Positions 1-64,000 of a DNA stretch of 64,000 nucleotides are shown one piece after another. Within the stretch, counting starts at the first letter, position 1; every line of letters starts with the position of its first letter. The notes under the pieces were generated by a model. It worked only from the letters and a program-made list of their open reading frames with translations. It was not told the DNA's origin and did no database searches. The stretch spans positions 1 through 64,000 of IMG/VR virus record IMGVR_UViG_3300032322_001517. One strand, written 5' to 3'. The translations under genes and the position numbers were made by a program. This stretch comes from a virus.

Positions 1-411
1 ACGTTTTATCCAATTGTATCATTGAGATTAAAAGCCACAGCACTAGATGCTGTAGTCATTCTCACTGCTATATCTTGCATAGCCGACACATCAAGTAACT
101 TCAACTGGCAGGTAAGAGCAAACGCCACCACAGCAGCTGGGACATGGGTAAGTGCAGGTACTGATAGTTCTGTTGAATATAATATAACAGGTACTAGTAC
201 CTCGGGTGGAAGAATCCTTGCCTCTGGTTACTTTACGGCGACGCAAAGCACCAGCGTGTCTGTGGATATTCTCAAAGAAGCACTATTCAGCTTTCAGCTA
301 GAGAGAAACACTTTGACCGGAACACCGTTTGAGATTTCTCTTGTGCTTGCAGCTAAAACTAATGGCGAGGGTGTCTATGCATCAATGGACTGGGAAGAGG
401 TCTCAAGATAA
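1..411 (+). CDS. Virion structural protein, C-terminal part (5'-truncated by window)
   Basis: Open frame from window start; Thr/Gly/Ser-rich beta-type sequence ending MDWEEVSR, as in T4-like structural proteins. Confidence 0.55.
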   Translation, partial: TFYPIVSLRLKATALDAVVILTAISCIADTSSNFNWQVRANATTAAGTWVSAGTDSSVEYNITGTSTSGGRILASGYFTATQSTSVSVDILKEALFSFQLERNTLTGTPFEISLVLAAKTNGEGVYASMDWEEVSR

Positions 412-418
412 TATTTTT

Positions 419-426
419 TATAAATA
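419..426 (+). promoter_or_regulatory. T4-type late promoter (gp55 sigma)
   Basis: TATAAATA in intergenic region upstream of 960-aa ORF. Confidence 0.75.
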
Positions 427-495
427 ATAACGTTAGTGCGATAAGGCTACGGCAGACTCGCAGATGTTCTTGGATAAGCCTACAGGGAAACTCCA

Positions 496-3378
496 ATGGT
501 AAAAAAGTATAACACATTTGAACCTCAGCTAGTAATTGCAGAACGCAACGAGTCTGCCGTAGTACTCACTAACGAGCAAAAACTATCACTTTATAAAAAA
601 TCCCAAAAAACAGGCATTTCAACCGATATTCTTGAAGAAGTTTATCGTAGAGGACATGTCATATGGAAAGAATCATTCGGTCAAACAGCTGAGCAGTTCG
701 CGTTTGATCGTGTAAACTCATTTATCGCAGGAGGATTTGCTGCCGACCTAGACGAAGATTTACGTCAGTGGTTTGACCCAAAGCACCCAAAAGGTGGATG
801 GAAAAGATACAATTCTAAAGGCGAAGCTGTTGGACCTTGTGCTAGAGAGCCAGGGGAAGCCAAACCTAAATGCATGTCTAATGAAAAGGCTGCTTCGTTA
901 TCTAAAAAAGAAAGAGCCGCAGCTGTTGCTGCTAAAAGACGTCATGACCCTAACCCAGAACGTAAGGGTAAACCTATTAATGTTTCCAATGTTGGCAAAG
1001 GAAAAATATCTGAAATGACTGACATCAACGAAGAAAATAAACCAACGAATCCATCTTTATGGTCAAAAGCTAAGTCATTAGCTAAACAAAAGTTTGATGT
1101 TTATCCATCAGCTTATGCTAATGGTTGGGCTGCTAAGTGGTACAAGGCTAGAGGCGGTGGCTGGAAGTCTGTTAGCGAAGAAGTTACCAATGAAGATTGC
1201 TGGGATGGATACAAAAGAGTTGGTATGAAGAAAAAAGGCAAAAGAATGGTACCAAACTGCGTACCAGAAGAGACTACAGAAAAGCACTCTAAAGATAAGA
1301 ACAAACCATCTTCAAGATTTGAAGGTTCTGATGAGTTAGTTGGTGTTTATAAGAAGGATACTCCTGGTCAATCTACTAAAAAAACTGTTAAAAACGTAAT
1401 TAAAGAAAATCGTCAAAGCTATAGAATTACAAGAGGCAAAACTCTCTCAGATATATCAAAAAGAACAGGAGTTTCTGTTCCAGATTTAGCAAGATTTAAT
1501 AATATCAGCGATGTCAATAACATACGAGCTGGTGATACATTAAGACTTACTGACCCATCTAAAAAAACAGCTACTCCTGGAGCAAGCGCAAAAACTAGAG
1601 CAACAACTACATCTCCTACTCCTAGATCAACGACTGCGGAACCTACTCCTAGAGCATTAACTTCGGTTGCTAAAACAAAAGATGTTATTCCTGGTGAAGA
1701 TGCAGCAAATGATGTTGTTAAAAACACTGCCAAAAGAATTATTGCAAGAGCTCAAGAAGTTGACAGAGGCAATATCACACCACAGCTAGCTTTGGGTACA
1801 GCAGCTAGAGAAGGATTAAATCGTCGTACTCTAACATCAAGAACATATTCTAATCCTGATGCTGGTGGAACTTCTTATGGTCCATTCCAATTATATTCTG
1901 CCTCAAAAAATCCTGATAGAATTGCTAGTGGTGGTATGGCTAAAGAATTCAAGGATAAATTTAAACAATCACCAAGCTCATCAAACCTAGATAATCAAAT
2001 TGACTTCACATTAGATAGAATGCAAACTGTTGGGCGTCAAAACTTAGGCAGAGGAGCTCCTTGGTATGGTATCAGAAGAGGCGGTGGCACTGATGCTGTA
2101 GAAAAACAGGGATGGAAATTAGCTTCTGACCTTGGCATCATTCCACCACCACCACCAAGACCTAAAAACTTAGGAGAATCGTCAATGGTATCAGAAGATT
2201 CTTACACTGTAAGAAGAGGAGATAATCTGGGTCGTATCGCTCGTCAAGCGAATATTCCTCTTAGTAAAATTAAAGAATTAAATCCAGAAATTAAAGATAT
2301 CAATAAAATAGCTCCTGGACAAAAAGTTAGAACTAGAGCTGCTGCACCTGCATCAGCGCCAGCAGCTACACCTAAAGCTGCTGAGCCTCCAAAACAAATA
2401 ACTCGCGATTTTACATTGGGCTCCAGCTCAACTGATGGTTTTAGAAAAACACCTAGAAACGAAGATCCACCAGAAAAGCCACAAGCGCCAACTACACCTA
2501 CTAAAGTTGACAGAGATTATACATTAGGTTCTTCAGCTTCACAAGGTTTTAGAACACAACGCCAACCAGAAGCACCAAAAAGCAGCACATCTGGAGCAGT
2601 AATCGCTGATCCAAACAAAGATTTTGGTAGCCAAGTTGGTGCATGGATGCAAAACTGGGTTGATGGTCAGATGAGAGCAAGACAACAACGTCAACAGCCA
2701 GAGGCTCCAAGAACACCTTCTGCTAGAACAAGAACTCCTAGTAGCGATGGTATGTTATCTCCAGAGCCAATGAAAAAACCACAAGGATCAGATATGACTC
2801 TAGGTTCACAAAGAACTTTTAGAGCAACAGATGATTCTGTTTCTGATCAACAAAAGAAAGACGTTGAAAAAATTAAAAGAGAACAAGAGTCTGGAAATTA
2901 TCTAACAACTTCTGGTAGTAGATATGGCAGAACTTCTCTTTCTACAAGTGACCTTTCTCCAGAACAAAATGCTAGAAGACAAGAAAGAGATCGTGCTAAA
3001 GAAAGAGGTGGACAGTGGGAAGCTGACTTTGATCAAAAAATGTATAGAGATTGGCCTCTTGGTCCTGTACAAAAATCTAAGAACGAAGAAACATTAAGTA
3101 CAATCAAAAGAGTTATTAATGAAGCGACTCATCAAGGTCGTAAGGTTACTTTGAATAAGCCATTCAGAACTCCAGGTGGTCCAAAAAAGTCAGCTGTATA
3201 TGTTGATCCTGATGGTGATGGTAAGGCGAAGATTGTACGTTTCGGAGATCCAAACCTAAGTATTAAGAAAAATCAGCCAGGTCGTAAGCGTTCATATTGC
3301 GCCCGTTCTTCTGGTCAGGGTAATTTAACAAAGAAAGACAGTGCTAATTATTGGTCTCGTAGAGCTTGGGATTGTTAA
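496..3378 (+). CDS. Multidomain late/internal head protein with two LysM domains and a lysozyme/transglycosylase-like domain
   Basis: LysM-like YRITRGKTLSDISKRTG..NNIRAGDTL and YTVRRGDNLGRIARQ..INKIAPGQKV; AAREG...SYGPFQL lysozyme-like motifs; basic modules (PSAYANGWAAKWYK, SANYWSRRAW) typical of T4-like phages. Confidence 0.7.
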   Translation: MVKKYNTFEPQLVIAERNESAVVLTNEQKLSLYKKSQKTGISTDILEEVYRRGHVIWKESFGQTAEQFAFDRVNSFIAGGFAADLDEDLRQWFDPKHPKGGWKRYNSKGEAVGPCAREPGEAKPKCMSNEKAASLSKKERAAAVAAKRRHDPNPERKGKPINVSNVGKGKISEMTDINEENKPTNPSLWSKAKSLAKQKFDVYPSAYANGWAAKWYKARGGGWKSVSEEVTNEDCWDGYKRVGMKKKGKRMVPNCVPEETTEKHSKDKNKPSSRFEGSDELVGVYKKDTPGQSTKKTVKNVIKENRQSYRITRGKTLSDISKRTGVSVPDLARFNNISDVNNIRAGDTLRLTDPSKKTATPGASAKTRATTTSPTPRSTTAEPTPRALTSVAKTKDVIPGEDAANDVVKNTAKRIIARAQEVDRGNITPQLALGTAAREGLNRRTLTSRTYSNPDAGGTSYGPFQLYSASKNPDRIASGGMAKEFKDKFKQSPSSSNLDNQIDFTLDRMQTVGRQNLGRGAPWYGIRRGGGTDAVEKQGWKLASDLGIIPPPPPRPKNLGESSMVSEDSYTVRRGDNLGRIARQANIPLSKIKELNPEIKDINKIAPGQKVRTRAAAPASAPAATPKAAEPPKQITRDFTLGSSSTDGFRKTPRNEDPPEKPQAPTTPTKVDRDYTLGSSASQGFRTQRQPEAPKSSTSGAVIADPNKDFGSQVGAWMQNWVDGQMRARQQRQQPEAPRTPSARTRTPSSDGMLSPEPMKKPQGSDMTLGSQRTFRATDDSVSDQQKKDVEKIKREQESGNYLTTSGSRYGRTSLSTSDLSPEQNARRQERDRAKERGGQWEADFDQKMYRDWPLGPVQKSKNEETLSTIKRVINEATHQGRKVTLNKPFRTPGGPKKSAVYVDPDGDGKAKIVRFGDPNLSIKKNQPGRKRSYCARSSGQGNLTKKDSANYWSRRAWDC

Positions 3379-3395
3379 TGATAAAGGAGAAAGTT

Positions 3396-3632
3396 ATGAG
3401 TATATTAGTTTGGTTAAGAAATAAATTATTCGGCGATCCTTCTGTAAATCAGAAGGAACCAGCAGCTGCTGTTGAGGTTGTTGTACCAAAGCCAGTTGAA
3501 ATTGTTGTGCCAACTCCAGCGCCAGCACCAGAGCCAGTTGATCCACAAATCACTGACTCTATAACAGCTGGCAGACCACCAAAAAGAAAATACACAAAGA
3601 AAACTACAACTGCGAAAAAGGTTAAAAAATGA
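3396..3632 (+). CDS. Hypothetical protein (Pro-rich, basic C-terminus)
   Basis: AAGGAG RBS before ATG 3396; overlaps next start (ATGA). Confidence 0.6.
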   Translation: MSILVWLRNKLFGDPSVNQKEPAAAVEVVVPKPVEIVVPTPAPAPEPVDPQITDSITAGRPPKRKYTKKTTTAKKVKK

Positions 3633-4066
3633 AACAATTAATTGATGAAATGAAGGTTGGCTTGTCGACAGTGTTTTCTTTCTATTTGAAAGCGCACTAT
3701 TTCCATTGGAATGTAGAAGGTCCAAACTTCGCACAGTATCATGATTTCCTAGGCGAATTATATGCTGAAGTTTTTGGCTCAGTTGACGCATTTGCGGAGC
3801 AGTTGAGAGCATTAGGTGCGTATGCTCCTGGTTCATTAGAACGTTTCAAAGAATTGAGTAAAGTTGAAGACGAAACTAATGTTCCAGGCGCAACAGCTAT
3901 GATCAGACAATTAATGTTAGACAATGAAATTATTATTGATCAGCTTAACAAAATTAACAAGTTAGCTGATGAAAATAATAAAAAGGGTTTAACTAACTTT
4001 ATTGAAGGTAGATTAGATATTCACAGTAAGCATGCATGGATGCTTAAATCTTTCTTAAAGGGATAA
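3629..4066 (+). CDS. dps: Dps/ferritin-like protein
   Basis: HYFHWNVEGPNFAQYHDFLGELY...DAFAEQLRALG...KHAWML Dps signature. Confidence 0.92.
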   Translation: MKQLIDEMKVGLSTVFSFYLKAHYFHWNVEGPNFAQYHDFLGELYAEVFGSVDAFAEQLRALGAYAPGSLERFKELSKVEDETNVPGATAMIRQLMLDNEIIIDQLNKINKLADENNKKGLTNFIEGRLDIHSKHAWMLKSFLKG

Positions 4067-4067
4067 A

Positions 4068-5426
4068 ATGAAAAAGTATATCAGTCTAGAGCACGCTATT
4101 AGAAAAGCAGTAGCTGAACAAAATTATAAGAAAAAGGCTCTAGATGAGTCAATTAGTCCTGTTGACTATGACAAACCAAAAGAAGTCCCTCAGGCTTTCT
4201 TCAAGCCTGTTCACATCCAGCCACGCAAAGGCGAAGATCAAATACCAGCTAGTGGACCTGTAAGATCTAGACGTAATTATGAAAAAGAAAAGTCTAGTGA
4301 AACTATGCATCCAGATTTAAAAGAAGAAGATAAAATAGAAGAAGAAGCTGCTGTTATTCGAGCTCCAACAACAACTTTACCAGATCCTTTAGAAATTGCT
4401 AAATCTGCAGCTAAAACGCTTAAAAAAAATGTTGCGCCTTTTGCTAGATCGTTTTTAGGTGGAGCTATCAAAGGCGGTGCTCGCGGTCCGGCTGTAGCAG
4501 CTGCTTCTGGTCTAGCTGCTACTTTACCACATTGGGCGCCAGAGGCTAAACCTGAAGATCAGCAGGATGTAACCAAAGCTCGCGAAGATATTGCTCAAAA
4601 AATGAGAAGAAGAGCTACTGGCGTAAGCCCACAAACTACACCTCCTCCAGCTGCTGTATCTAGAGAAGCAGATAAACCAGCAGCAGCTCCTCCTGCGCCA
4701 CCTGCAGCAGTAGAAGCTCCTAAACCTGCTAATCAAAATTTTAGAAGACAATTTAGAGCAGGAACAACACAACAAACTAGCCCACAGACAGCTCCTGCTG
4801 CAGCTGAAGTCACTCCTAGAGATATTGCAGCTGATAAACCTCAAACTCAGCAAATACCAGGAGCTGCTGTTCCAGTAGCAACAGGTGCCAAGCCAGAAGA
4901 TAAGACGCAAGCTCAAACTACTGTGCCTGCAGCAGTAGCTGTACCTTTAGCTGGCGCTGCAGCGGGAGCGGGGGCTGCAGCACAAACTAGAGCTGCAACT
5001 AAAGCAACAGCTGCAACTAAAGCAGCAGAAAGAACAGCTACTGCGCCTAGCAGACCAGCAAGAGGCGTTCCATTGCCTTTTGGGGGTTCCGGTGATGCAT
5101 CCGACAACAGCGCTAAAATATTTAATAGATCTCATGTTCCTTCTAGAATTTCTATTCCGCCCAAAAGAAGAAAAGCTCATTTTGAAGAAACTAGATATGA
5201 CATCAAAAATGTGGCTAGACCAGAAGATAATCGCGATGAAGAAATTGTAGGTAGACCAAGATCTAAATATAAATTATCAAAACAAGCTGAAATAATTAGA
5301 AAAGTTGTTGAAGAGCAAAAAATTATTATCAAAAAAGATAAAGAAGAAAAAATGGGCAAAAACCCGTTAGTTGATACCGAACCAAAATTAAAGCACCACA
5401 CCTTAGATCAGGAATCTGCAAAATGA
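4068..5426 (+). CDS. Ala/Pro-rich hypothetical protein, probable internal head protein
   Basis: Long ORF in late operon; low-complexity centre, charged termini. Confidence 0.6.
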   Translation: MKKYISLEHAIRKAVAEQNYKKKALDESISPVDYDKPKEVPQAFFKPVHIQPRKGEDQIPASGPVRSRRNYEKEKSSETMHPDLKEEDKIEEEAAVIRAPTTTLPDPLEIAKSAAKTLKKNVAPFARSFLGGAIKGGARGPAVAAASGLAATLPHWAPEAKPEDQQDVTKAREDIAQKMRRRATGVSPQTTPPPAAVSREADKPAAAPPAPPAAVEAPKPANQNFRRQFRAGTTQQTSPQTAPAAAEVTPRDIAADKPQTQQIPGAAVPVATGAKPEDKTQAQTTVPAAVAVPLAGAAAGAGAAAQTRAATKATAATKAAERTATAPSRPARGVPLPFGGSGDASDNSAKIFNRSHVPSRISIPPKRRKAHFEETRYDIKNVARPEDNRDEEIVGRPRSKYKLSKQAEIIRKVVEEQKIIIKKDKEEKMGKNPLVDTEPKLKHHTLDQESAK

Positions 5427-7723
5427 CAGATAAAAATAAAACAATGAAAGAACTTCTAGAAGAAGTCAAGTTTAAATCTCAGAGTATACTAGAAAAAGAA
5501 AATCATCAAAAAGTGATGGAACAAAACTCTTTATATCCTCCGCATTCGTCGACGAATGCGCAGCCTGGTTCTAGTGATACCCCTCTGCAAAAAATAAGAA
5601 ATTGGTTTTTTAGTAGAAATCAATCATCAAACGCAAATACAACGCCTGCTGCTTCTTCTACGTTAACAAGAACAATGACTCCTAGAAATTTAGCAACAAG
5701 AATTGGTCCAACAGGAACTGATGTAGATAGAGTAGTAGTCACACAAAACACACCAGGCGCTATACCCATAAACAGACGTGGTGATGTATCTAGTATCAAT
5801 ATATCGGACGAAAATATAGATAGAGTATTAAGATCAAGTGGTAGTTTTGATGGTGCAGAAAAACAAATTAAAAAAACTGTGCAAAGTGATACTGCTGGAG
5901 GGGCAGGTAGAGTAATTTCAAGAACAACAGCTTGGAATGGATCTTCTACAGCTGTACCAAGAGCACCAGCACCAGCTGGCGAAACATCACAAGCAGCTAC
6001 TGCACCAAGAACAGCAGCTGCTTCTACAGCTGTACCAAGAGCACCAGCAGCAAATAATGCACAAAGCAAAGTGGGTGAGGCTGGAAATTCTGCAGGTGCT
6101 CCAAGAGAACCTTCAGTTGAAGATATGTATGCAAGTGTCGGTAAAGACTCACAATCTGCTGCACCAAAACCTAGAGAACCAGATTTAACTCCACAAGGTA
6201 TAGCAGACAGGACAAGAACTGGAACAAATTTACAGAGTACATCTAATCCGCCACCACCTCCACCAAGACCAGCAGCAAGACCAGCAGCACCTGCGCCAAG
6301 ACCAGCAGCGCCTGCACCAAGACCTGCGCCAGACCCTAACGCTACATCAAGAGCAATGTTTCAGCGTATGAGCGATAAGGGCGATGATGCTACTTCCGCT
6401 GACTTTTTTAGAGCTGACGCACAAAGAACGAGAGAATTAAGATCACAAAGAACAAACGAGGAAACTAAAATGTCATCACCAATGATTCAAGCATTTTTAA
6501 AGCTACAAGAAAAAAATTCTCATAATCTTTTTTCTGAAGCCAAAAAGAAACGTTTAGATCCTGTCGGAAAAGAAGATGGAGATATTGATAACGACGGCGA
6601 TACAGACAAGTCAGATCAATACCTTCACAATCGTCGCAAGGCTATCGGCAAAGCTATCAGAGAAGCTGGCGACGAAGGAACTGCAGGCAGTGTTGTTAGA
6701 AACGGTAGAACATCAGTTTCTCCAACTGCTCCAGGCGGCGCTGGTTATAAGAAGGAAGGTCCATCTGATAAAGAGCGCGAAGCTTTGACTAATAAGATCA
6801 AGGACATTCAGAAAAAAGATAATGACAAAATTGTTAAAGAAGATATGAAGCGCGATCCAGGAGATACTATGGGCGCAGGTAATAGACTAGGTAGACGAAA
6901 TCCTGTAAAACTCGACCGCGAAAAAGATGCTGCTATGAAAGTTATTGCAATGAAAAACGCGAGCGCAGAATCTGATGAACCTGCAGGAAAAATTACTGAC
7001 AGAGTTCCTTCTGATAAGCCATATGGTGATTTACAAGGCGCAAAAAAGGCAATGGCTAATGAAGAAGTAGAACAGATTGATGAAGTTCTTGATAAGGCTA
7101 AAGATAAGATCAGATATGCGCAAAAAGCTGCTGATCAAATCGATAATGTAAATCCTTATGGATCTGATAAAAAAGACGACAAAATTCTTCAAAAGCGTCG
7201 AAAGGGCATTTTGATGCTCAAGAGAAAAGTTGAAAGAGGTGGTATGGGTTCTATGGATGAAGATGTAGAGTTCTCAGATGCAGAGCTAGAACACTTCGCT
7301 TCTATCCTTGAGATGTCAGTTGCACCAACACCTGATGATTACTCTGGTTCTCGCCATGGTGTATCAAAGCGCGATCTTTCAGACGAAACTATCGTAGAAA
7401 CTAAGAAGAAAGATCCAAGCGAACTAAAGCAGCGCGGGCGTAAGGCTGGCGTTAAAGTTGGCGCTTATAAGATGAAGGGTATGGATGATGTTGAAGGCGA
7501 TGAAGCAAAGGCTGAACCAAAGAACCTTGTAGCTCAGAACCCTCGTACATACAACAAGGAAGGCAGAAACTTGGTTGATCTTGAGCATCCATCTAAGCCA
7601 GGCGTGAAGAGAACTGTTCCTGCTAAGGAATACGACTCTTTCAGAAGCAGCTATCTAAACGCTGAAAAGCCAGAGCATAAGACAAAGATGCATGATGCTT
7701 ATGTAAAGAGAGTGTTCAATTAA
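5423..7723 (+). CDS. Large charged/low-complexity protein, probable internal head protein
   Basis: LDPVGKEDGDIDNDGDTDKSDQYLHNRRKAI motif seen in T4-like phage head-associated proteins; Pro/Ala repeats. Confidence 0.6.
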   Translation: MTDKNKTMKELLEEVKFKSQSILEKENHQKVMEQNSLYPPHSSTNAQPGSSDTPLQKIRNWFFSRNQSSNANTTPAASSTLTRTMTPRNLATRIGPTGTDVDRVVVTQNTPGAIPINRRGDVSSINISDENIDRVLRSSGSFDGAEKQIKKTVQSDTAGGAGRVISRTTAWNGSSTAVPRAPAPAGETSQAATAPRTAAASTAVPRAPAANNAQSKVGEAGNSAGAPREPSVEDMYASVGKDSQSAAPKPREPDLTPQGIADRTRTGTNLQSTSNPPPPPPRPAARPAAPAPRPAAPAPRPAPDPNATSRAMFQRMSDKGDDATSADFFRADAQRTRELRSQRTNEETKMSSPMIQAFLKLQEKNSHNLFSEAKKKRLDPVGKEDGDIDNDGDTDKSDQYLHNRRKAIGKAIREAGDEGTAGSVVRNGRTSVSPTAPGGAGYKKEGPSDKEREALTNKIKDIQKKDNDKIVKEDMKRDPGDTMGAGNRLGRRNPVKLDREKDAAMKVIAMKNASAESDEPAGKITDRVPSDKPYGDLQGAKKAMANEEVEQIDEVLDKAKDKIRYAQKAADQIDNVNPYGSDKKDDKILQKRRKGILMLKRKVERGGMGSMDEDVEFSDAELEHFASILEMSVAPTPDDYSGSRHGVSKRDLSDETIVETKKKDPSELKQRGRKAGVKVGAYKMKGMDDVEGDEAKAEPKNLVAQNPRTYNKEGRNLVDLEHPSKPGVKRTVPAKEYDSFRSSYLNAEKPEHKTKMHDAYVKRVFN

Positions 7724-8007
7724 TGCCATTGATTGTCAAAGGTAATTATAAGGTTGGGGAAGAAATAAAGCAAGCTCCCCAACCAATTAATAACCAAAAC
7801 AGCACACAACCTATTCGTACTATGCAAGAAATCAGAGAAGAAGCTTCTACTGGAAAAGTTACTATTAAAAGAGCTGTTCCAGTAAAAACTGAATCTGAAC
7901 CTGAAGAAACATATCTTAAAATTGAAGAAGCTGAGTTGATAAAACATTTCAACAAAAAATCTTCTTATCTTTCAGATATGATCAGTTTTAACATAGAATC
8001 AAAATAA
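7723..8007 (+). CDS. Hypothetical protein
   Basis: Translationally coupled ORF (TAATG). Confidence 0.55.
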   Translation: MPLIVKGNYKVGEEIKQAPQPINNQNSTQPIRTMQEIREEASTGKVTIKRAVPVKTESEPEETYLKIEEAELIKHFNKKSSYLSDMISFNIESK

Positions 8008-8015
8008 TATAAATA
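8008..8015 (+). promoter_or_regulatory. T4-type late promoter
   Basis: TATAAATA followed by GGAGG RBS. Confidence 0.75.
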
Positions 8016-8043
8016 TTAAAACTAATTCTAGGAGGATTAAAAA

Positions 8044-8742
8044 ATGCCACTATGGGGTAGAAACGATCAAGCTGTTACTGCTAACAGCACTACAACAGTC
8101 GAAACATCAAACGGTGCACCAATCGGCACATATACTGCAGTAAAGCTTGGTGGTGGCGCAAACGCCCACTTCGGCAATACTTCAGCTGGTTCGCGTGCTA
8201 ATGTTGATGTTAGAATGTTTAACAACACAACTCCTTCAGCTTTCCTTTCTGGTCAGGCTGTTGGTGTATTCGGTGTTGACACTACAGAAATCGCAGTAAG
8301 TAATACAGCTGGTATTGCTCATGCTGGTTGGAATCTACGCCGCGCCGGTACAGGTCCAATCGTACGTGTAGGTTACACTGGCACTGCTACAGGTTACCAC
8401 AATACAGACGTTATCACAGTATCTTCACCAGTTGCTGGTGGTAATGCTACTGCTACTGTTTCAACTAACTCAAGCGGCGGCGCTCTTAACATCACAATTA
8501 CTGCTGCTGGTTTAGGATTTACTGTTGTAAACGCTACTGCTAACGTATCTATTGCTAATTCTAGCGGTGGTTCTTCAAATGGTTCCGGTGCTACATTTAA
8601 TGCTACTGCAGGTGGACGTGCTGGTCGCGTTCATTATGAAACTCTAGTAGCTATGGGATCTCTTGGCGCTCAAACAGCTGCTTTTGGTACTCCAGCACTA
8701 GTAGCAGACGCTTCGGACGACACTATTCTCCCAGATTCTTGA
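8044..8742 (+). CDS. Virion structural protein (head decoration/fibre-like)
   Basis: MPLWG..HAGW..GRVHYETLVAM motifs, Gly/Thr/Asn-rich, late promoter. Confidence 0.65.
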   Translation: MPLWGRNDQAVTANSTTTVETSNGAPIGTYTAVKLGGGANAHFGNTSAGSRANVDVRMFNNTTPSAFLSGQAVGVFGVDTTEIAVSNTAGIAHAGWNLRRAGTGPIVRVGYTGTATGYHNTDVITVSSPVAGGNATATVSTNSSGGALNITITAAGLGFTVVNATANVSIANSSGGSSNGSGATFNATAGGRAGRVHYETLVAMGSLGAQTAAFGTPALVADASDDTILPDS

Positions 8743-8761
8743 TAGCTGGGAGTAAATATTT

Positions 8762-9034
8762 ATGGCAGATAATTCGAAAAAGGTATCCGAACTACCTACA
8801 GCTTCTAATGTTGCGTTAACAGACAGGGTTTTAATCCTCCGAAGCCCTGATATTAACGCTTCGGTTAGAACAGTCACTATGGCAAATTTTTCTGCTAACA
8901 TAACCATTTCAAATTCAGTGCCAGCTAATTCTAGTGCAAACGGAATAGCTGGCACTATTCGTTTTGATACGAGTTATGTTTATGTTTGTGTTGCTAACAA
9001 CACTTGGAAAAGAGCTACTTTAAGTACTTGGTAA
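8762..9034 (+). CDS. Small structural protein
   Basis: KKVSELPTA N-terminus and YVYVCVANNTWKR C-terminal motif common in phage fibre proteins. Confidence 0.6.
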   Translation: MADNSKKVSELPTASNVALTDRVLILRSPDINASVRTVTMANFSANITISNSVPANSSANGIAGTIRFDTSYVYVCVANNTWKRATLSTW

Positions 9035-9035
9035 A

Positions 9036-9428
9036 ATGAATGATATAAAATTGACTGAAGATAACTTTTTATTATATTGTGCTCATCATTATGACAATTC
9101 CAAATATACTTCGACAGAAGATTTTATGGAAGATTTGAACAGAATTAAATATATTAAGAAACTTATCACTAGATATACTGAAAATCATGATTTGAAAGAA
9201 AGATTAATTTTAAATCATATTATTGTATTAAACAATTGTTTTGGTCCTGAAATTTTAAGTAAGATATTATACTTTAAACTTAAATCGCAGATGAAATATA
9301 TTAAACCGTTTTTGATTCTTATCAACGCTCTACCAGAAAAAATATATAATGTTGGAGATGAGTTAGTAGTTGATACTAATTGCATTGAAATAGATATAAA
9401 CATAGCCAAGAAACTAAGGAAAGTATAA
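9036..9428 (+). CDS. Conserved T4-like hypothetical protein
   Basis: EDF.EDLNRIKYIKKL...LKERLILNHIIVLNNCFG motif. Confidence 0.7.
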   Translation: MNDIKLTEDNFLLYCAHHYDNSKYTSTEDFMEDLNRIKYIKKLITRYTENHDLKERLILNHIIVLNNCFGPEILSKILYFKLKSQMKYIKPFLILINALPEKIYNVGDELVVDTNCIEIDINIAKKLRKV

Positions 9429-9649
9429 TGGATTTTGTACCTGCTAATCACATGGGACTTTCGGGACCTAATTCAGGACCAATAGAACATCCAGAAAAGC
9501 CATTAAAAACTCTTCAACCAATGTTAAGAAGGCAAAAGCCACTTCGTGCTATTATCGGAACAGTAGGCAAGAAACCTATCGGCCAAAATCAAGTAATCGG
9601 TCAATCTATGAAGAAAGAGATGAAGAGAGATGAACGCGCAGGTATCTGA
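9428..9649 (+). CDS. Hypothetical protein
   Basis: Coupled ORF. Confidence 0.5.
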   Translation: MDFVPANHMGLSGPNSGPIEHPEKPLKTLQPMLRRQKPLRAIIGTVGKKPIGQNQVIGQSMKKEMKRDERAGI

Positions 9650-10031
9650 TTTAGACAGAAGACAGGATAGATTAGAAGATGCCATTGAACGTTTGACGGA
9701 AATTTCTGCAGACTTGAATAAGATGTTGGCTGTGCAAGATCAAAAACTAACCCAACAAGAGAAAAGCGTAAACTTATTAACGGAAATAATGGAAAGACGT
9801 AGAGAAGAGTATGACAAAAAATTACAAAATGTCTATGATGTTATGAGGGACGAAGATAAAAAAGTCTTATTCGAACTTGAGGAAATGAGAAAAGAGCAGA
9901 AAGAGCAACACAAGTATCTTTCTGAAAAGATGTCAGCACTTGAAAAAATTATTTGGACCTATCTCGGTGGATTCAGCGTCGTAGTATTTTTAATTACATA
10001 CGGTCCAACTCTTTTGAAATTAATTAAATAA
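9630..10031 (+). CDS. Coiled-coil protein with C-terminal transmembrane helix
   Basis: Heptad-rich body, hydrophobic IIWTYLGGFSVVVFLITYG. Confidence 0.65.
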   Translation: MNAQVSDLDRRQDRLEDAIERLTEISADLNKMLAVQDQKLTQQEKSVNLLTEIMERRREEYDKKLQNVYDVMRDEDKKVLFELEEMRKEQKEQHKYLSEKMSALEKIIWTYLGGFSVVVFLITYGPTLLKLIK

Positions 10032-10039
10032 AAAACGCT

Positions 10040-10067
10040 TTGACATTTACCAATTTGTCAGTATAAT
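10040..10067 (+). promoter_or_regulatory. Sigma70-like promoter upstream of primase
   Basis: TTGACA-N16-TATAAT. Confidence 0.65.
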
Positions 10068-10098
10068 CACTTTGTGGTCATGATAATATTAGGATTAT

Positions 10099-11127
10099 AT
10101 GATGGATTGGTTACTACACAAGTACATTGGATTTGTATCACCGCGACTACAAAAGTTTAAGCGCAAGGGTCCAAGTCTTTATAACTTTCGTTGCCCGATT
10201 TGTGGCGATTCCGACTCTAATCGGAATAAGGCGAGAGGATATATTTACGAAAAGAAAGGTAACATGTTGTTCCACTGTCACAACTGTGGAGCTAGTGCAT
10301 CAGTGCCTAATTTTATTAAGATGCTTGATCAAAATCTGTATAATGAAATGCAGATGGAAAAGCTCATGGATATGAAAACTCCTGAGCAAATTGATTACGA
10401 GCAGTTTGTAGAAAAGATGAAGAAGCCTGTCTTTATGAAGTCAGGTCCATTGAAGGGATTGAAGAAGATCAGTCAGCTTTCTCCTGATCATAGAACTAAG
10501 AAGTTTGTCGACTCTAGGAAAATCCCTAATCCATATCATGCCAAGCTGTTTAATTGCCCTAACTTTAAACAGTTTACTAATAACCTTGTTCCTGGTAAGT
10601 TCGACGCATCTTCAATCGAACGTGATGAAACGAGACTGTTGATTCCATTCTTTACAAAGGAAAAAACATTACATGCTTATCAAGGTCGTGCTCTAGGTTC
10701 GTCAATGGTTAAGTATATCACTATCATCCTTGATGAATCTGTTCCTAAAGTGTATGGTTTGGATAGTGTAGATTTCAATAAGAAGTCTTATGTTTTCGAA
10801 GGACCGATTGACTCGATGTTCATTTCTAACTCTATCGCAACTGCAGGTGGTGACTTGGTTAGTGCGATTGGAACGCTGAACATCAAGCAAAATACATGCG
10901 TTGTTTACGACAACGAGCCTCGTTCGCGCGAGACAATTAAAAAACTTGACAAGGCTATTCTGAACGGGTATAATGTTTGTATATGGCCAGAGAACCTAGA
11001 ACATAAAGATGTTAACGATATGATCCTTGCTGGTCTTTCTCCTGACTTTATCAAGCATATTATCAATACGAATACACATCGTGACTTGGCGGCGAAGCTC
11101 GCTCTTACAAAATGGAGTAAAGTGTGA
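10099..11127 (+). CDS. 61: DNA primase (T4 gp61)
   Basis: NFRCPICGDS...FHCHNCG zinc ribbon; FEGPIDSMF and KDVNDM TOPRIM motifs. Confidence 0.96.
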   Translation: MMDWLLHKYIGFVSPRLQKFKRKGPSLYNFRCPICGDSDSNRNKARGYIYEKKGNMLFHCHNCGASASVPNFIKMLDQNLYNEMQMEKLMDMKTPEQIDYEQFVEKMKKPVFMKSGPLKGLKKISQLSPDHRTKKFVDSRKIPNPYHAKLFNCPNFKQFTNNLVPGKFDASSIERDETRLLIPFFTKEKTLHAYQGRALGSSMVKYITIILDESVPKVYGLDSVDFNKKSYVFEGPIDSMFISNSIATAGGDLVSAIGTLNIKQNTCVVYDNEPRSRETIKKLDKAILNGYNVCIWPENLEHKDVNDMILAGLSPDFIKHIINTNTHRDLAAKLALTKWSKV

Positions 11128-11375
11128 ACGGATATATTGCAATGAAGGATGAACTGTTCTACAATATTCGTCATCTGAAAAAGTTCATGGAACTTTCTGG
11201 TAACGAAAAGTCAGTATGGAAGTTTCGTTGGAATGATGGAAGTCCAATCGAAGTGTATGATAAGGATACTGGTAGAGTCCTATTTACTATCGAGAGTCAT
11301 GACCCACATCTTGCCTCGTATGTTTGTTTTATGCAGAACATGATCAATACACTTATCAAGGAAGCGGAGGGTTAA
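11124..11375 (+). CDS. Hypothetical protein
   Basis: Coupled ORF. Confidence 0.55.
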   Translation: MNGYIAMKDELFYNIRHLKKFMELSGNEKSVWKFRWNDGSPIEVYDKDTGRVLFTIESHDPHLASYVCFMQNMINTLIKEAEG

Positions 11376-11376
11376 T

Positions 11377-11625
11377 ATGTCTAACGACATCAGGTATGTT
11401 GTAGATTCAGAAACTGATAAATGGATTCACGGTTTAACTTACCAAGGAAATACTTTATTTTGTAAATGGGTTAAATATAAGCTGAGTGGTAATCCTCCTA
11501 CGCCTGAACAACTAGCAGAAACTGAGCGCAAGCGCATGGAAAATGCTGAAGCGTATCGTTTGGCTAATCCTAGGGAACCGTCTAAAGAATATCACGAAGC
11601 ATGTAAGAGGTGGCCACTGAAATGA
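11377..11625 (+). CDS. Hypothetical protein
   Basis: GGAGG RBS, tiled ORF. Confidence 0.55.
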   Translation: MSNDIRYVVDSETDKWIHGLTYQGNTLFCKWVKYKLSGNPPTPEQLAETERKRMENAEAYRLANPREPSKEYHEACKRWPLK

Positions 11626-11891
11626 TCAATGTAACTAAAGAAGAGATGGAAGACATTTGGCAGAATAAGCCATATGGCTATTGGGATAGTTTTAGGAAAC
11701 AGCACAAGGGGCGTAAGAGGTATAAGGTAAAGTTGCAGCCTTTTCGTAAAGATTATTACGAAGAAAAAGAATTTACCGTTATTGCTAAAAGCTCAGACGA
11801 AGCTTATAATATTGCTAAAAGTCAAATGTATGATATGTTCAAAGGTCAGCCGATTGATGGTTGGCGTCTAATGGGAGCTGTAGTTGTATGA
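11622..11891 (+). CDS. Hypothetical protein
   Basis: ATGA-coupled ORF. Confidence 0.55.
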   Translation: MINVTKEEMEDIWQNKPYGYWDSFRKQHKGRKRYKVKLQPFRKDYYEEKEFTVIAKSSDEAYNIAKSQMYDMFKGQPIDGWRLMGAVVV

Positions 11892-12637
11892 ATAATGCTA
11901 AGGTTATTGCTGTTACTGAGCCACTTTTGAATAATGATGATGGTCCACTTACTGTTGACGAGTTCATTGCCTACGTGGCTCGTGTTTCCAATCCTTCCAA
12001 TCAAAGTAACTCTTTGACTGCACCCAAGCTGCTTCGCTATCTCGCAAAGCACAAGCATTGGTCGCCGTTTGAGATGGTCAATATTGTGATGGAAATTGAA
12101 ACGACTCGTGATATTGCTCGTCAGATTCTCCGTCACAGATCGTTCTCATTTCAAGAGTTCAGTCAGCGATATGCTGATCCTACTCAGAGTTTGGGGTTTG
12201 TCACTCGTGAAGCTCGTCTTCAGGATCATAAGAACCGTCAGAACAGTATTGAGATTGACGATGTGATGATTGATGTTATTGTTGATTATGAATTTGTTGA
12301 AGGTAATCCTACCCTACAACCTATCTACGAAAAGCGTTCTTTGAAGTCTGAATGGGAAGCTCGTCAAACAAAACTTACAAATCATGTAGAAGAAGCTTAC
12401 CAGTTTGCAACTAAACATGATATTGCCAAGGAACAGGCTCGTGCTGTTCTGCCTGAAGGTCTGACTGTTTCACGCATGTATATGAACGGTACTCTTCGCA
12501 GCTGGATTCATTACTGCCAGTTGCGTATGGGTGTTGAGACACAGAAGGAACATCGTGAAGTTGCTGCTGATGCTTGGTATCAGATTACGGAAATTTTCCC
12601 TTCGCTGAAGGATTGTCTTGATATTGGAGAAAAGTGA
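11888..12637 (+). CDS. thyX: Flavin-dependent thymidylate synthase
   Basis: HWSPFE, RQILRHRSFSFQEFSQRY, EQARAVLP motifs. Confidence 0.96.
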   Translation: MNNAKVIAVTEPLLNNDDGPLTVDEFIAYVARVSNPSNQSNSLTAPKLLRYLAKHKHWSPFEMVNIVMEIETTRDIARQILRHRSFSFQEFSQRYADPTQSLGFVTREARLQDHKNRQNSIEIDDVMIDVIVDYEFVEGNPTLQPIYEKRSLKSEWEARQTKLTNHVEEAYQFATKHDIAKEQARAVLPEGLTVSRMYMNGTLRSWIHYCQLRMGVETQKEHREVAADAWYQITEIFPSLKDCLDIGEK

Positions 12638-12888
12638 TGCCTTTCTATACAAAGAAACCTATTCCGATTGAAGCACGTCAGATTACCATTGAGAATGCAG
12701 AAGAACTTGCTGCATGGTCGAAGTCTGACATCGTTCGTAGACCCGATGGCTCTATGACTGGTATGATGGTATATACTCTTGAAGGTACCATGACTGGTGC
12801 AGTTGGTGACTATCTCATCAAGGGTGTTCGTGGCGAGTTTTACTTCTGCGCCAAGGATATCTTTGAAGAATCTTACGAGGCTATATAA
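12634..12888 (+). CDS. Conserved phage protein (PGDYG-like)
   Basis: YTLEG.M...GDYLIKGVRGEFY.C..DIF..SY motif. Confidence 0.7.
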   Translation: MMPFYTKKPIPIEARQITIENAEELAAWSKSDIVRRPDGSMTGMMVYTLEGTMTGAVGDYLIKGVRGEFYFCAKDIFEESYEAI

Positions 12889-13211
12889 TGAAGAAGCTTG
12901 TGATGGTAGATTGCATTTCGCAACACCGTATTCGTTATGTTGTAGAAGTAGAAGATGACATTGATCATGCTCTTGATGAAGTGGTCGTTAAGGAAACGGA
13001 TGCTTACTTTGAAGAATTTTCACAGAAGCATTTAGGCGAGACTATTATATCTCACAGAGAAATTTCTAAAGAAGAATATCTAAAAATATTTAACGAAGAT
13101 AACGAATATCTTCAGTCGTGGGCTGAAGAGCAAAAGCTACGATTTATTAATAAGATTAATTACGAGGAAGAAGAAAATGTTAGCAACTCAAATTCAGGTA
13201 ACGAAGCGTGA
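12888..13211 (+). CDS. Hypothetical protein
   Basis: Coupled ORF. Confidence 0.6.
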   Translation: MKKLVMVDCISQHRIRYVVEVEDDIDHALDEVVVKETDAYFEEFSQKHLGETIISHREISKEEYLKIFNEDNEYLQSWAEEQKLRFINKINYEEEENVSNSNSGNEA

Positions 13212-15471
13212 TGGTACTAAGGAACCGCTCGATCTAAACAAATTTCATAAGGTGGTTTCTTGGGCTTGTGAAGGGCTCAGTAACGTTTCAGAATCTGAAG
13301 TTGAGATTCGTTCTCGAATTCAATTTTACAATGGCATTAAAACATCTGACATTCAAGAAACTCTAATTAAGGCTGCAGCAGATCTTATTTCTGTTGATAC
13401 TCCCAGTTATCAGTATGTCGCTGGTCGTCTTGTAAATTATCATCTTAGAAAGGAAGTTTATGGCGATTACAATATTCCTGATCTTGCTACTCATATTCGC
13501 AGTGTTATCGACTTGGGATATTATGACAAAGACATTGTTACTTGGTATTCCGCTGATGATCTCAGTGTACTTAATGACTATGTCGATCATAGTAGAGATT
13601 TCAAGATTGCTTATGTAGGTATGGAGCAATTTCGCGGAAAGTACTTGATTAAAAATAGGGTTTCAGGTAAAATATATGAAACGCCACAGATGGCATACAT
13701 GCTCATCGCCATGGTGTTGTTCCGTAACTATCCTAAAGAAACACGATTGCAGTGGGTGAAAGACTTTTATGATGCAACAAGTAATTTTGAAATATCGCTG
13801 CCGACTCCTATTATGGCAGGTCTCCGCTCGCCTCAAAAGCAATTCAGCTCGTGCGTACTTATCGAGACAGACGACTCGCTTGAATCAATCAATGCGACCG
13901 CTTCTTCTATCGTTAAGTACGTTTCTCAAAAGGCGGGTATTGGGATCGGTGCTGGTCGTATTCGTGCTCTTGGCTCTCCTATTCGCAATGGGGACACTAG
14001 TCATACTGGCGTGGTGCCTTTCTTCAAGCACTTCCAGTCAGCGGTTAAGTCTTGTTCTCAAGGAGGTGTCAGAGGCGGTGCAGCAACTCTGTATTATCCT
14101 ATCTGGCATCTGGAAGTAGAAGACCTTCTGGTTCTGAAGAATAACAAAGGTACTGAAGACAATCGTATTAGAGGATTGGACTATGGCGTACAGTTCAACA
14201 AGGTTATGTATGAACGTCTTCTTTCTGGTGGCGTTATTACTCTTTTCAGCCCTGGCGACGTACCAGATTTGTACGATAGTTTCTTCACTAACACAGAAAA
14301 GTTTCGCGAGCTCTACGAAAAGTATGAACGTTCTACCCGAATCAGAAAGAAACAAATTCCCGCTATTGATTTGTTTTCGGGGTTCATGCAAGAACGTAAG
14401 GACACAGGACGTATATATCTTATGAATGTTGATCATGCAAATGATCATGGCTCATTCATCAAGGAACTTGCTCCTATTCGCCAGTCAAACCTTTGCTGTG
14501 AAATCAATCTTCCTACAAAGCCATTGAATGATATTAACGATCCGAATGGAGAAATTTCACTATGTACACTAGCAGCTATCAACTGGGGCAAGATTCGTGA
14601 TCCTAACGATTTTGAGCGACCTTGTCGTCTGGCTGTTCGTGCTCTTGATGAACTTCTGGATTATCAAGACTATCCGGTCCGAGCAGCCAAGGGGTCAACG
14701 ATGGCTCGTCGCCCTCTTGGTGTTGGTATCATTAATCTTGCATATTGGTTGGCTCGTAATGATATTAGTTACCAACATATCGACCATGATGGACTGAACC
14801 GTCTTCATGGTTATACTGAAGGTTGGGCGTATTATCTGATCAAAGCGTCTGTTGAACTTGCTAAGGAAAAGGGTGCTTGCCCTAAGAGTGGAGAAACAAA
14901 GTATGCTCAGGGTATCTTCCCGATCGACACATATAAGAAAGAAGTGGACGAATTGGCGTCTCCAACATATCGATTTGACTGGGATGCTCTTCGAGAAGAT
15001 GCACGACAGTTCGGTATTAGGAACTCTACACTCATGGCTCTCATGCCATCAGAGACATCAGCTCAGATCTCAAATGCGACAAACGGAATTGAGCCTCCAC
15101 GCTCGTTGGTATCCGTTAAGCAGAGCAAAGATGGAGTTCTTAAGCAGGTGGTTCCCGAAGTTCGCAAGCTCAAGAACAAGTATGACTTGCTTTGGGATCA
15201 AAAATCGCCAGAGGGTTATATCAAGATCTGCGCTATTCTCCAAAAGTTTATCGACCAAGGTATCTCGGTCAACACGTCGTACAACCCCAAGTTCTATGAA
15301 GAGGAAAAGATACCCATGAGTGAGATGATTGGTCACCTTCTTATGTTTTATAAATATGGCGGCAAACAGCTGTACTACTTTAATACTAACGATGGTGCTG
15401 GTGAACTTGAAGAAGCTGCTTTTCCTGCATCAGAAGTTAGCGAAGAAGATTGTGATAGTTGTAAGATATGA
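13177..15471 (+). CDS. nrdA: Ribonucleotide reductase class Ia alpha subunit with ATP cone
   Basis: VTKRDG ATP cone; FSSCV, QSNLCCEI, C-terminal CDSCKI. Confidence 0.98.
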   Translation: MLATQIQVTKRDGTKEPLDLNKFHKVVSWACEGLSNVSESEVEIRSRIQFYNGIKTSDIQETLIKAAADLISVDTPSYQYVAGRLVNYHLRKEVYGDYNIPDLATHIRSVIDLGYYDKDIVTWYSADDLSVLNDYVDHSRDFKIAYVGMEQFRGKYLIKNRVSGKIYETPQMAYMLIAMVLFRNYPKETRLQWVKDFYDATSNFEISLPTPIMAGLRSPQKQFSSCVLIETDDSLESINATASSIVKYVSQKAGIGIGAGRIRALGSPIRNGDTSHTGVVPFFKHFQSAVKSCSQGGVRGGAATLYYPIWHLEVEDLLVLKNNKGTEDNRIRGLDYGVQFNKVMYERLLSGGVITLFSPGDVPDLYDSFFTNTEKFRELYEKYERSTRIRKKQIPAIDLFSGFMQERKDTGRIYLMNVDHANDHGSFIKELAPIRQSNLCCEINLPTKPLNDINDPNGEISLCTLAAINWGKIRDPNDFERPCRLAVRALDELLDYQDYPVRAAKGSTMARRPLGVGIINLAYWLARNDISYQHIDHDGLNRLHGYTEGWAYYLIKASVELAKEKGACPKSGETKYAQGIFPIDTYKKEVDELASPTYRFDWDALREDARQFGIRNSTLMALMPSETSAQISNATNGIEPPRSLVSVKQSKDGVLKQVVPEVRKLKNKYDLLWDQKSPEGYIKICAILQKFIDQGISVNTSYNPKFYEEEKIPMSEMIGHLLMFYKYGGKQLYYFNTNDGAGELEEAAFPASEVSEEDCDSCKI

Positions 15472-15683
15472 GTACAATAGTTCGTATTGATCCACCTATC
15501 CCATTGATGACACCGAAGGGGCGAGCAATCGCCCACTTCTTAATTGACACAGGTCTTGAGAACGATTTACAATGGGTATGTTTTCAAGATGATACAGGTG
15601 AGTGTTGGACTTGGGAAAATGCTCAGATTAGAGCAAGAGTTAATTTAACTGCTGGAAGAGAAAAGGTTAGTAATATCAAATGA
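15468..15683 (+). CDS. Hypothetical protein
   Basis: Coupled between nrdA and nrdB; TPKGRA..WVCFQDDTGECWTW. Confidence 0.65.
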   Translation: MSTIVRIDPPIPLMTPKGRAIAHFLIDTGLENDLQWVCFQDDTGECWTWENAQIRARVNLTAGREKVSNIK

Positions 15684-16792
15684 GCTATTCAGTTTTCGAT
15701 TCTAACAATAAAAAAGATCATACAACAGTAAAGGCGTTCTTTGATGATGCACCCACTATTGCAAGATATGATAGACAAAAGTATGGATGGCTCGACAAGC
15801 TCACCGACCGTCAGCTTGGGTTCTTTTGGCGACCTGAAGAGGTTGACATCTATAAAGATGCGAAAGATTTCAAGGCGCTTACGTCGCATGAGCAACACAT
15901 CTTCACGTCGAATTTAAAGAGACAGATTCTTCTGGACTCTGTTCAAGGACGTGCGCCAACTATCGCGTTTGGTCCTATTTGTTCATTGCCAGAACTTGAA
16001 ACTTGGATTACAACTTGGGCGTTTTCCGAAACTATTCACTCACGTTCATACACTCATATTATTCGTAACATCTATCCTAATCCTTCAAAGGTATTCGATG
16101 AGATTATGGATATTGCTGAGATCGTTGATTGTGCAAAAGACATTTCTAAGTATTACGATCATTTAATTGAAATGAATAATAAAAGAGATTATCAAGATTT
16201 TGATCCACCAGATTGGGGTCAATTTGAATACGAACATAAGAAAGCACTTTGGCTTGCACTTATGTCAGTTAACGTCCTTGAAGGAGTGAGATTCTATGTC
16301 TCGTTTGCATGTTCGTGGGCTTTCGCAGAAGTTAAGAAAATGGAAGGCAATGCAAAAATCATTAAGTTTATCGCTAGAGACGAAAACCTTCACCTTGCTG
16401 GGACACAGCAACTACTCAAAGCGTTACCTAAAGAAGATGAGGAGTTCGCCCGAATTGCGGAAGAAACAAAAGAAGAGTGTATTCAACTTTTCGTCGATGC
16501 TGTTAACCAAGAAAAAGCGTGGGCAAGTTATCTATTTCGAGACGGCTCGATGGTTGGTCTTAACGAAGCGGTCTTGAGCGAATACATTGAATGGATTGCT
16601 AACAAGCGTATGTCTGCTGTTGGACTACCCTCGCCTTATAAGAATGGCAGTAATCCATTGCCATGGACTCAGAAGTGGATTTCTGGTGCAGAGGTTCAGG
16701 TAGCTCCACAGGAAACAGAAATCACTTCCTATGTTGTTGGTGGTGTCAAGAAGGATGTAACAACTGATACGTTTAAAGGATTTTCTCTATGA
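15680..16792 (+). CDS. nrdB: Ribonucleotide reductase class Ia beta subunit
   Basis: FFWRPEEV, SETIHSRSY, EGVRFYVSF, RDENLH, VAPQETEITSY. Confidence 0.98.
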   Translation: MSYSVFDSNNKKDHTTVKAFFDDAPTIARYDRQKYGWLDKLTDRQLGFFWRPEEVDIYKDAKDFKALTSHEQHIFTSNLKRQILLDSVQGRAPTIAFGPICSLPELETWITTWAFSETIHSRSYTHIIRNIYPNPSKVFDEIMDIAEIVDCAKDISKYYDHLIEMNNKRDYQDFDPPDWGQFEYEHKKALWLALMSVNVLEGVRFYVSFACSWAFAEVKKMEGNAKIIKFIARDENLHLAGTQQLLKALPKEDEEFARIAEETKEECIQLFVDAVNQEKAWASYLFRDGSMVGLNEAVLSEYIEWIANKRMSAVGLPSPYKNGSNPLPWTQKWISGAEVQVAPQETEITSYVVGGVKKDVTTDTFKGFSL

Positions 16793-17490
16793 TAAGTTTT
16801 ATCGTACCATGTTACAATGAAGAACAATATATTAGAGACTGTATTAAATCTATTAAGAAAGCAGCCTCTAATATTGACTATGAAATTATAGTAGTAGATA
16901 ATAACTGTACAGATAACACATCTGAAATCGCAAGAGATGAAGATGTTATCGTTGTAACTGAGGATAGAAAGGGTGTCGTCTTTGCTAGGCAAACTGGTTA
17001 TGAGAATGCAAAGTATGATTTGATTGCTAATATCGATGCTGATTCTCGAATACCAGAAAATTGGGTTGATGTTGCATTAAAGAATATTCAACCTGAGGAT
17101 GTAGCAGCGGTTACTGGTCCTCTTGTTTATGATGATGCAAGTATTTGGCTGAGAATCGCGACAAGATTTTACTATTACGTAGCATATATCAGCAATTTTT
17201 TCATAGGTGTTTTCTTACAAGGTGGCAACTGTCTAATCAAAAAGAAATATCTTGATGAATTAGATGGATATGATACTACTATAGCCTTCTATGGTGAAGA
17301 TACCATGACAGCTAAGAGGTTATATAAATACGGTAAGATAAAGCTATTAATGAATTTAAATCTCTATTCGTCTTCAAGAAGACTGCAAAAACAAGGCGTA
17401 TTCAAAACAACTTGGTTGTATCTGATAAACTATTTCTATGTGACTTTCAAAAATAAATCTTATTCCAACGACTACAAGGATTTTAGATGA
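16789..17490 (+). CDS. Glycosyltransferase family 2
   Basis: SFIVPCYNEE, VVDNNCTD, IDADS, GEDT motifs. Confidence 0.92.
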   Translation: MISFIVPCYNEEQYIRDCIKSIKKAASNIDYEIIVVDNNCTDNTSEIARDEDVIVVTEDRKGVVFARQTGYENAKYDLIANIDADSRIPENWVDVALKNIQPEDVAAVTGPLVYDDASIWLRIATRFYYYVAYISNFFIGVFLQGGNCLIKKKYLDELDGYDTTIAFYGEDTMTAKRLYKYGKIKLLMNLNLYSSSRRLQKQGVFKTTWLYLINYFYVTFKNKSYSNDYKDFR

Positions 17491-18227
17491 AGTCATTTAA
17501 AACAGTATTCATTTCAGACGTTCACTTAGGCACAAAAATGTGTCAAGCAGAAAAGCTGCTTGAATTTTTTAAAACTTTCGAATGTGAAAAGATGTACCTG
17601 GTCGGAGATATAATCGATGGCTGGGCAATGAATAGAAGTAAGTATTGGCCACAATCTCATAATGACGTAATTCAGAAGTTATTAAGACGTGCTAGAAAAG
17701 GCACAGAGATAATTTACATCCCTGGCAATCACGATGAGTTTATGAGAGACTTCTGTGACTTTGAGTTCGGTCATATTATTCTAGCTAAAGAAAGTGTTCA
17801 TGTCGGAGTTGATGGGAAACTTTATCTTATTATTCATGGCGATCAGTTTGATGCTGTGATCAGTCATGCTAAATGGCTCTCCCATATTGGATCGTGGGCG
17901 TATGATGTTAGTATCATCATTAACATATATTTAAACAAGATTAGAAAATTGTTTGGTATGCCTTACTGGTCTCTGTCTTCATACCTCAAACAAACTGTTA
18001 AAGAGTCAGTTAACTTTATTGGCGATTATGAATCAACTCTATCAAACTATGTAAAATCTAAGAAACTTAATGGTGTTGTATGTGGCCACATTCATCACGC
18101 TAATATTAGTGATATGAATGGTATTCAGTATATGAACTGTGGTGATTGGGTTGAAAGTTGCACTGCTCTAGTAGAGCACCATAACGGATCATTTGAAATT
18201 ATAAAATGGGAGCATAAAAATGATTGA
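17487..18227 (+). CDS. UDP-2,3-diacylglucosamine hydrolase-like (LpxH/COG2908) metallophosphoesterase
   Basis: FISDVHLG, VGDIID, PGNHD, HGDQFD, CGHIH, NCGDW. Confidence 0.9.
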   Translation: MKSFKTVFISDVHLGTKMCQAEKLLEFFKTFECEKMYLVGDIIDGWAMNRSKYWPQSHNDVIQKLLRRARKGTEIIYIPGNHDEFMRDFCDFEFGHIILAKESVHVGVDGKLYLIIHGDQFDAVISHAKWLSHIGSWAYDVSIIINIYLNKIRKLFGMPYWSLSSYLKQTVKESVNFIGDYESTLSNYVKSKKLNGVVCGHIHHANISDMNGIQYMNCGDWVESCTALVEHHNGSFEIIKWEHKND

Positions 18228-18456
18228 ATCTGATGATTATAAAAAGGGTTGGTACGATGGTTATCAAGCAGCAAGGAAAGAGCGAGATAACCAATATATT
18301 CCAACAACACCATACATTGCACCGAAAGTAGTAACGTATGATGGTTGTACAGTTTGTGGTAGAACTGGTGTCAGTAATGTTGTTTGTTATCTTCAAAATT
18401 GCCCAAGTAGAGTTGTATCTTATAAACAAAGCGATTATATTCCTATAAACAAATAA
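18220..18456 (+). CDS. Hypothetical Cys-containing protein
   Basis: CTVCG...C...CP. Confidence 0.55.
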   Translation: MIESDDYKKGWYDGYQAARKERDNQYIPTTPYIAPKVVTYDGCTVCGRTGVSNVVCYLQNCPSRVVSYKQSDYIPINK

Positions 18457-18467
18457 AGGGAGTAACC

Positions 18468-18632
18468 ATGGATAAAGAATACACATGCGAAGAATGTGAC
18501 GCAGAATTCAATGTAGAATATGATTTTATCGCAACACCAGAATTTTGCCCATTCTGTGGCAATAAGTTATCGTACGACGATGGTTTAGTTGACGAAGATT
18601 GGGAAGATGATGAATCAGAACGTGGTTGTTAA
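18468..18632 (+). CDS. Small zinc-ribbon protein (54 aa, not in ORF track)
   Basis: GGAG RBS; MDKEYTCEECDAEF...FCPFCGNKL, acidic tail. Confidence 0.75.
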   Translation: MDKEYTCEECDAEFNVEYDFIATPEFCPFCGNKLSYDDGLVDEDWEDDESERGC

Positions 18633-18799
18633 AACCATTTACTATACAGATTGTGATAAAAATCCCATAGAAAATTTTGCACAGTATGTTCGTGAGAATT
18701 ATAATCCTGGAACATATCTAATCAAGGTTTGGGACAAAGGACAGTCAATAGGATTCTTTAAAGTCTCTTGACTAAATATGGGGAACAAAGGAGTTCTCC

Positions 18800-19192
18800 A
18801 TGACATGGCTTTATAATGATAATCTTTTTGAAGATATCGCCGATTATGTCGGTTTTGTTTACTTGATAACAAACTTACAGAACGGCAGAAAATACATTGG
18901 CAAGAAAAATTTTTACTTTTCAAAGACTAGAACAGTCAAAGGAAAAAAGAAAAGAACCAAAGTTGAAAGCGATTGGAAAGAATACTTTGGCTCGAATAAA
19001 GAACTTCTGGAAGACGTTGAGAAGTTAGGTAAAGAAAATTTCAAAAGAGAAATAGTTCGTCTTTGTAAATCTAAAGGCGAATTTGGTTACTGGGAAGCCA
19101 AACTCCAATTTGAGAACAATGTTCTTGAATCCAATGATTATTATAATACTTGGATTATGGTTAGAGTGCATAAGAAACATTTGAAATTATGA
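18800..19192 (+). CDS. GIY-YIG-like putative endonuclease (conserved in T4-like phages)
   Basis: GFVYLITN..NGRKYIGKK...WKEYFGS...FKREIV. Confidence 0.8.
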   Translation: MTWLYNDNLFEDIADYVGFVYLITNLQNGRKYIGKKNFYFSKTRTVKGKKKRTKVESDWKEYFGSNKELLEDVEKLGKENFKREIVRLCKSKGEFGYWEAKLQFENNVLESNDYYNTWIMVRVHKKHLKL

Positions 19193-20301
19193 TAACATAT
19201 CATCCAGATAAATTTGGATTTTATACTGTAGGAAGTTTAAAAACATACAGTAAATTCGAGGCTATCGAATTATCACAAAAAATAAACACTCCTATAGAAT
19301 GGAATTTTAATGATGAAGTTTTTTCTTCAATTGATTGGAAGAAAGAACCTGATATGCCATTGTGGGAGATGTACAAAGATAGAGCAAGACAAATCAGAGA
19401 AGCATATGACTACGTAGTTCTATGGTATTCTGGTGGTAGCGATAGTCATAACATGTTATGCGCTTGGTTAGAGGCTGGTTGTAAACTTGATGAAGTTGCA
19501 ACTACAGTTAACTACGAAGCAACTGGTGACAAAAACAATTATATGAACACTGAGATATATAATGTTGTTATGCCTCATGTTGAACTACTACAACAACGTC
19601 ATGAATTTAAATTTAGAGTTGTTGATATATCACAAATGACTTTAGATTTATTTGATGTTTGGAATACTAATTTCGAGTACAATATAAATTTTCATTTTAG
19701 TCCAAATTATCCTGCAAGATGTTTGCTTCGCGAAAAAATTGAAGATTATAAGAACATCATTAATTCAGGTAAGAAATTGTGTTTTGTTTGGGGTAAAGAA
19801 AAACCTTTTATTAAATACGATAACAAACAACATTTTTTCTTTATTGATAATGTGGACAACGCAGTTAGTCCACATGTACAGAGAAAATATTTTGATGGGT
19901 GGTACGATGAATTGTTTTACTGGACTCCAGATTATCCATTGTTACCTGTAAAAATGTCTCATGTGATAAAAAACTATCTAGATATTAGCGAAGATACAGA
20001 TAATTATTTCATCAACGAAAATAAAGCGATAAATTATTACTCAACAAAATTAGATATGTTTTTAAAACCAAATCATGTTAAGTTATTATTATATCCTAAA
20101 TGGTCTGATATTATTCATGATGCAGGTAAACCTTTATCTTTAACATATAGTCAGAGAGATTTTTGGTTTTTAAGTTCTAAAATGGATAAAAGAAATAGAT
20201 ATATAGATATAACGAATAATTATTTCGATAGATTCCAAACTCGAGATGTTTTTCGAAACGCAGTTATGATTTTTGAGAGTAAAAAATATTACCTTGAATA
20301 A
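19189..20301 (+). CDS. PP-loop (adenine nucleotide alpha-hydrolase-like) protein of unknown function
   Basis: VVLWYSGGSDSH PP-loop; AT-rich. Confidence 0.65.
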   Translation: MITYHPDKFGFYTVGSLKTYSKFEAIELSQKINTPIEWNFNDEVFSSIDWKKEPDMPLWEMYKDRARQIREAYDYVVLWYSGGSDSHNMLCAWLEAGCKLDEVATTVNYEATGDKNNYMNTEIYNVVMPHVELLQQRHEFKFRVVDISQMTLDLFDVWNTNFEYNINFHFSPNYPARCLLREKIEDYKNIINSGKKLCFVWGKEKPFIKYDNKQHFFFIDNVDNAVSPHVQRKYFDGWYDELFYWTPDYPLLPVKMSHVIKNYLDISEDTDNYFINENKAINYYSTKLDMFLKPNHVKLLLYPKWSDIIHDAGKPLSLTYSQRDFWFLSSKMDKRNRYIDITNNYFDRFQTRDVFRNAVMIFESKKYYLE

Positions 20302-20306
20302 TTCTA

Positions 20307-20335
20307 TTGACATTTTAGATGGGGTAAGGTAATAT
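20307..20335 (+). promoter_or_regulatory. Early sigma70-like promoter
   Basis: TTGACA-N17-TAATAT upstream of tRNA-Leu. Confidence 0.7.
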
Positions 20336-20355
20336 ATGTATATGATGAAGTTTAC

Positions 20356-20432
20356 GCCCACGTAGACCAACAGGCAGAGTCAGGAGACTTAAAATCTCCG
20401 TAGTGTCAGTTCGAATCTGACCGTGGGCACCA
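20356..20432 (+). tRNA. tRNA-Leu(TAA), short variable arm
   Basis: Cloverleaf GCCCACG/CGTGGGC, GGAGA-CTTAAAA-TCTCC, TTCGAAT, CCA. Confidence 0.93.
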
Positions 20433-20451
20433 ATTTAACATGGAGTAAATA

Positions 20452-20556
20452 ATGCCGCATCCACATAAGAATCGTCCCCGTAAGGGTCGTCGTAAGGTTG
20501 GCTCTAAGAAGAGGCGTTCTCGTCGTTTGAAGGGTAAGAAGCGCGGAAATCGATAA
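20452..20556 (+). CDS. 34-aa Arg/Lys-rich peptide (not in ORF track)
   Basis: GGAG RBS; MPHPHKNRPRKGRRKVGSKKRRSRRLKGKKRGNR*. Confidence 0.75.
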   Translation: MPHPHKNRPRKGRRKVGSKKRRSRRLKGKKRGNR

Positions 20557-20564
20557 ATAATTTT

Positions 20565-20626
20565 GGGATCAATTCAGCATCATCGCCGTAAGGCACTTTT
20601 TTTTTGGAAAAAGCAAAGATGATCCC
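20565..20626 (+). ncRNA. Y-RNA-like array unit 1
   Basis: Closing helix GGGATCA/TGATCCC, CAGCA at +11, internal GCC-GTAA-GGC and U/A hairpins. Confidence 0.75.
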
Positions 20627-20636
20627 GTTAAGTTCT

Positions 20637-20854
20637 AGGGTAGTTACAGCATACGCCTCATAGCACCGAAGAAGTCTGCGGACTTTCTTCTCCAGTTAGA
20701 TACCTTCGGGTGATCTAACAGACTGTCTAGAGTCTTACTAGAATAGAGTGGTTGATTGTACCTTTACAGCTACTTCGTGGTACGCCATGATAGCCGAGGA
20801 AGGGTTGAGAAGTCCAACTCGATAAACTATCAAAGACGACAATCCACCTACCCT
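20637..20854 (+). ncRNA. Y-RNA-like array unit 2 (large multi-hairpin insert)
   Basis: Closing helix AGGGTAG/CTACCCT, CAGCA at +11, several hairpins incl. UUCG and UACG tetraloops. Confidence 0.75.
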
Positions 20855-20864
20855 GTTTAGTTTT

Positions 20865-20981
20865 AGGTTCACTACAGCATCAAATTGCAATACCTCCCAT
20901 AAAGGAGAAGTTTCGGTGCGAATCCGAGCGGTCTCATGAGACTGTGGTGTAAGAGTAGCACGCTAAAGCAAATGTGAACCT
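20865..20981 (+). ncRNA. Y-RNA-like array unit 3 (circularly permuted tRNA-like, CAT anticodon loop)
   Basis: Closing helix AGGTTCAC/GTGAACCT; order anticodon arm, T arm, looped acceptor stem, D arm. Confidence 0.8.
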
Positions 20982-20991
20982 GTTAAGTTTT

Positions 20992-21110
20992 AGGATTGTT
21001 TCAGCAAACAACTTTCCCAGCCAAAATTGGGACGTAGCTCATTTGGTAGAGCAAGAGTCTAATACACTCTCGGTAGTTGGTTCGATTCCAACCGTTAAAA
21101 AAGCAATCCT
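20992..21110 (+). ncRNA. Y-RNA-like array unit 4 (permuted tRNA-like, AAT anticodon loop)
   Basis: Closing helix AGGATTGTTT/AAGCAATCCT; TCCCA-G-CCA precedes TGGGACG, then D, anticodon and T arms. Confidence 0.8.
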
Positions 21111-21114
21111 GTTA

Positions 21115-21143
21115 TTGACTTTAAATACTGTCTAAGGTAATAT
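21115..21143 (+). promoter_or_regulatory. Early sigma70-like promoter inside the array
   Basis: TTGACT-N17-TAATAT, similar to the phage early promoters on the - strand. Confidence 0.72.
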
Positions 21144-21158
21144 AAGAATATTGAGTTT

Positions 21159-21211
21159 GGGATCAGTTCAGCAATCAACTGTTTTGCATTTAAACAAACC
21201 AAGTTGATCCC
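21159..21211 (+). ncRNA. Y-RNA-like array unit 5
   Basis: Closing helix GGGATCAG/TTGATCCC, CAGCA at +11, TGTTT-N7-AAACA hairpin. Confidence 0.75.
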
Positions 21212-21220
21212 GTTAATTCT

Positions 21221-21275
21221 AGATTGACTGCCGCAACTAAACAATTACACTTGAAATGTAACCAAAGTTCAATCT
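21221..21275 (+). ncRNA. Y-RNA-like array unit 6 (anticodon stem-loop mimic)
   Basis: Closing helix AGATTGA/TCAATCT, CCGCA at +11, TTACA-CTTGAAA-TGTAA hairpin. Confidence 0.75.
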
Positions 21276-21295
21276 GTTAAACATGGAGAAATGAA

Positions 21296-22735
21296 ATGAC
21301 TACTTTTGCTAATGCTGTTCGTAATCAGGAAGCTCGTACTGCCAATGGCATGAAGGCTCGTGCTTCTACTGCTAATGCTTGTGTTGATCTGTTCTTCAAG
21401 ATCGGTGCATCACGTGGCAAGAACATCGTTCCTGACTTCACTGCTGCTTATGTTCAGGACCGTGATATCGCTTCACGTATTGCTCTTTGGGCTCGTGATG
21501 CTCGTGGTGGTGCTGGTGAGCGTAAGCTGTTCCGCGATATCCTCAAGGAACTTGCTGTTCATGACGCAGATCGTGCGATTGCTCTTATGCAAAAGGCTCC
21601 TTATGTTGGTCGCTGGGATGACTTGCTTGTATTTGAGGATGAAGGTGTTCTTCAGCACTACGCTTTTGAAATGATTCGTCATGCGCTCGAAGACAACAAC
21701 GGTCTTTGTGCCAAGTGGATGCCTCGTAAGGGTCCAGTAGCTGCAAAGCTACGTGCTCATCTTGGTTGGTCGCCAAAGCGTTACCGCAAGACTCTTGTGT
21801 CTTTGACCAAGGTTGTTGAGCAGCAGATGTGTGCTAATCAGTGGGATGAGATTAACTTCAATCATGTTCCCTCAGTAGCTTCTGCTCGTTACAAGAAGGC
21901 GTTTGCTCGTCATACTGAAAAGTATAAGGAGTGGACTACTGCTCTTGTTTCTACCGATCCGAAGGTTAAGGAGACTGTAAAGGTTAACGCTGGTGCAGTT
22001 TACCCTTACGATGTTCTGAAGGGTCTTATCAACGTTGGTTATCATGCCAACTATGATAAGTCAAACCTTGATCATATTGTTGCTCAGTGGGAAGCTCTGC
22101 CGAACTTCGTTGGCGATGCAAATATTTTACCTTTGGTAGACGTTTCTGGTTCAATGACTTCTAAGGCAGGTGGGCTCAACTCCAAGTCCGTTGTGACTTG
22201 TCTGGATGTTTCTGTTTCGCTGGGTCTTTATCTGGCAGACAAGAACAAGGGTAAGTTCAAGGATACGTTCTTGACTTTCTCTAGCGCCCCTCAGCTGCTG
22301 AACCTTCGTGGCAACGTTGTCGAGAAGATCAAGCAAATGGTTACTTCAGAATGGCAAATGAGCACTGACCTTCACAAGGCAATGGACAAGATCCTTAGCG
22401 TTGCTATTCAGAACACTGTTCCTCAGGAGGAAATGCCTGAGATGCTTCTGATCCTGTCAGATATGCAGTTCAACCAGTGCACTCGCTTTGATGATTCTGC
22501 AATGCAGATGATTCATCGCAAGTTCGAAAACGCTGGTTACAAGGTTCCTGCTATCGTGTTCTGGAATCTGAATGCTGCGGATAATGTTCCTGTTAAGCAC
22601 GATGCTTCTGGTGTTGCGCTTGTATCAGGGTTCTCGCCTTCTATCGTAAAGTCTATCCTGTCTGCGGATATGGAACAGTTTACTCCTGAAGGTATCATGA
22701 TGAAGACTATTATGTCGGAGCGTTACTCGCTCTGA
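21296..22735 (+). CDS. DUF2828-family TROVE/Ro60-like protein with C-terminal vWA domain
   Basis: TANG...CVDLFF..RDARGGAGER..GRWDDL..CAKWMPR helical region; vWA MIDAS DVSGS and LSDMQF, IVFWNL. Confidence 0.85.
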   Translation: MTTFANAVRNQEARTANGMKARASTANACVDLFFKIGASRGKNIVPDFTAAYVQDRDIASRIALWARDARGGAGERKLFRDILKELAVHDADRAIALMQKAPYVGRWDDLLVFEDEGVLQHYAFEMIRHALEDNNGLCAKWMPRKGPVAAKLRAHLGWSPKRYRKTLVSLTKVVEQQMCANQWDEINFNHVPSVASARYKKAFARHTEKYKEWTTALVSTDPKVKETVKVNAGAVYPYDVLKGLINVGYHANYDKSNLDHIVAQWEALPNFVGDANILPLVDVSGSMTSKAGGLNSKSVVTCLDVSVSLGLYLADKNKGKFKDTFLTFSSAPQLLNLRGNVVEKIKQMVTSEWQMSTDLHKAMDKILSVAIQNTVPQEEMPEMLLILSDMQFNQCTRFDDSAMQMIHRKFENAGYKVPAIVFWNLNAADNVPVKHDASGVALVSGFSPSIVKSILSADMEQFTPEGIMMKTIMSERYSL

Positions 22736-22749
22736 CATAAATACTATAC

Positions 22750-22824
22750 GCGGGTATGGCATAATGGTGGTGCATCAGCCTTCCAAGCTGACTAGGACCG
22801 GTTCGATTCCGGCTACCCGCTCCA
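22750..22824 (+). tRNA. tRNA-Gly(TCC)
   Basis: Cloverleaf, TCAGC-CTTCCAA-GCTGA, U73-CCA. Confidence 0.95.
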
Positions 22825-22839
22825 TATTATAGGAGATTT

Positions 22840-23535
22840 ATGATGTATCAATCTACTACATTTTCTAAAGTCCAGTATGATGAAGGACTTCGCAGTTTTA
22901 TGCTGCAAGTTTACAATTACATGACTTTTGCGCTTGCTCTTAGTGGACTTGTTTCGCTAGGTATCTCTATGTCCCCTGCTCTGATGGCAGTGATTTGGGG
23001 TACTGCATTGAAGTGGGTTGTTATTCTTGCGCCACTGGCAATGTCTATTGGCTTCGCATTTATGATTGAAAAGATTAATTCTAATACAGCAAAGCTGTTT
23101 CTGTTTGCTTTTGCTCTAGCGATGGGTTTGAGCCTGAGTTCAATCTTTGCTATCTATAAGATGGGCAGCATTATTCACGTATTTTTCATTTCAGCGGCTA
23201 CATTTGGTGCTGCTTCTTTGTATGGGTATACAACGAAGGCTGACTTGACTAAGATGGGTTCATTCCTGATTATGGGTGTTATCGGTCTTGTTATTGCTGG
23301 TCTTGTAAACCTTTTCCTACAAAGTTCAATGTTTGCCTTTGTTATTAGCTGTCTTGCAGTTCTTATCTTTACTGGTCTAACTGCATATGACACTCAGCAG
23401 ATTAAGCAGATGTACGATGAAACAGAAGGCGAAGAACAAAAGAAGGCTGGAGTTATTGGAGCTCTAATGCTTTATATGGACTTCATTAACATCTTCATCA
23501 ATCTGCTTCAAATTATCGGAGATAAGAAAGAATGA
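22840..23535 (+). CDS. Bax inhibitor-1/YccA family membrane protein
   Basis: YDEGLRSFMLQVYNYM, about 7 TM helices, GLTAYDTQ, LYMDFINIF. Confidence 0.92.
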   Translation: MMYQSTTFSKVQYDEGLRSFMLQVYNYMTFALALSGLVSLGISMSPALMAVIWGTALKWVVILAPLAMSIGFAFMIEKINSNTAKLFLFAFALAMGLSLSSIFAIYKMGSIIHVFFISAATFGAASLYGYTTKADLTKMGSFLIMGVIGLVIAGLVNLFLQSSMFAFVISCLAVLIFTGLTAYDTQQIKQMYDETEGEEQKKAGVIGALMLYMDFINIFINLLQIIGDKKE

Positions 23536-23954
23536 AGAAGCTCGTTTTAGTTGCGATGATGTTGATAGCATCTGTTGCTACCGCTATGGCTAACCCCTAC
23601 GATTATAGGGTGATCCGAGTGCTTGATGGTGACACAGTCGAGTTTGATGCACCATTTTTACCGAAAGAACTAAAGCATGTTCTTAAACTTCGTATTGAAG
23701 GTGTAGATACTCCTGAAAAGGGTAGACTCGCCAAGTGCGAAACAGAAAGAATGTTAGCTGAAAGAGCAACACAGTTTACACAAAGACAAGTTGCAGCAGC
23801 CAAGAAGCATCAAATAGTTATTATTGGTTGGGATAAGTATGGTGGTCGAGTAATAGGAGATCTATTGTTGGACGGTAAATCTCTAAAGAAAATGTTACTT
23901 GACTTTAAACACGCTATGCCTTATGATGGTGGTAAGAAAGCAAGTTGGTGCTGA
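23532..23954 (+). CDS. Thermonuclease (SNase) family protein with signal peptide
   Basis: VLDGDT, LRIEGVDTPE, DKYGGR. Confidence 0.88.
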   Translation: MKKLVLVAMMLIASVATAMANPYDYRVIRVLDGDTVEFDAPFLPKELKHVLKLRIEGVDTPEKGRLAKCETERMLAERATQFTQRQVAAAKKHQIVIIGWDKYGGRVIGDLLLDGKSLKKMLLDFKHAMPYDGGKKASWC

Positions 23955-23966
23955 AAGGGTTTATCT

Positions 23967-24446
23967 ATGAGACAGGAGTTCAATCTTGACGAAGTTGTTC
24001 AATTTATCCGGAATTCTTCGCCTTCCACCTCCATCTATATTGGAGCAGATAGTGAACGCTACCGTGGTAGGGATGACAAATGGTATGCTGACTACACAGT
24101 TGCTATTGTTATTCATGTGGACTCTTCTCGTGGATGTAAAGTTTTCGGAAAAGTAGACTCTGAACGAGACTTTGACAATCGACATGATCGCCCAGCGACA
24201 CGTTTGATGAATGAAGTTTATCGTGCTGCTCAAATGTATCTTGATCTGATTGACGCTATCGGTGATCGTCATTGCGAAGTTCACCTTGACATCAATCCTG
24301 ATGAAATGCATGGTTCGTCTTGTGTTATTCAGCAAGCAACTGGTTATATTCGTGGCATGTGTGGCTTCCCACCAAAGGTAAAGCCAGAAGCGTTCTCTGC
24401 TTCATATGCTGCGGATCGTCTCAAAGAGATCCTTGCGACCTCATAA
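23967..24446 (+). CDS. RNase H-like YkuK (DUF458) family protein
   Basis: IYIGADS, RLMNEV, EVHLDIN, KPEAFSASYAADR. Confidence 0.85.
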   Translation: MRQEFNLDEVVQFIRNSSPSTSIYIGADSERYRGRDDKWYADYTVAIVIHVDSSRGCKVFGKVDSERDFDNRHDRPATRLMNEVYRAAQMYLDLIDAIGDRHCEVHLDINPDEMHGSSCVIQQATGYIRGMCGFPPKVKPEAFSASYAADRLKEILATS

Positions 24447-24453
24447 TCAATAA

Positions 24454-24529
24454 GCACGCGTAGCTTAGTGGCCAAAGCCAGCCGCTCATAACGGTTTTAT
24501 CGGGGGTTCGAGTCCCTCCGCGTGCACCA
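24454..24529 (+). tRNA. tRNA with CAT anticodon (probably Ile2, lysidine type)
   Basis: Cloverleaf, AGCCG-CTCATAA-CGGTT; Ile2 vs Met assignment is inference. Confidence 0.9.
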
Positions 24530-24546
24530 ATTTTCTAAGGTGAAAT

Positions 24547-24993
24547 ATGAAATACATTGTACCTCTTGATCATGAATACGCTCACCTTTTAAAAGACGAT
24601 ACTGTTAGACCAGAATTAAATTACGACTTTAGATTTTCTAATGGTAGAGAATGTTTTGCCCTAAAGGAAGATAATGATGTATATGCAATAATTTGTGTTG
24701 CATATACTCACCAAGTTCCTAAAACTGTTGAAGAACTAGACGAATATGCCTTCAACGATTTCAATGATCCTAATTCTATCGCTGTCTTTTATACAGTTTG
24801 GTCTTATAAGAACGGCGCAGGTAGAGACATTGTTTTTAACGTCGTTGACTTAATTAAGCATTTCAATCCTCACGTCAAACGTTTCGTTACTCTCAGCCCT
24901 AAAACCAAAATGGCCAGAAAGTTCCATCTTCGTAATGGAGCCATTGTTCTTAGCGACAATGAAAGCTCTGTAAATTACGAGTATAACGTATGA
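24547..24993 (+). CDS. Conserved phage protein, GNAT-like fold
   Basis: IAVFYTVWSY..GAGR...FVTLSPKT.MA..FHL.NGA. Confidence 0.6.
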   Translation: MKYIVPLDHEYAHLLKDDTVRPELNYDFRFSNGRECFALKEDNDVYAIICVAYTHQVPKTVEELDEYAFNDFNDPNSIAVFYTVWSYKNGAGRDIVFNVVDLIKHFNPHVKRFVTLSPKTKMARKFHLRNGAIVLSDNESSVNYEYNV

Positions 24994-25343
24994 AACGTTT
25001 GCTTGTTTTAATTTCAACTTTATTCTTACTTTCCTCCGCGCCCGCACTTTCTAATTCTATAAATACAACTACCGTTGTCACCTCGTGGTACCAGCATGGT
25101 AAAAAAACTGCGAGTGGGCAACGTTTCGATCCGAATGGGCTATCTGCCGCACATCGTACCCTACCATTCGGAACTAAACTTAGGCTGACTAACCCTAATA
25201 ATGGGAGGTCCATAATTGTTACGGTTAACGACAGAGGTCCATTTATCCGTGGGACTGGGTTGGATGTTTCAAGAGGTGCTGCTCAACAACTTGGATTTAT
25301 TCGTCAAGGTAAAACAAGACTACAAATGCAAGTTTTGAAATAA
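24990..25343 (+). CDS. RlpA-like (DPBB) lytic transglycosylase with signal peptide
   Basis: SWY..GKKTASG..AAHRTLPFGT..VNDRGP..LDVSRGAA. Confidence 0.92.
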   Translation: MKRLLVLISTLFLLSSAPALSNSINTTTVVTSWYQHGKKTASGQRFDPNGLSAAHRTLPFGTKLRLTNPNNGRSIIVTVNDRGPFIRGTGLDVSRGAAQQLGFIRQGKTRLQMQVLK

Positions 25344-25385
25344 TATATTACTCTCGCCGTAACAAAGATAAAAAGGAAAAGAGTA

Positions 25386-26066
25386 ATGAAAAAACTTATC
25401 CTCATCCTGGCAGTGATGCTAGGGTCGGTCTGGTTTACGCCACAATCAGCGGAAGCTAGGCCAAATAAGAACTATCATTATAGTCAAAAGAAAGTAAAAA
25501 AGCATACTGTTAAGAAAACGAGAGTTGTTAGGCAACAAAGACAAAGAGCTCCAGTCGTTCATCAACAAAGACAAAGAGCAGCAGTCGTTCAACAGCCTCA
25601 AGTAAATAATGTAGTTAATACTGAAGATGAGTCTGCTGCAACATTTTTTGCTAGAGAAAGGCAGGCATTGATGGAGCAAACTCAACAAGGTGTAAGACGA
25701 GCATTTTCCTACACAGAAAGAAGTATCCAATATGGAGGCGACTTAGTAGGACAAGCATCTAAGCATATTGGCGCTAGTGCTCATCAATTAGGATTGCCAT
25801 CTAGACTTTGGTGTGCAGACTTTATGAATAAGATAGTTGGTGGTACAGATCGTAGAGCTATTTCATTTGTTCATCGAGGTAAGCCAGCTTCTCATGGATG
25901 CACCAATTGTATCGCTGTTACAAGACGTAAAGGCGGGCATCATGTCGGTGTAGTAAAAGGATATGATGCACAGGGTAATCCGATTATCATTTCCGGCAAT
26001 CACAATCGAAGAGTTGGCGTAGGAGTTTATGCCAGAAATAAAGTTATTGCCTATCGCTACGTTTAG
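25386..26066 (+). CDS. Secreted NlpC/CHAP-like (TIGR02594-like) cell-wall hydrolase
   Basis: Signal peptide; WCADFMN, GHHVG, ISGN motifs. Confidence 0.75.
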   Translation: MKKLILILAVMLGSVWFTPQSAEARPNKNYHYSQKKVKKHTVKKTRVVRQQRQRAPVVHQQRQRAAVVQQPQVNNVVNTEDESAATFFARERQALMEQTQQGVRRAFSYTERSIQYGGDLVGQASKHIGASAHQLGLPSRLWCADFMNKIVGGTDRRAISFVHRGKPASHGCTNCIAVTRRKGGHHVGVVKGYDAQGNPIIISGNHNRRVGVGVYARNKVIAYRYV

Positions 26067-26072
26067 TAGTAT

Positions 26073-26100
26073 AATAGGGGCTACCCCAGCCCCTATTTTT
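26073..26100 (+). terminator. Rho-independent terminator
   Basis: ATAGGGGCT-ACCCC-AGCCCCTAT followed by T tract. Confidence 0.8.
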
Positions 26101-26270
26101 CTGGAGTAAAATTATGAATACTGATGAAATAGTAAAAAACGCAGACTTAGCATGGTGCATCGATATCTTTCAAAGAATCGACGAAATCTTAAAAAAGACA
26201 AATGTTTCAGTAAGCGATCTAAGTCAAGTTCACTGGTTGGTTAAGCAAGGATTAAAGGTGAAGCGCGAAG

Positions 26271-26834
26271 ATGAATGATAAAGAAGATAAGTTTGTAACA
26301 ATACCTTCCATAGAAGATCACCACTATTACTTGTTTAATAAAGATTTCACTGCTGATTCTTGTGGGGATGCTATCGCTTTTATTCTTGAGCGCAATTTGA
26401 TGCCTAAGAATAAGCCCAAGCAGATTAAGATGATTATTAATTCTTATGGTGGCGCTGTTGATTCTGCTTTTGCCTTAATTGATACCATGAAGGGTTCTCC
26501 GATTCCAATCTACACATATGGATTAGGATGCATAGCCAGTTGCGGATTGCTAACATTTATTGCAGGTAAAAAGGGTAATAGGTTTATCACTCGTAACACT
26601 TCTATCCTTTCTCATCAGTTCAGTTGGGGTTCTTTTGGTAAAGAACATGAACTCTTCGCTTCTGTTAAAGAGTTTAACAACACGCACAAGAGAATGGTCG
26701 AGCATTATCAAAAGTGCACTGGCATGAAAGAAAAGGATATTAAAAAGTATTTACTTCCACCTGAAGATGTTTGGCTTACCGCTAAAGAAGCAGTTAAATA
26801 TGGCATAGCTGATGAGATTGTTGACTTTTACTGA
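26271..26834 (+). CDS. clpP: ClpP-like protease
   Basis: IINSYGG, IASCG catalytic Ser, ILSHQ, DVWLTAKEAVKYGIADEI. Confidence 0.88.
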   Translation: MNDKEDKFVTIPSIEDHHYYLFNKDFTADSCGDAIAFILERNLMPKNKPKQIKMIINSYGGAVDSAFALIDTMKGSPIPIYTYGLGCIASCGLLTFIAGKKGNRFITRNTSILSHQFSWGSFGKEHELFASVKEFNNTHKRMVEHYQKCTGMKEKDIKKYLLPPEDVWLTAKEAVKYGIADEIVDFY

Positions 26835-27045
26835 AATACTTGAGTGGGCTGCAACATTTGTATTGATAATAGGTGTTGCTCTAACTGCTTGGAACATTTA
26901 TCCATTAAACATATATTTTTCTTTAATCGGAAATTTTATGTGGTTGATAATAGCTTTCGTTTGGAAAAAATGGTCCTTAATTTCCGTACAAATAATCATC
27001 ACAATATTATACGTCAGCGGTTTAATAAATAACATTGTCAATTAA
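26812..27045 (+). CDS. Small membrane protein
   Basis: Three hydrophobic segments. Confidence 0.6.
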   Translation: MRLLTFTEILEWAATFVLIIGVALTAWNIYPLNIYFSLIGNFMWLIIAFVWKKWSLISVQIIITILYVSGLINNIVN

Positions 27046-27158
27046 GGGTATTAAATGAAAAGCGAACTAGAACTTTTAGTTGAGTATGATATGTATATTA
27101 ATGGTTTAGACCCAAGCAATCCAGAAGATATTAAGAAATACTGGGAGGAACGTCTAGG

Positions 27159-27425
27159 ATGAAGCACGTTACTGTTTATACTAAGGAAAATTGCATTTAT
27201 TGTACGAAAGCAAAGATGCTTCTAGCATCAAAGGGTATTTTCTACAACGAATTAAAGTTGAATGAAGATTTCTCTAGAGAAAATTTACTCGAGCTTTATC
27301 CAAGCGCAAAAACATTTCCTGTAATTGTAGTTGATGGATTTAATATTGGTGGTGCTCAAGAGCTAGAGTTGATTTTAAATGAAGAAAACGAAATGGGTAA
27401 CAAAAAGTTCCTGATTGAAGGGTAA
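27159..27425 (+). CDS. nrdC: Glutaredoxin
   Basis: CIYC, TFP, IGG. Confidence 0.9.
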   Translation: MKHVTVYTKENCIYCTKAKMLLASKGIFYNELKLNEDFSRENLLELYPSAKTFPVIVVDGFNIGGAQELELILNEENEMGNKKFLIEG

Positions 27426-27437
27426 TGGAGATATAGT

Positions 27438-27713
27438 ATGATTTTTAGTCGTGATGATATTCTTAAGGATCTAAGAAAAACAGTTATGGAAGTTCATTTC
27501 ACAAAGGTGAATGGTGAGAACAGAATTATGCATTGTAGTTTGATGCCTGAACTGTTGCCTGAAACATATGCAAATGATATTACTGAGGAAAAGGATTTCC
27601 ATCAAAAGAATGATGAAGTTATAGCTGCTTGGGATATTCAGAATCGAGGATGGCGTTCATTCCGCGTTGATTCTGTTATGTATCTCCAAGATATCACACA
27701 CAAATACTTTTAG
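27438..27713 (+). CDS. DUF2693/WYL-like SH3-fold protein
   Basis: VHFTKVNGE.R.M.CSL...WD...GWRSFR. Confidence 0.8.
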   Translation: MIFSRDDILKDLRKTVMEVHFTKVNGENRIMHCSLMPELLPETYANDITEEKDFHQKNDEVIAAWDIQNRGWRSFRVDSVMYLQDITHKYF

Positions 27714-27729
27714 TTGGAGGATAAATCAA

Positions 27730-28095
27730 ATGGCATATTGGGGTTATCATCTTCTTTTAGATTGCGCAGAATTAGATCATAATGCAATCGATTCTTATGA
27801 AACTATCTACGCTTTCACCAAGCGACTAGTTAAAGACATTGATATGGTTGCTTATGGCGAACCGCAGATTGTAAATTTTGGATCTGGCAATAAGGCTGGA
27901 TATACTTTGGTTCAGTTGATCGAAACTTCAAACATCGTGGCGCATTTCGTACCTGATGATGGTATGGGTGGTAATGCTATGTATCTTGATGTTTTTTCAT
28001 GTAAAGAATATGATGATCAGATTGTCATTCAACTGGTTAAAGAATACTTCGGCGCGAAATATGTACGTCCAAACTATCTTACAAGGCAGGCTTAA
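27730..28095 (+). CDS. speD: S-adenosylmethionine decarboxylase-like (pyruvoyl) protein
   Basis: WGYHLLLD, QLIETSNI.AH, YLDVFSCK. Confidence 0.78.
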   Translation: MAYWGYHLLLDCAELDHNAIDSYETIYAFTKRLVKDIDMVAYGEPQIVNFGSGNKAGYTLVQLIETSNIVAHFVPDDGMGGNAMYLDVFSCKEYDDQIVIQLVKEYFGAKYVRPNYLTRQA

Positions 28096-28499
28096 TGATT
28101 ATCGGTTTTACATGTAGTGCTTTTGATCTTCTACATCCTGGGCACATCGCGATGCTAAGAGAATGTAAAGATTATTGCGATTATTTGATTGTTGGGTTAC
28201 ACACTGATCCTAGTATTGATAGACCGAATGAAAAGAGTAAGCCAACTCAAACTGTTTATGAAAGATATGTTCAACTCAAAGGTTGTACGTATGTGGATGA
28301 AATTGTCCCATATGAAACTGAATATGATCTCATCAATCTTCTTGCCATTGAAAATTTTAATATCAGATTTGTTGGCGAAGAATATTCCGATACATATTTG
28401 ACTGGCCAGGATATTTGCGAAAGCCGAAATATCAAGATAATGTATAACTCTCGTAAGCATAAATATAGTTCTACAGAGTTGAGGAGTAGATTGAAATGA
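28095..28499 (+). CDS. Cytidylyltransferase-superfamily nucleotidyltransferase (TagD/HldC-like)
   Basis: FDLLHPGH motif, YSSTELR. Confidence 0.88.
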   Translation: MIIGFTCSAFDLLHPGHIAMLRECKDYCDYLIVGLHTDPSIDRPNEKSKPTQTVYERYVQLKGCTYVDEIVPYETEYDLINLLAIENFNIRFVGEEYSDTYLTGQDICESRNIKIMYNSRKHKYSSTELRSRLK

Positions 28500-29077
28500 G
28501 TTTTAGTGATAAATTTTTTAATGAAGTTGTTGACATTGCCAATGCGCTCGATAAAAATAAGGTAGAAAAATTAGTTGACAACTTACACCGAGTCAGAGAA
28601 AATCAGGGACGCGTATTTGTATTGGGAATTGGTGGTTCTGCTGGCAATGCTTCACACATGGTCAATGACTTTCGGAAGCTTTGCGGGATCGAAACATACG
28701 CACCTACTGATAATGTGTCAGAGCTTACTGCTAGAACAAATGATGAAGGTTTTGACACCATCTTTGAAGAATATCTCAAAGTCAGTAAGTTCAGCTCAAG
28801 AGATGCCATCTTCGTTCTATCCGTTGGAGGTGGCGACAAAAACAAAAATGTGTCCGTAGCTCTAATCAAAGCTATCGATTATACTAAATCTGTCAATGGT
28901 ACAGTGCTTGGTATTGTTGGCAAGGCAGATGGATATGCAGCTCAACAAGGTTGCGTAGTAGTTGTTCCTCCTCTAGAGCCTTCTAGAATTACTCCTCACA
29001 GCGAGGCATTCCAAGCAGTAGTTTGGCACTCTATTGTTTCTAATCCAAAACTTCAAATTAATAAGACAAAATGGTAA
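28496..29077 (+). CDS. gmhA: Phosphoheptose isomerase (SIS)
   Basis: GIGGSAGNASH, LTARTND, LSVGGG. Confidence 0.85.
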   Translation: MSFSDKFFNEVVDIANALDKNKVEKLVDNLHRVRENQGRVFVLGIGGSAGNASHMVNDFRKLCGIETYAPTDNVSELTARTNDEGFDTIFEEYLKVSKFSSRDAIFVLSVGGGDKNKNVSVALIKAIDYTKSVNGTVLGIVGKADGYAAQQGCVVVVPPLEPSRITPHSEAFQAVVWHSIVSNPKLQINKTKW

Positions 29078-29610
29078 AAAAAGCTGTATTTTTTGACCGA
29101 GATGGAGTTTTAAATTATCTTGTAGATCATGATGGTATTAAAACTGCCCCATGGTCTCTTGAAGAATTTAAATTTGTTGATGGTGCAAAAGATGCGGTTG
29201 CTTTAGTTAAGTCTGTAGGCTATACTACTCTGGTGGTAACCAATCAGCCTGACGTAAACGATGGGAAGTTAAAAGCCAACGACCTACAATTTATGACTAG
29301 GATGGTTAAAACCTGGCTTGGTATAGACGATGTTTACTGTGCTTACGAAAGAAACACCAAATACTACAAGCCCAACAATGGTATGATAGAATTTTTCATA
29401 TCTAAATACAATATATCTCGCAGCAAAAGTTTTTTAGTAGGTGATCGTTGGAAAGATATTGTTGCTGGAAAAAAGAGCGAACTAACAACAATATACATTG
29501 GTGATGAATATACTGCCCCAGAAGAATATTCAGATATCAAGCCAGATTATATTGTGAATAATGTACTACAAGCATGTGTTTTAATTATGGAGCTTGACAA
29601 TTATGACTGA
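29071..29610 (+). CDS. gmhB: D,D-heptose 1,7-bisphosphate phosphatase (HAD)
   Basis: FFDRDGVLN, VTNQ, KPNNGM, VGDRWKD. Confidence 0.88.
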   Translation: MVKKAVFFDRDGVLNYLVDHDGIKTAPWSLEEFKFVDGAKDAVALVKSVGYTTLVVTNQPDVNDGKLKANDLQFMTRMVKTWLGIDDVYCAYERNTKYYKPNNGMIEFFISKYNISRSKSFLVGDRWKDIVAGKKSELTTIYIGDEYTAPEEYSDIKPDYIVNNVLQACVLIMELDNYD

Positions 29611-30325
29611 TATTTATGCAGATGGCGCTGACTATAATGGTATTATGGAAGCTGCTAAAAATCCCCTCGTCAAAGGGTTTACGACCAATCCCACTCTTAT
29701 GCGCGCAGCTGGTGTAACTGACTACGAACAGTTTGCTCGCAAAGTTATCAATGAATTGATGCAGATTCGCCCAGAAACTAACATCAGCCTTGAAGTATTT
29801 GCTGATGAACCTAGTGAGATGTTTCGTCAGGCTAAGATTATTTCTAGTTGGGCTGATGAATATGATTATCAAGTTTATGTTAAGATCCCTGTAATGAATA
29901 CTAAGGGTGAAAACAACTATGGTTTGATTCAGGATCTCAACAAAGAAGGTGTGCACTTAAACGTAACAGCTGTGTTCACTTCAGGGCAATCAGTTGCCAT
30001 TCTCAATTCCCTCAAGCGCAGGTTCCCTACAATCATTTCAGTTTTCGCAGGTAGAATTGCTGACACCTGTCGTGATCCTGAAAAGTATGTCAAGGAATGC
30101 ATGTCTTTCCGTAAGCCTGGCGAAGATCATGTAAAGTTCCTTTGGGCTTCTTGCCGTGAAGTATTCAACTACGTTCAAGCTCAGCGTTGCGAATGTGATA
30201 TTATTACAATGACACATGATCAGATCAAGAAGCTTTCGCTTTCTGGTAAGAGACTTCACGATTATTCGCGTGAAACAGTAGAAATGTTCTATAATGATGC
30301 ACTCAAGTCGGGGTATAATATCTAA
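29603..30325 (+). CDS. tal: Transaldolase
   Basis: GFTTNPTL, ISLEVFAD, VKIP Schiff-base Lys, SVFAGRIAD. Confidence 0.9.
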   Translation: MTDIYADGADYNGIMEAAKNPLVKGFTTNPTLMRAAGVTDYEQFARKVINELMQIRPETNISLEVFADEPSEMFRQAKIISSWADEYDYQVYVKIPVMNTKGENNYGLIQDLNKEGVHLNVTAVFTSGQSVAILNSLKRRFPTIISVFAGRIADTCRDPEKYVKECMSFRKPGEDHVKFLWASCREVFNYVQAQRCECDIITMTHDQIKKLSLSGKRLHDYSRETVEMFYNDALKSGYNI

Positions 30326-31332
30326 TGGTTGGTTTTGAAGAGAATGAAGTTTCCGTTAACGCTAATGGTGGAACGGAAATCGCAAAGAGAAAGTTGGCAG
30401 AGTTAATTGATCCTAAGCTGCTTGATAACTTTCAGATTATCTGTTCTAGGCAGAGGAATTACAATCCAGAAAAGATTAGAGTTTTTTGGTGTCACGATTT
30501 GCCCGAAGATCCTGAGTCTTCAAAGTTTAGGGACACTGAATTTCAGAGGAACATCCACAAGTATATTTTTATTTCAAATTGGCAATGGCAGCGTTACCAG
30601 CTGTTCCACAATGTAAAGTATGATGCTAAGTCCGATGTTATCGAGTCTGGTATTCAACCAGCTCCAGAGTCAGCTCTTATTAAGCCAGACGATGGTAAGA
30701 TTCATATTGCTTATACATCTACTCCTCAGAGAGGATTAGAAATTCTTTTGCCAGTGTTTAACTTCTTGGCTCAGAAGTATCCTAACATTCATCTTCATGT
30801 ATTTTCTAGCTTTAAGATTTATGGTTGGGAAGATGCTGATAAGAATTACGAAAACATGTACAATGAAATTCGTAACCATCCTCAGATGACTTATCATGGG
30901 TTTGTTCCTAACGATGAACTCAAGGAATCGCTAAACAAGTTCCATATTTTTGCATACCCATCTATCTGGCTTGAAACCAGCTGTCGTGCTATGCTTGAAG
31001 CTATGTCTGCTGGTTTGGTTTGTGTTCATCCTAACTTCGGTGCACTCGCAGAAACCTCTGGTGGGTTGAACATTATGTATCGTGGTGACTTTGATGACAA
31101 GCAACATCACTGCAACATTTTTGTTCAGCATCTTGACAGAGCTATTCAGCTTGTTCAAAGTCAGCAGCATAATAATCTAATTGCTTTTAACAAGGCATTT
31201 GTTGATAGGCGTTATCACATTGATAAGATTGTTAATCAGTGGGAAGTTATGATGGATGATATGCTCCATAAGTATCCTACGATTGAATCCCGTAATCCTC
31301 CCAAGCCTATGTTTGTTTATAAGACAATCTAA
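30325..31332 (+). CDS. Glycosyltransferase (GT-B, GT4-like)
   Basis: GGTE, YTSTPQRGL, YPSIWLETSCRAMLEAM. Confidence 0.88.
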   Translation: MVGFEENEVSVNANGGTEIAKRKLAELIDPKLLDNFQIICSRQRNYNPEKIRVFWCHDLPEDPESSKFRDTEFQRNIHKYIFISNWQWQRYQLFHNVKYDAKSDVIESGIQPAPESALIKPDDGKIHIAYTSTPQRGLEILLPVFNFLAQKYPNIHLHVFSSFKIYGWEDADKNYENMYNEIRNHPQMTYHGFVPNDELKESLNKFHIFAYPSIWLETSCRAMLEAMSAGLVCVHPNFGALAETSGGLNIMYRGDFDDKQHHCNIFVQHLDRAIQLVQSQQHNNLIAFNKAFVDRRYHIDKIVNQWEVMMDDMLHKYPTIESRNPPKPMFVYKTI

Positions 31333-32324
31333 TGCTCATTTCAAAAACACCTCTTAGAATTAGTTTCTTTAGCGGTGGTAGTGACATGCCATCCTTCTAT
31401 AAAAAGGAGGATGGCGCAGCTTTGTCCGCTACCATTGACAAGTACATCTATGTAATCGCACATAAGACGCCTCACTTGGGTGTTAGAATTATGTATGATT
31501 CAGTCGAAGAGTTTTCTGATGTAGAACAGATGCATCATTTAATTACAAAGGAAACTCTTAAATACTACAACGTCAGTAAAGAAATTACACTTGCTTCTAT
31601 ATCAGATATCCTTTCGAAGGGTTCTGGTTTGGGTTCTTCTTCTGCATTTACAGTAGGATTAATCAATGCAATCGCCAGTTACAAATGGGAGATAGCTTCT
31701 AAGAGATATCTTGCAGATATGGCTTGTGTTATTGAAATGGAAAAGTGCGGCTATCCTGTAGGCAAACAGGATCAATATGCAGCTGCATTTGGCGGATTCA
31801 ATTTATTTGAATTTCATAAGAACGAAGAAGTTTCCGTTCATAATTTGATTATCGATAAGAATCACATTTATGGTTTAGAAAACAAACTTCTTCTGGTGTA
31901 CAGTGGCAGAGGCAGATCAGCTAATGCTATTCTTCAGAAGCAGCAGTCTGCTATGAGCGACAAGGATAAGTTTAATCTTGTAAAAAGAAGTCGTAATAAA
32001 GCATATACAGGCAGAGATTATCTTGTTAAAGGTCAACTTGATGATTTCGGCAACCTGCTACACGAGGCTTGGATGGATAAGAAAGGCGTCGTGAGTGAAA
32101 TATCTCAAGACTATTTCGATGTGGTATATGATAAAGCAATGAAAGCTGGTGCTCTTGGAGGTAAACTTTTAGGAGCTGGTGGTGGTGGATTCTTTTTGTT
32201 CTATGTTCCTGAAGAGAACAGAGAAAATGTTATCGAAGAAATAACAACTGGCACAGAATGCAAGGTTTATGATTTTAAGTTTTCTGGACATGGAAGTCGA
32301 ATCACAACGAGCATGATAGACTAA
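31332..32324 (+). CDS. hddA: D-glycero-alpha-D-manno-heptose 7-phosphate kinase (GHMP)
   Basis: TPLRISF.SGGSD, GSGLGSSS, GKQDQY, GGKLLGAGGGG. Confidence 0.9.
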   Translation: MLISKTPLRISFFSGGSDMPSFYKKEDGAALSATIDKYIYVIAHKTPHLGVRIMYDSVEEFSDVEQMHHLITKETLKYYNVSKEITLASISDILSKGSGLGSSSAFTVGLINAIASYKWEIASKRYLADMACVIEMEKCGYPVGKQDQYAAAFGGFNLFEFHKNEEVSVHNLIIDKNHIYGLENKLLLVYSGRGRSANAILQKQQSAMSDKDKFNLVKRSRNKAYTGRDYLVKGQLDDFGNLLHEAWMDKKGVVSEISQDYFDVVYDKAMKAGALGGKLLGAGGGGFFLFYVPEENRENVIEEITTGTECKVYDFKFSGHGSRITTSMID

Positions 32325-32334
32325 ATAAAAGATA

Positions 32335-32363
32335 TTGACATTAAATCATAATCGATTTAATAT
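32335..32363 (+). promoter_or_regulatory. Early sigma70-like promoter
   Basis: TTGACA-N17-TAATAT. Confidence 0.6.
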
Positions 32364-32388
32364 ATGTTATGGAACAATGGATCAGTAA

Positions 32389-32769
32389 ATGGATAATAGT
32401 AACAATATAATATCTTTTCCTAGACCATACATTGGACCAAAAAACGAGTTAGACTCTGCTGAAATAGCTCGTAATTTAGAAATGATGAAACACTATCACA
32501 TTCAAGAAACGATTGCTAATATCACACCAATTGTTTTCGCGCAGTTAGAAGTAGCTGGCTTCGATATATCTGATGAAGATACATTCGATGTGAAGGATGG
32601 TGCGTTTTTGGTAGAATCATTGAGGTCTATGTTATGTAAATACTATGGTATGTATCATCCATTCCAGCAAATATCAGAGAATGTTTTCTTCCCAGATAAA
32701 GAAGAAATTGGCGCTCTGAAAATTGCTGACTCTATAAATCTCAATCTTAAAAAGAGTGAAACCAACTAA
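32389..32769 (+). CDS. Hypothetical protein
   Basis: Conserved position upstream of rnh; NIISFP..HPFQ. Confidence 0.6.
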   Translation: MDNSNNIISFPRPYIGPKNELDSAEIARNLEMMKHYHIQETIANITPIVFAQLEVAGFDISDEDTFDVKDGAFLVESLRSMLCKYYGMYHPFQQISENVFFPDKEEIGALKIADSINLNLKKSETN

Positions 32770-32779
32770 CAGGTGATTT

Positions 32780-33652
32780 GTGATTATTGTAGACTTGAAC
32801 CAAGTGATGCTTTCTAATTTGTTGATGTCTCTCGGTAAGCATACTAATGCTTCAATCGAAGAAAATATGGTTCGACATATGGTGCTAAACTCTCTGCGTT
32901 CTTATCGCGTAAAGTTTGGCGAAGAGTACGGCGAGCTTGTTATCGCTTGCGATAACACCAACTACTGGCGCCGTCAGCTATTCCCTTATTACAAGGCTAA
33001 TCGCAAGAAGAACCAGGAAGCTTCTGAGCTTGATTGGAAAGCTATCTTCGAATGTCTCAACAAGATCCGTCAAGAACTGAAGGATTACTTCCCTTATCGA
33101 GTTATTGATATTGAATCAGCAGAAGCTGATGATATTATCGGTACACTTGTTAAGGAATTTGGCACAGGCGAAGAGGTAATGTTTGGCCTCGACGAAAAGA
33201 TCCTTATCCTTTCTGGTGATAAGGATTTTATCCAACTTCATGTTTATAAGAATGTGAAGCAGTATGATCCTACTCGTAAGAAGTGGGTTTCCCATACGGA
33301 CCCAGATAAGTATCTATATGAACATATCCTTAAAGGAGATGCGGGCGATGGCGTTCCTAACGTACTTTCTTCTGACAATTGTTTTGTTGTTGGGGTACGC
33401 CAGAAACCACTAACTCAAAAGAAAATAGATTCTCTTGAGGAACTTGGTTTGGATGGTAAGTTTGACCACCCATTGTATCGCAATTATATGCGCAACAAGC
33501 AGTTGATCGATCTTAGGCATACACCGAAACAAATTTGTGAAAAGGTTATGGAGTCCTTCAAAAATCAAGAAGGCAAGGACCGTTCTAAGCTAATGAATTA
33601 TTTTATTACTAATAAGCTTCGTAATTTAACAGAACATATTGGAGAATTTTAA
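32780..33652 (+). CDS. rnh: T4-type RNase H (5'-3' exonuclease)
   Basis: IIVDLNQ, YWRR..FPYYKANRKK, EADDII, SGDKDF, GDAGDGVPN. Confidence 0.95.
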   Translation: MIIVDLNQVMLSNLLMSLGKHTNASIEENMVRHMVLNSLRSYRVKFGEEYGELVIACDNTNYWRRQLFPYYKANRKKNQEASELDWKAIFECLNKIRQELKDYFPYRVIDIESAEADDIIGTLVKEFGTGEEVMFGLDEKILILSGDKDFIQLHVYKNVKQYDPTRKKWVSHTDPDKYLYEHILKGDAGDGVPNVLSSDNCFVVGVRQKPLTQKKIDSLEELGLDGKFDHPLYRNYMRNKQLIDLRHTPKQICEKVMESFKNQEGKDRSKLMNYFITNKLRNLTEHIGEF

Positions 33653-34104
33653 TGGCTGTTTCTGTAGCACATTTTCTAGATAAAGTAGGTAAACTGAAGA
33701 GAACGCAAGAAAAGATCGATGCTCTCAAGTTCAATGACAGTTATGTTTTGCGCATAGCACTTCAGGGAATTTATGATCCAAACATTAAGTTTGATCTGCC
33801 TGAAGGCACTCCCCCATTCAAGCCAAATGAACTTGTAGATCAAGAGCATGTTTTCATCAGCGATGCTAGATACATCACATACTTTATCAAAGAAATGCAT
33901 CCAGATATTTTACCTATGAAGCGGGAATCTCTCTTCATCGAGTTTCTAGAAAGGTTGGATCCAAGAGATGCTAACCTTGTAATTCAGATGAAGGAAAAGA
34001 AGCCCATCAAAGGTATTACGCTTCAGCATGTTGTTGAAGCATTGCCAGGATTGATTCCTGGAGTTGAGCCTACGAAACAGGAACTAGAGGAGCAAAATGT
34101 CTAA
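33652..34104 (+). CDS. Conserved T4-like hypothetical protein
   Basis: FDLPEGTPPF...KRE.LFIE.LE.L. Confidence 0.7.
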   Translation: MAVSVAHFLDKVGKLKRTQEKIDALKFNDSYVLRIALQGIYDPNIKFDLPEGTPPFKPNELVDQEHVFISDARYITYFIKEMHPDILPMKRESLFIEFLERLDPRDANLVIQMKEKKPIKGITLQHVVEALPGLIPGVEPTKQELEEQNV

Positions 34105-34327
34105 AAACGGTTTCAAAAAGTTTAAGAAGAACGACTATTCTTATGAAGACGAGGAGTATGAAGATAAGCCTCGTTCTCATTATCTAGATCGAAAAAAGGA
34201 ACGTAGAATAGAAAGAGCTCTACGCACCAAGGATATTTCTATTCTAACGGAAGAAGAGTACGAGGATCTAGAAACTTTGGACCATTGGTCTCAAGAAGAT
34301 TATAAAAACTCTATGAGAGGGCAATAA
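34097..34327 (+). CDS. Hypothetical protein
   Basis: GAGGAG RBS, coupled ORF. Confidence 0.55.
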   Translation: MSKNGFKKFKKNDYSYEDEEYEDKPRSHYLDRKKERRIERALRTKDISILTEEEYEDLETLDHWSQEDYKNSMRGQ

Positions 34328-34331
34328 TTTA

Positions 34332-34574
34332 ATGCCCACATATCGTTTTCTTAATAATGAAACAAGTGAGGAGTACGAGGAATTTATGAGCATATCAGCT
34401 CTAGATGTTTATCTTAAAGATAATCCTCATTTAACGCAACTCGTAAACGGTGCACCTCTAATCGCATCTGGCAGAGGAATGGGGAAGCCTGAACAAGGCT
34501 TCCGCGATCTTCTAAAAGAAATCAAAAAGAAAAACCAAAGAGGTATTTCAAGGAGCACCATTAATACTTTTTAA
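34332..34574 (+). CDS. Conserved T4-like FmdB-like protein
   Basis: MPTYRF..E...E..MSIS...YL..NP. Confidence 0.7.
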   Translation: MPTYRFLNNETSEEYEEFMSISALDVYLKDNPHLTQLVNGAPLIASGRGMGKPEQGFRDLLKEIKKKNQRGISRSTINTF

Positions 34575-34583
34575 AGGTTAATA

Positions 34584-35324
34584 ATGGAAGAGACAAAGAG
34601 ACTAACAAGAAAAGAAAAAAGAATTCTTCGTCAAAATGGAAAGGTAGTGCCTCAAGAAAAATTAAACTTTAATCTTAAACATTTTGAGCCATTAACAAAA
34701 AATCAAAGACTTTCTTTTGAAGCATATGATGCGGGTAAAAATCTTATGCTTCATGGAATCGCTGGTACAGGGAAGAGCTTCATCTCTATGTACCTTGCTT
34801 TAAAACAAGTTCTTACAGAAAACAGTCCCTTTAAGAAAGTTGTTATTGTTAGAAGTGTCGTTCCTACAAGAGACATGGGTTTCCTACCTGGAAATTCTAA
34901 AGAGAAGGCGAAGGTATACGAAGCACCTTACTACGCCATCTGTACAGAACTTTTCGGTAGAGGAGACGCGTATGAGTATCTCAAGTCGAAGGGTATTGTC
35001 GAGTTTATTAGCACATCTTTCATTAGGGGCATCACTCTTAATGATACTATCATTATCGTTGATGAAATGGCTAACATGACCCTTCACGAACTTGACTCTG
35101 TCATTACTCGAGTTGGTAAAAACTGCCGAATTATTTTTTGCGGCGACTTTAGACAGTCTGACTTCATTAAGAAGCAAGATAAAGATGGACTTATGGACTT
35201 CATGCGTATTATTGAGCGCATGAAGTCTTTTATTTTTGTGGACTTTATTGAACAAGATATCGTTAGAAGTTCCATGGTTAAGGACTATATTATTATGAAG
35301 GATAGATTAGGAATTGTCGCGTAA
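34584..35324 (+). CDS. phoH: PhoH-like ATPase
   Basis: GIAGTGKS, MGFLPG, FIRG.TL, IVDE, GDFRQSD. Confidence 0.95.
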   Translation: MEETKRLTRKEKRILRQNGKVVPQEKLNFNLKHFEPLTKNQRLSFEAYDAGKNLMLHGIAGTGKSFISMYLALKQVLTENSPFKKVVIVRSVVPTRDMGFLPGNSKEKAKVYEAPYYAICTELFGRGDAYEYLKSKGIVEFISTSFIRGITLNDTIIIVDEMANMTLHELDSVITRVGKNCRIIFCGDFRQSDFIKKQDKDGLMDFMRIIERMKSFIFVDFIEQDIVRSSMVKDYIIMKDRLGIVA

Positions 35325-35979
35325 AACATTCAAACATAGGTTCGTGCCTTTCGCCGAACTAACAACAGAAACGATCAACGGGCAGCGACATTACGTCCTG
35401 CCCGATGGCGTAACTAAGCTCAAGTCAGTGACCACTATCTTATCTGAAAAGATGGATAAAACTGCATTGTTGGAGTGGAAAAAGAGAGTTGGGCATGAAG
35501 AAGCACAAAAGATATCTACACAAGCAGCTCGTAGAGGAACAGCTATACATTCTATGGCTGAACGATATGTACTAAACGAACCTCAGTACATTAAAGAAAA
35601 CGAGATGCCTGTCAATGTGGATTCGTTCAAACCTATTCAAAAAGAACTGGATCTTCATGTAGACAACATCATGGGCATTGAGCTACCATTATATTCTAAG
35701 GCGCTCAAATGCGCTGGTAGGACTGATTTGGTAGCTGAATACGATGGTACTCTTTCGATTATTGATTTTAAAACAAGTAAAAGATTAAAGCAGCCTGAGT
35801 GGATCGAAAGCTATTTCTTGCAGTCCACCATATATTCTATGATGTTTGAATGGACATATAGAATAGCAGTGCCTCAGATCGTCATCATTATCTCTGTCGA
35901 TAATGAAATGACGCCCCAGGTGTTTAAGCTGGGGCGTTCTCAATTCGTCAACAGAGCGTTAGAAATTTTTACTGGATAA
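35314..35979 (+). CDS. PD-(D/E)xK exonuclease
   Basis: SVTTIL, RGTAIH, AGRTD, IIDFKTS, YFLQ. Confidence 0.88.
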   Translation: MSRKTFKHRFVPFAELTTETINGQRHYVLPDGVTKLKSVTTILSEKMDKTALLEWKKRVGHEEAQKISTQAARRGTAIHSMAERYVLNEPQYIKENEMPVNVDSFKPIQKELDLHVDNIMGIELPLYSKALKCAGRTDLVAEYDGTLSIIDFKTSKRLKQPEWIESYFLQSTIYSMMFEWTYRIAVPQIVIIISVDNEMTPQVFKLGRSQFVNRALEIFTG

Positions 35980-36627
35980 TATTTTATTTTTTTGTTCTAT
36001 AAATTTACGATAATCTATGTCAACAATTTTTTCTCGTATCAATACATTTGATACTAATGATACACGCTTTACTTCGCTTTGATTTGTTTCTGTACCATGT
36101 AACAACCAAGCAGGTATTACGATAGCTTGGCCGATTTTTGGTTTGTGTTGATAGATCATATTAGTTTGTCTGTCTTTGTTGACAAATTCACCTTTTCGTG
36201 GACCCATCCATCCTCTGTTTCCTCGAGGATCATATACGTCAAAGTCACCTGTTTTTGAATCAACATATACATAATATGTAATGGCTAACGTATTAGCGCC
36301 ATGTTCATGTGGACGTTGATGCTTTCCTGGCGGAATAGTTTTTAGCCAACCATGTACCAGTTCAAAATCTGATGGTTCGTAATTTGCATTATAATGATGG
36401 TTGACAAACTGTGCAGACATGTAAAGAAAGTAGTCGTACATTTTTTGTACGCCTATATTTTCTTTTCTTAAATTCCAGATTTGTTTCTCTTCGCTAAATC
36501 CCCATTGATTATTATCTGACAATGGTAAAATATGCTTGTTTATTTCTTCATATTCTGGAACTTCAAATACACTTAAAGGTGTAGGAAATAACTTATGATG
36601 AGTTGTATCCATTCTAAACCTTTTCAA
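35959..36627 (-). CDS. 2OG-Fe(II) oxygenase (TIGR02466-like)
   Basis: LFPTP, HEH, PAWLLHG, RVSLVSN. Confidence 0.85.
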   Translation of the reverse strand: MKRFRMDTTHHKLFPTPLSVFEVPEYEEINKHILPLSDNNQWGFSEEKQIWNLRKENIGVQKMYDYFLYMSAQFVNHHYNANYEPSDFELVHGWLKTIPPGKHQRPHEHGANTLAITYYVYVDSKTGDFDVYDPRGNRGWMGPRKGEFVNKDRQTNMIYQHKPKIGQAIVIPAWLLHGTETNQSEVKRVSLVSNVLIREKIVDIDYRKFIEQKNKILSSKNF

Positions 36628-36632
36628 GTCAA

Positions 36633-36716
36633 TGGCGGAGGGTAAAGGAATCGAACCATCAACCTTTCGGTGGCAGAGTTTTCAAGACTCGTTGAGCACC
36701 ATGCTCGCTACCCTCC
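36633..36716 (-). tRNA. tRNA-Ser(TGA)
   Basis: Cloverleaf with long variable arm, loop CTTGAAA, G73-CCA. Confidence 0.93.
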
Positions 36717-36720
36717 AAAT

Positions 36721-36796
36721 TGGCACCCCACCGAGGACTCGAACCCCGCTCGTCGGTTTTGGAGACCGATACATCGCCCCTGAATGCTTGTGGGAT
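36721..36796 (-). tRNA. tRNA-Trp(CCA)
   Basis: TCGGT-CTCCAAA-ACCGA, CCA end. Confidence 0.93.
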
Positions 36797-36810
36797 ATAC
36801 TATATTTATA

Positions 36811-36900
36811 TGGCGGAAGGTGAGAGATTCGAACTCTCGGTAGAGTTTACCCTACGTCTCGTTAGCAGTGAGGTGCCTTAAACCACTCGGCCAACCTTCC
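36811..36900 (-). tRNA. tRNA-Ser(GCT)
   Basis: Long variable arm, loop CTGCTAA. Confidence 0.94.
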
Positions 36901-36909
36901 GTGTTAAAA

Positions 36910-36987
36910 TGGTCTGCGTGGAGAGATTTGAACTCCCGTTATTCTTCGTCCCAAACGAAGTGCCATACCAGGCTAGGCGACACGCAG
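36910..36987 (-). tRNA. tRNA-Pro(TGG)
   Basis: CTTCG-TTTGGGA-CGAAG. Confidence 0.94.
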
Positions 36988-37452
36988 ATATTTTTTTAAA
37001 TATGCATCGATAATAGGTTGAACTTCATCTTTATATCTACTATGCACATATTGATGATGTGTAGGACACAAAGGTACAAGGTTCTCAGGTCTATTATCTT
37101 TCTTGTTCTCATTTACATGATGAGCCGCAACAATTTTACTTTCTTCACACACCAAACATTTTTTTCCGTGATGATAAAAACATGTCGATTGATACGACTC
37201 TTCTTTCCAATTACCATTATTTATGCCTGTTCTAAAATACTTATTGGAACATGAGTACGAACAAGTAGCACTTTTTTTACTGTGTATTTTTTTACAAACA
37301 GGACACTCTTTTTGATTTTGTGGATTAGATCTACAAGATCTTTCATGTTTGTTTATGTTTGCTAATGATGTTTCTTTAGCACAATGTACACATTTTCTTT
37401 TTTCGTTATTAGCTCTGTTTAAATTAGATAGAGAATTTTTGTTAACTTGCAT
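36973..37452 (-). CDS. HNH endonuclease (putative homing endonuclease)
   Basis: CLVC..AAHH..DNRPENLVPLCPTHH; multiple CxxC; TATAAATA at 37471-37478. Confidence 0.88.
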   Translation of the reverse strand: MQVNKNSLSNLNRANNEKRKCVHCAKETSLANINKHERSCRSNPQNQKECPVCKKIHSKKSATCSYSCSNKYFRTGINNGNWKEESYQSTCFYHHGKKCLVCEESKIVAAHHVNENKKDNRPENLVPLCPTHHQYVHSRYKDEVQPIIDAYLKKYLRVA

Positions 37453-37505
37453 AAATTACCTCCATACAAGTATTTATAAAAACTCAAATCTCAAACTCTA
37501 AACTC

Positions 37506-37582
37506 TGGTGCTGAAGATTGGCATCGAACCAATTTTAACTGGGGTATGAGTCCAGTGCGATAGCCAATACCGCCCCATCAGC
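37506..37582 (-). tRNA. tRNA-Met(CAT), divergent
   Basis: Loop CTCATAC, TTCGATG T loop, CCA; mismatches in stems. Confidence 0.78.
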
Positions 37583-37588
37583 ATATTA

Positions 37589-37675
37589 TGGTGGGTAGAG
37601 AAGGATTCGAACCTCCAACGCCTATAAGGAACGAATTTACAGTCCGTCGCAGTCCACCGTCTCTGCAGTCTACCC
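37589..37675 (-). tRNA. tRNA-Tyr(GTA)
   Basis: Loop CTGTAAA, long variable arm. Confidence 0.93.
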
Positions 37676-37687
37676 AAACTTTATACT

Positions 37688-37719
37688 CTTATATTACCCT
37701 AGACCGGAATTAAAGTCAA
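37688..37719 (-). promoter_or_regulatory. Conserved phage early promoter
   Basis: TTGACTTTAATTCCGGTCTAGGG-TAATAT-AAG. Confidence 0.8.
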
Positions 37720-37720
37720 C

Positions 37721-37796
37721 TGGTACCCACTCTTGGATTCGAACCAAGTCTTCAAGATCCACAATCTCGCGTGCTGACCAACAACACTAAGTGAGC
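37721..37796 (-). tRNA. tRNA-His(GTG), alphaproteobacterial type (no G-1, U72, A73)
   Basis: GCTCACT/AGTGGGT-A-CCA; loop TTGTGGA; -1 base is T. Confidence 0.93.
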
Positions 37797-37801
37797 ATAA
37801 C

Positions 37802-37878
37802 TGGTGCCCGTGGAGGGAGTCGAACCCCCAACACTCGGAGTTTGAAGCCGATGCCTCTGCCAATTGGACTACACGGGC
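37802..37878 (-). tRNA. tRNA-Leu(CAA), short variable arm
   Basis: Loop TTCAAAC, 5-nt variable region. Confidence 0.88.
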
Positions 37879-37883
37879 GAAAA

Positions 37884-37959
37884 TGGTGCTGCTGGAGAGG
37901 CTCGAACTCCCGACTTGCTGATTACTAATCAGCTACTCTACCAACTGAGTTACAGCAGC
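37884..37959 (-). tRNA. tRNA-Thr(AGT)
   Basis: GCTGA-TTAGTAA-TCAGC; body similar to tRNA-Thr(TGT) at 41445. Confidence 0.92.
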
Positions 37960-37963
37960 GATT

Positions 37964-38040
37964 TGGTGCCCCAGGTCAGATTCGAACTGACAACCTTCGG
38001 TTTCTAAGACCGACACCTCTACCAGTTGGGCTACAGGGGC
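37964..38040 (-). tRNA. tRNA-Leu(TAG), short variable arm
   Basis: TCGGT-CTTAGAA-ACCGA, 5-nt variable region. Confidence 0.92.
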
Positions 38041-39029
38041 TTGACTTTTTTCAATTCTGCAATTATTGCAGATGTTTTAGAACTTCTATCATTTTGCTCA
38101 GTGAGATTAGCTATCTCAATTTCTATCAAGTCATTCAAAATTCGAGGATCATAATTGTTCGAATTGGTGATCAACGTCTGAACTCTGTTTTCCATATTAC
38201 AAAATTCATATACAAGATGTTCAGAATATTCTCCGATCAAACCCTTTACAGTTTCTCGGCTAATGTCAAGATTATGTTTAAAGTATTTTGTTCCGTATAT
38301 AGAATGATACAGCCCAGCAAGTAAAACATCATCAGTAAGTTTTTGATTTTCTAAAATCATCATTGTATTAAATAAATGTTCGAAAAAAGATTTACCACTA
38401 TGTTTTATATTAGTAGTGTTGTTCTGAACAAATTTGACAGGTTCGCTAATAATTCTAGGATCAAATGTTTTAAAAACAAGAACTGTTCTAAGAACATTAC
38501 AAATTCTTGATAACGGACGAGCAGCATGGAGAACATCAGAATCAAAAACTAGAACCCTGCCATATTTAGGTAATATCGAAGCAGAAATTTCTTTATCATC
38601 ATCGAAAAGAACTGTTTCTCCACACCAATTAATATCCCATTCTTTGTTTAAATAAAGAATAACAGTTTCAGAAAGAGCCTTTTTTCCATGAATTACGTTG
38701 ATAGCTGAGTCATCAACATGAGCATAACCATCTGTGCCATAAGTATATCCATTAACATATACTCTCATTAATGCTCTATGGCCAATGCTTGCGCAAATAA
38801 TATTCCAAAGATCATTTATTTCTGTAGCACTACTCATCGTTGGCAATTTAGCTAGATCGCATGGAAACCTTTGAGAATTAGAAAATATTTTGCGATTCCA
38901 ATGACCTTGGTCGAATGTAAGATGAGTACTTGATTTCCAACCATATCTTAAACCAGTTTGGATATATTTTCTATTAACTACTTCTAATAAAAATAAATGT
39001 TCTTGATCAAGTTGAAAAGTGCCAATCAT
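38031..39029 (-). CDS. 2OG-Fe(II) oxygenase fused to a C-terminal HD-like (DUF6817-like) domain
   Basis: HVD, WCGET, LHAAR..R; C-terminal KHSGKSFFEHL..AGLYHSIYGT. Confidence 0.82.
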   Translation of the reverse strand: MIGTFQLDQEHLFLLEVVNRKYIQTGLRYGWKSSTHLTFDQGHWNRKIFSNSQRFPCDLAKLPTMSSATEINDLWNIICASIGHRALMRVYVNGYTYGTDGYAHVDDSAINVIHGKKALSETVILYLNKEWDINWCGETVLFDDDKEISASILPKYGRVLVFDSDVLHAARPLSRICNVLRTVLVFKTFDPRIISEPVKFVQNNTTNIKHSGKSFFEHLFNTMMILENQKLTDDVLLAGLYHSIYGTKYFKHNLDISRETVKGLIGEYSEHLVYEFCNMENRVQTLITNSNNYDPRILNDLIEIEIANLTEQNDRSSKTSAIIAELKKVKPL

Positions 39030-39048
39030 ATTATACTTCCTTTTATTA

Positions 39049-39123
39049 TGGAGCGGGTAGTCGGGATCGAACCGACGACCTTCACGTTGGCAACGTGACG
39101 CACTACCGCTGTGCTATACCCGC
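39049..39123 (-). tRNA. tRNA-Gly(GCC)
   Basis: TCACG-TTGCCAA-CGTGA. Confidence 0.95.
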
Positions 39124-39128
39124 ATTAA

Positions 39129-39205
39129 TGGTGATCAGGGAAGGACTCAAACCCTCAACCTTCGCGTTCGTAGCGCGATGCTCTATTCAGTTGAGCTACC
39201 TGATC
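39129..39205 (-). tRNA. tRNA-Arg(ACG)
   Basis: TCGCG-CTACGAA-CGCGA. Confidence 0.93.
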
Positions 39206-39364
39206 ATCGAAAGGATCAATACCCTTTCTGTAATACTTATTGTAAAAGAAAAGCTCTGCCATATCAGAAGGATATTCTTTAAACTTCTTACGCTCGGCAG
39301 AGCTTATATTGTCAAACCAATTCCAAAATTGTTTCTTGAACTCTGGCTTGTCGAATACGTCCAT
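39155..39364 (-). CDS. Hypothetical protein whose 3' end overlaps tRNA-Arg
   Basis: Coupled to upstream methyltransferase (TAATG). Confidence 0.6.
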   Translation of the reverse strand: MDVFDKPEFKKQFWNWFDNISSAERKKFKEYPSDMAELFFYNKYYRKGIDPFDDQVAQLNRASRYEREG

Positions 39365-39951
39365 TAGATATTAGAAAGGGTTTTATTTTGCTTGAAACAA
39401 AACCAGCAAGTGGAAGGTGTAACACCAACACTTTCATTGGCTAGATGCTCTGTAACAGCCTTTCTGATTCCAGGATATGGCTCAGCGAAATCATGTCCAC
39501 CAATAAGACCACCAACCTTTACCTTTGGGAACCACGCCTTTAGATCTCCAAGGAAAGACTTGTAGTCATGAGAAGCATCAATGAATACAAAGTCGAGAGA
39601 CTCATCTTCATAAAGGCTGGCTGACTCAGTGCTATCTCCCTTGATAGCAGTATAGAGACCTTCAACTGGCTTCATGTTATTGACGAACACTTCCATCAAC
39701 TTTCCTGCCTGGTTGTCTCTATCAAGCATCTGGCCAGGTTCAATAACAGAACCAGTGAAGTTGTCAATACAATCTAGCTTGATGTTCTTTCCACTGTTAA
39801 CAATTTCTACAGCAAGGAAGGCTGAACTCTGACCCTTCCAAGTTCCAATCTCAACAAAGTGAGCATCCTGCGGTGCAGTTTCTACTGCATATGCAAACAT
39901 GTCAGGGTAATTAAACCAACCTTCAACTGTGTGATAAAAATGATCCATCAA
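39364..39951 (-). CDS. Class I SAM-dependent methyltransferase (Methyltransf_24-like)
   Basis: VEIGTWKGQS, FIDASHDY, GGLIGGHD. Confidence 0.9.
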   Translation of the reverse strand: MMDHFYHTVEGWFNYPDMFAYAVETAPQDAHFVEIGTWKGQSSAFLAVEIVNSGKNIKLDCIDNFTGSVIEPGQMLDRDNQAGKLMEVFVNNMKPVEGLYTAIKGDSTESASLYEDESLDFVFIDASHDYKSFLGDLKAWFPKVKVGGLIGGHDFAEPYPGIRKAVTEHLANESVGVTPSTCWFCFKQNKTLSNI

Positions 39952-39960
39952 TCTCTCCTA

Positions 39961-40641
39961 TTAATCCGTATCCATAACAATGTCGCCAGAAACAGCAATT
40001 CGATAATCATCTGACGTATAGAACGGATTCACCGAATGACCCAAACCCTTGGGGAACACGCAAATAATTCCTTCGTATTCCTTATCAACAGGAACTGGGT
40101 GACTATGAACCTGACCCAAAATATCTGTGTAATAGAAGGTGAACATCGAAGCGCACTTATAAGTTGCGTTCGGGAATACTGCCATCTCATCTTCAATATT
40201 ATAAGGGATTTTGGTCCAAATAACAAACGAATAAACACCGCCATGAATATGATGAGGATGAAACTCATGCTTCTTCTGGAAGTTTGCCCATACATCCTTG
40301 AACTTGAACTTCCTAGGATGAGAAGCAACGTTCACGACCTGATTGATAAAGTGTGGTCGAGAATGGTGATCGTGCATTTGAATCAAGCTACAAATATAAT
40401 CCAACAGTACAGGAGCTAGTTCCTTTGTAAAATCAAATTCCTTAGCAATGTTAGCTGTTAGCTTGTACCCTGCTTCCATACCACCTTCAAAATCCTTGTC
40501 GACAAGGCTGTTAGTTACATCCCTAACCTTGGACATAATTTCTTCAGGAACACGATGGAATACTACACCGTTATTGGGGAACGTATAGAAAAGAGCTTGG
40601 TCGCCCTGTAAACTCGAAATTGCATCTGCCATTATTATCAC
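39961..40641 (-). CDS. 2OG-Fe(II) oxygenase
   Basis: WANFQKKHEFHPHHIH..SFVIW..FP..L.HSV.PF..RIAVSG. Confidence 0.85.
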   Translation of the reverse strand: MIIMADAISSLQGDQALFYTFPNNGVVFHRVPEEIMSKVRDVTNSLVDKDFEGGMEAGYKLTANIAKEFDFTKELAPVLLDYICSLIQMHDHHSRPHFINQVVNVASHPRKFKFKDVWANFQKKHEFHPHHIHGGVYSFVIWTKIPYNIEDEMAVFPNATYKCASMFTFYYTDILGQVHSHPVPVDKEYEGIICVFPKGLGHSVNPFYTSDDYRIAVSGDIVMDTD

Positions 40642-40663
40642 CTTTCATTATAGATATGTCTTA

Positions 40664-40837
40664 TCAGACATTATTATTTAGTAACATCTTTGATTCGTTA
40701 ATTTCTTTTAGATGTTCTTTCTTCAACTCACGCTCACGAAAGTCCAAACAAACACAACAACGACAACGCATGAGCTTGTATTTTTTGCCCTTCATATTAA
40801 CGTTACCAGCGTGATTTGCAACAGGACTTTTTGGCAT
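40664..40837 (-). CDS. Small Cys-rich protein (57 aa, not in ORF track)
   Basis: GAGGT RBS; MPKSPVANHAG...MRCRCCVCLDFRERE. Confidence 0.6.
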   Translation of the reverse strand: MPKSPVANHAGNVNMKGKKYKLMRCRCCVCLDFRERELKKEHLKEINESKMLLNNNV

Positions 40838-40848
40838 ATGATTACCTC

Positions 40849-40980
40849 TTAGAGATCATACAGAAGTCTTGCACCATAGTGTTGCAAAGCATCTGCGAAA
40901 AGAACAGCGTCGTAGTAAGATAGAAACTCCTGAACGAGATCACCAGTAACATCGTCAGGAATGACAACGATCCAACTCAT
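40849..40980 (-). CDS. Small hypothetical protein (43 aa, not in ORF track)
   Basis: AGGAAG RBS; MSWIVVIPDDVTGDLVQEF... Confidence 0.55.
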   Translation of the reverse strand: MSWIVVIPDDVTGDLVQEFLSYYDAVLFADALQHYGARLLYDL

Positions 40981-40998
40981 ATTCACTTCCTTTTGTTA

Positions 40999-41076
40999 TG
41001 GAGGGGAAAACGAGACTCGAACTCGCATTCGTAGGTTTTGCAGACCCTGCCGTAACCAATTCCGGCGCACTTCCCC
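40999..41076 (-). tRNA. tRNA-Cys(GCA)
   Basis: Loop CTGCAAA, U73-CCA. Confidence 0.9.
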
Positions 41077-41090
41077 TTATACATATTTAT

Positions 41091-41166
41091 TGGCTGGGGA
41101 TCAAGGACTCGAACCTCGGACATCCAGAGTCAGAGTCTGGCGTTCTACCAACTGAACTAATCCCCA
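41091..41166 (-). tRNA. tRNA-Gln(CTG)
   Basis: U1-A72, CCAGA-CTCTGAC-TCTGG. Confidence 0.94.
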
Positions 41167-41170
41167 ATAA

Positions 41171-41246
41171 TGGCGCAACTAACGAGTATCGATCTCGCCA
41201 AACCTGGATTGACAGTCCAGTGGGTTCACCTGCTCCCTCTAGTTGC
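41171..41246 (-). tRNA. tRNA-Asp(GTC)
   Basis: CTGGA-CTGTCAA-TCCAG, G73; T loop ATCGATA. Confidence 0.88.
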
Positions 41247-41251
41247 ATTAA

Positions 41252-41328
41252 TGGTTGCGAGAGGTTGGACTTGCACCAACGGTCTCCAGTTTATGAGACT
41301 GGCGAGATAGCTACTTCTCTACTCCGCA
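41252..41328 (-). tRNA. tRNA-Met(CAT), fMet-like, divergent
   Basis: CCAGT-CTCATAA-ACTGG, ends CGCAACCA, T loop TGCAAGT, bulged acceptor. Confidence 0.8.
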
Positions 41329-41332
41329 ATAA

Positions 41333-41444
41333 ATCTGTGGTGGGTTAATTGAGGTCCACCCACCTAAAACCTATCACCTTTGCATTATACCCACGCAGCG
41401 TGGACGACGCCTACCTATCGTCCGGTGACCCGACATTTCAGTTC
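41333..41444 (-). ncRNA. Structured intergenic RNA in tRNA cluster (unidentified)
   Basis: TCACC/GGTGA enclosing GGACGAT/GTCGTCC; GGTGGGT/ACCCACC hairpin. Confidence 0.5.
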
Positions 41445-41520
41445 TGGTGCTGCTGGAGAGAATCGAACTCCCGACCTGATCATTACAAGTGAACTGCTCT
41501 ACCAACTGAGCTACAACAGC
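41445..41520 (-). tRNA. tRNA-Thr(TGT)
   Basis: Loop CTTGTAA. Confidence 0.94.
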
Positions 41521-41527
41521 AAATCGT

Positions 41528-42124
41528 TTAAATATTATTGAATGATCGAGGAGCAACCTGACCGCCAGAAGCCTGACCATCCGGATAAAGATCAACTCCA
41601 CGTGCTACATCAACACAATTAGAAATCTCTGTGAGAGTCCTAGAAGAACCAGTCAAATCGATTTCTGCATTCTGAATTGAACCAGGCATCACAAAGAATA
41701 CCCTCGAGTTATTAGCGAACAATGGAATGAACTGTTCCTTGATAATATTTCGAATAACGATAGTGTTCTTATTGACTAGGCGATACTCAAAATTCAAACC
41801 AGAAATCTGACCAGAACGATTATGGAAATTCATACGCATACGGTAATTACCCGGAGGATCTGAAATATTCCATGTGTTATTACGCAAGAAGATATAAAGT
41901 TCACCATCAGCAAGATCACGGATCAACTGAAAACGAGAACCATCTCGCCAATTGATTTCTGCGTAACATGCAGGGTTATCATTCTTTTCAACGTTAGCAG
42001 TCACACCATAAACATAGTATGGACCTGGACGAACGTCAACATTAAAAAACTGTTGAGATGCTGCAAAAGCTGAACTCGTGAAAAGCATCGCAGCAAGTGT
42101 TCCACTAATAATCTTCTTCATCAT
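41528..42124 (-). CDS. Secreted/periplasmic hypothetical protein
   Basis: Start moved to MMKKII (AAAGGTGA RBS); signal peptide ending SAFA. Confidence 0.75.
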   Translation of the reverse strand: MMKKIISGTLAAMLFTSSAFAASQQFFNVDVRPGPYYVYGVTANVEKNDNPACYAEINWRDGSRFQLIRDLADGELYIFLRNNTWNISDPPGNYRMRMNFHNRSGQISGLNFEYRLVNKNTIVIRNIIKEQFIPLFANNSRVFFVMPGSIQNAEIDLTGSSRTLTEISNCVDVARGVDLYPDGQASGGQVAPRSFNNI

Positions 42125-42134
42125 TTTATTCACC

Positions 42135-42274
42135 TTTGCAGTAGTTAAAAGATATGGGCTAACCGTGGACCCACGCGAGCTTATTACGTAGCCACCCGAA
42201 GAGCTTGACACGCTATCGCCAACGACAGTCGATAGTAACGGACGATTTGAGTCGCTGTGTTGCCCGTGTCAACT
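42135..42274 (-). ncRNA. Structured RNA downstream of tRNA-Ala (unidentified)
   Basis: TTGACAC/GTGTCAA closing helix, two inner hairpins with complementary loops. Confidence 0.55.
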
Positions 42275-42350
42275 TGGTGGAGACATGCGGGATCGAACCG
42301 CAGACCTGAAGCTTGCAAAGCTACCGCTCTCCCAACTGAGCTATGTCCCC
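42275..42350 (-). tRNA. tRNA-Ala(TGC)
   Basis: G3.U70, loop TTTGCAA. Confidence 0.95.
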
Positions 42351-42354
42351 AATA

Positions 42355-42429
42355 TGGTAGTCCGTGACAGGGTTGAACTGCCGACCTTCTCCGTGTAAAG
42401 GAGTTGCTCTTCCACTGAGCTAACGGACC
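42355..42429 (-). tRNA. tRNA-Val(TAC)
   Basis: Loop TTTACAC. Confidence 0.94.
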
Positions 42430-42433
42430 AAAC

Positions 42434-42510
42434 TGGCTCGCATGGTAGGATTCGAACCTACAGTGGCCTGATTAACAGTCAGGTCCCGATACCAATTCGG
42501 GTTCATGCGA
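42434..42510 (-). tRNA. tRNA-Asn(GTT)
   Basis: CCTGA-CTGTTAA-TCAGG, G73. Confidence 0.93.
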
Positions 42511-42525
42511 ATGAACTTTATATTA

Positions 42526-42557
42526 CTTATATTACTCTAGACCGGAATTAAAGTCAA
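42526..42557 (-). promoter_or_regulatory. Conserved phage early promoter
   Basis: TTGACTTTAATTCCGGTCTAGAG-TAATAT-AAG. Confidence 0.8.
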
Positions 42558-44077
42558 TAATGTATTTTATTCCCAACAACCAACATATCGATGCTTTTTG
42601 AAGCGAATTCTTTTTCAGCCGAAGATATCTTACTAGCTATTGGCTTCCCCGAAACATTAAGACTAGTATTCAGCAACGCTGGGCATTCAGTAATTTTATA
42701 AAACTCTTCTAATATAGATCTCAAAGCAGTACCATTTTTAGAAACTGTTTGAACTCTACATGTACCATCAACATGAGTTACCGATGGAACCGATATCTTA
42801 GGTACTCCGACATATAGCATATATGGATTTTCATACATTAACCCAAAGCTATCTTTATGTTCTTCTAAAACAGAAGCACCAAATGGTCTGAAATATTCTC
42901 TATTCTTTATCTGATTGATAATATCTTTACCATTGGTAACTCTAGGATCAAAGAGTATAGATCTATTACCTAATGCTCTTGGACCTATTTCACCATTGCC
43001 TTGATAAAGAGCTACGACTGCACCATCAGCTAAATGTTTAGCAACTATTTTTGCATTTTCCATACTTAGAAAGTCTTTAGGAGCCTCATCAGTTGTGCTA
43101 AATGGGAAATTCTTCAACTTCATTTTAGGAAGATTGTATTTTCTCCTAAGCATTTCCATTGCACCAATAGATAAACCTTCATCTCCGCAATACGGAACTA
43201 CAACAAGATTAGGATATTTGTTTTTTAATAAAGTATTCCATATAACATTCTGCGCTACACCACCAGAATAACCTACACGATCATTTGGGGATACAAATTT
43301 ATCAAACAACTCTAAAACGATTTCCCCTGTTCTTTCGTGAACAGTTCGAACCCAATTTAATTTTTGTTGTTTCGATAAACTTTGGGTGTTTAGAAAATTT
43401 AAATAATTATCCATATTAAAGAGAGTGTCGCCACCAGATACCCTCTTTCTATAAAGAGCATTTACATTGTAAATATTATATTTTTGTAATACTTCAAGGT
43501 ATTCATAATCTATGTTACCGTAAGATTGTAAACCCATCAATTTTCCAGGTCTGTCGATAGGTCTTCCGGTATTACTAAGTTCGTCAAAGAGATATGAAAT
43601 ATATGTTATGCCATGACCTATAGATCCATAATCTTGAACAATACCTTTAGTTATTAATTCATCACCAAAGTATACATGCCAACAATCATTAACTAATCTA
43701 TCAGCAGAATCTCTGTACTGAGGTCCAGATCCATCTAACACAATATTTTTATCTACGTCATGCATAAAACAAACGCTCAATGCGTGAGCTAGATGATGAT
43801 TGATAGATGTTATGTTTTTATTGACGCCTGTATCAAGTAATAATTGATAGAGTAAACTGTCAACGACAACGATTTCATCCATATTTTGGAAAGATGTATT
43901 CCAGTATTTGGAAAAAATGCTATTAAAAAATGTTACACAAAGGTCAACATTAATCTTTTTAAGGCCAAAATGTTTAGAATCTAAAATTCTTTCCAACTTT
44001 AGATAATGTGTATTATCGCCATCAAAATAAGTAATATTTGTGTCGTGAGAATAACCACCAATAGATAATAATTTCAT
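42554..44077 (-). CDS. Carbamoyltransferase (NodU/CmcH family)
   Basis: HHLAHA, GKLMGLQSYG, SGGVAQN, GPRALGNRSIL, REYFRPF, LNTSLN. Confidence 0.92.
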   Translation of the reverse strand: MKLLSIGGYSHDTNITYFDGDNTHYLKLERILDSKHFGLKKINVDLCVTFFNSIFSKYWNTSFQNMDEIVVVDSLLYQLLLDTGVNKNITSINHHLAHALSVCFMHDVDKNIVLDGSGPQYRDSADRLVNDCWHVYFGDELITKGIVQDYGSIGHGITYISYLFDELSNTGRPIDRPGKLMGLQSYGNIDYEYLEVLQKYNIYNVNALYRKRVSGGDTLFNMDNYLNFLNTQSLSKQQKLNWVRTVHERTGEIVLELFDKFVSPNDRVGYSGGVAQNVIWNTLLKNKYPNLVVVPYCGDEGLSIGAMEMLRRKYNLPKMKLKNFPFSTTDEAPKDFLSMENAKIVAKHLADGAVVALYQGNGEIGPRALGNRSILFDPRVTNGKDIINQIKNREYFRPFGASVLEEHKDSFGLMYENPYMLYVGVPKISVPSVTHVDGTCRVQTVSKNGTALRSILEEFYKITECPALLNTSLNVSGKPIASKISSAEKEFASKSIDMLVVGNKIHY

Positions 44078-44106
44078 AAGTTATCCTATGTTTTTTATTA
44101 TTTATT

Positions 44107-44182
44107 TGGTAGACCGTGAGGGATTCGAACCCCCGTCAAGAGATTAAGAGTCTCCTGCTAAAACCAACTCAGCTAACGGTCC
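44107..44182 (-). tRNA. tRNA-Lys(CTT)
   Basis: Loop CTCTTAA. Confidence 0.93.
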
Positions 44183-44187
44183 GTGTT

Positions 44188-44265
44188 TGGTCCTCTGTAT
44201 CGGATTTGAACCGATGCTCTCCGCGCTTGAAAGGCGGGTATGTTTGACCGCTACACCAACAGAGG
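44188..44265 (-). tRNA. tRNA-Glu(TTC)
   Basis: Loop CTTTCAA. Confidence 0.9.
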
Positions 44266-44317
44266 AAATTCTAAGACCCGTAACTTGATGAGGCGCCAGC
44301 GGAGTCACGGGCGCAAA

Positions 44318-44391
44318 TGGTGCTTCTGGATGGTATCGATCCAACGTCTCTCGATTATCAGTCGAGTGCTCTACCTTTGAGCTACAGAAGC
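44318..44391 (-). tRNA. tRNA-Ile(GAT)
   Basis: CTCGA-CTGATAA-TCGAG; T loop ATCGATA. Confidence 0.92.
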
Positions 44392-44392
44392 A

Positions 44393-44468
44393 TGGTGCTT
44401 CGCCACGGAATCGAACCGCATCCTCTGGTTCTTCAGACCAGCGTACGCACCAGCTATACCAGCGAAGC
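44393..44468 (-). tRNA. tRNA-Phe(GAA)
   Basis: CTGGT-CTGAAGA-ACCAG. Confidence 0.92.
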
Positions 44469-44473
44469 ATTAA

Positions 44474-44556
44474 TGGAGGACTGGGTGGGACTCGAACCCA
44501 CGATGTTGTATAGCAGATTAAAAGTCTGCGCCGTTCGCCACTACGGTAACCAGTCC
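44474..44556 (-). tRNA. tRNA-Lys(TTT) with 11-nt variable region
   Basis: GCAGA-CTTTTAA-TCTGC, variable TATACAACATC, U73-CCA. Confidence 0.88.
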
Positions 44557-44627
44557 AATTTATGTGGCTTACGACTTAACACAGACTACATCCATCGACT
44601 TTCGTCTTTGGCTATACACATCAATCT

Positions 44628-44703
44628 TGGCTCGGGGTGATGGGCTCGAACCACCAACACACAGATTCAAAGTCTGTAGTTCTACCAATTGAACTAACCC
44701 CGA
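44628..44703 (-). tRNA. tRNA-Gln(TTG)
   Basis: ACAGA-CTTTGAA-TCTGT. Confidence 0.94.
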
Positions 44704-44705
44704 AT

Positions 44706-44868
44706 GTTGTTTCTACATAAACACTACATGTAGCCTAATTTTGGAGTCGGTTGCAGCCGTCCTTAGCTTCTGGCTCTGGTTATATCAGGACTGGAAAGAA
44801 GCCTTACCAGCCCGCCTAGATCGTGCGTCCACGAACGCTACCCAGTGCAGTGTTTATGAAGAAACAAC
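44706..44868 (-). ncRNA. About 165-nt structured RNA at head of tRNA operon (unidentified)
   Basis: About 22-bp terminal helix GTTGTTTCT-T-CATAAACACTGCA / TGTAGTGTTTATG-T-AGAAACAAC; inner hairpins and possible pseudoknot. Confidence 0.65.
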
Positions 44869-44917
44869 CTTTCGATTGTTTCTAATTTCTAACGATATCA
44901 AACAGCAACTTATATTC

Positions 44918-44948
44918 TTATCTTACTTTATGCCGGAATAAAAATCAA
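44918..44948 (-). promoter_or_regulatory. Phage early promoter variant
   Basis: TTGATTTTTATTCCGGCAT... upstream of ncRNA/tRNA operon. Confidence 0.65.
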
Positions 44949-44952
44949 GCAT

Positions 44953-44984
44953 AAAAAAAAGCGGGACTTTTTATGGTCCCGCTT
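44953..44984 (-). terminator. Rho-independent terminator
   Basis: AAGCGGGAC/GTCCCGCTT hairpin followed by T8 on - strand. Confidence 0.85.
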
Positions 44985-45005
44985 GAGTAACCTTATTCAG
45001 GAAAC

Positions 45006-45272
45006 TTAAACGAGACCCATCGCCTTGGCTTTATAACCAGCAGCGATAAGTTCACGCGATGGAGTACCAAAACGGTACTTTTGCGTGACGCGACCTTTAC
45101 TATCTACATGACGATTGAGATAGATCGGGTAGCCGTCCATACGGAGCTGATAAACAGCATCATGCGGATTGGCAACATTATAACGTGCAGCAATCTGCTT
45201 GGCAGTGAGCTGTTCGCCGTTGACGACGAGAGCCTCATATACACGATCAACCTTGGTATTAGACATCAACAT
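45006..45272 (-). CDS. Small winged-HTH DNA-binding protein
   Basis: GEQLTAKQIAARY...VYQLR.DGYPIY. Confidence 0.7.
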   Translation of the reverse strand: MLMSNTKVDRVYEALVVNGEQLTAKQIAARYNVANPHDAVYQLRMDGYPIYLNRHVDSKGRVTQKYRFGTPSRELIAAGYKAKAMGLV

Positions 45273-45295
45273 TCTCCTAAAGTTACATTATTTAG

Positions 45296-45326
45296 TCATT
45301 ATAAAGCATGCCGGAATAAAAATCAA
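45296..45326 (-). promoter_or_regulatory. Phage early promoter variant
   Basis: TTGATTTTTATTCCGGCATGCTT-TATAAT. Confidence 0.7.
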
Positions 45327-45337
45327 TAAGTTTTTTA

Positions 45338-45748
45338 TCACCGACGACTCTTAGTTCCAACAGTAGCCATATCAGTTTCGGGAGTAGCATACTGCAAACC
45401 ACCCTTATTGAACAATGGCATCACACGACTCGCCTTATCGAGGATTTCCTTGCGGACATGCTCGGGCTCTTTATGAAGGTTGGTCATTACACCGCGTTTC
45501 ACAGTAGAAGACGCATCACCTGACAACCCAGCTGAAACGTAGTCGCTTCGATCAACTTTCATACTATCAGTATACTTCTGTTTCCAATTTTTGTCAAGCG
45601 TTTTTTTCTTGGCGATTTGACCAGGAAGAAGACCTTTCTCAAGAAGCCACTGCTCGTGCTTTGTCGTAGCAGCAGACTTTGCCTTGAGTTTAGAACTACG
45701 CTTGGTGTTATTGGTAGTGAAGTAAGCAGGTAGAATAGGCATAGTCAA
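45338..45748 (-). CDS. Hypothetical protein
   Basis: PLFNKGGLQY motif common in T4-like phages. Confidence 0.65.
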   Translation of the reverse strand: MTMPILPAYFTTNNTKRSSKLKAKSAATTKHEQWLLEKGLLPGQIAKKKTLDKNWKQKYTDSMKVDRSDYVSAGLSGDASSTVKRGVMTNLHKEPEHVRKEILDKASRVMPLFNKGGLQYATPETDMATVGTKSRR

Positions 45749-45769
45749 CCTTTCGATTTATCCTATATC

Positions 45770-45801
45770 CTTATATTACCTCTTGCCGGAATTAAAGTCA
45801 A
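45770..45801 (-). promoter_or_regulatory. Conserved phage early promoter
   Basis: TTGACTTTAATTCCGGCAAGAGG-TAATAT-AAG. Confidence 0.78.
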
Positions 45802-45982
45802 CCTCTATTTGATCAAGCTTGACTATGAGCTCTTTGACGATTGGGTCGTATTGTGTTTCTTTGATATGGAAAAACTGTCGATAATTGTTGTATTGTTTTT
45901 CAGCCATCATCGTAAATCTAATATCCATCATTTGCTCTATTAGATTTACTATGGATTCAGAATGTTTCTCTTGCTTCAACAT
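45776..45982 (-). CDS. Hypothetical protein
   Basis: Tiled ORF. Confidence 0.5.
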   Translation of the reverse strand: MLKQEKHSESIVNLIEQMMDIRFTMMAEKQYNNYRQFFHIKETQYDPIVKELIVKLDQIEVDFNSGKR

Positions 45983-46313
45983 CTTGATTATCCCCGTCGT
46001 CTACGATGATATACTTTGCTTCATTATCTAATTGTGCATATGCTTCAAGTAACCTTCTAGCATCGTTCAATCTATCTACTACTTTACTGATAGTTTTTCG
46101 AGCAACAGGGTCGTTATGACCTTCTTCTAAATCCATTAAGACTGCATCTAAGTTAGAATCTACAGAATAGTCTATATGGAATTTTACCTTAGTTCCGTCG
46201 TTGCCCATTTCTTCTTTTAATTCTAACGGCGGAAACAATATCTTTTTAATCTGCTCTAGCTTTTCGTCTGCTGGAGTTTCTACTTTCTTTTCAATTTTCC
46301 ACGGAAATCTCAT
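45957..46313 (-). CDS. Hypothetical protein
   Basis: Coupled ORF (TAATG). Confidence 0.6.
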   Translation of the reverse strand: MRFPWKIEKKVETPADEKLEQIKKILFPPLELKEEMGNDGTKVKFHIDYSVDSNLDAVLMDLEEGHNDPVARKTISKVVDRLNDARRLLEAYAQLDNEAKYIIVDDGDNQDVEARETF

Positions 46314-46504
46314 TACGAACAATACTCCCTAGCACTTTTCCAACATTCACATTTTTCACATTGTAACAAAGGACTTTCCGAATCGCATCTCTGTTGTTCG
46401 GAAAGATGCCTATATGTTTTATACTTTTTAAGTTCGCGCTTGTTTTGTTTTAAAGTTTTTCTGAGTTCGTTTATTTCTCTTTGAACGTCAGCGCAAGTTT
46501 TCAC
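46313..46504 (-). CDS. Hypothetical Cys-containing protein
   Basis: CEKCECWK; coupled to regA. Confidence 0.55.
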   Translation of the reverse strand: MKTCADVQREINELRKTLKQNKRELKKYKTYRHLSEQQRCDSESPLLQCEKCECWKSAREYCS

Positions 46505-46902
46505 TTCTTTTTACGTCCCATATTGTACTTAGCTTCAAGCGTCCAATCATTCTTTTCTTTATGGTTGATAATCTTAATCTGACTCATAGAAGCTAGAGGT
46601 TCCTTAATCCGATCAGATTCAACGATCTTTAACAGACCCCAATCTTGAAGAAGTTCAGCTATCTTATTTCTGCGACCCTTGTCTTCTTCAGAAAAATTAG
46701 ATGGCTTACCATCGATAGCAAACATTTCTTTAAAGTGCACGATATAATACTTGCCTTGCTTGTGAAAAATATGACAAGATTGGTAGAGCTTTTTTTCTTT
46801 GCGAGAAGCAACGCCTATGCGAGTTAGAGTTTCTTTAATTTTTAGAAAGTCTTCTTCTTCAGCGATCCTCACCTCAATTAAGTTATCTAGCATTTCATTC
46901 AT
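46501..46902 (-). CDS. regA: Translational repressor RegA
   Basis: DFLKIKETLTRIGVAS..LYQSCHI.HKQG.YYIVHFKE. Confidence 0.97.
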   Translation of the reverse strand: MNEMLDNLIEVRIAEEEDFLKIKETLTRIGVASRKEKKLYQSCHIFHKQGKYYIVHFKEMFAIDGKPSNFSEEDKGRRNKIAELLQDWGLLKIVESDRIKEPLASMSQIKIINHKEKNDWTLEAKYNMGRKKK

Positions 46903-46903
46903 T

Positions 46904-47374
46904 TCATCCGCCTTTTATTTTCTTTTTTATATATTCCAATTGATCCTTAGTGAGGATCTTTCTAGCTGCCTTTGCTTTGGCAATATTGTATTTATAATAT
47001 TCTCGTATTAGGCGGAGTTCTTGCTGTTCTTTCTCGATTTCTCTTTCTTTTTCAATATCTTCTTTGGTTTTCTTTTTACCAAACCTCTTAACCTTTCTAA
47101 TCGAATGGAAAAGATAGTGATAGTGCATTTTGTCAGTAAGATGATAGTTAATATTCATCTCATTGGCAGCAAATATTGTATCAGAAAAATTAGAAAGGGA
47201 ACTATTGGTTCTCCATTGGTCGTACTTAAACTCTTGTACACCATCTAAACTCAACAGTTCTTTTCCATAATTGATTGAGTTCTCAAATCTCCAATCGTAC
47301 TTTGGTTTTACAACAACTTCTTGTTCTTTTTTTGCCTCTCTAGGCTGAAGAGTAACATCTAGAAACTGTTTCAT
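46904..47374 (-). CDS. 62: Clamp loader small subunit gp62
   Basis: SLS.F.DTIF.ANEMN..MHY.YL; position between 44 and regA. Confidence 0.9.
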   Translation of the reverse strand: MKQFLDVTLQPREAKKEQEVVVKPKYDWRFENSINYGKELLSLDGVQEFKYDQWRTNSSLSNFSDTIFAANEMNINYHLTDKMHYHYLFHSIRKVKRFGKKKTKEDIEKEREIEKEQQELRLIREYYKYNIAKAKAARKILTKDQLEYIKKKIKGG

Positions 47375-48324
47375 ACCAACTCTGCTTCAAGCATAATTTC
47401 AGACAAAAATGCAGCGAAGTTGATTTCCGGATTGGCCGAAAACGCATTTTGATATTGATACTTTGCAATCAACATAATCAAAATGGGTAAAGTTCTCTTA
47501 GAAAAATACTCAGAAGCATTGTCATAAAATTCATTGTACAACTGATTGACATCTGTATCAATGTTATTCTTAACCCACTTTCTGATCTCAGTGAGATTCT
47601 TATCCTTCATCAAGGCGATAAGTTCCTTGATAGAAGTTTGCTGCATGTTAGCGAGAATACCAGAGTCGATTTTGCCTGTAGCTGAATACCGCTGAAGTTC
47701 ATTAAGAACACGACGCCAATCTGGAAAGTGCTTGTTGATTACTTCAGCAACAACAGCAGGATCAAACTCAATGGTTTCCTTCTTGAGGATGCACTGGACA
47801 CGCTTAAAGAACTGACCAGCGAGCTTGGCCATATCCTTCTTGCTGATCTTAAAGTCTACAACTGAGCAACGCGAATGAAGTGGATCGATGATGCGATTCT
47901 TAAAGTTACAGGTGAGGATGAATCCACAATTCTTGCTAAATTCCTCCATAAAATTTCGCAAAGCTGGCTGTGTTGAGTTTGCGTTAAGGTAATCTGCTTC
48001 GTCAAGGATAACGTACTTACGACCTCCAGAAAGAGATACACTGGACGCGAAGTTGAGAATTTCATTTCGCAGGGTATCGATATTACCATTCATAGATCCG
48101 TTAATTACAATATAGTCACATCCAAGTTGTTCAAGCATAGCTCTTGCTACTGTTGTTTTACCAACACCAGCGGATCCAGATAGGATAAGATTAGGGATAT
48201 TTTTTTGATCAACGAATCGTTGAAAAGTTGCTTTTAAATCAACAGGTAGGATAGTCTCTTCAATAGTTTTCGGACGATACTTTTCAACCCACAAAAAATC
48301 ATCAAGCATAGTATTCTCCATCAT
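47371..48324 (-). CDS. 44: Clamp loader large subunit gp44
   Basis: WVEKYRP, GVGKTT, ILDEAD, LHSRC. Confidence 0.97.
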   Translation of the reverse strand: MMENTMLDDFLWVEKYRPKTIEETILPVDLKATFQRFVDQKNIPNLILSGSAGVGKTTVARAMLEQLGCDYIVINGSMNGNIDTLRNEILNFASSVSLSGGRKYVILDEADYLNANSTQPALRNFMEEFSKNCGFILTCNFKNRIIDPLHSRCSVVDFKISKKDMAKLAGQFFKRVQCILKKETIEFDPAVVAEVINKHFPDWRRVLNELQRYSATGKIDSGILANMQQTSIKELIALMKDKNLTEIRKWVKNNIDTDVNQLYNEFYDNASEYFSKRTLPILIMLIAKYQYQNAFSANPEINFAAFLSEIMLEAELV

Positions 48325-48355
48325 AAAAAAAGGGGAGCCTTATTTTAGCTCCCCT
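48325..48355 (-). terminator. Terminator/attenuator between 45 and 44
   Basis: AGGGGAGC/GCTCCCCT hairpin plus T tract on - strand. Confidence 0.7.
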
Positions 48356-48371
48356 GACACTTTAAGTCAAC

Positions 48372-49025
48372 TTAGAAAGTTGACGATTGTTCAACAGCAA
48401 TCCAATACTCAGCTTCCTTGCCAGAGAAGTGCGAAATACCTCGCGAACAAATACTAACTTCATAATCTCCAGGAATGATCTTAATATTTTCCAGCTTGAA
48501 GATAGCCTTAAATGTCTTTGTCGTTTCACCAACTTCAATAGAAAAAGTATTTCCATTAGTCAGCTTTGTATCATCAGCCTGAAGATACAACTTAGAACCA
48601 TCGCCAACTATTACCATTTCAGGAAGGCTGTTAATACCAGCAGCCTTTTCAATCTTCTTAAAATGATCCTGAGAAAGCGTAAAAGAAACATCAATGGATG
48701 GCAAATTGATTTCCTTTTCAGGCGGAGCCTTAATTGCGCTTTCATCAGCGAAAGGAATTACCTGCTTGAGATTACCCTCACGGATAACAAGCTGAGCATC
48801 GCCTAGCTTAACCTCAGGATCATTGAACATGCTCAAATTAGCAATGAATGAATCAAGGTTGTAGATAGCAAACCTCTTATCGAAAGAGGTTTGAACTTGA
48901 GCCTTGGCCATTACAGTCTTTGAAGTTGAAATGGTCTTCAAAGTGTTTCCTTCCTGAATAATAATGGAAGGATTAATCTTAGCAAAATTCTTAAGGATAT
49001 TCACAGTATTGGTATCAATCTTCAT
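48372..49025 (-). CDS. 45: Sliding clamp gp45
   Basis: TVNILKNFAKINPSI...FAIYNL...ENIKIIPGDYEV. Confidence 0.95.
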   Translation of the reverse strand: MKIDTNTVNILKNFAKINPSIIIQEGNTLKTISTSKTVMAKAQVQTSFDKRFAIYNLDSFIANLSMFNDPEVKLGDAQLVIREGNLKQVIPFADESAIKAPPEKEINLPSIDVSFTLSQDHFKKIEKAAGINSLPEMVIVGDGSKLYLQADDTKLTNGNTFSIEVGETTKTFKAIFKLENIKIIPGDYEVSICSRGISHFSGKEAEYWIAVEQSSTF

Positions 49026-49082
49026 ATCAAACTCCTTTAGTGGATACTTTCATAGTATAACTTACATACTATAATTTGGCAA

Positions 49083-49937
49083 TTACTTTTTGCCCTTCTT
49101 AAGAGCAGTGGGATCAGCTGTTGCTGCAGCCCCAATAGTCGCAAGATCAGCGAGCGAACCACCGAAGATGTAAGTACCAACATGCTGCATCTTCATCCAT
49201 GGGCAGAACCATGTCTTCAAACCAATTTCCTGCGCCTTCTGACAGAACCAATAATCCTCAGAAAGATAACGCTTAGAAGCAGGATCGACTTCAGCCTGGA
49301 AGTACATCATAATTTCGCGAGAACCATCGAAATGTTCAGTACGAACATGGTCTGGCTTATAGTTATACTGAGGATAGCTATCATTGAACTTCTTCATAGC
49401 TTCCTTGCTTACCATCATGAAACCTGTACCAATCTCAAGTACTTCGCATGGCTCGCTGATCTGAATGCTCTGTTGACCACCCTTGGGATTAAAGACATAA
49501 TCGCCAACAAACTTTTCAAGAACGTTAGGATCTTCGTCAGCAACGCCCTTATCTACAGCTTGCTTGATCTTTTCCCAACTGATACACTTCTTAGGATATG
49601 GACCACCAATGATGTCATACTTTTCAGTTTCTATTGTCTGCAAAGCCATCAATGCAATAACATCTTGAGGATTAAACCCAATGTCTGAGTCAATAAACAT
49701 AAGATGCTGTGCGTCTGAACGCATAAACTCATCACAACAATAGTTTCTTGCACGAGTAATCAAAGATTCGTTGAACAAGAAATACATCTGAAGTGGGATG
49801 CCATAATTGGCACAAAGAGCTGAAAGGTCTGCTACAGAACGAGCAAACATACCAGCGCATTGCCCGCCATACATAGGCGTAGCAATAAATAACTTTCTTT
49901 CGCGAAGCTGTTCAATCGGGATTTGAATTTCCATCAT
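49083..49937 (-). CDS. GT-A fold glycosyltransferase-like protein
   Basis: IATPMYGG, ESLITRARN, FIDSDI, GTGFM, LSEDYWFC. Confidence 0.8.
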   Translation of the reverse strand: MMEIQIPIEQLRERKLFIATPMYGGQCAGMFARSVADLSALCANYGIPLQMYFLFNESLITRARNYCCDEFMRSDAQHLMFIDSDIGFNPQDVIALMALQTIETEKYDIIGGPYPKKCISWEKIKQAVDKGVADEDPNVLEKFVGDYVFNPKGGQQSIQISEPCEVLEIGTGFMMVSKEAMKKFNDSYPQYNYKPDHVRTEHFDGSREIMMYFQAEVDPASKRYLSEDYWFCQKAQEIGLKTWFCPWMKMQHVGTYIFGGSLADLATIGAAATADPTALKKGKK

Positions 49938-50257
49938 TTACCATCCTTATAATGATCTACGTATAAACACATCAATACATAATGTATTGTTTTCATAAGA
50001 TCGTCTTTATTAGAGCCGTTCTTTTTTCCGTAACGCCAAAGATATTTTAATGCAGTATTTCTAAAGGTAGGAGTAGAATCACCAAGAGCAATCCAAGCAT
50101 CAAAACATTCAATTGACTGTTGTTCAGTCTTATAATGCTGACTATAAGTCTTATCGATATAAGATTTGAAGTCGGCTATAATACGATCTTCAGCATATTT
50201 ATATTCTATTTCTTCCTTCTTGTATGTGTTTTGGTGTACTAAGGAAAAATCTTTCAT
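49934..50257 (-). CDS. DUF3310-like protein (associated with nucleotide modification)
   Basis: YIDKTYSQHY..F..ALKYLWRYGKK..DLMK.IHY. Confidence 0.75.
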   Translation of the reverse strand: MKDFSLVHQNTYKKEEIEYKYAEDRIIADFKSYIDKTYSQHYKTEQQSIECFDAWIALGDSTPTFRNTALKYLWRYGKKNGSNKDDLMKTIHYVLMCLYVDHYKDGK

Positions 50258-50267
50258 TATGAACCTC

Positions 50268-51056
50268 TTAAAAAAATGAATCCAATGTCGCTCCAATTTG
50301 TTTACTATTATCCTTTAATCTAAGCTCAGCCATACCAGTTGTTTCGCGTATGTACATGGTGCAGTAATCTGGAAACATCTCAGCAATTTTACTGATAGAT
50401 TCATGAACATATTCTTTGGTTCTAATTGTTTGAAGACCACCATCTTCCTTGTAGTAATTTGACTTTACAGTATAGTCATCAAATCGAACAACAGCACCGT
50501 TACGAATATACTGACGAATAGAATATTCATAATCTTCACCATGATTAGTTACGCGAGCAAGGTCATCATGATGTTCGACAATAACACCAAACATCGAAGC
50601 AATGATATAGCAGAGCTTAGTATAAACTCTTTCCTTCATAAAGTATGCATTGGCAGCAGCGTAAATACCAAATGTTTTAGCGCCTACCTTTTCGCACTCT
50701 TCAAAGCCACGAAGAATAATTTCCTTCTCAAGGTCATCAACACGACCCAACTTCTGTTCGCTGATTTTCTTTTGAACCTCTTCAACGTCATCATCAAACA
50801 TCATAAGGTAAGTACCTTCTGGGTAATACCTTTCAATGAAGTTACGTTGAGCGCCAATAGTAGGAACACCAACTACAATGTTTTGGTAGGGAGTATCCTT
50901 AAGAGAAAACTTGTATGCTTCATATTCGTTTTCATCAGCAACAAATATGGTGATCTTTGAAGGTTCTATATTGTAGCTTTCTAGAACCTTCAAAGTTTTC
51001 TTTTTAATTGTTTCAGGTCGCTTATATGAAGGAATCGCGATCTCATAATTAATCAT
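50268..51056 (-). CDS. TET-associated (TAGT/GREB1-like) glycosyltransferase
   Basis: IAIPSYKRP, MFDDD, EDYEYS, EDGG; adjacent to TET/JBP gene. Confidence 0.8.
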   Translation of the reverse strand: MINYEIAIPSYKRPETIKKKTLKVLESYNIEPSKITIFVADENEYEAYKFSLKDTPYQNIVVGVPTIGAQRNFIERYYPEGTYLMMFDDDVEEVQKKISEQKLGRVDDLEKEIILRGFEECEKVGAKTFGIYAAANAYFMKERVYTKLCYIIASMFGVIVEHHDDLARVTNHGEDYEYSIRQYIRNGAVVRFDDYTVKSNYYKEDGGLQTIRTKEYVHESISKIAEMFPDYCTMYIRETTGMAELRLKDNSKQIGATLDSFF

Positions 51057-52363
51057 GCAAAAAAGCTCTCCAAATTAACTGTTTTATTTTTACCGTATGG
51101 ATCCTTCATATCATGCTTATGAAGGTAATCATACCATTCCTGATCTTCCCACATTCCTGGAGAAACACCATTCCACAGATTACGCTGAAGAGGATGATCC
51201 TTATTCAAGCGGCGCTCATCAACATACTGCTTGCGGAGATTTTCATATTCCCAAGACTGGAGTTCAAGCATCTTTTCGCGGAAGTATGCAACAATAGTCA
51301 TACGGTCGTTATCATCACCTAGAAGAGCATCATTACCATGAATACCACCATGGTTATTTACAAGCAACATGTCTCCAGGTTGGATATTGATTGCGATACG
51401 ATACTCAGGAAGAATAAACTCACCACCTCGCCAACCCTTACCGTCGGGTCCAGTTACACCACAGATGTTAGAGAAACCTTCGTGAAGGTCGCCAGCATCT
51501 CGGTGACAGGCAGTACGCCAGTTGTGATTAACTGTAAGGGTAGTAAAAACAGTATCCGAAATACGGAAACGATGATCAAGTTGTTGAGCAGCGTTGTTTT
51601 GCTTAGCCCAACGATTAGGAAGAAGTTCCTTGAACTGCTGATCCAACTTGCGCAGATAAGGATACGAAAGCGCAAACTTCTCAAGGTTCTTTTCAGTATA
51701 AGAAGTTGCACGTCCATAAGGAATGCGAGGATAACGATCAAAGTAACCAGCGATGCCAGACATAACGGACTGAGCGTAATTAGTTTCAGAAATGTAATTC
51801 TTAGCTACATACTCAGCTTCTTTACGCTGTTCTTCGCGTGTCATATTACCTAGACCATCAACCCACTTGTCGAACCAACCGTGGTATTCAGGATACTTCT
51901 TGGTAACTTCTGAACGAAGCCATACTTGACCGCGAGTTTCTTCTTTCTTTGAAGATGCCTGGTGACGAGCACGAATTGAGTCAATGCTATCATCTTCAAC
52001 AATAGCATTCTCAGGTCTTAGAAGAAAATCGAGTATGTCAATATGATATTCCGTAACCCAATCTCTACCGCCGCGACCATTAGCGCCAAGCATATCGCCA
52101 CGTGGTCCTGCAGCCAACCCGCGATTTTGTGACTCAACAGCAGCTTCTCGTAAACCAGCATACGCAGCATCTTGCTCTTCCTTTGTAAAAACATTTTTTC
52201 TATACTTAAAAATTATGTTTTCTTCAGAGATAGATCCATCAAGCGACTCAGCATACAAGTCACAATCTTCGTTGATTACACGATCAGCGTAATCCTTAAC
52301 TGTGATGAAAGCACCAAGAGTTTCTTCTGAATCAATTTTTTTTCTAACTATAATTTCTACCAT
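51053..52363 (-). CDS. TET/JBP-family 2OG-Fe(II) dioxygenase
   Basis: FTTLTVN..TACHRDAGD (HxD), HGN, RMTIVAYFRE. Confidence 0.88.
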   Translation of the reverse strand: MVEIIVRKKIDSEETLGAFITVKDYADRVINEDCDLYAESLDGSISEENIIFKYRKNVFTKEEQDAAYAGLREAAVESQNRGLAAGPRGDMLGANGRGGRDWVTEYHIDILDFLLRPENAIVEDDSIDSIRARHQASSKKEETRGQVWLRSEVTKKYPEYHGWFDKWVDGLGNMTREEQRKEAEYVAKNYISETNYAQSVMSGIAGYFDRYPRIPYGRATSYTEKNLEKFALSYPYLRKLDQQFKELLPNRWAKQNNAAQQLDHRFRISDTVFTTLTVNHNWRTACHRDAGDLHEGFSNICGVTGPDGKGWRGGEFILPEYRIAINIQPGDMLLVNNHGGIHGNDALLGDDNDRMTIVAYFREKMLELQSWEYENLRKQYVDERRLNKDHPLQRNLWNGVSPGMWEDQEWYDYLHKHDMKDPYGKNKTVNLESFFA

Positions 52364-52409
52364 ATTACGCTCCTGTTGTTAGTGAATTACCATAGTATAT
52401 ATGCAACAA

Positions 52410-52820
52410 TTATAGCGTAATTATGTCATTAATCAAATTTTCTCTTTCATTTTGCAAAATTTTTGCAACATTCGGTGGTTGCCACCCAGCTGGCTTGAGG
52501 ATTTTGCCATCTTCACGACGGAGAGGTTTACCATCCACCAACTTTGCCATGTTAGAATTATGAACTTCTTCGAAAACCTTATCAAGGGGAATACCATAAG
52601 ACACAGCTGTACCACAAGCAATGTAAATAATATCTGCTAGCGCATCAGCGATCTCAACGAGATCGTTGTTATGCTCTGCATCCTTGTATTCTGTAAATTC
52701 TTCAGTTAGAAGCTTGACTCTCAATGCTCTCTCAGCCTCGCCAGGAAGCTCAGGAAGCCTTCCTACACGCTGACCGAAAGAACGATGAAAGTCCATTACA
52801 TCTCTATACCAATTACTCAT
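52410..52820 (-). CDS. MazG-like/PRA-PH nucleotide pyrophosphohydrolase
   Basis: LLTEEFTE, EIADALADIIY, EVHNSNMAK, REDGKILKP. Confidence 0.88.
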   Translation of the reverse strand: MSNWYRDVMDFHRSFGQRVGRLPELPGEAERALRVKLLTEEFTEYKDAEHNNDLVEIADALADIIYIACGTAVSYGIPLDKVFEEVHNSNMAKLVDGKPLRREDGKILKPAGWQPPNVAKILQNERENLINDIITL

Positions 52821-53352
52821 TAATCCACTCCGGAGGTTGACGGTTAGTCCACTTATGCATGGAAACTTTACCTAGTCTATAATAATTACGATAGTTTGTC
52901 AATGGGTCATTAGAAACTTTGTACTCGTCTGCCATAGCGGAAGGCATTGGTGTTGCCTCGTATCGCTTGAGATTATTTGGCGGAGATTGAAGCATATAAG
53001 AAAGCTCGCCGTAACACTTATGTTCTTTGTTGTAACGATAAGTGTATTCTGCCATCAGTGCATAAAAGTGATCAGTAAGCCAATTGTAATTCTCAACTGA
53101 CTCACGGCACCAAACAGCTGAAGGATGATTGATGTGCGTTGCTTGATACACAACAGGGTCGCGTGCATCATCAAGAATCCAACGGCGAGCTTTACGCCCA
53201 GTCTTAGACTTACCTTCTACTTCACGACCATCGAGCAAGCGATGAGCAGTAGAAAGAAGTTGTGCTGACTCGAGGATCATTTTGACAACATGCTTGTCAA
53301 CCATCCACTGAGCAGCTTGCGCTGGGTCTTTATCGATGTAGAAGATATTCAT
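52813..53352 (-). CDS. Pyrimidine-dimer DNA glycosylase/endonuclease V-like protein
   Basis: MNIFY.D...DKHVVKMILESAQLLSTAH, THINHPS..W.R, EYT.RY. Confidence 0.78.
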   Translation of the reverse strand: MNIFYIDKDPAQAAQWMVDKHVVKMILESAQLLSTAHRLLDGREVEGKSKTGRKARRWILDDARDPVVYQATHINHPSAVWCRESVENYNWLTDHFYALMAEYTYRYNKEHKCYGELSYMLQSPPNNLKRYEATPMPSAMADEYKVSNDPLTNYRNYYRLGKVSMHKWTNRQPPEWINE

Positions 53353-53869
53353 ATGAGCCCAAATTAGATTTGATGTTGATCGAAGATTTAATACCTCGAC
53401 GCCATTTGTCTAGTGCTTTATCACGATGAACGCGATTAGCTTTGTTGAAAAATATAACGCCGTCTAGATGATCTAGCTCATGCTGGAAAATACGAGCTGA
53501 CATACCAGTAAACTGCTTAGTCAAGGTATCTCCATTAGGAGTTTGGAATCTTACTCTTACATGTTGAGAACGTTTAATTTTAACGTATAAACCTGGATAA
53601 GTCAAGCACCCTTCTTCAAGGACTACCTCAGCCTCTGAGGGCTGAACAATTTTCGGATTGAAACAAACAAAGTTCTCAGGAGCAGCACGCATAGCAAAAA
53701 TACGATATGGCACTCCCACTTGATTGGCAGCAAGACCGATACCGTTGTTATCATACATACACTTAACCAACTCCTTAGAAAAGTCAATGGGATCAAAAGG
53801 AGGATGTGAAAAATCAAAATGCTTGCAAGGATTAGTAAGTATAGGATCGTCATTCTTCACTAAATTCAT
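53330..53869 (-). CDS. def: Peptide deformylase
   Basis: GIGLAANQ, EGCLT, QHELDHL. Confidence 0.96.
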   Translation of the reverse strand: MNLVKNDDPILTNPCKHFDFSHPPFDPIDFSKELVKCMYDNNGIGLAANQVGVPYRIFAMRAAPENFVCFNPKIVQPSEAEVVLEEGCLTYPGLYVKIKRSQHVRVRFQTPNGDTLTKQFTGMSARIFQHELDHLDGVIFFNKANRVHRDKALDKWRRGIKSSINIKSNLGSYEYLLHR

Positions 53870-54035
53870 TTTTCTTATCCGTTAATGTGTAGGTTCCATT
53901 TTTGTTATCAATCCAAAAAAGATCTGTTCCTTCTGCCCACCCCATTTGAGAAAGCAGATCAACAGGAATAGGAAGAATCAATTCTCCAGTTTCAATATCT
54001 TCTTGAACTTCTACCGTATATGTATTTGCTACCAA
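53850..54035 (-). CDS. AbrB/MazE-like small protein
   Basis: GELILPIP.DLL.QMGW.EG. Confidence 0.65.
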   Translation of the reverse strand: MVANTYTVEVQEDIETGELILPIPVDLLSQMGWAEGTDLFWIDNKNGTYTLTDKKNEFSEE

Positions 54036-54178
54036 TGTCTTATAACTCCAGCTATGATAAACAAGTTAGTTATAATATAACAAAATACTATTAGAGTTCT
54101 AATCAAAGCAATTTTATCTGCTTCTTTATCGTTTACACCTGCTTTTTCACCAAGAGCTTTAGACCAAAGACGCCACAT
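54029..54178 (-). CDS. Small membrane protein (49 aa, not in ORF track)
   Basis: MWRLWSKALGEKAG..D.EADKIALIRT...IRHW, coupled to gp46. Confidence 0.7.
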   Translation of the reverse strand: MWRLWSKALGEKAGVNDKEADKIALIRTLIVFCYIITNLFIIAGVIRHW

Positions 54179-55884
54179 TACAATATCCTAGAAAAGTTTT
54201 TATGTTTTCCAAACTTGATGACCTTCTCGAACTTGTCATAAAGCTGATCTGTTTTATGAGATATAATAAACGTATTTGTATCAGAAGTCAACTCATTTAT
54301 TATCTTGAGGAATTCCTCTGTGCCATTAGAATCCAGAGATGAATCAAAGACCTCGTCCATAATAAGAATGTTAGTATTGATAGAGTTACGTAGCTTGGCG
54401 AGAGAACGCCAAGTGAAAAGAATGGCAAGATTAATACGCATCTTTTCGCCTTCTGAGAAAGAAGCATACGAAAATTCATCTCTATACCTCGACTTAATTG
54501 TTTCGTTGAACTCTTCATCAAGTTCGAACTGACACATAAACTCCATAGAAGAAAGATACTTGTTGATTAGCTTGTTGATGATAGGAATATACTGCTTGAT
54601 GATACGAGCTTTAATACCACCATCTTTCAGCAATGAAGAAGTAACATTCAATAAGTTTTTATCTTCAGAAAGTTCATTGAACTCTGCTTCTATTTGCCTC
54701 AACTCTTTTTCTAATTCAGGTATCTTGTTATCTTCTTTAACAGAGTCTGACTTACCAAGAGTTTTTAACTCTTCCTCTAGTCTATCTCTATATTCTATAA
54801 CGGAAGATATTCTAGTTCTTACACTGTTTATCTCCATACGAATATCATTTATTTTGGATTGAGTTTCCAAAATTTGTTTTAGTTCACTGTTCTTTTCTTC
54901 GTATTGCTTAGTAAGCAGTTCTAAACCAGAGTTGTATTCTTCAATTTGTTTATTTTTTGTGTCAATAGTTTCGCACTTGAACTCTTCATTTATTTCTTGC
55001 TTACAGGTTGGACAGTTGTCATGTTTTTCAAAAAACGTAACTTCTTTTTTAACCAATACCAAGTTAGCTTCTATTTGATGCCTTAACTTAGAAAGTTTTT
55101 GTAGCATTTTAGAAACACATTCAGAATCAGGAATGTTTTCTATTAAATCTTTTCTTTCGTTTTCTAACTTCCAATAATCCTTATTAAGTTGATCAATTTT
55201 TTTATTCGTGTCTTGAATCAACTCTTTCTTTTCATTAATCAGCTGATCTGTATTGTTCTGAAGTTGCTTAAGATGATCTTTGATAAAATCAATTTTTTCT
55301 TGAGTTACTTTTTTCTTCGTTTGAATTTCAAAAAGTTTTTCAGTATTATTAAGCAATTTATTTTTAAGAATAGAGTTCATCGTAGTAAAGATTTGAAGGT
55401 CAAGAAGATCTTCAATAATTTCTCTACGCTGACCAGCAGACAACTGCATAAAAGGTTGGAACGTAGCAGATCCAAGAACTACTACCTGACAAAAAGACTT
55501 ATGGTTAATCTTAAGAATTTGCTTCTCAAGAATTTCTTGATAGTCTTTCATCTCCGCTGACTGATTCATCAGCTTATCATCTTTGTAAACTTCAAAAACG
55601 TTGGGCTTCATACCACGAACAATTTTAAAGTTGTTCTTGGCGATAGAAAACTCAACTTCAACTACAAGTTGTTTCTGAGTTATAGTATTAATAAGCTGTG
55701 GCTTGTTGATTTTACGAAACGCCTTGCCAAACAAAACAAATGACAATGCGTCAAGAATGGTAGATTTACCTGCACCATTCTCACCAACAATCAAAGTTGT
55801 ATTGTACTTGTTAAGTTCGATTTCAGTAAAAACATTACCAGTGGATAGTAAGTTTTTCCATCGCAGTTTCTTAAATAAAATCAT
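54178..55884 (-). CDS. 46: Recombination endonuclease subunit gp46 (Rad50/SbcC)
   Basis: GENGAGKST, CPTC zinc hook, FSEGEK, IMDEVFD. Confidence 0.97.
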   Translation of the reverse strand: MILFKKLRWKNLLSTGNVFTEIELNKYNTTLIVGENGAGKSTILDALSFVLFGKAFRKINKPQLINTITQKQLVVEVEFSIAKNNFKIVRGMKPNVFEVYKDDKLMNQSAEMKDYQEILEKQILKINHKSFCQVVVLGSATFQPFMQLSAGQRREIIEDLLDLQIFTTMNSILKNKLLNNTEKLFEIQTKKKVTQEKIDFIKDHLKQLQNNTDQLINEKKELIQDTNKKIDQLNKDYWKLENERKDLIENIPDSECVSKMLQKLSKLRHQIEANLVLVKKEVTFFEKHDNCPTCKQEINEEFKCETIDTKNKQIEEYNSGLELLTKQYEEKNSELKQILETQSKINDIRMEINSVRTRISSVIEYRDRLEEELKTLGKSDSVKEDNKIPELEKELRQIEAEFNELSEDKNLLNVTSSLLKDGGIKARIIKQYIPIINKLINKYLSSMEFMCQFELDEEFNETIKSRYRDEFSYASFSEGEKMRINLAILFTWRSLAKLRNSINTNILIMDEVFDSSLDSNGTEEFLKIINELTSDTNTFIISHKTDQLYDKFEKVIKFGKHKNFSRIL

Positions 55885-56945
55885 TCAACAGCCAATGCCT
55901 CATTATACAGATCTACAATTTTTCTAGAAAGTTTATCTTTGTTGACGTTTTTCAAATCGTAATTGTCAATATACTTTTTGAAAATATCAAGAGTCGATTC
56001 AGCTTCATTAATAATATCCATATCGTCTTCTAGATCTAGATTAAGATGATCTTCAACGATCTGAATATCGATAGGGGTTTCGCTTTCAATATTTTCGATA
56101 AACTTATCGAACCAGTATGGATTAGTTTTATTTGTTACAATAACCTTCAGCAATGTATTTTTAAAACTAGAGTAATCTACATCAGCATTTAGGAAATTTT
56201 CGTCAACGTCATTATACCATACCTTCTTAAACATCTTATATGGATTTTCAATGAAAGTCAACTCACGCGTTTCTGTATCCAAGATATGAAACCCTCTAGG
56301 ATCATCATAATCAGACCAGGTAAACTCGCCATGAGAACCAAGATAGAAAATAGTACCATCAGTGGAACGGTGATGATAATGACCGCTAAGAACCATGTCA
56401 AAGCGCCCAAATAAAGAACGGTCACTGCCATGAGATACGATACTTCCGCGATACATTTCGAAACCTTGTATCTCAAGGTGTCCTGCGCACACTGACGTAT
56501 TAGCATTCTCAATCGCTGAAAGGATTTGTTTGTTGTTGTCATCACATATCCATGGAATAAAAAGAATAGGAAGGTTATCGAACGTTACTGTTTCAGCATA
56601 ACGATCGTAGATATGAAACGGATACTTACCATAAACAAGTTCACGAAGTGCATTAATCTCATTCGTGTTTTTAAAGTAAGTATCATGATTACCAGCAATC
56701 AGATGAACCTCAAGGTTTCTACCTAAAAGTGGATCAAGGAAATCATTTTTTAAACGGTTCCCAGTATTGTAGTTAATATATTTACGCCTATCAACGAGAT
56801 CCCCAAGGTGAACAACATTACGAATTCCATGTTTTTCCAAATAAGGAAAAAAAGTATTATCAAGGAACAACTTGCTGTTGTCAAGAAACGCCAAGTTATC
56901 ATTACGAACTCCCCAATGAGTATCTGTTATCAGTGCAATTTTCAA
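55881..56945 (-). CDS. 47: Recombination endonuclease subunit gp47 (Mre11/SbcD)
   Basis: TDTHWG, LGDLVD, GNHD, SGHYH. Confidence 0.96.
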   Translation of the reverse strand: MKIALITDTHWGVRNDNLAFLDNSKLFLDNTFFPYLEKHGIRNVVHLGDLVDRRKYINYNTGNRLKNDFLDPLLGRNLEVHLIAGNHDTYFKNTNEINALRELVYGKYPFHIYDRYAETVTFDNLPILFIPWICDDNNKQILSAIENANTSVCAGHLEIQGFEMYRGSIVSHGSDRSLFGRFDMVLSGHYHHRSTDGTIFYLGSHGEFTWSDYDDPRGFHILDTETRELTFIENPYKMFKKVWYNDVDENFLNADVDYSSFKNTLLKVIVTNKTNPYWFDKFIENIESETPIDIQIVEDHLNLDLEDDMDIINEAESTLDIFKKYIDNYDLKNVNKDKLSRKIVDLYNEALAVE

Positions 56946-57136
56946 CGCATAACTCTCGTGTTAGGTCTAGTAACTGGCTTGCTGGTGTTATGTTTGTTGA
57001 TTACAACAGAACAATAATCTCTAATAGCTTCTAGTCTCAAAATATAGTTCATTTTTTCATTCTCACGAACTGTTGGCGAGTTAGATTTTTCACCTATATC
57101 TAAAACTATAGGTGGAATCAAATGTTCATTTTTCAT
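56942..57136 (-). CDS. Hypothetical protein
   Basis: NY..RLEAIRDYC motif; between 55 and 47. Confidence 0.6.
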   Translation of the reverse strand: MKNEHLIPPIVLDIGEKSNSPTVRENEKMNYILRLEAIRDYCSVVINKHNTSKPVTRPNTRVMR

Positions 57137-57659
57137 TATTATCTCCTAAAAATTTTTCTATTCCAGATATTTTATCCTCTTTTTTTGGTTTAGTCAACTT
57201 ATTTTCATAAGATCGAACTACCTCAGCAGAGTACTCATTAACTCCTATCTGAATATCATTATCGCCATTGAACAACTCGTTCATCAAATACAAGTTCTCA
57301 AAGTTTTTGTGTTTAATATAAGTCTGCTTCTTTTCCTTGTGGATCCTTCGGATGAAGGCATTCCATGCGATCTGAGTAAAATAAGCAAAAGGGTTGTTGG
57401 TTTTATCTGGATTAAAGTTATCTACTGCAGCTATACAATCAATCATAGCATCAGAGATCATGTCTTCTTTGTATGTGTATCCAGAAAAGTTAGGCTTCTT
57501 GGCTAGATTGTTACAAATTAAAACAATAGATTCACCTATGTACCTAGGAACTTGTGGCTTCTTTTTATTTTTTTGTTCAGCTTCCCTAAGAGAGTTCTTA
57601 TAATGAATCATAGCACCATAAAGAGTTTTGTTATTAATGTAATTATTAGTTCTTGCCAT
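57126..57659 (-). CDS. 55: Late sigma factor gp55
   Basis: YINNK, PNFSGYTYKEDMISD, NPFAYFTQI..NAF.RRI. Confidence 0.96.
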   Translation of the reverse strand: MARTNNYINNKTLYGAMIHYKNSLREAEQKNKKKPQVPRYIGESIVLICNNLAKKPNFSGYTYKEDMISDAMIDCIAAVDNFNPDKTNNPFAYFTQIAWNAFIRRIHKEKKQTYIKHKNFENLYLMNELFNGDNDIQIGVNEYSAEVVRSYENKLTKPKKEDKISGIEKFLGDNNEK

Positions 57660-57717
57660 TTTACTTTACCTTTTCAATTTTCATAGTATAATCACTTTGT
57701 GCCAATGATAATATATC

Positions 57718-59169
57718 TTAGATAGTCAATGCTACTTTATAGATCTTGTATTCAAACTTCTCTTCGTTGTAAGTCTTAATACGTTCCATAAAATGGAGAA
57801 GAGTGTAATTTTTCTTAGTTTTCCAAGACATATCGTCAGCAATATCAAATAGAGTAGCTGAATCTTTAGTATCCGACTTACGTAGTCCTCTACCAATCGA
57901 CTGTAAGTTTCTTACCTTCGATTTCGAAGGCGAAGCAAATATAACGTTGTGGAGGTTCTTGATGTTAACACCAGTGGAAAATGTACCAAACGATGCAACG
58001 ATGATAGAATTCTTTTCAGTTTCTACTATCTTACGTATACGTTCTCTATCATCTCCATCAACTTCGCCGGAAACATAGAATACTTTCTTATCGCCAGCTT
58101 CTCTCTGAATCATATCATGTAAAACTTTACCATGTTTTTCCACGAACTGAAACAGCAACAGAGTGTTACCTTCTAAGGATAGAGTAAGATTCTTGATGAA
58201 ATTATTGCGTGCTTGAAGTTTGACAATATAATCTATCTCTGCCTGATAGTCAGAAGCTCTAGTAATCATCTGACGTATTTCGTCAGGATATGTAAGAACT
58301 ATTGCTTTGATCTTGAAAGCAGCGAGGTGCTTTTGCTCAATGAGTTCTGCTGTTGTTGTAACTCTTCTAACGGGTCCGAAAAGTCCTTCAAGAACAAGCT
58401 TGTGAGTTTGTGTGCCATCCAAGGTGCCAGTAAAACCAAAGCGATACTTGCAAGTATCCAGCTTACTGAGAATAGAAGTGAGTGACTTAGCTTTAAATAA
58501 ATGCGCTTCATCGCCTATGACCACATCAAATTGTTGGAAATATTCTTTAGGAAGTTTATAAATCGATTGCCAGGTTGAGATGGTAATTTGTTTATCTGTT
58601 TGTTTATCTTGCCCTGCGTAGATTCTATGGACATGCTTATTGGCATCAAAACCATAATCAGCAAAGTCACTGGCAAGCTGACTAACAAGAGAAGTAGTTG
58701 GCACAATAATAAGAGTACGGGCATTATAGTACCTCGTTATAAGATAGATAATAAACGACTTACCGGAAGCCGTCGGAGATAATAACAAAGCTCGACGCTC
58801 TCTTACTGCATGTACAAAAGCGTCGAGCTGATAATCTCTTGGTTGTAGTTTTAAATTTAATTTGTTTGTATATTCTTTAGCTTCTTTAATAGAAAATTCT
58901 TCGCTTGAATTATCGTAATCGTATTCTATTTCGTATTTTCTTGACTTACAAAACTCTTCTAGATACTTTGTTAAACCGACATATAAAGTACAAGTTAAAG
59001 CATTGAACAATCTTATTTTTCCATCCCAGATTTTATTTCTAAAAGCTGGCATAAATTTAGCTCCTGGTACATCAAAGGTGAAATAATCATTCAACTCATA
59101 TGCTGTACTAGGTTCGCATTCAATCTTATTATATATTTCGTCTAACTTATGTATTACAATTTTTTCCAT
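57718..59169 (-). CDS. uvsW: DNA helicase UvsW
   Basis: WDGKIRLF, SPTASGKS, GDEAH, QSIGRGLR. Confidence 0.97.
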   Translation of the reverse strand: MEKIVIHKLDEIYNKIECEPSTAYELNDYFTFDVPGAKFMPAFRNKIWDGKIRLFNALTCTLYVGLTKYLEEFCKSRKYEIEYDYDNSSEEFSIKEAKEYTNKLNLKLQPRDYQLDAFVHAVRERRALLLSPTASGKSFIIYLITRYYNARTLIIVPTTSLVSQLASDFADYGFDANKHVHRIYAGQDKQTDKQITISTWQSIYKLPKEYFQQFDVVIGDEAHLFKAKSLTSILSKLDTCKYRFGFTGTLDGTQTHKLVLEGLFGPVRRVTTTAELIEQKHLAAFKIKAIVLTYPDEIRQMITRASDYQAEIDYIVKLQARNNFIKNLTLSLEGNTLLLFQFVEKHGKVLHDMIQREAGDKKVFYVSGEVDGDDRERIRKIVETEKNSIIVASFGTFSTGVNIKNLHNVIFASPSKSKVRNLQSIGRGLRKSDTKDSATLFDIADDMSWKTKKNYTLLHFMERIKTYNEEKFEYKIYKVALTI

Positions 59170-59600
59170 TATGTTCCCATAGTAAACTTTCTATAATCAA
59201 TAGCAGCTTTAATATTATAACCTCTGTATTGAAAAGATTTTATTATAGATTCTAAAAATTCGATTTTTTCTTGTTGATAACCTATCTTTAATGAATGTTC
59301 AACAATTTCTTTATCTGCTTCTATGTAAGAAGGTATATCTGATTTTAATATCATACCCCTAGCTGGGAGTTTCCAATGCTTAGGAGTATCTTCGTTTGGA
59401 CCTTGTGTATAAAATTCTACCTTATCTAGTTTTAGTTTTTTAAATTCAGCTTCGTATTTTCTTAAAAGTAATTTTTCTTTTATGTAAATCTCATAATACT
59501 TATGATGAAGCTTGGCAATTTTGATAGCTTCAATATCCAGATCAGCTGTATCTATTTTAGAATCAACTTCCCAGAGAGCTAAAATTTCATCAATATTCAT
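59169..59600 (-). CDS. uvsY: Recombination mediator UvsY
   Basis: W..DSKID..LHHKY..R.YNIKAAID. Confidence 0.9.
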   Translation of the reverse strand: MNIDEILALWEVDSKIDTADLDIEAIKIAKLHHKYYEIYIKEKLLLRKYEAEFKKLKLDKVEFYTQGPNEDTPKHWKLPARGMILKSDIPSYIEADKEIVEHSLKIGYQQEKIEFLESIIKSFQYRGYNIKAAIDYRKFTMGT

Positions 59601-59659
59601 TGCTTTACTTTCCTTTAAAACCTTAGTATTATTATACTATAGATCCTCGAAAAGTAAAG

Positions 59660-60184
59660 TTATATCTTGGTTATTGTGTAAATTGTGTATCTAAATTCTA
59701 CTCTAGCCTCTAGATATTTTACGTCAGTATTAGTTGTATTAAAAGTCATAGCAGATAAAGTAGTTGGAAACGCATCGATAAAAGCTATATCGTAATTTGG
59801 CATTTTAGTGCTTGATAAAACTATTAATGATATATCAGAATATAAACCTTTACCGCTACCAGGAGGAGCGTTTTGTAGAGCTTCGTAATCGCCGTCTCTA
59901 CCATAATCTCCTAAAGCTTTAATCCAATTGAATATTTCTAGATAATTTTGTAAATCTTCATCAACTTTAAACTTCAAACTTAAAGGAGAAAAAGTAACAT
60001 GTTCTCCATGTATTGGAATATTAATTAAAATGTTGGAATAAACAGGAGTAGGATTAATAGATATTTGAGGTAAGATAACTTCTTGTAAAAAAAAGTTCAT
60101 ATGTGGCGCTCTTTTTAAGACGAGCTTAAAATTAAGCGGTGATAAAAAGTTTTTGTTTTCCGGTATATTTTCTATAGCAGTCAT
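59660..60184 (-). CDS. 3: Tail tube terminator gp3
   Basis: NFLSP..F..F.Q.V.LP..F.VDEDL.NY.EI..W..DAFP..LS; downstream of 23. Confidence 0.9.
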   Translation of the reverse strand: MTAIENIPENKNFLSPLNFKLVLKRAPHMNFFLQEVILPQISINPTPVYSNILINIPIHGEHVTFSPLSLKFKVDEDLQNYLEIFNWIKALGDYGRDGDYEALQNAPPGSGKGLYSDISLIVLSSTKMPNYDIAFIDAFPTTLSAMTFNTTNTDVKYLEARVEFRYTIYTITKI

Positions 60185-60203
60185 AGTAACCTCCAATTAT
60201 CAT

Positions 60204-60211
60204 TATTTATA
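60204..60211 (-). promoter_or_regulatory. T4-type late promoter
   Basis: TATAAATA upstream of gene 3. Confidence 0.75.
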
Positions 60212-60213
60212 AT

Positions 60214-60239
60214 AAAAAAAGGGGAGCCGTAGCTCCCCT
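60214..60239 (-). terminator. Terminator after gene 23
   Basis: AGGGGAGC/GCTCCCCT hairpin plus T tract. Confidence 0.85.
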
Positions 60240-60274
60240 CGGATAGTTGTCGATCTTTTGATCGCTTTATTATC

Positions 60275-61633
60275 TTACATAAGATTGTTAACAATAACGC
60301 GACGATAGTACTTGTTAGTGCTAATGGTAGTAGTACGACCATTACCCTTAGTAAGACCTTCAGCGAATGGGTTTGCAACCATGCCGTAACGAGTCTTAAA
60401 GCCAATCTTAGGCTGGAAGCTGTCCTGGTCAACAGCACGTACCATCTGTAGTGGAACGTATGGGCAATAGAAGAGACCTGCGTCGAATGCAGAAGAACCC
60501 TTATAACCAACAGTCAAGTAGTTACCACCGATTGCGTATGGGTCGATGTAAACACGGAGACGACCGTTAAGAACACCAGCGAAAGTGTTACCAGTGTCGT
60601 CTACCTGGAGGTTGTTTGAGTTAAGAGCAGGAGCGTAGTCAAGAACACCAGCCATCTGTAGAGCGGAAGCAACGTCCGAAGAACAGATAACGATGTTACC
60701 CTTACCACGACGAGTCTGCTTAGCAATCTGGTTAGCTTCGCGTTCTAGCTGGAACATAAGACCCTTGAACTTTTCAACTGACCAACGACCGTTTGAGTCA
60801 GTGTCAAGATCGAAAATACCAGCAGTTGTAGTATTTTCCTGAGCACCAGCTTCAGCAGTGATGTTGATAGTACGAACTACTTCACGGTTAATTTCAGCAA
60901 GAATTTCAGCTGAAAGAATGTTAGCAAGTTCAGTTTCTGCGTCTAGACCATGGATTGCCTTAAGATCCTGGGCAAGTTCCATAGTGTACTCTGCCTTGAG
61001 AGCGCGAGTGTTAGCAGTTACAGTAACCTTCTCGATTGAGAAAGCCATCTGTGGGAATGCTGCGTTACTAGTAGTACCAAGAGCTTCAGCCTGAGCACGA
61101 GCCATACCAACACCAGTGTTATAGGTGTTAACAGCAGTAAGAGGTGAAGTGTTAGTTGCGCCTGGGATAGTACCAATGAAACGGCTACCTAGAACGTTGT
61201 TAGCACCAGTTGGAACAGTTGAGAACGCAGTGTTAACTTCGTTGTAGAATGTTTCATCGCCAGTCTGGTTGCTGTAGCGTGAACGCATAGCAAAGATAAG
61301 TCCAGTTGGACCAGTCATTGGCTGAACACCGCAGATGTCATAAGCCATAAGGTTTGGCATTGCACGGCGAACGAGAGAGATAAGAACTGGGTCGAAAGTA
61401 TCGATACCACCAGCGCCAGCTGTTGAGCTTGATGCGCCCATGAAGTTTACAGGAATATCACCTTCTGTAAGAGTCTGATACTGACCATGAGCAGCTGCTT
61501 CTCTGAGAGACTTTTCAGTGTTCTCAAGCATAACAGCAGTTACTGAACGACGGTGAGCGTCCTTGATAACGCCAAGAGCGTCATGGTCAAGAACTGGTGC
61601 CCACTTATTTTGAATTTCCTCAGCTAGATACAT
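60275..61633 (-). CDS. 23: Major capsid protein gp23
   Basis: LVRRAMPNLMAYDICGVQPMTGPTG, LAQDLKAIHGLDAE, FQPKIGFKTRYG. Confidence 0.99.
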   Translation of the reverse strand: MYLAEEIQNKWAPVLDHDALGVIKDAHRRSVTAVMLENTEKSLREAAAHGQYQTLTEGDIPVNFMGASSSTAGAGGIDTFDPVLISLVRRAMPNLMAYDICGVQPMTGPTGLIFAMRSRYSNQTGDETFYNEVNTAFSTVPTGANNVLGSRFIGTIPGATNTSPLTAVNTYNTGVGMARAQAEALGTTSNAAFPQMAFSIEKVTVTANTRALKAEYTMELAQDLKAIHGLDAETELANILSAEILAEINREVVRTINITAEAGAQENTTTAGIFDLDTDSNGRWSVEKFKGLMFQLEREANQIAKQTRRGKGNIVICSSDVASALQMAGVLDYAPALNSNNLQVDDTGNTFAGVLNGRLRVYIDPYAIGGNYLTVGYKGSSAFDAGLFYCPYVPLQMVRAVDQDSFQPKIGFKTRYGMVANPFAEGLTKGNGRTTTISTNKYYRRVIVNNLM

Positions 61634-61671
61634 TTAAGTTTCCTTTCTTTTATAACTAGGATTCTAATTTT

Positions 61672-61679
61672 TATTTATA
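61672..61679 (-). promoter_or_regulatory. T4-type late promoter
   Basis: TATAAATA upstream of gene 23. Confidence 0.8.
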
Positions 61680-61684
61680 AAAAC

Positions 61685-62725
61685 TTATTTCTTAACAGTT
61701 TTCGAGATAGCCTGTACATAACGATTTACTTGTGGATCGATATGATGAGTGCTTTCTGTCAATTCGCCTTCAAAAGTTTCTTCTTCAATATTTGAAGAAT
61801 TGAATGAAGCTTCGCCCTTGAAATAATTTTCTTTGATGATTCTCAACTTCTTTTCATAAGTTTCAAGATTACCATCAAACTCGATACCTTCAGCAAGAGC
61901 TGCGAACTTTTCCTGCTGTGTTAGTGCAAGGTCAGAAGAAAGACCTTCGAAAATTTCATGAGCATGAGATTCTACAAGAACACCCTTTAACTCAGTATTT
62001 TCTAGGATTACTTCATCGAGTTTACCTTCAAGTGCTTCTACCTTTTCAGCTAGAGCTTCAATAACGTCAACCTTTTCCTGAGGAATATTGATAAAATGCT
62101 CAGCGAAAAGATTCTTCAAACCTTCCATAAACTCTTCAGTGAGTTCGTTACGAAGAGTTGATTCAATAGCTACTTCATTATCGCTCATCCATTGTTCCAC
62201 AACATAATCGAGATAAGAATCTAGTCTAGAGTTAACTTCATTTTGGAACTGAGCTAGTTCTTCCTGAAGCATTAATTCATATTCTTCTTCAAGGCGAGCA
62301 GTTTCCAAAGTCAAGCGAGCAGAAACAGCAGCTTCGAATAGAGTTTCTACGCTTTCCTTAAATTCTTCTGAGAGGTCGTGTCCAGCAAACATTTCTTCAA
62401 TGTCTTCCTTAACATTAACCTTACCCTTCATTGCAATAGTTGCAGCGTTTTTCTTTGAATTGTCGCCAACGCCATAGTCTTTATTTGGTCCAAACTGTGA
62501 CATAGTAGCAGCAAATTTGTTTAGGTCATCTTTTGACATACCACCAGCTGCTGACATAATTGAACTCAACAAGCCCAATTTCGATTTATCATCAGAAACT
62601 GACTTTGCTCCTGGCTTCAATGTGCTAGCAGCAAGAGTTTCTTCATCAAGTTCTTCATCAGCCTCAGACGCGTCAACCTGATCAACGATATCGTCTTCTA
62701 GCTCATTAGTTCTTTTGTTAGCCAT
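61685..62725 (-). CDS. 22: Prohead core scaffolding protein gp22
   Basis: Acidic; LSEEFK..TLFEAAV, YLDYVVEQW..NEVAIE. Confidence 0.94.
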   Translation of the reverse strand: MANKRTNELEDDIVDQVDASEADEELDEETLAASTLKPGAKSVSDDKSKLGLLSSIMSAAGGMSKDDLNKFAATMSQFGPNKDYGVGDNSKKNAATIAMKGKVNVKEDIEEMFAGHDLSEEFKESVETLFEAAVSARLTLETARLEEEYELMLQEELAQFQNEVNSRLDSYLDYVVEQWMSDNEVAIESTLRNELTEEFMEGLKNLFAEHFINIPQEKVDVIEALAEKVEALEGKLDEVILENTELKGVLVESHAHEIFEGLSSDLALTQQEKFAALAEGIEFDGNLETYEKKLRIIKENYFKGEASFNSSNIEEETFEGELTESTHHIDPQVNRYVQAISKTVKK

Positions 62726-62755
62726 TAGAAAGGTCTCCTTTTAAAGAATTTAAAT

Positions 62756-62763
62756 TATTTATA
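62756..62763 (-). promoter_or_regulatory. T4-type late promoter
   Basis: TATAAATA upstream of gene 22. Confidence 0.75.
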
Positions 62764-63436
62764 TGTTTTTATTTTTTGAGGCTAATGAAGATAAAAACTC
62801 TTCAAAAATAGCCAAACGTTGTTCTTCTAATTTTTTAGATGATAATCTATGAACTGATTTTTTGATTGACTCTGCTTTTTCTTGCAACCAAACACCATTA
62901 GCTTCATCATAGAACCATTCTACATTTTCCATAATACCTTTAACAAAAGCTTCTGGTGCTGAAGGATCAGCAACAATGTCAGCAGCTGTTGAAAGTTTAA
63001 GATCGCTCTGAACAACCATAACTCCACGTTCTTCTTTAAGAGAACCCATAGCTCTAGAAGAAACACCAAGCTGACCGCCTGACTCCATAATACCACGAGC
63101 AATATTGCCCATTGGCGTTTCGGTAATTTTAGCTTTACCAATAAAGTTGTTCTTATCTCTTTTTAGTTCAGTGATAATATGAGATACACGATCAAGATTA
63201 ATTGATGGACCAGAAGGATGACCTAGTTCGCCGTAAGCACGGTTATGTGATACGACCTCTGTCATATAACGCTTAACTTCGCTCTCAAGAACATTGATAG
63301 GATACATACGACCGTTACGGTTTTTGATTTCTGCCTGAAGGAAAATACCCTCAATGTACATATCCTTCTTGCCAGACTTTTCGTTGGCTTCAGTAACGTA
63401 CTGAACATTTTCTGTAAGTTCTGTAATGAGTTTCAT
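62759..63436 (-). CDS. 21: Prohead protease gp21
   Basis: MKLITE, NRNGRMYP, GELGHP, GVSSR, DIVADPSAP. Confidence 0.97.
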   Translation of the reverse strand: MKLITELTENVQYVTEANEKSGKKDMYIEGIFLQAEIKNRNGRMYPINVLESEVKRYMTEVVSHNRAYGELGHPSGPSINLDRVSHIITELKRDKNNFIGKAKITETPMGNIARGIMESGGQLGVSSRAMGSLKEERGVMVVQSDLKLSTAADIVADPSAPEAFVKGIMENVEWFYDEANGVWLQEKAESIKKSVHRLSSKKLEEQRLAIFEEFLSSLASKNKNI

Positions 63437-63437
63437 T

Positions 63438-63683
63438 TTATCCTCTATAAGCAGAAGCTGTAGCAAAAACTGCTACGTTTGACGCTATTGTATCTGTTGG
63501 GTTCTTAGAAACAAAAATGTATTGATTAGCAGGAATAGTAAATGTTCCTAGTGTTGTTCCTGTATTGGAAGCAACAGTGATCAAGGCTGCTGATGGTGCA
63601 CCAATATAAACAATCGGTGAGTTGTAAACATTATTAGCAGTAGTTAAAGATATTTGATTAGCTGATGCTTTAATAATATTCAT
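63438..63683 (-). CDS. Hypothetical (probable structural) protein
   Basis: Coupled ORF in head gene block. Confidence 0.6.
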   Translation of the reverse strand: MNIIKASANQISLTTANNVYNSPIVYIGAPSAALITVASNTGTTLGTFTIPANQYIFVSKNPTDTIASNVAVFATASAYRG

Positions 63684-64000
63684 TATACTCTTCCTGTATC
63701 GCCAACCATGCTACTTGGAGTAGCAACGTGAGTATCTGCTTGTTCGCTCTTCATAGCCTTTTTACGGATGTAGGCAAAGTAAACTTTTTTGCCTTTTTCA
63801 TCACCATACTGCTTTTGCATATTGGCTTTCATACCTGAATCGTCGTATTTTGACTTTAGCTTCTCTTCTCTTTTTTTGTCAGCTGCAGTCATTTCGCGTT
63901 CTTCAATTTTCTTTCTATCAGTGATAAGCTGACGACCTTCCTTTTTCTTACCATTATATCTTGGCTCTTTATCTGTAGCGCCAGCTGACTTGTCCTCTGA
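63683..64000 (-). CDS. Prohead core-like protein, C-terminal part (5'-truncated by window)
   Basis: Frame open to window end; MQKQYG.EKGKKVYFA motif typical of T4-like head region proteins. Confidence 0.55.
   Translation of the reverse strand, partial: SEDKSAGATDKEPRYNGKKKEGRQLITDRKKIEEREMTAADKKREEKLKSKYDDSGMKANMQKQYGDEKGKKVYFAYIRKKAMKSEQADTHVATPSSMVGDTGRV

What the first reader, a model, noticed from the sequence alone, without database searches (positions are those of the whole stretch)
20565..22735. Tandem array of six modular Y-RNA-like ncRNAs coupled to a TROVE/Ro60-like vWA protein
Seen in sequence: six units (20565-20626, 20637-20854, 20865-20981, 20992-21110, 21159-21211, 21221-21275). 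Each is closed by a 7-10 bp helix whose sequence differs while pairing is kept: GGGATCA/TGATCCC, AGGGTAG/CTACCCT, AGGTTCAC/GTGAACCT, AGGATTGTTT/AAGCAATCCT, GGGATCAG/TTGATCCC, AGATTGA/TCAATCT. Each has C(A/C)GCA exactly 10 nt after the 5' end, is preceded by T and is followed by GTT. Adjacent units are joined by GTTAAGTTCT, GTTTAGTTTT, GTTAAGTTTT and GTTAATTCT. The interiors (unit lengths 53-218 nt) are unrelated and mostly tRNA-mimicking. The array ends 20 nt before a DUF2828-type helical plus vWA protein. Established: Ro60/Rsr (TROVE+vWA) binds the terminal stem of Y RNAs; bacterial and phage YrlA RNAs carry tRNA-like modules and sit next to rsr. Inference: this is a distinct family with a constant protein-binding handle (CAGCA, not the GNCGAA motif described for bacterial Y RNAs) and exchangeable cargo, processed from a polycistronic precursor. 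Possible roles are decoys for anticodon nucleases or tRNA-targeting defences, or adaptors that recruit nucleases or RNA-repair enzymes.
Basis: partly seen in the sequence, partly recalled or inferred. Interest (0 to 1): 0.97.

Follow-up and report, generated by a model that had tools for sequence, protein, structure and literature searches.

The report
Phage Ro60-like protein with handle RNAs
A large tRNA-rich phage carries six small RNA genes that share one conserved "handle" but hold different inner parts (some are pieces of tRNA), directly in front of a gene for a protein predicted to fold like the RNA-binding ring Ro60; they are most likely its partner RNAs, a pairing kept in very distant phages and found in neither Rfam nor the papers I could search.

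Summary
Six units at 20565-21275 each close with a 7-8 bp helix, carry C(A/C)GCA at nucleotide 11, are preceded by T and followed by GTT. A composite-pattern scan finds exactly these six on the + strand of the window, against 0.67 expected by chance.

The same handle occurs 202 times on the gene strand and 9 times on the other strand in 83 related loci, usually within 600 nt upstream of the homologous gene. It also lies beside the gene in Felix O1, Listeria, mycobacteriophage, Vibrio and cyanophage genomes. The stem covaries strongly.

The protein (DUF2828 + DUF7788) is predicted to fold as a complete Ro60 ring plus vWA domain (Z 22.7 to Xenopus Ro60), although Pfam TROVE does not match.

Rfam YrlA and Class I models do not match the RNAs. 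Even so, the handle geometry equals that of Dictyostelium Class I RNAs (CAGCAA at nt 11-16).

Units 3 and 4 carry tRNA parts and unit 6 carries an anticodon-arm copy. Unit 2 is structured but of unknown type.

Binding, processing and function are inferred, not shown. This scan has already noted the same system on other DNA (at least 52 genomes). I rate it a new variant of the Ro60/Y-RNA kind.

The parts
20307..20335 (+). Promoter-like site P1 (TTGACA-17-TAATAT), upstream of tRNA-Leu, the 34-aa ORF and units 1-4
   Evidence: Consensus scan, 10 of 12 matches. No expression data.
20356..20432 (+). tRNA-Leu(UAA), first gene of the presumed transcript
   Evidence: ARAGORN; Rfam tRNA 55.6 bits.
20452..20556 (+). 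34-aa Arg/Lys-rich ORF between tRNA-Leu and unit 1. Its membership in the system is uncertain.
   Evidence: ORF list. It is kept as an ORF in L006 (85% identity, just upstream of that array), L010 and L037. No Pfam or PHROG match.
20565..20626 (+). Unit 1 (62 nt): handle GGGATCA/TGATCCC, a GTAA-capped hairpin and a U/A hairpin
   Evidence: CM R1 46.7 bits, E 3e-8. Homologous units in L006 and L011.
20637..20854 (+). Unit 2 (218 nt): handle AGGGTAG/CTACCCT around a multi-helix RNA of unknown type
   Evidence: Conserved in L004 and L006, with 5 compensatory pairs among 3 sequences. No Rfam match.
20865..20981 (+). Unit 3 (117 nt): handle AGGTTCAC/GTGAACCT around a T-arm-like hairpin, a closed acceptor-like stem and further hairpins (YrlA-like layout)
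   Evidence: T-arm-like hairpin with loop TGCGAAT. Identical unit in L004.
20992..21110 (+). Unit 4 (119 nt): handle around a circularly permuted tRNA body. The acceptor 3' strand plus GCCA lies 5' of the D arm; anticodon loop CUAAUAC.
   Evidence: Rfam tRNA 48.4 bits at 21028-21100, with two mispaired acceptor pairs. ARAGORN. Fold. Sequence reading.
21115..21143 (+). Promoter-like site P2 (TTGACT-17-TAATAT) between units 4 and 5
   Evidence: Consensus scan, 9 of 12 matches.
21159..21211 (+). Unit 5 (53 nt): handle GGGATCAG/TTGATCCC with a 5-bp hairpin and 7-nt loop
   Evidence: CM R1 52.6 bits, E 1e-9.
21221..21275 (+). Unit 6 (55 nt): handle AGATTGA/TCAATCT with an anticodon-arm-like hairpin (loop CUUGAAA). 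It lies in the leader of the gene, 20 nt before the ATG.
   Evidence: CM R1 55.8 bits, E 2e-10. In about 33 related loci the last unit ends 16-24 nt before the ATG.
21296..22735 (+). Ro60-like protein, 479 aa (Pfam DUF2828 + DUF7788; PHROG 850 'RNA-binding protein'): helical ring plus a vWA domain with a complete MIDAS motif
   Evidence: AlphaFold2 pLDDT 89, pTM 0.88. Foldseek top 13 hits are all Ro60. VIA Z 22.7 to 1yvr. D282/S284/S286/T357/D389 invariant.
22750..22824 (+). tRNA-Gly(UCC), directly after the gene
   Evidence: ARAGORN; Rfam tRNA 57.2 bits.

Best explanation
The six units are genes for small non-coding RNAs that act as the partner RNAs of the adjacent Ro60-like protein, much as Y RNAs do for Ro60. 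Two sigma-70-like promoters probably drive them. P1 would give tRNA-Leu, the 34-aa ORF and units 1-4. P2 would give units 5-6 and the protein's mRNA. The precursors would be cut at the conserved borders (U|AGG...CCU|GUU). The protein is predicted to recognise the constant handle: a 7-8 bp terminal helix whose sequence is free to vary, the single-stranded U-N-CAGCAA that starts at nucleotide 9, and the A-rich strand before the 3' half of the helix. The variable interiors then display tRNA bodies, tRNA arms or other folds on a common protein platform. By analogy with Ro60/Y-RNA particles, this would tether the ring to, or compete for, factors that recognise tRNA: processing, repair or modification enzymes, or host nucleases that cut tRNA. 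Because the last handle sits in the leader 20 nt before the ATG, the protein may also bind its own message and limit its own synthesis. What is shown: the RNA motif, its covariation, its co-location with the gene family, and the predicted fold. What is inferred: binding, processing, autoregulation and the biological role.
For: 1. The composite motif is far above chance and strand-specific. There are 6 hits in the window against 0.67 expected, and 202 on the gene strand against 9 on the other strand in 83 loci.
2. The stem covaries. On 56 short units, 6 of 8 pairs show changes on both sides and 92.6% of cells are paired; 0 of 500 shuffles reach this, and slid controls give 32-49% paired.
3. The RNAs lie next to the gene. 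In 66 of 70 close loci a unit ends within 600 nt upstream. The same handle lies beside the homolog in Felix O1, Listeria AG20, mycobacteriophage Faith1, Vibrio nt-1, Cronobacter S13, Citrobacter Ci1 and Synechococcus phage BUCT-ZZ01, where protein identity is 31-48%.
4. The fold is Ro60-like. AlphaFold2 pLDDT is 89. Foldseek hits 1-13 are all Ro60 (E 4e-10 to 3e-6). VIA gives Z 22.7 with 414 residues aligned to Xenopus Ro60, against Z 10.8 or less for chains that share only the vWA domain. The MIDAS residues are invariant.
5. There is precedent. Thermus phage phiLo Ro60 binds two Y-like RNAs encoded upstream of its gene (PMC12135203). YrlA RNAs carry tRNA-like domains and lie next to rsr (PMC4201824).
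6. tRNA parts are present in interiors. Unit 4 scores 48.4 bits with the tRNA model. T-arm-like hairpins occur in 33 of 126 long units, against 1 on the reverse complement and 0.6 in shuffles. Permuted tRNAs are found in 14 of 126 units, against 0 in shuffles.
7. Expression evidence from a relative is consistent. In Listeria phage CKA15 three very highly transcribed unannotated regions lie within 2 kb upstream of the homolog, and the authors suggested Y RNAs (PMC12282133).
Against: There is no binding, expression or processing data for this phage. Pfam TROVE does not match the protein, and a sequence profile reaches solved Ro60 chains only at E 0.18, so the Ro60 relation rests on a predicted structure. 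The handle has neither the bulged helix nor the GNCGAA/CGAA motif through which known Ro60 proteins bind Y RNA, so the binding mode cannot be transferred. Co-location could partly reflect that both the gene and the RNAs sit in tRNA clusters. In some phages the nearest unit is kilobases away (3 kb in nt-1). Most long interiors are of unknown type. The only direct binder reported for the look-alike Dictyostelium Class I RNA is an RRM protein, not a vWA protein (PMC7919456).
Confidence: 0.7

Rival explanations
1. The handle is a processing or stability module read by a host or other phage factor (for example an RNase that trims tRNA-operon transcripts), and the Ro60-like gene is only a frequent neighbour because both live in tRNA clusters.
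For: The units lie inside tRNA operons. Conserved bases sit exactly at the unit borders (U|AGG, CCU|GUU), as expected of cleavage sites. In nt-1, S13 and Felix O1 the units are not immediately upstream of the gene.
Against: The handle is kept in phages of Gram-negative, Gram-positive and actinobacterial hosts, whose RNases differ, whereas the phage-encoded protein is the constant companion. 66 of 70 close loci have a unit within 600 nt of the gene. The rest of this 105-kb record, including its 24-tRNA cluster, holds no further short-type handle.
Confidence: 0.15
2. The elements are chiefly cis-regulatory: handles in the leader let the protein, or another factor, control translation of the downstream gene, and the upstream copies are duplicates of that operator.
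For: The last unit ends 16-24 nt before the ATG in about 33 related loci and 20 nt before it here, next to the Shine-Dalgarno sequence.
Against: This does not explain arrays of up to seven units with unrelated, conserved and structured interiors. It does not explain units downstream of the gene (Faith1, Felix O1, S13) or units separated from the gene by their own promoter. It fits better as a side function of the main explanation.
Confidence: 0.07
3. The units are permuted or interrupted tRNA genes that are rearranged or spliced into working tRNAs, with the terminal helix as the splice signal, or else decayed tRNA genes.
For: Unit 4 holds every tRNA arm in permuted order, with GCCA in the closing loop. 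In S13, Ci1 and BUCT-ZZ01, 113-121 nt 'tRNAs' carry the handle as a capped hairpin where the anticodon loop should be.
Against: Most units have no tRNA body. The short ones are only 49-66 nt, and only 14 of 126 long ones give a permuted tRNA. Conservation and covariation centre on the handle, not on tRNA identity elements. Decayed genes would not keep compensatory changes.
Confidence: 0.04

Closest known systems
Ro60 (Rsr, TROVE + vWA) with Y RNAs: vertebrate Ro60/Y RNA, Deinococcus Rsr/Yrn1, Salmonella and Mycobacterium Rsr/YrlA-YrlB (PMC4201824), Thermus phage phiLo Ro60/Yrl1-Yrl2 (PMC12135203)
   Same: The predicted protein architecture is the same: a helical-repeat ring plus a vWA domain with MIDAS. 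The small RNAs are closed by pairing of their 5' and 3' ends and are encoded on the same strand next to the gene. Several RNAs occur per locus, and some carry tRNA-like modules with a YrlA-type layout (T arm, closed acceptor stem, D arm).
   Different: Pfam TROVE does not match, and sequence similarity to solved Ro60 chains is not significant. The conserved RNA motif is U-N-CAGCAA at nt 9-16 plus an A-rich 3' strand, not the bulged GGUCCGA helix or GNCGAA/CGAA. Rfam YrlA scores only 11.8 bits on unit 4. The cargo is far more varied (49 to about 280 nt), arrays reach 6-7 units, and a handle sits in the gene's own leader.
Class I RNAs of dictyostelid amoebae (Rfam RF01414; Aspegren 2004, Avesson 2011, Kjellin 2021, PMC7919456)
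   Same: Both are about 42-65 nt RNAs with a short covarying stem joining the 5' and 3' ends. CAGCAA sits at nucleotides 11-16 from the 5' end, and the first 16 nt align without gaps to phage units. Both have an A-rich segment before the 3' strand, a variable interior, a few conserved bases after the stem, and many copies per genome.
   Different: Class I RNAs are eukaryotic and individually transcribed from DUSE promoters. They have been reported only in Dictyostelia. The stem sequence is nearly fixed within a species. No tRNA-like cargo is reported. The known direct binder is the RRM protein Rnp1A/CIBP. The Rfam model does not score the phage units. No link to a DUF2828 protein has been tested.
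DUF2828/DUF7788 proteins annotated 'RNA-binding protein' (PHROG 850, RefSeq) or 'Ro-like RNA binding protein' (mycobacteriophage annotations)
   Same: The window protein belongs to this family (PHROG 850, E 4e-138). 710 phage records hold a homolog, nearly all full length.
   Different: Those names are annotations by remote homology. I found no description of partner RNAs, only the suggestion for Listeria phage CKA15 that nearby abundant transcripts might be Y RNAs (PMC12282133).

Membership tests
Ro60 / TROVE protein family | Match to the Pfam TROVE domain (PF05731) | tested here: not met
   Pfam scan at E up to 1 returns only DUF7788 (E 4.9e-48) and DUF2828 (E 2.4e-17). A profile of 69 homologs reaches solved TROVE chains only at E 0.18, through the MIDAS stretch.
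Ro60 / TROVE protein family | Ring of helical repeats closed by a C-terminal vWA domain | tested here: met
   This is a predicted model only (pLDDT 89, pTM 0.88). The top 13 Foldseek hits are all Ro60. VIA gives Z 22.7, rmsd 4.2 A and 414 residues aligned to 1yvr, well above vWA-only chains at Z 10.8 or less.
Ro60 / TROVE protein family | MIDAS metal site in the vWA domain (DxSxS...T...D) | tested here: met
   D282, S284, S286, T357 and D389 are invariant in 69 homologs.
Ro60 / TROVE protein family | Binds Y RNA on the outer surface and misfolded RNA ends in the central hole | not testable with these tools
   Needs biochemistry or an experimental complex.
Bacterial/phage Y RNA (YrlA, Rfam RF02553) | Score at or above the family's gathering threshold | tested here: not met
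   No Y-RNA family appears at E up to 10 in 20200-22900. With RF02553 on the whole record, the best hit on the array is 11.8 bits (E 1.35) against a cut-off of 69.
Bacterial/phage Y RNA (YrlA, Rfam RF02553) | GNCGAAN0-1G (CGAA) motif near the 5' end, taken as the Ro60 contact | tested here: not met
   Position tables over 184 distinct units show U-N-C-A-G-C-A-A at nt 9-16, with no CGAA consensus.
Bacterial/phage Y RNA (YrlA, Rfam RF02553) | 5' and 3' ends pair; encoded within about 4 kb of the Ro60 gene on the same strand | tested here: met
Bacterial/phage Y RNA (YrlA, Rfam RF02553) | At least one RNA per locus has a tRNA-like domain | tested here: met
   Unit 4 scores 48.4 bits with the tRNA model. 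Units 3 and 4 have T-arm-like hairpins. However, unit 4 keeps an anticodon arm and is broken in the acceptor strand, unlike YrlA.
Dictyostelid Class I RNA (Rfam RF01414) | Score at or above the family's gathering threshold | tested here: not met
   RF01414 on the whole record gives a best score of 15.2 bits, located elsewhere, against a cut-off of 41.5. There is no hit on the array.
Dictyostelid Class I RNA (Rfam RF01414) | Short covarying terminal stem plus an 11-nt motif (CCUUACAGCAA type) next to its 5' strand; about 42-65 nt long | tested here: met
   Published Class I sequences (supplement of PMC7919456) align without gaps over nt 1-16 with units of this window and of five other phage groups. 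C11, G13, C14 and A15 are invariant. The length criterion is met by units 1, 5 and 6 only.
tRNA (Rfam RF00005) | Cloverleaf scoring above threshold, with a paired acceptor stem and free ends | tested here: inconclusive
   The unit 4 interior scores 48.4 bits (cut-off 29), but two acceptor pairs are broken. The better-pairing acceptor 3' strand plus GCCA lies upstream, joined to the 5' strand by a loop. It is a tRNA-shaped module enclosed by the handle rather than a free tRNA.

The most novel reading that the evidence does not exclude
The DUF2828-type Ro60 relative and its CAGCAA-handle RNAs form a second, ancient branch of Ro60/Y-RNA particles shared by phages and eukaryotes. On this reading, the orphan Class I RNAs of Dictyostelium are its eukaryotic partner RNAs. 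[quoted passage not shown] In phages the handle would serve as a universal adaptor that loads exchangeable tRNA mimics (whole permuted tRNAs, anticodon arms) onto the ring, either to decoy host nucleases that cut tRNA or to recruit repair enzymes.
Probability: 0.2. Interest if true: 0.92.

Novelty: new variant of a known kind. Interest (0 to 1): 0.78.

Why it matters
Ro60/Y-RNA particles are a long-studied but functionally unclear RNA-surveillance system. Here a divergent Ro60-like family, present in at least 710 sequenced phages (Felix O1, P100/A511, KVP40-type, mycobacteriophages and others) and in thousands of metagenome clusters, turns out to have its own partner-RNA family with a simple, recognisable handle.

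That makes three things possible:
- Hundreds of unannotated phage RNA genes can be named.
- The very abundant unannotated transcripts seen in Listeria phage CKA15 gain a concrete candidate explanation.
- Culturable model phages can be used to test what a Ro60-type ring does with tRNA mimics during infection.

The match of the handle to the Dictyostelium Class I RNAs, thought unique to social amoebae and without a known mechanism, gives a directly testable idea for that orphan RNA class.

Tried and rejected
- Rfam: gathering and permissive scans of the window and of five related loci gave only tRNA hits. RF02553 (YrlA) and RF01414 (Class I) run on the whole record gave noise only.
- T4: I checked whether the stable species 1 and 2 RNAs (rnaC, rnaD) carry the handle. 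They do not, and T4 lacks the gene.
- Nucleotide search: megablast of the locus against phage records found nothing.
- Covariance model: the model built from 56 short units finds short units only. Long units are missed, so I could not use it for a census.
- Anticodon-arm test: the reverse-complement control does not discriminate, because the loop pattern is nearly self-complementary (33 hits against 32). Only the shuffle control (0.9 expected) is informative.
- Long units: aligning 18 long (186-236 nt) units gave no common interior structure beyond the handle, so they are several unrelated cargo types.
- Short motif alone: TNCAGCAA by itself is barely enriched in the window (21 against 12.8 expected), so the evidence lies in the composite pattern.
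- Dictyostelium protein: I could not establish whether Dictyostelium has a DUF2828 protein or what DDB_G0281243 is. The search for long homologs returned fungal and plant members only. Avesson 2011 is not held, and no other paper names the gene.
- Chen 2014 phage list: the supplementary phage table is not held, so I cannot say whether any of their 22 phages carries the DUF2828-type protein.
Full report
**What is in the sequence**

The window comes from a 105,664-nt virus record, about 63% complete, with 28 tRNA genes.

I wrote a composite-pattern scan: a 5' strand of at least 7 bp, 2-4 nt, C[ACT]GCA, the pairing 3' strand within 450 nt, then GTT. It returns exactly those six on the + strand of the 64-kb window. 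It returns two hits on the - strand. Markov-1 simulated windows give 0.67 hits on average and at most three.

All six units have the C of C(A/C)GCA at nucleotide 11, a T before the unit and GTT after it. RNAfold closes each unit with the terminal helix.

The 48-nt gap between units 4 and 5 holds a promoter-like TTGACT-17-TAATAT. A better one (TTGACA-17-TAATAT) precedes tRNA-Leu, and no terminator-like site lies in the array. So there are probably two transcription units: tRNA-Leu, a 34-aa ORF and units 1-4; then units 5-6 and the protein gene. Unit 6 ends 20 nt before the ATG.

**The RNA family is real and conserved**

A search of viral contigs with the protein gave 80 loci at 60-97% identity. 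In these plus three annotated phages, the same scan finds 202 units on the gene strand and 9 on the opposite strand.

Of 70 loci with at least 600 nt of upstream sequence, 66 have a unit ending within 600 nt of the gene. In about 33 loci the last unit ends 16-24 nt before the ATG.

Position tables over 184 distinct units give this consensus:
- 5' side: U | A-G-G-W-U-N-N-N-U-N-C-A-G-C-A-A
- 3' side: (A-rich) N-N-A-W-C-C-U | G-U-U-(G/A)
- The start-to-C distance is 10 in 173 of 184 units.
- Unit lengths run from 49 to about 280 nt.

On an alignment of 56 short units the terminal helix shows changes on both sides at 6 of 8 pairs, and 92.6% of cells are paired. None of 500 shuffles reaches this, and slid controls give 32-49% paired.

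**Reach of the family**

The protein has full-length homologs in 710 phage records. I fetched loci from distant carriers and found the handle next to the gene in each:
- Synechococcus phage BUCT-ZZ01: three units just upstream.
- Listeria phage AG20: three units just upstream.
- Mycobacteriophage Faith1: three units just downstream.
- Felix O1: four units interspersed among the tRNA genes downstream.
- Cronobacter S13 and Citrobacter Ci1: one unit each downstream.
- Vibrio phage nt-1: one unit 3 kb upstream.

The stem sequence and the bases after the stem differ between groups (AGACC.../GG in Felix O1, UGGnC.../GUA in Faith1). The stem, the spacer and CAGCAA at nt 11-16 stay. T4, which lacks the gene, has no handle in its tRNA region, and its species 1 and 2 RNAs do not carry it.

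**The protein**

Pfam gives DUF7788 (E 4.9e-48) and the C-terminal part of DUF2828 (E 2.4e-17), and no TROVE match. PHROG 850 'RNA-binding protein' matches end to end. Mycobacteriophage records call the homolog 'Ro-like RNA binding protein'.

Sequence searches do not reach solved Ro60 chains significantly. An AlphaFold2 model built on 69 homologs is confident (pLDDT 89, pTM 0.88):
- Its 13 best Foldseek matches in the PDB are all Ro60 proteins: Thermus phage phiLo, Xenopus, human and Deinococcus (E 4e-10 to 3e-6).
- VIA-align gives Z 22.7 with 414 residues aligned at 4.2 A to Xenopus Ro60. Chains that share only the vWA domain reach Z 10.8 or less.
- The MIDAS residues are invariant in the family.

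I therefore treat it as a divergent Ro60-type ring protein. It meets the fold criterion in prediction but fails the Pfam TROVE criterion.

**Interiors of the six units**

- Unit 4 holds a complete tRNA body (Rfam tRNA 48.4 bits) in permuted order. After CAGCAA come UCCCA-G-CCA, a short loop, UGGGACG, the D arm, an anticodon arm (loop CUAAUAC), the T arm and then the handle. The acceptor end is thus closed by a loop containing GCCA, and the handle enters through the acceptor 3' strand.
- Unit 3 has a T-arm-like hairpin (loop UGCGAAU), a closed 6-7 bp stem and further hairpins, a YrlA-like layout.
- Unit 6 carries a 5-bp stem with loop CUUGAAA, identical to the anticodon loop of this phage's tRNA-Ser(UGA).
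- Unit 5 has a 5-bp stem with a non-canonical 7-nt loop.
- Unit 1 has a GUAA-capped hairpin and a U/A hairpin.
- Unit 2 (218 nt) is a multi-helix RNA with UUCG loops. It is conserved in two relatives, with five compensatory pairs among three sequences, and has no Rfam match.

Across the related loci:
- 33 of 126 long units have a T-arm-like hairpin, against 1 on the reverse complement and 0.6 in shuffles.
- 14 of 126 long units give a permuted tRNA with ARAGORN, against 0 in shuffles.
- 32 of 56 short units have an anticodon-arm-like hairpin, against 0.9 in shuffles.

So tRNA mimicry is common but not general. The long cargo types are heterogeneous.

A mirror-image form also exists. In S13, Ci1 and BUCT-ZZ01, 113-121 nt genes score as tRNA (40.9-56.9 bits) but carry an A-rich stretch, a 7-bp capped hairpin, AUU and CAGCA where the anticodon loop should be. 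That is the same handle with its open end capped and the tRNA ends free.

**Comparison with known RNAs**

No Rfam family other than tRNA matches the array or the units of five other phages. YrlA (RF02553) and Class I (RF01414), run on the whole record, give only noise. The GNCGAA/CGAA motif of bacterial and phage Y RNAs (PMC4201824, PMC12135203) is absent.

Published Class I sequences (supplement of PMC7919456) read GUUGAC-CUUA-CAGCAA...(A-rich)...GUCAAC-UG. They align without gaps over their first 16 nt with units of this window, Listeria, mycobacteriophage, Felix O1, cyanophage and Vibrio phage. C11, G13, C14 and A15 are invariant.

The paper describes the same anatomy: a covarying terminal stem, an 11-nt motif next to its 5' strand, a variable interior and conserved bases after the stem. 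It reports the class as unique to Dictyostelia.

Eukaryotic DUF2828 proteins are clear homologs of the phage protein (Trichoderma, Rhododendron; E about 1e-70). [quoted passage not shown] I could not determine what DDB_G0281243 is, so the link remains a resemblance with a clear test.

**Literature**

I found no paper describing these RNAs. The nearest is the multi-omics study of Listeria phage CKA15 (PMC12282133):
- It reports three very highly transcribed unannotated regions within 2 kb upstream of the homolog CKA15_055.
- It notes an HHpred match to Rsr and suggests the transcripts may be Y RNAs.
- It also detected the protein in purified virions (57% sequence coverage).

The three handle units I find upstream of the AG20 homolog fit that description, but I could not compare coordinates.

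**Mechanism and its standing**

The most likely reading (about 0.7) is a Ro60/Y-RNA-type particle. The ring protein binds the constant handle. The interiors present tRNA-shaped or other modules to factors that recognise them. The leader copy may give feedback on the protein's own synthesis.

Shown here: the motif, its covariation, its association with the gene family across very distant phages, and the predicted fold. Inferred: transcription units, processing at the borders, binding, autoregulation and any decoy, adaptor or repair role.

The main rival (about 0.15) is a processing or stability signal read by another factor. Purely cis-regulatory elements and rearranged tRNA genes explain only parts of the data.

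**Earlier notes of this scan**

The same protein-RNA pairing has been noted before on other DNA, in at least 52 genomes. This window is a further, clean six-unit example. My tests were run independently on this window and on loci fetched here.

Noticed in passing
window 20452-20556 (+): A 34-aa ORF with 18 Arg/Lys residues lies between tRNA-Leu and unit 1. It is kept as an ORF in L006 (85% identical, directly upstream of that array), and its N-terminal 24-29 residues are kept in L010 and L037. It has no Pfam or PHROG match. It may be a real small basic protein, possibly RNA-binding.
   Followed up: partly
L003:4396-4638 (Cronobacter S13), L002:4080-4324 (Synechococcus phage BUCT-ZZ01), L001:4512-4625 (Citrobacter Ci1): Over-long 'tRNA' genes (113-121 nt; Rfam tRNA 40.9-56.9 bits) carry the handle as a capped hairpin (A-rich stretch, 7-bp hairpin, AUU, CAGCA) in place of the anticodon loop. 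This is the circular permutation of the usual unit.
   Followed up: partly
L086:6755-8062 (Listeria phage AG20): An RtcB-type 'tRNA splicing ligase' and a metal-dependent phosphohydrolase lie 0.6-1.3 kb downstream of the Ro60-like gene, which gives an RNA-repair context in that phage. No such genes were identified next to the array in this window (PHROG scan).
   Followed up: no
Listeria phage CKA15 (paper PMC12282133): The homolog CKA15_055 was detected in purified virions by mass spectrometry (20 peptides, 57% coverage). The Salmonella phage 7t3 homolog is annotated 'structural protein'. The protein may be packaged.
   Followed up: no
window 18800-19192 (+) and 22840-23535 (+): A SegE-type GIY-YIG homing endonuclease (Pfam E 3e-40) lies 1.4 kb upstream of the array. 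A Bax1-I family membrane protein (Pfam E 3e-60) follows tRNA-Gly downstream of the gene.
   Followed up: no
window 44474-44556 (-): tRNA-Lys(UUU) is 83 nt long, with an unusually long variable region for a Lys tRNA.
   Followed up: no
window 41002-41076 and 41174-41246 (-): Two Rfam tRNA hits (39.0 and 41.2 bits) in the big tRNA cluster are not called by ARAGORN. They may be divergent tRNAs or tRNA-like RNAs.
   Followed up: no
window 44188-44265 (-): ARAGORN calls a tRNA with anticodon UCA 'tRNA-SeC', while Rfam scores it as an ordinary tRNA (54 bits). It may be a UGA-reading suppressor-type tRNA.
   Followed up: no

What the first reader, a model, noticed from the sequence alone, without database searches (positions are those of the whole stretch)
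20992..21110. Unit 4 holds a second permuted tRNA, broken in the acceptor stem, with CCA trapped in a loop and an AAT anticodon
TCCCA-G-CCA (21015-23) precedes TGGGACG-TA-GCTC-ATTTGGTA-GAGC-A-AGAGT-CTAATAC-ACTCT-CGGTA-GTTGG-TTCGATT-CCAAC-CG. Joining the final CG (21093-94) to TCCCA restores a perfect TGGGACG/CGTCCCA acceptor stem plus G73 and CCA. These ends resemble this phage's tRNA-Gln(CTG). As in unit 3, the break falls 2 nt into a helix strand, but at a different position, which suggests independent captures of tRNAs into the same scaffold. An AAU anticodon is very rare in bacterial tRNAs.
Basis: partly seen in the sequence, partly recalled or inferred. Interest (0 to 1): 0.85.

Follow-up and report, generated by a model that had tools for sequence, protein, structure and literature searches.

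The report
Sealed tRNA mimic on Ro60-type handle
Unit 4 is a real phage small-RNA gene: a complete tRNA shape whose amino-acid-accepting end is closed by a hairpin, mounted on a conserved "handle" next to a Ro60-like protein gene, so it is most likely a Y-RNA-type tRNA look-alike and not a working or broken tRNA gene.

Summary
TCCCA-G-CCA (21015-23) lies 4 nt upstream of a full cloverleaf (21028-21094). Joining the final CG to TCCCA gives a perfect 7-bp acceptor stem plus G73-CCA.

The capped acceptor is conserved. Positional orthologues beside Ro-like genes of 73-74% identity (L009/L010/L110, L333) replace TCCCA/TGGGA with ATGGC/GCCAT, so all five pairs change on both sides. The ordinary linear acceptor falls to 1 of 5 outer pairs there. 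Those orthologues close the stem with GNRA tetraloops, so the CCA is not a conserved part of this unit type.

Unit 4 is the fourth of six units that share a covarying closing helix and a TWCAGCA motif. The array sits just upstream of a 479-aa protein whose predicted fold matches Ro60.

Best reading: a Y-RNA-like partner RNA that displays a tRNA mimic, with the handle entering between tRNA positions 67 and 68. That attachment point is new relative to published YrlA.

It is still open whether the window's GCCA loop is cut to give a free CCA end. A sister class with the same break keeps N-CCA in 15 of 18 sequences.

This scan has noted the same handle family on many other phage DNAs. I found no paper or Rfam family describing it. 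Verdict: a new variant of a known kind.

The parts
20992..20999 (+). Handle closing helix P1, 5' strand (AGGATTGT; MFE extends it to 21001)
   Evidence: Pairs with 21103-21110 in 8 of 8 positions. The helix covaries in orthologues and across 458 distinct units.
21000..21006 (+). Conserved handle motif TT-CAGCA (CAGCA at 21002-21006), always 10 nt from the unit's 5' end
   Evidence: 5' consensus AGG-N5-N-T-W-CAGCA-A over 458 units. The unit finder itself required the RGG and C(A/C)GCA letters.
21007..21014 (+). 5' linker AACAACTT between the handle and the tRNA module
   Evidence: Unpaired in the MFE. It evolves fast: 3 changes against L004 while the body is identical.
21015..21019 (+). Upstream copy of acceptor 3' strand, tRNA positions 68-72 (TCCCA)
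   Evidence: Pairs with 21028-21032 at probability 0.87-1.0. It is replaced by ATGGC, with a compensating GCCAT, in L009 and L333.
21020..21027 (+). Capping loop: G73, CCA (21021-23), spacer AAAT
   Evidence: Seen in sequence. Shared with L004 only. The orthologues have GTAA or GCAA.
21028..21034 (+). Acceptor 5' strand, tRNA positions 1-7 (TGGGACG)
21037..21052 (+). D arm (GCTC-ATTTGGTA-GAGC)
   Evidence: Rfam tRNA alignment. Identical in L004 and L009.
21054..21070 (+). Anticodon arm AGAGT-CTAATAC-ACTCT, anticodon AAT at 21061-63
   Evidence: The stem covaries and the anticodon differs in orthologues (TGT, TTC).
21076..21092 (+). T arm GTTGG-TTCGATT-CCAAC
21093..21094 (+). CG, tRNA positions 66-67, pairing with C6 and G7. 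The chain leaves the acceptor stem after this point.
   Evidence: Invariant CG/CG in all four distinct sequences.
21095..21102 (+). 3' linker TTAAAAAA
   Evidence: A-rich in all orthologues. As a linear acceptor strand it pairs 3 of 5 here and 1 of 5 in orthologues.
21103..21113 (+). P1 3' strand GCAATCCT plus the conserved GTT tail
20565..21280 (+). The whole array of six handle units to which unit 4 belongs
   Evidence: Unit finder and repeats.
21115..21143 (+). Promoter-like site (TTGACT, 17 nt, TAATAT) directly after unit 4. The same element stands at 20307-20335.
   Evidence: Copies also lie in the tRNA clusters.
21296..22735 (+). Ro60-like protein gene (479 aa; Pfam DUF2828 + DUF7788; phrog_850 'RNA-binding protein')
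   Evidence: In the AlphaFold2 model, the top 13 Foldseek PDB matches are all Ro60/TROVE over the full length.

Best explanation
Unit 4 is a Y-RNA-like noncoding RNA of the phage.

Anatomy. Its two ends pair into an 8-10-bp helix that is followed by the conserved TT-CAGCA motif; I call this the 'handle'. The handle is inferred to be the docking site for the Ro60-like ring protein encoded 186 nt downstream. It carries a complete tRNA-shaped module with D arm, anticodon arm, variable loop and T arm. The acceptor stem is made of 2 bp with the strand that follows the T arm plus 5 bp with a strand lying upstream, and it is sealed by a loop. The handle therefore enters the tRNA shape through a gap between positions 67 and 68. 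The elbow and the anticodon arm stay exposed, and the acceptor end is closed.

Shown: the sequence, the preferred fold, the conservation and covariation of the sealed acceptor, the scaffold family, the genomic link to the protein, and the protein's Ro60-like predicted fold.

Inferred: that the protein binds the handle. Also inferred, by analogy with Ro60-Y RNA particles in which the Y RNA tethers a second factor to the ring, is that the tRNA mimic recruits or distracts a tRNA-binding factor. Candidates include an RNA-processing or repair enzyme, or a host nuclease that reads anticodon arms.

The GCCA in the window's loop is most simply a leftover of the junction between two CCA-encoding tRNA genes from which the cap was taken.
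For: - Structure: capped against linear acceptor is -26.2 against -18.6 kcal/mol in the window, -25.1/-18.6 in L004 and -30.7/-23.8 in L009. Cap pair probabilities are 0.87-1.0. The MFE of L333 gives exactly P1 + cap + D + anticodon + T.
- Covariation: the cap is TA GC GC GC AT in the window and GC CG CG AT TA in L009/L333, so 5 of 5 pairs change on both sides. The linear reading gives 3 of 5 and then 1 of 5 pairs.
- GNRA tetraloops (GTAA, GCAA) in two lineages argue for a permanently closed end.
- Same position in the array: L110 also has unit, then promoter-like site, then small unit, then Ro-like gene.
- Scaffold: 458 distinct units in held loci. Pair 7 of P1, which the finder did not require, pairs in 90% of them, with four Watson-Crick pair types.
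- Link to the protein: 26 of 58 units found by DNA pattern alone have the Ro-like gene within the few kb held. Units also lie beside a homologue of only 24.5% identity.
- Protein: Foldseek E = 7e-8 to 5e-4 against phage phiLo Ro60, D. radiodurans Rsr, and Xenopus and human Ro60.
- Precedent: YrlA Y RNAs carry a loop-closed acceptor stem and lie beside Ro60 genes (PMC4201824). Phage Ro60 binds phage-encoded Y-like RNAs (PMC12135203).
- The anticodon is not held constant: AAT, TGT and TTC in orthologues, and 15 different anticodons among 49 scaffolded modules, differing even within the same scaffold.
Against: - No binding or expression data.
- The handle lacks the GNCGAA / CGAA motif of published bacterial and phage Y RNAs, and no Rfam family other than tRNA matches at E up to 10. 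Ro binding is therefore inferred from gene linkage alone.
- Only three lineages (four distinct sequences) of this exact unit type were found. In L004 the T68-to-G change breaks one cap pair.
- The protein model is of moderate confidence (pLDDT 73, pTM 0.61; TM 0.5-0.58 to Ro60).
- The N-CCA kept in 15 of 18 members of the sister class suggests that a CCA in such loops can be functional. That would argue against 'mere leftover' here.
Confidence: 0.6

Rival explanations
1. Same Ro60-handle RNA, but the loop is cut. RNase P cleaves before U21028, as at any junction between two tRNA genes. Exonucleases then trim the spacer back to A21023. The result is a two-piece RNA held together by the handle helix and the 5-bp acceptor segment, with a free ...G-CCA end that can meet CCA-reading or aminoacylating enzymes while tethered to the Ro-like ring.
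For: - The loop G-CCA-AAAT has the form of the tRNA-tRNA junctions in these phages, that is CCA plus a 2-10-nt spacer.
- M. smegmatis YrlA, with a 7-bp loop-closed acceptor stem, is cut by RNase P in vitro, and is cleaved and receives CCA in vivo (PMC4201824).
- A sister class of units has the same break (2-3 nt after the T arm, 4-5 nt upstream). It keeps N-CCA at the start of the loop in 15 of 18 distinct sequences, while the stem covaries and the rest of the loop varies in sequence and in length from 4 to 8 nt.
- U1-A72, G2-C71, G3-C70 and G73 are the acceptor identity set of E. coli tRNA-Gln (my knowledge; not tested here).
Against: - The closest orthologues of unit 4 have GNRA tetraloops and no CCA.
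- G73 can pair with U21027, giving a 6-bp stem with a 6-nt loop in the MFE.
- The anticodon (Ile-type) and the acceptor (Gln-type) do not match one synthetase (my knowledge).
- There are no end-mapping data.
Confidence: 0.27
2. A circularly permuted tRNA gene in the strict sense. The handle is removed, the ends at positions 67/68 are ligated, and the loop is opened, giving a normal tRNA-Ile(AAU, perhaps edited to IAU) that decodes.
For: - Re-permutation gives a flawless cloverleaf with G73-CCA.
- The body scores as a tRNA (48.4 bits).
- This phage also has A34 tRNAs, Thr-AGT and Arg-ACG.
Against: - There is no bulge-helix-bulge motif at the ends. Instead there is an 8-10-bp helix with an asymmetric loop, and that helix and motif are conserved across hundreds of units with non-tRNA cargo.
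- The orthologues lack CCA and change the anticodon.
- No RNA ligase was identified among the nine flanking ORFs I scanned.
- The splicing endonuclease that such genes need is not known in bacteria (my knowledge).
Confidence: 0.05
3. An ordinary linear tRNA-Ile(AAU) gene with a weak acceptor stem that happens to lie in the array. The upstream complement is chance or the remnant of a preceding tRNA.
For: - ARAGORN and Rfam call it as a tRNA.
- 3.5% of tRNAs have some upstream complement.
Against: - The acceptor has two adjacent G.A mismatches, no CCA and an A-rich 3' strand.
- The linear pairing drops to 1 of 5 in orthologues while the upstream pairing is kept by double changes.
- The unit is enclosed by the handle helix.
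Confidence: 0.04
4. The hairpin at 21015-21032 is a transcription terminator for the minus strand.
For: The simple scan flags it on the minus strand.
Against: - The tail AAGTTGTTTG is not a U-run.
- All neighbouring genes are on the plus strand.
- The orthologues keep the hairpin in register with the tRNA body.
Confidence: 0.01

Closest known systems
YrlA-type Y RNAs of bacteria and mycobacteriophages, bound by Ro60/Rsr (Chen et al. 2014, PMC4201824; structure preprint 10.1101/312249)
   Same: - Encoded next to, and on the same strand as, a Ro60-type gene.
- The ends pair into a stem.
- The cargo is a tRNA mimic with T arm, D arm and a loop-closed acceptor stem.
- Several Y RNAs can occur per locus.
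- In M. smegmatis the closed acceptor is cut by RNase P and receives CCA.
   Different: - The handle motif is TWCAGCA, not GNCGAA, and Rfam gives no match.
- The partner protein scores as DUF2828/DUF7788, not Pfam TROVE.
- Unit 4 keeps a full anticodon arm.
- The handle joins inside the acceptor 3' strand (67/68) instead of replacing the anticodon arm.
- The locus has six units in tandem.
Yrl1/Yrl2 of Thermus phage phiLo with phage Ro60 (NAR 2025, PMC12135203; PDB 9KOP, 9L5Y)
   Same: - Phage-encoded Ro60 with Y-like RNAs just upstream of its gene.
- This protein is the best structural match of the window's protein.
   Different: - Those RNAs are stem-bulge-stem with a CGAA motif, and that paper describes no tRNA module.
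- Sequence identity between the proteins is about 15%.
Two-piece (circularly permuted) tmRNA genes of alpha-proteobacteria and some cyanobacteria (my knowledge; not read here)
   Same: A bacterial precedent for a tRNA-like acceptor end written in permuted order, with an internal CCA followed by an intervening segment that is removed to expose the CCA.
   Different: - Unit 4 has no tag reading frame, no pseudoknots and no G3.U70.
- ARAGORN finds no tmRNA.
- Unit 4 has a full anticodon arm and a Ro-type handle.
Permuted tRNA genes of the red alga Cyanidioschyzon merolae (reviewed in PMC4090602 and PMC3400036, which I listed but did not read)
   Same: The 3' acceptor strand and CCA-side sequence lie upstream of the 5' half in the gene.
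   Different: - Those genes mature through a bulge-helix-bulge cut and a circular intermediate into working tRNAs.
- Here the ends are clamped by a conserved protein-linked handle, and the orthologues have no CCA.

Membership tests
YrlA-type Y RNA | Gene lies beside, and on the same strand as, a Ro60 orthologue | tested here: met
   The gene at 21296-22735 starts 186 nt downstream on the same strand. In its AF2 model, the top 13 PDB matches are Ro60/TROVE. Pfam itself gives DUF2828/DUF7788, not TROVE.
YrlA-type Y RNA | 5' and 3' ends pair into a stem that carries the Ro60 site | tested here: met
   P1 pairs 8-10 bp in the MFE and covaries. That it is the protein's binding site is inferred only.
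YrlA-type Y RNA | Conserved GNCGAA(N0-1)G motif near the 5' end, and a match to the curated covariance model | tested here: not met
   The motif here is TT-CAGCA. cmscan of 20200-21400 at E up to 10 finds only tRNA and noise.
YrlA-type Y RNA | tRNA-like module ordered T arm, loop-closed acceptor, D arm, with the Ro stem in place of the anticodon arm | tested here: not met
   The acceptor is loop-closed, but the order is cap, D, anticodon arm, T. The anticodon arm is complete and the handle joins at 67/68.
YrlA-type Y RNA | Bound by the Ro60 protein in vivo | not testable with these tools
   Needs immunoprecipitation or a gel-shift assay.
Canonical tRNA gene | Cloverleaf with D, anticodon and T arms and the conserved tertiary nucleotides | tested here: met
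   Rfam tRNA scores 48.4 bits. U8, A14, G18, G19, A21, U33, G53 and the TTCGA T loop (54-58) are present.
Canonical tRNA gene | 7-bp acceptor stem formed by the contiguous 5' and 3' ends, followed by a discriminator and CCA (or a site for CCA addition) | tested here: not met
   The linear acceptor has 5 of 7 pairs with two G.A mismatches, and 1 of 5 outer pairs in orthologues. The 3' side runs into the handle.
Permuted tRNA gene (C. merolae type) | Bulge-helix-bulge motif at the precursor ends for the splicing endonuclease | tested here: not met
   The ends form an 8-10-bp helix followed by an asymmetric internal loop of about 13 nt against 6-8 nt. No 3-4-3 bulge-helix-bulge is present.
Permuted tRNA gene (C. 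merolae type) | Circular intermediate and a mature, charged tRNA | not testable with these tools
   Needs RT-PCR across the junction and acid-gel analysis.
Two-piece tmRNA | Tag reading frame, pseudoknots, alanine identity pair G3.U70 | tested here: not met
   The pair is G3-C70. The unit is 119 nt and has no room for a tag. ARAGORN's tmRNA search is negative.

The most novel reading that the evidence does not exclude
Phage Ro60-type particles carry split tRNAs. In unit 4, and in the sister class that keeps N-CCA in the loop, host RNase P and 3' trimming open the loop. This leaves a tRNA-shaped RNA with a free, chargeable or enzyme-accessible CCA end that stays tethered to the ring protein through the handle. 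Such a particle could work as a bait or sensor for enzymes or toxins that act on tRNA acceptor ends and anticodon loops, with the fast-changing anticodon setting which one.
Probability: 0.2. Interest if true: 0.85.

Novelty: new variant of a known kind. Interest (0 to 1): 0.6.

Why it matters
What bacterial and phage Y RNAs do with their tRNA-like modules is still unknown. This locus adds three things.
- The phage handle can be attached at a new place, inside the acceptor stem, while the whole anticodon arm and the elbow stay on display.
- Natural variants exist side by side: a sealed acceptor with a tetraloop, and a sealed acceptor with a tRNA-junction loop containing CCA.
- The anticodon changes between close relatives.

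Together these give simple contrasts for experiments on which tRNA-binding factor the particle engages. They also show one route by which RNAs become circularly permuted, namely re-use of the junction between tandem tRNA genes.

Tried and rejected
- DNA search of GenBank phages with the array found only tRNA-Leu look-alikes.
- The pattern CAGCA + D arm brought in GOLLD RNAs (Rfam RF02032). They share the pentamer by chance and are not this scaffold.
- The first broad pattern scan was mostly chance hits: 8 of 130 matches sat in real scaffolds.
- A scan for CCC-GTT scaffolds gave no new unit-4-type member.
- MAFFT misaligned the cap because the loops differ in length. I therefore counted pairs by explicit register in a script instead of using count of structure pairs, and built no covariance model.
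- My first explicit energy calculation had the closing helix two bases out of register. It is corrected.
- Pfam at E up to 10 shows no TROVE match, and the PDB sequence search was empty. The Ro60 likeness rests on the predicted fold.
- The minus-strand terminator reading was rejected.
- No source junction for the cap was found in the window. tRNA-Gln(CTG) is followed by a different tRNA.

Full report
WHAT IS THERE

In order it runs:
- AGGATTGT (20992-99) and TT-CAGCA (21000-06);
- linker AACAACTT (21007-14);
- TCCCA (21015-19) and the loop G-CCA-AAAT (21020-27);
- TGGGACG (21028-34), then TA;
- the D arm (21037-52), then A;
- the anticodon arm AGAGT-CTAATAC-ACTCT (21054-70);
- CGGTA, then the T arm (21076-92);
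- CG (21093-94) and linker TTAAAAAA (21095-21102);
- GCAATCCT (21103-10), then GTT.

ARAGORN calls 21027-21101 a tRNA-Ile(AAT). Rfam's tRNA model gives 48.4 bits with two mismatched acceptor pairs and no CCA. When the letters are re-ordered so that 21015-23 follow 21094, ARAGORN draws a perfect 7-bp acceptor stem, then G73 and CCA.

IS THE UPSTREAM PAIRING REAL?

Thermodynamics favours it.
- The MFE of the 119-nt unit contains the outer helix, the hairpin at 21015-21032, and the D and anticodon arms (z = -3.16).
- Cap pairs have probabilities of 0.87-1.0, and the outer pairs of the linear acceptor about 0.
- With all other helices fixed, the capped form scores -26.2 kcal/mol and the linear form -18.6.

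Chance alone is not negligible. 3.5% of 490 tRNAs in the held loci have some 5-bp upstream complement, mostly from the tail of a preceding tRNA. The bare NCCA-hairpin motif occurs about once per 1.6 kb. The decisive evidence therefore comes from comparison.

Using the neighbouring protein as a probe, I fetched 80 viral and 80 metagenomic loci.
- L004 (protein 97% identical) has the same unit, with an identical tRNA body and three changes in the 5' linker. One of these changes (T68 to G) breaks one cap pair.
- L009, L010 and L110 (73%) and L333 (74%) have a unit at the same place in the array, directly before an internal promoter-like site, a small unit and the protein gene.
- These units share the CG/CG pairs, a near-identical T arm and similar linkers. 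L009 also has an identical D arm; in L333 the D stem is shortened to 3 bp.
- Their cap is ATGGC-GTAA-GCCAT or ATGGC-GCAA-GCCAT.
- All five cap pairs differ from the window's on both sides and still pair. The linear alternative falls to 1 of 5 outer pairs.
- The anticodon stem also covaries at two or three of its five pairs.

It is passed for the sealed, split acceptor stem. It fails for the CCA: two of the three lineages close the stem with a GNRA tetraloop.

CONTEXT

Unit 4 is one of six units between 20565 and 21280. Each is closed by a helix that begins RGG and ends CCY, and each has C(A/C)GCA exactly 10 nt from its 5' end and GTT after its 3' end.

- Helix pairs 1-6 were required by the finder. 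Pair 7 was not, yet it pairs in 90% of units, with four Watson-Crick pair types.
- Of 58 units found purely by DNA pattern in the viral collection, 26 have a homologue of the neighbouring protein within the few kb held.
- Units also stand beside a homologue of only 24.5% identity.

That protein (479 aa) scores as DUF2828 + DUF7788 and phrog_850 'RNA-binding protein'. It has more than 8,000 relatives and occurs in 710 GenBank phage records. Its AlphaFold2 model (pLDDT 73) matches Ro60 proteins over the full length in the top 13 PDB hits. Thermus phage phiLo Ro60 is the best of these (E = 7e-8, TM 0.56-0.58).

Ro60 proteins work with Y RNAs. Bacterial and mycobacteriophage YrlA Y RNAs carry a tRNA mimic with a loop-closed acceptor stem (PMC4201824), and phiLo Ro60 binds two Y-like RNAs encoded upstream of its gene (PMC12135203). 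The published RNAs use a GNCGAA / CGAA motif. The units here do not, and Rfam finds nothing but tRNA.

HOW THE CARGO IS JOINED TO THE HANDLE

Across the loci, the same handle carries tRNA-derived cargo in several connectivities.
- YrlA-like: T arm, sealed acceptor, D arm. This includes the window's unit 3, and 48 distinct examples were parsed.
- Unpermuted: tRNA-like bodies whose weak acceptor region runs straight into the handle. Examples are L283 and L290, which share unit 4's handle helix but carry anticodon TCA.
- Unit-4 type.
- A sister class without an anticodon arm that has the same break as unit 4. It has 2-3 nt of the acceptor 3' strand after the T arm and 4-5 nt upstream.

In that sister class, 15 of 18 distinct sequences have N-CCA as the first four loop letters and three have GCTA. 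Meanwhile the stem covaries (CTCGC/GCGAG, TGCC/GGCA, TGGC/GCCA, CGGC/GCCG, CTTC/GAAG and others), and the rest of the loop varies in sequence and in length from 4 to 8 nt. Among the YrlA-like units, only about 6 of 48 have a CCA-type loop.

The loop 'N-CCA plus a short spacer' is the form of the junction between two neighbouring tRNA genes in these phages, whose tRNA genes encode CCA. This suggests how such caps arise. It also suggests that the cell's tRNA-processing enzymes could treat them as junctions.

MECHANISM

The best-supported reading (0.6) is an intact, sealed tRNA mimic displayed on a Ro60-type handle. The structure, its conservation, and the link between handle and protein gene are shown. 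Binding and function are inferred by analogy with Ro60-Y RNA particles.

The main rival (0.27) is the same particle after cleavage in the loop, which would give a free GCCA end. [quoted passage not shown] It is weakened by the tetraloops of unit 4's own orthologues.

The remaining readings are poorly supported:
- a true permuted tRNA gene matured by ligation (0.05);
- an ordinary linear tRNA (0.04);
- a minus-strand terminator (0.01).

The acceptor letters U1-A72, G2-C71, G3-C70 and G73 match the glutamine identity set of E. coli. The anticodon is isoleucine-type. G73, G4-C69 and A29-U41 do not fit isoleucine identity. This is my knowledge, not tested here. Such a chimera fits a mimic better than a decoder.

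Anticodons differ among modules on the same scaffold. Among 49 parsed modules the counts are TCT 15, TTT 9, GAA 5, and twelve others. This could reflect selection to match different tRNA-reading factors, or simply a lack of constraint. I cannot tell which.

COMPARISON AND NOVELTY

The unit works like a YrlA-type Y RNA but fails three of that family's defining features that I could test: the motif or model match, the module order, and replacement of the anticodon arm. It is therefore a relative, not a member.

I found no paper in the held library that links DUF2828 proteins to RNAs, and none on phage Y RNAs with this handle.

This scan has itself noted the same handle family many times on other phage DNA, with the handle in the D loop, the anticodon stem or the anticodon loop. 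The attachment inside the acceptor 3' strand, with a tRNA-junction loop as the cap, is the particular contribution of this locus.

LIMITS

- Only four distinct sequences of the exact type were found.
- The unit finder imposes part of the scaffold it reports.
- The Ro60 likeness rests on a model of moderate confidence.

Noticed in passing
L148, L171, L188, L191, L256, L284, L303, L313, L314, L281, L282, L277, L278, L021, L280, L026 (units listed): A class of handle units without an anticodon arm. They have a T arm, 2-3 nt of acceptor 3' strand, and an upstream 4-5-nt strand followed by an almost invariant N-CCA (15 of 18; three have GCTA) in an otherwise variable loop. The stems covary. A possible helix between the pre-T region and the 3' linker would make a pseudoknot.
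   Followed up: partly
Held loci; table: The anticodon triplet differs between units that share the same 10-nt scaffold start (for example TCT or TTT in otherwise near-identical units L263/L272 and L177/L302). TCT and TTT are the commonest.
   Followed up: partly
L097, L108, L114, L118, L121, L132, L133: In jumbo-phage tRNA arrays, good linear tRNAs are enclosed by a different stem (AAGACGCA...TGCGTCTT) with CACAGCA. They carry both an upstream and a downstream copy of the acceptor 3' strand, so two mutually exclusive acceptor pairings are possible. No Ro-like gene lies in the held stretch.
   Followed up: no
L084:11242-11709, L091:5258-5722: GOLLD RNAs (Rfam RF02032, 187-200 bits) that embed a tRNA-like element with the same D arm as unit 4. 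L108:4796-4906 holds a drum RNA.
   Followed up: no
L098 and L130: A normal tRNA-Ile(GAT) with the same D arm and T stem as unit 4. Its acceptor strands are the exact swap of unit 4's: 5' CGTCCCA and 3' TGGGACG.
   Followed up: no
window 20452-20556 (+): A 34-codon ORF for a very Arg/Lys-rich peptide between tRNA-Leu(TAA) and unit 1. It has no Pfam or PHROG match.
   Followed up: no
window 20307-20335, 21115-21143; also 37673-37719 and 42514-42560 (minus strand): The same promoter-like element (TTGAC-N17-TAATAT with conserved flanks) precedes the array, splits it after unit 4, and recurs in the tRNA clusters.
   Followed up: no
L119:6960-7420 (minus strand): Three tRNA-like hits, two of them lacking acceptor ends in the Rfam alignment, directly downstream of a 24.5%-identical homologue of the Ro-like protein. 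At least one sits in an AGG...CCT handle.
   Followed up: partly
L005, L006, L328 at the position of unit 4: Relatives at 83-92% protein identity carry a different, YrlA-like minimal unit (T arm, sealed acceptor, D arm) in the last slot before the internal promoter. So cargo is exchanged within a fixed array position.
   Followed up: partly
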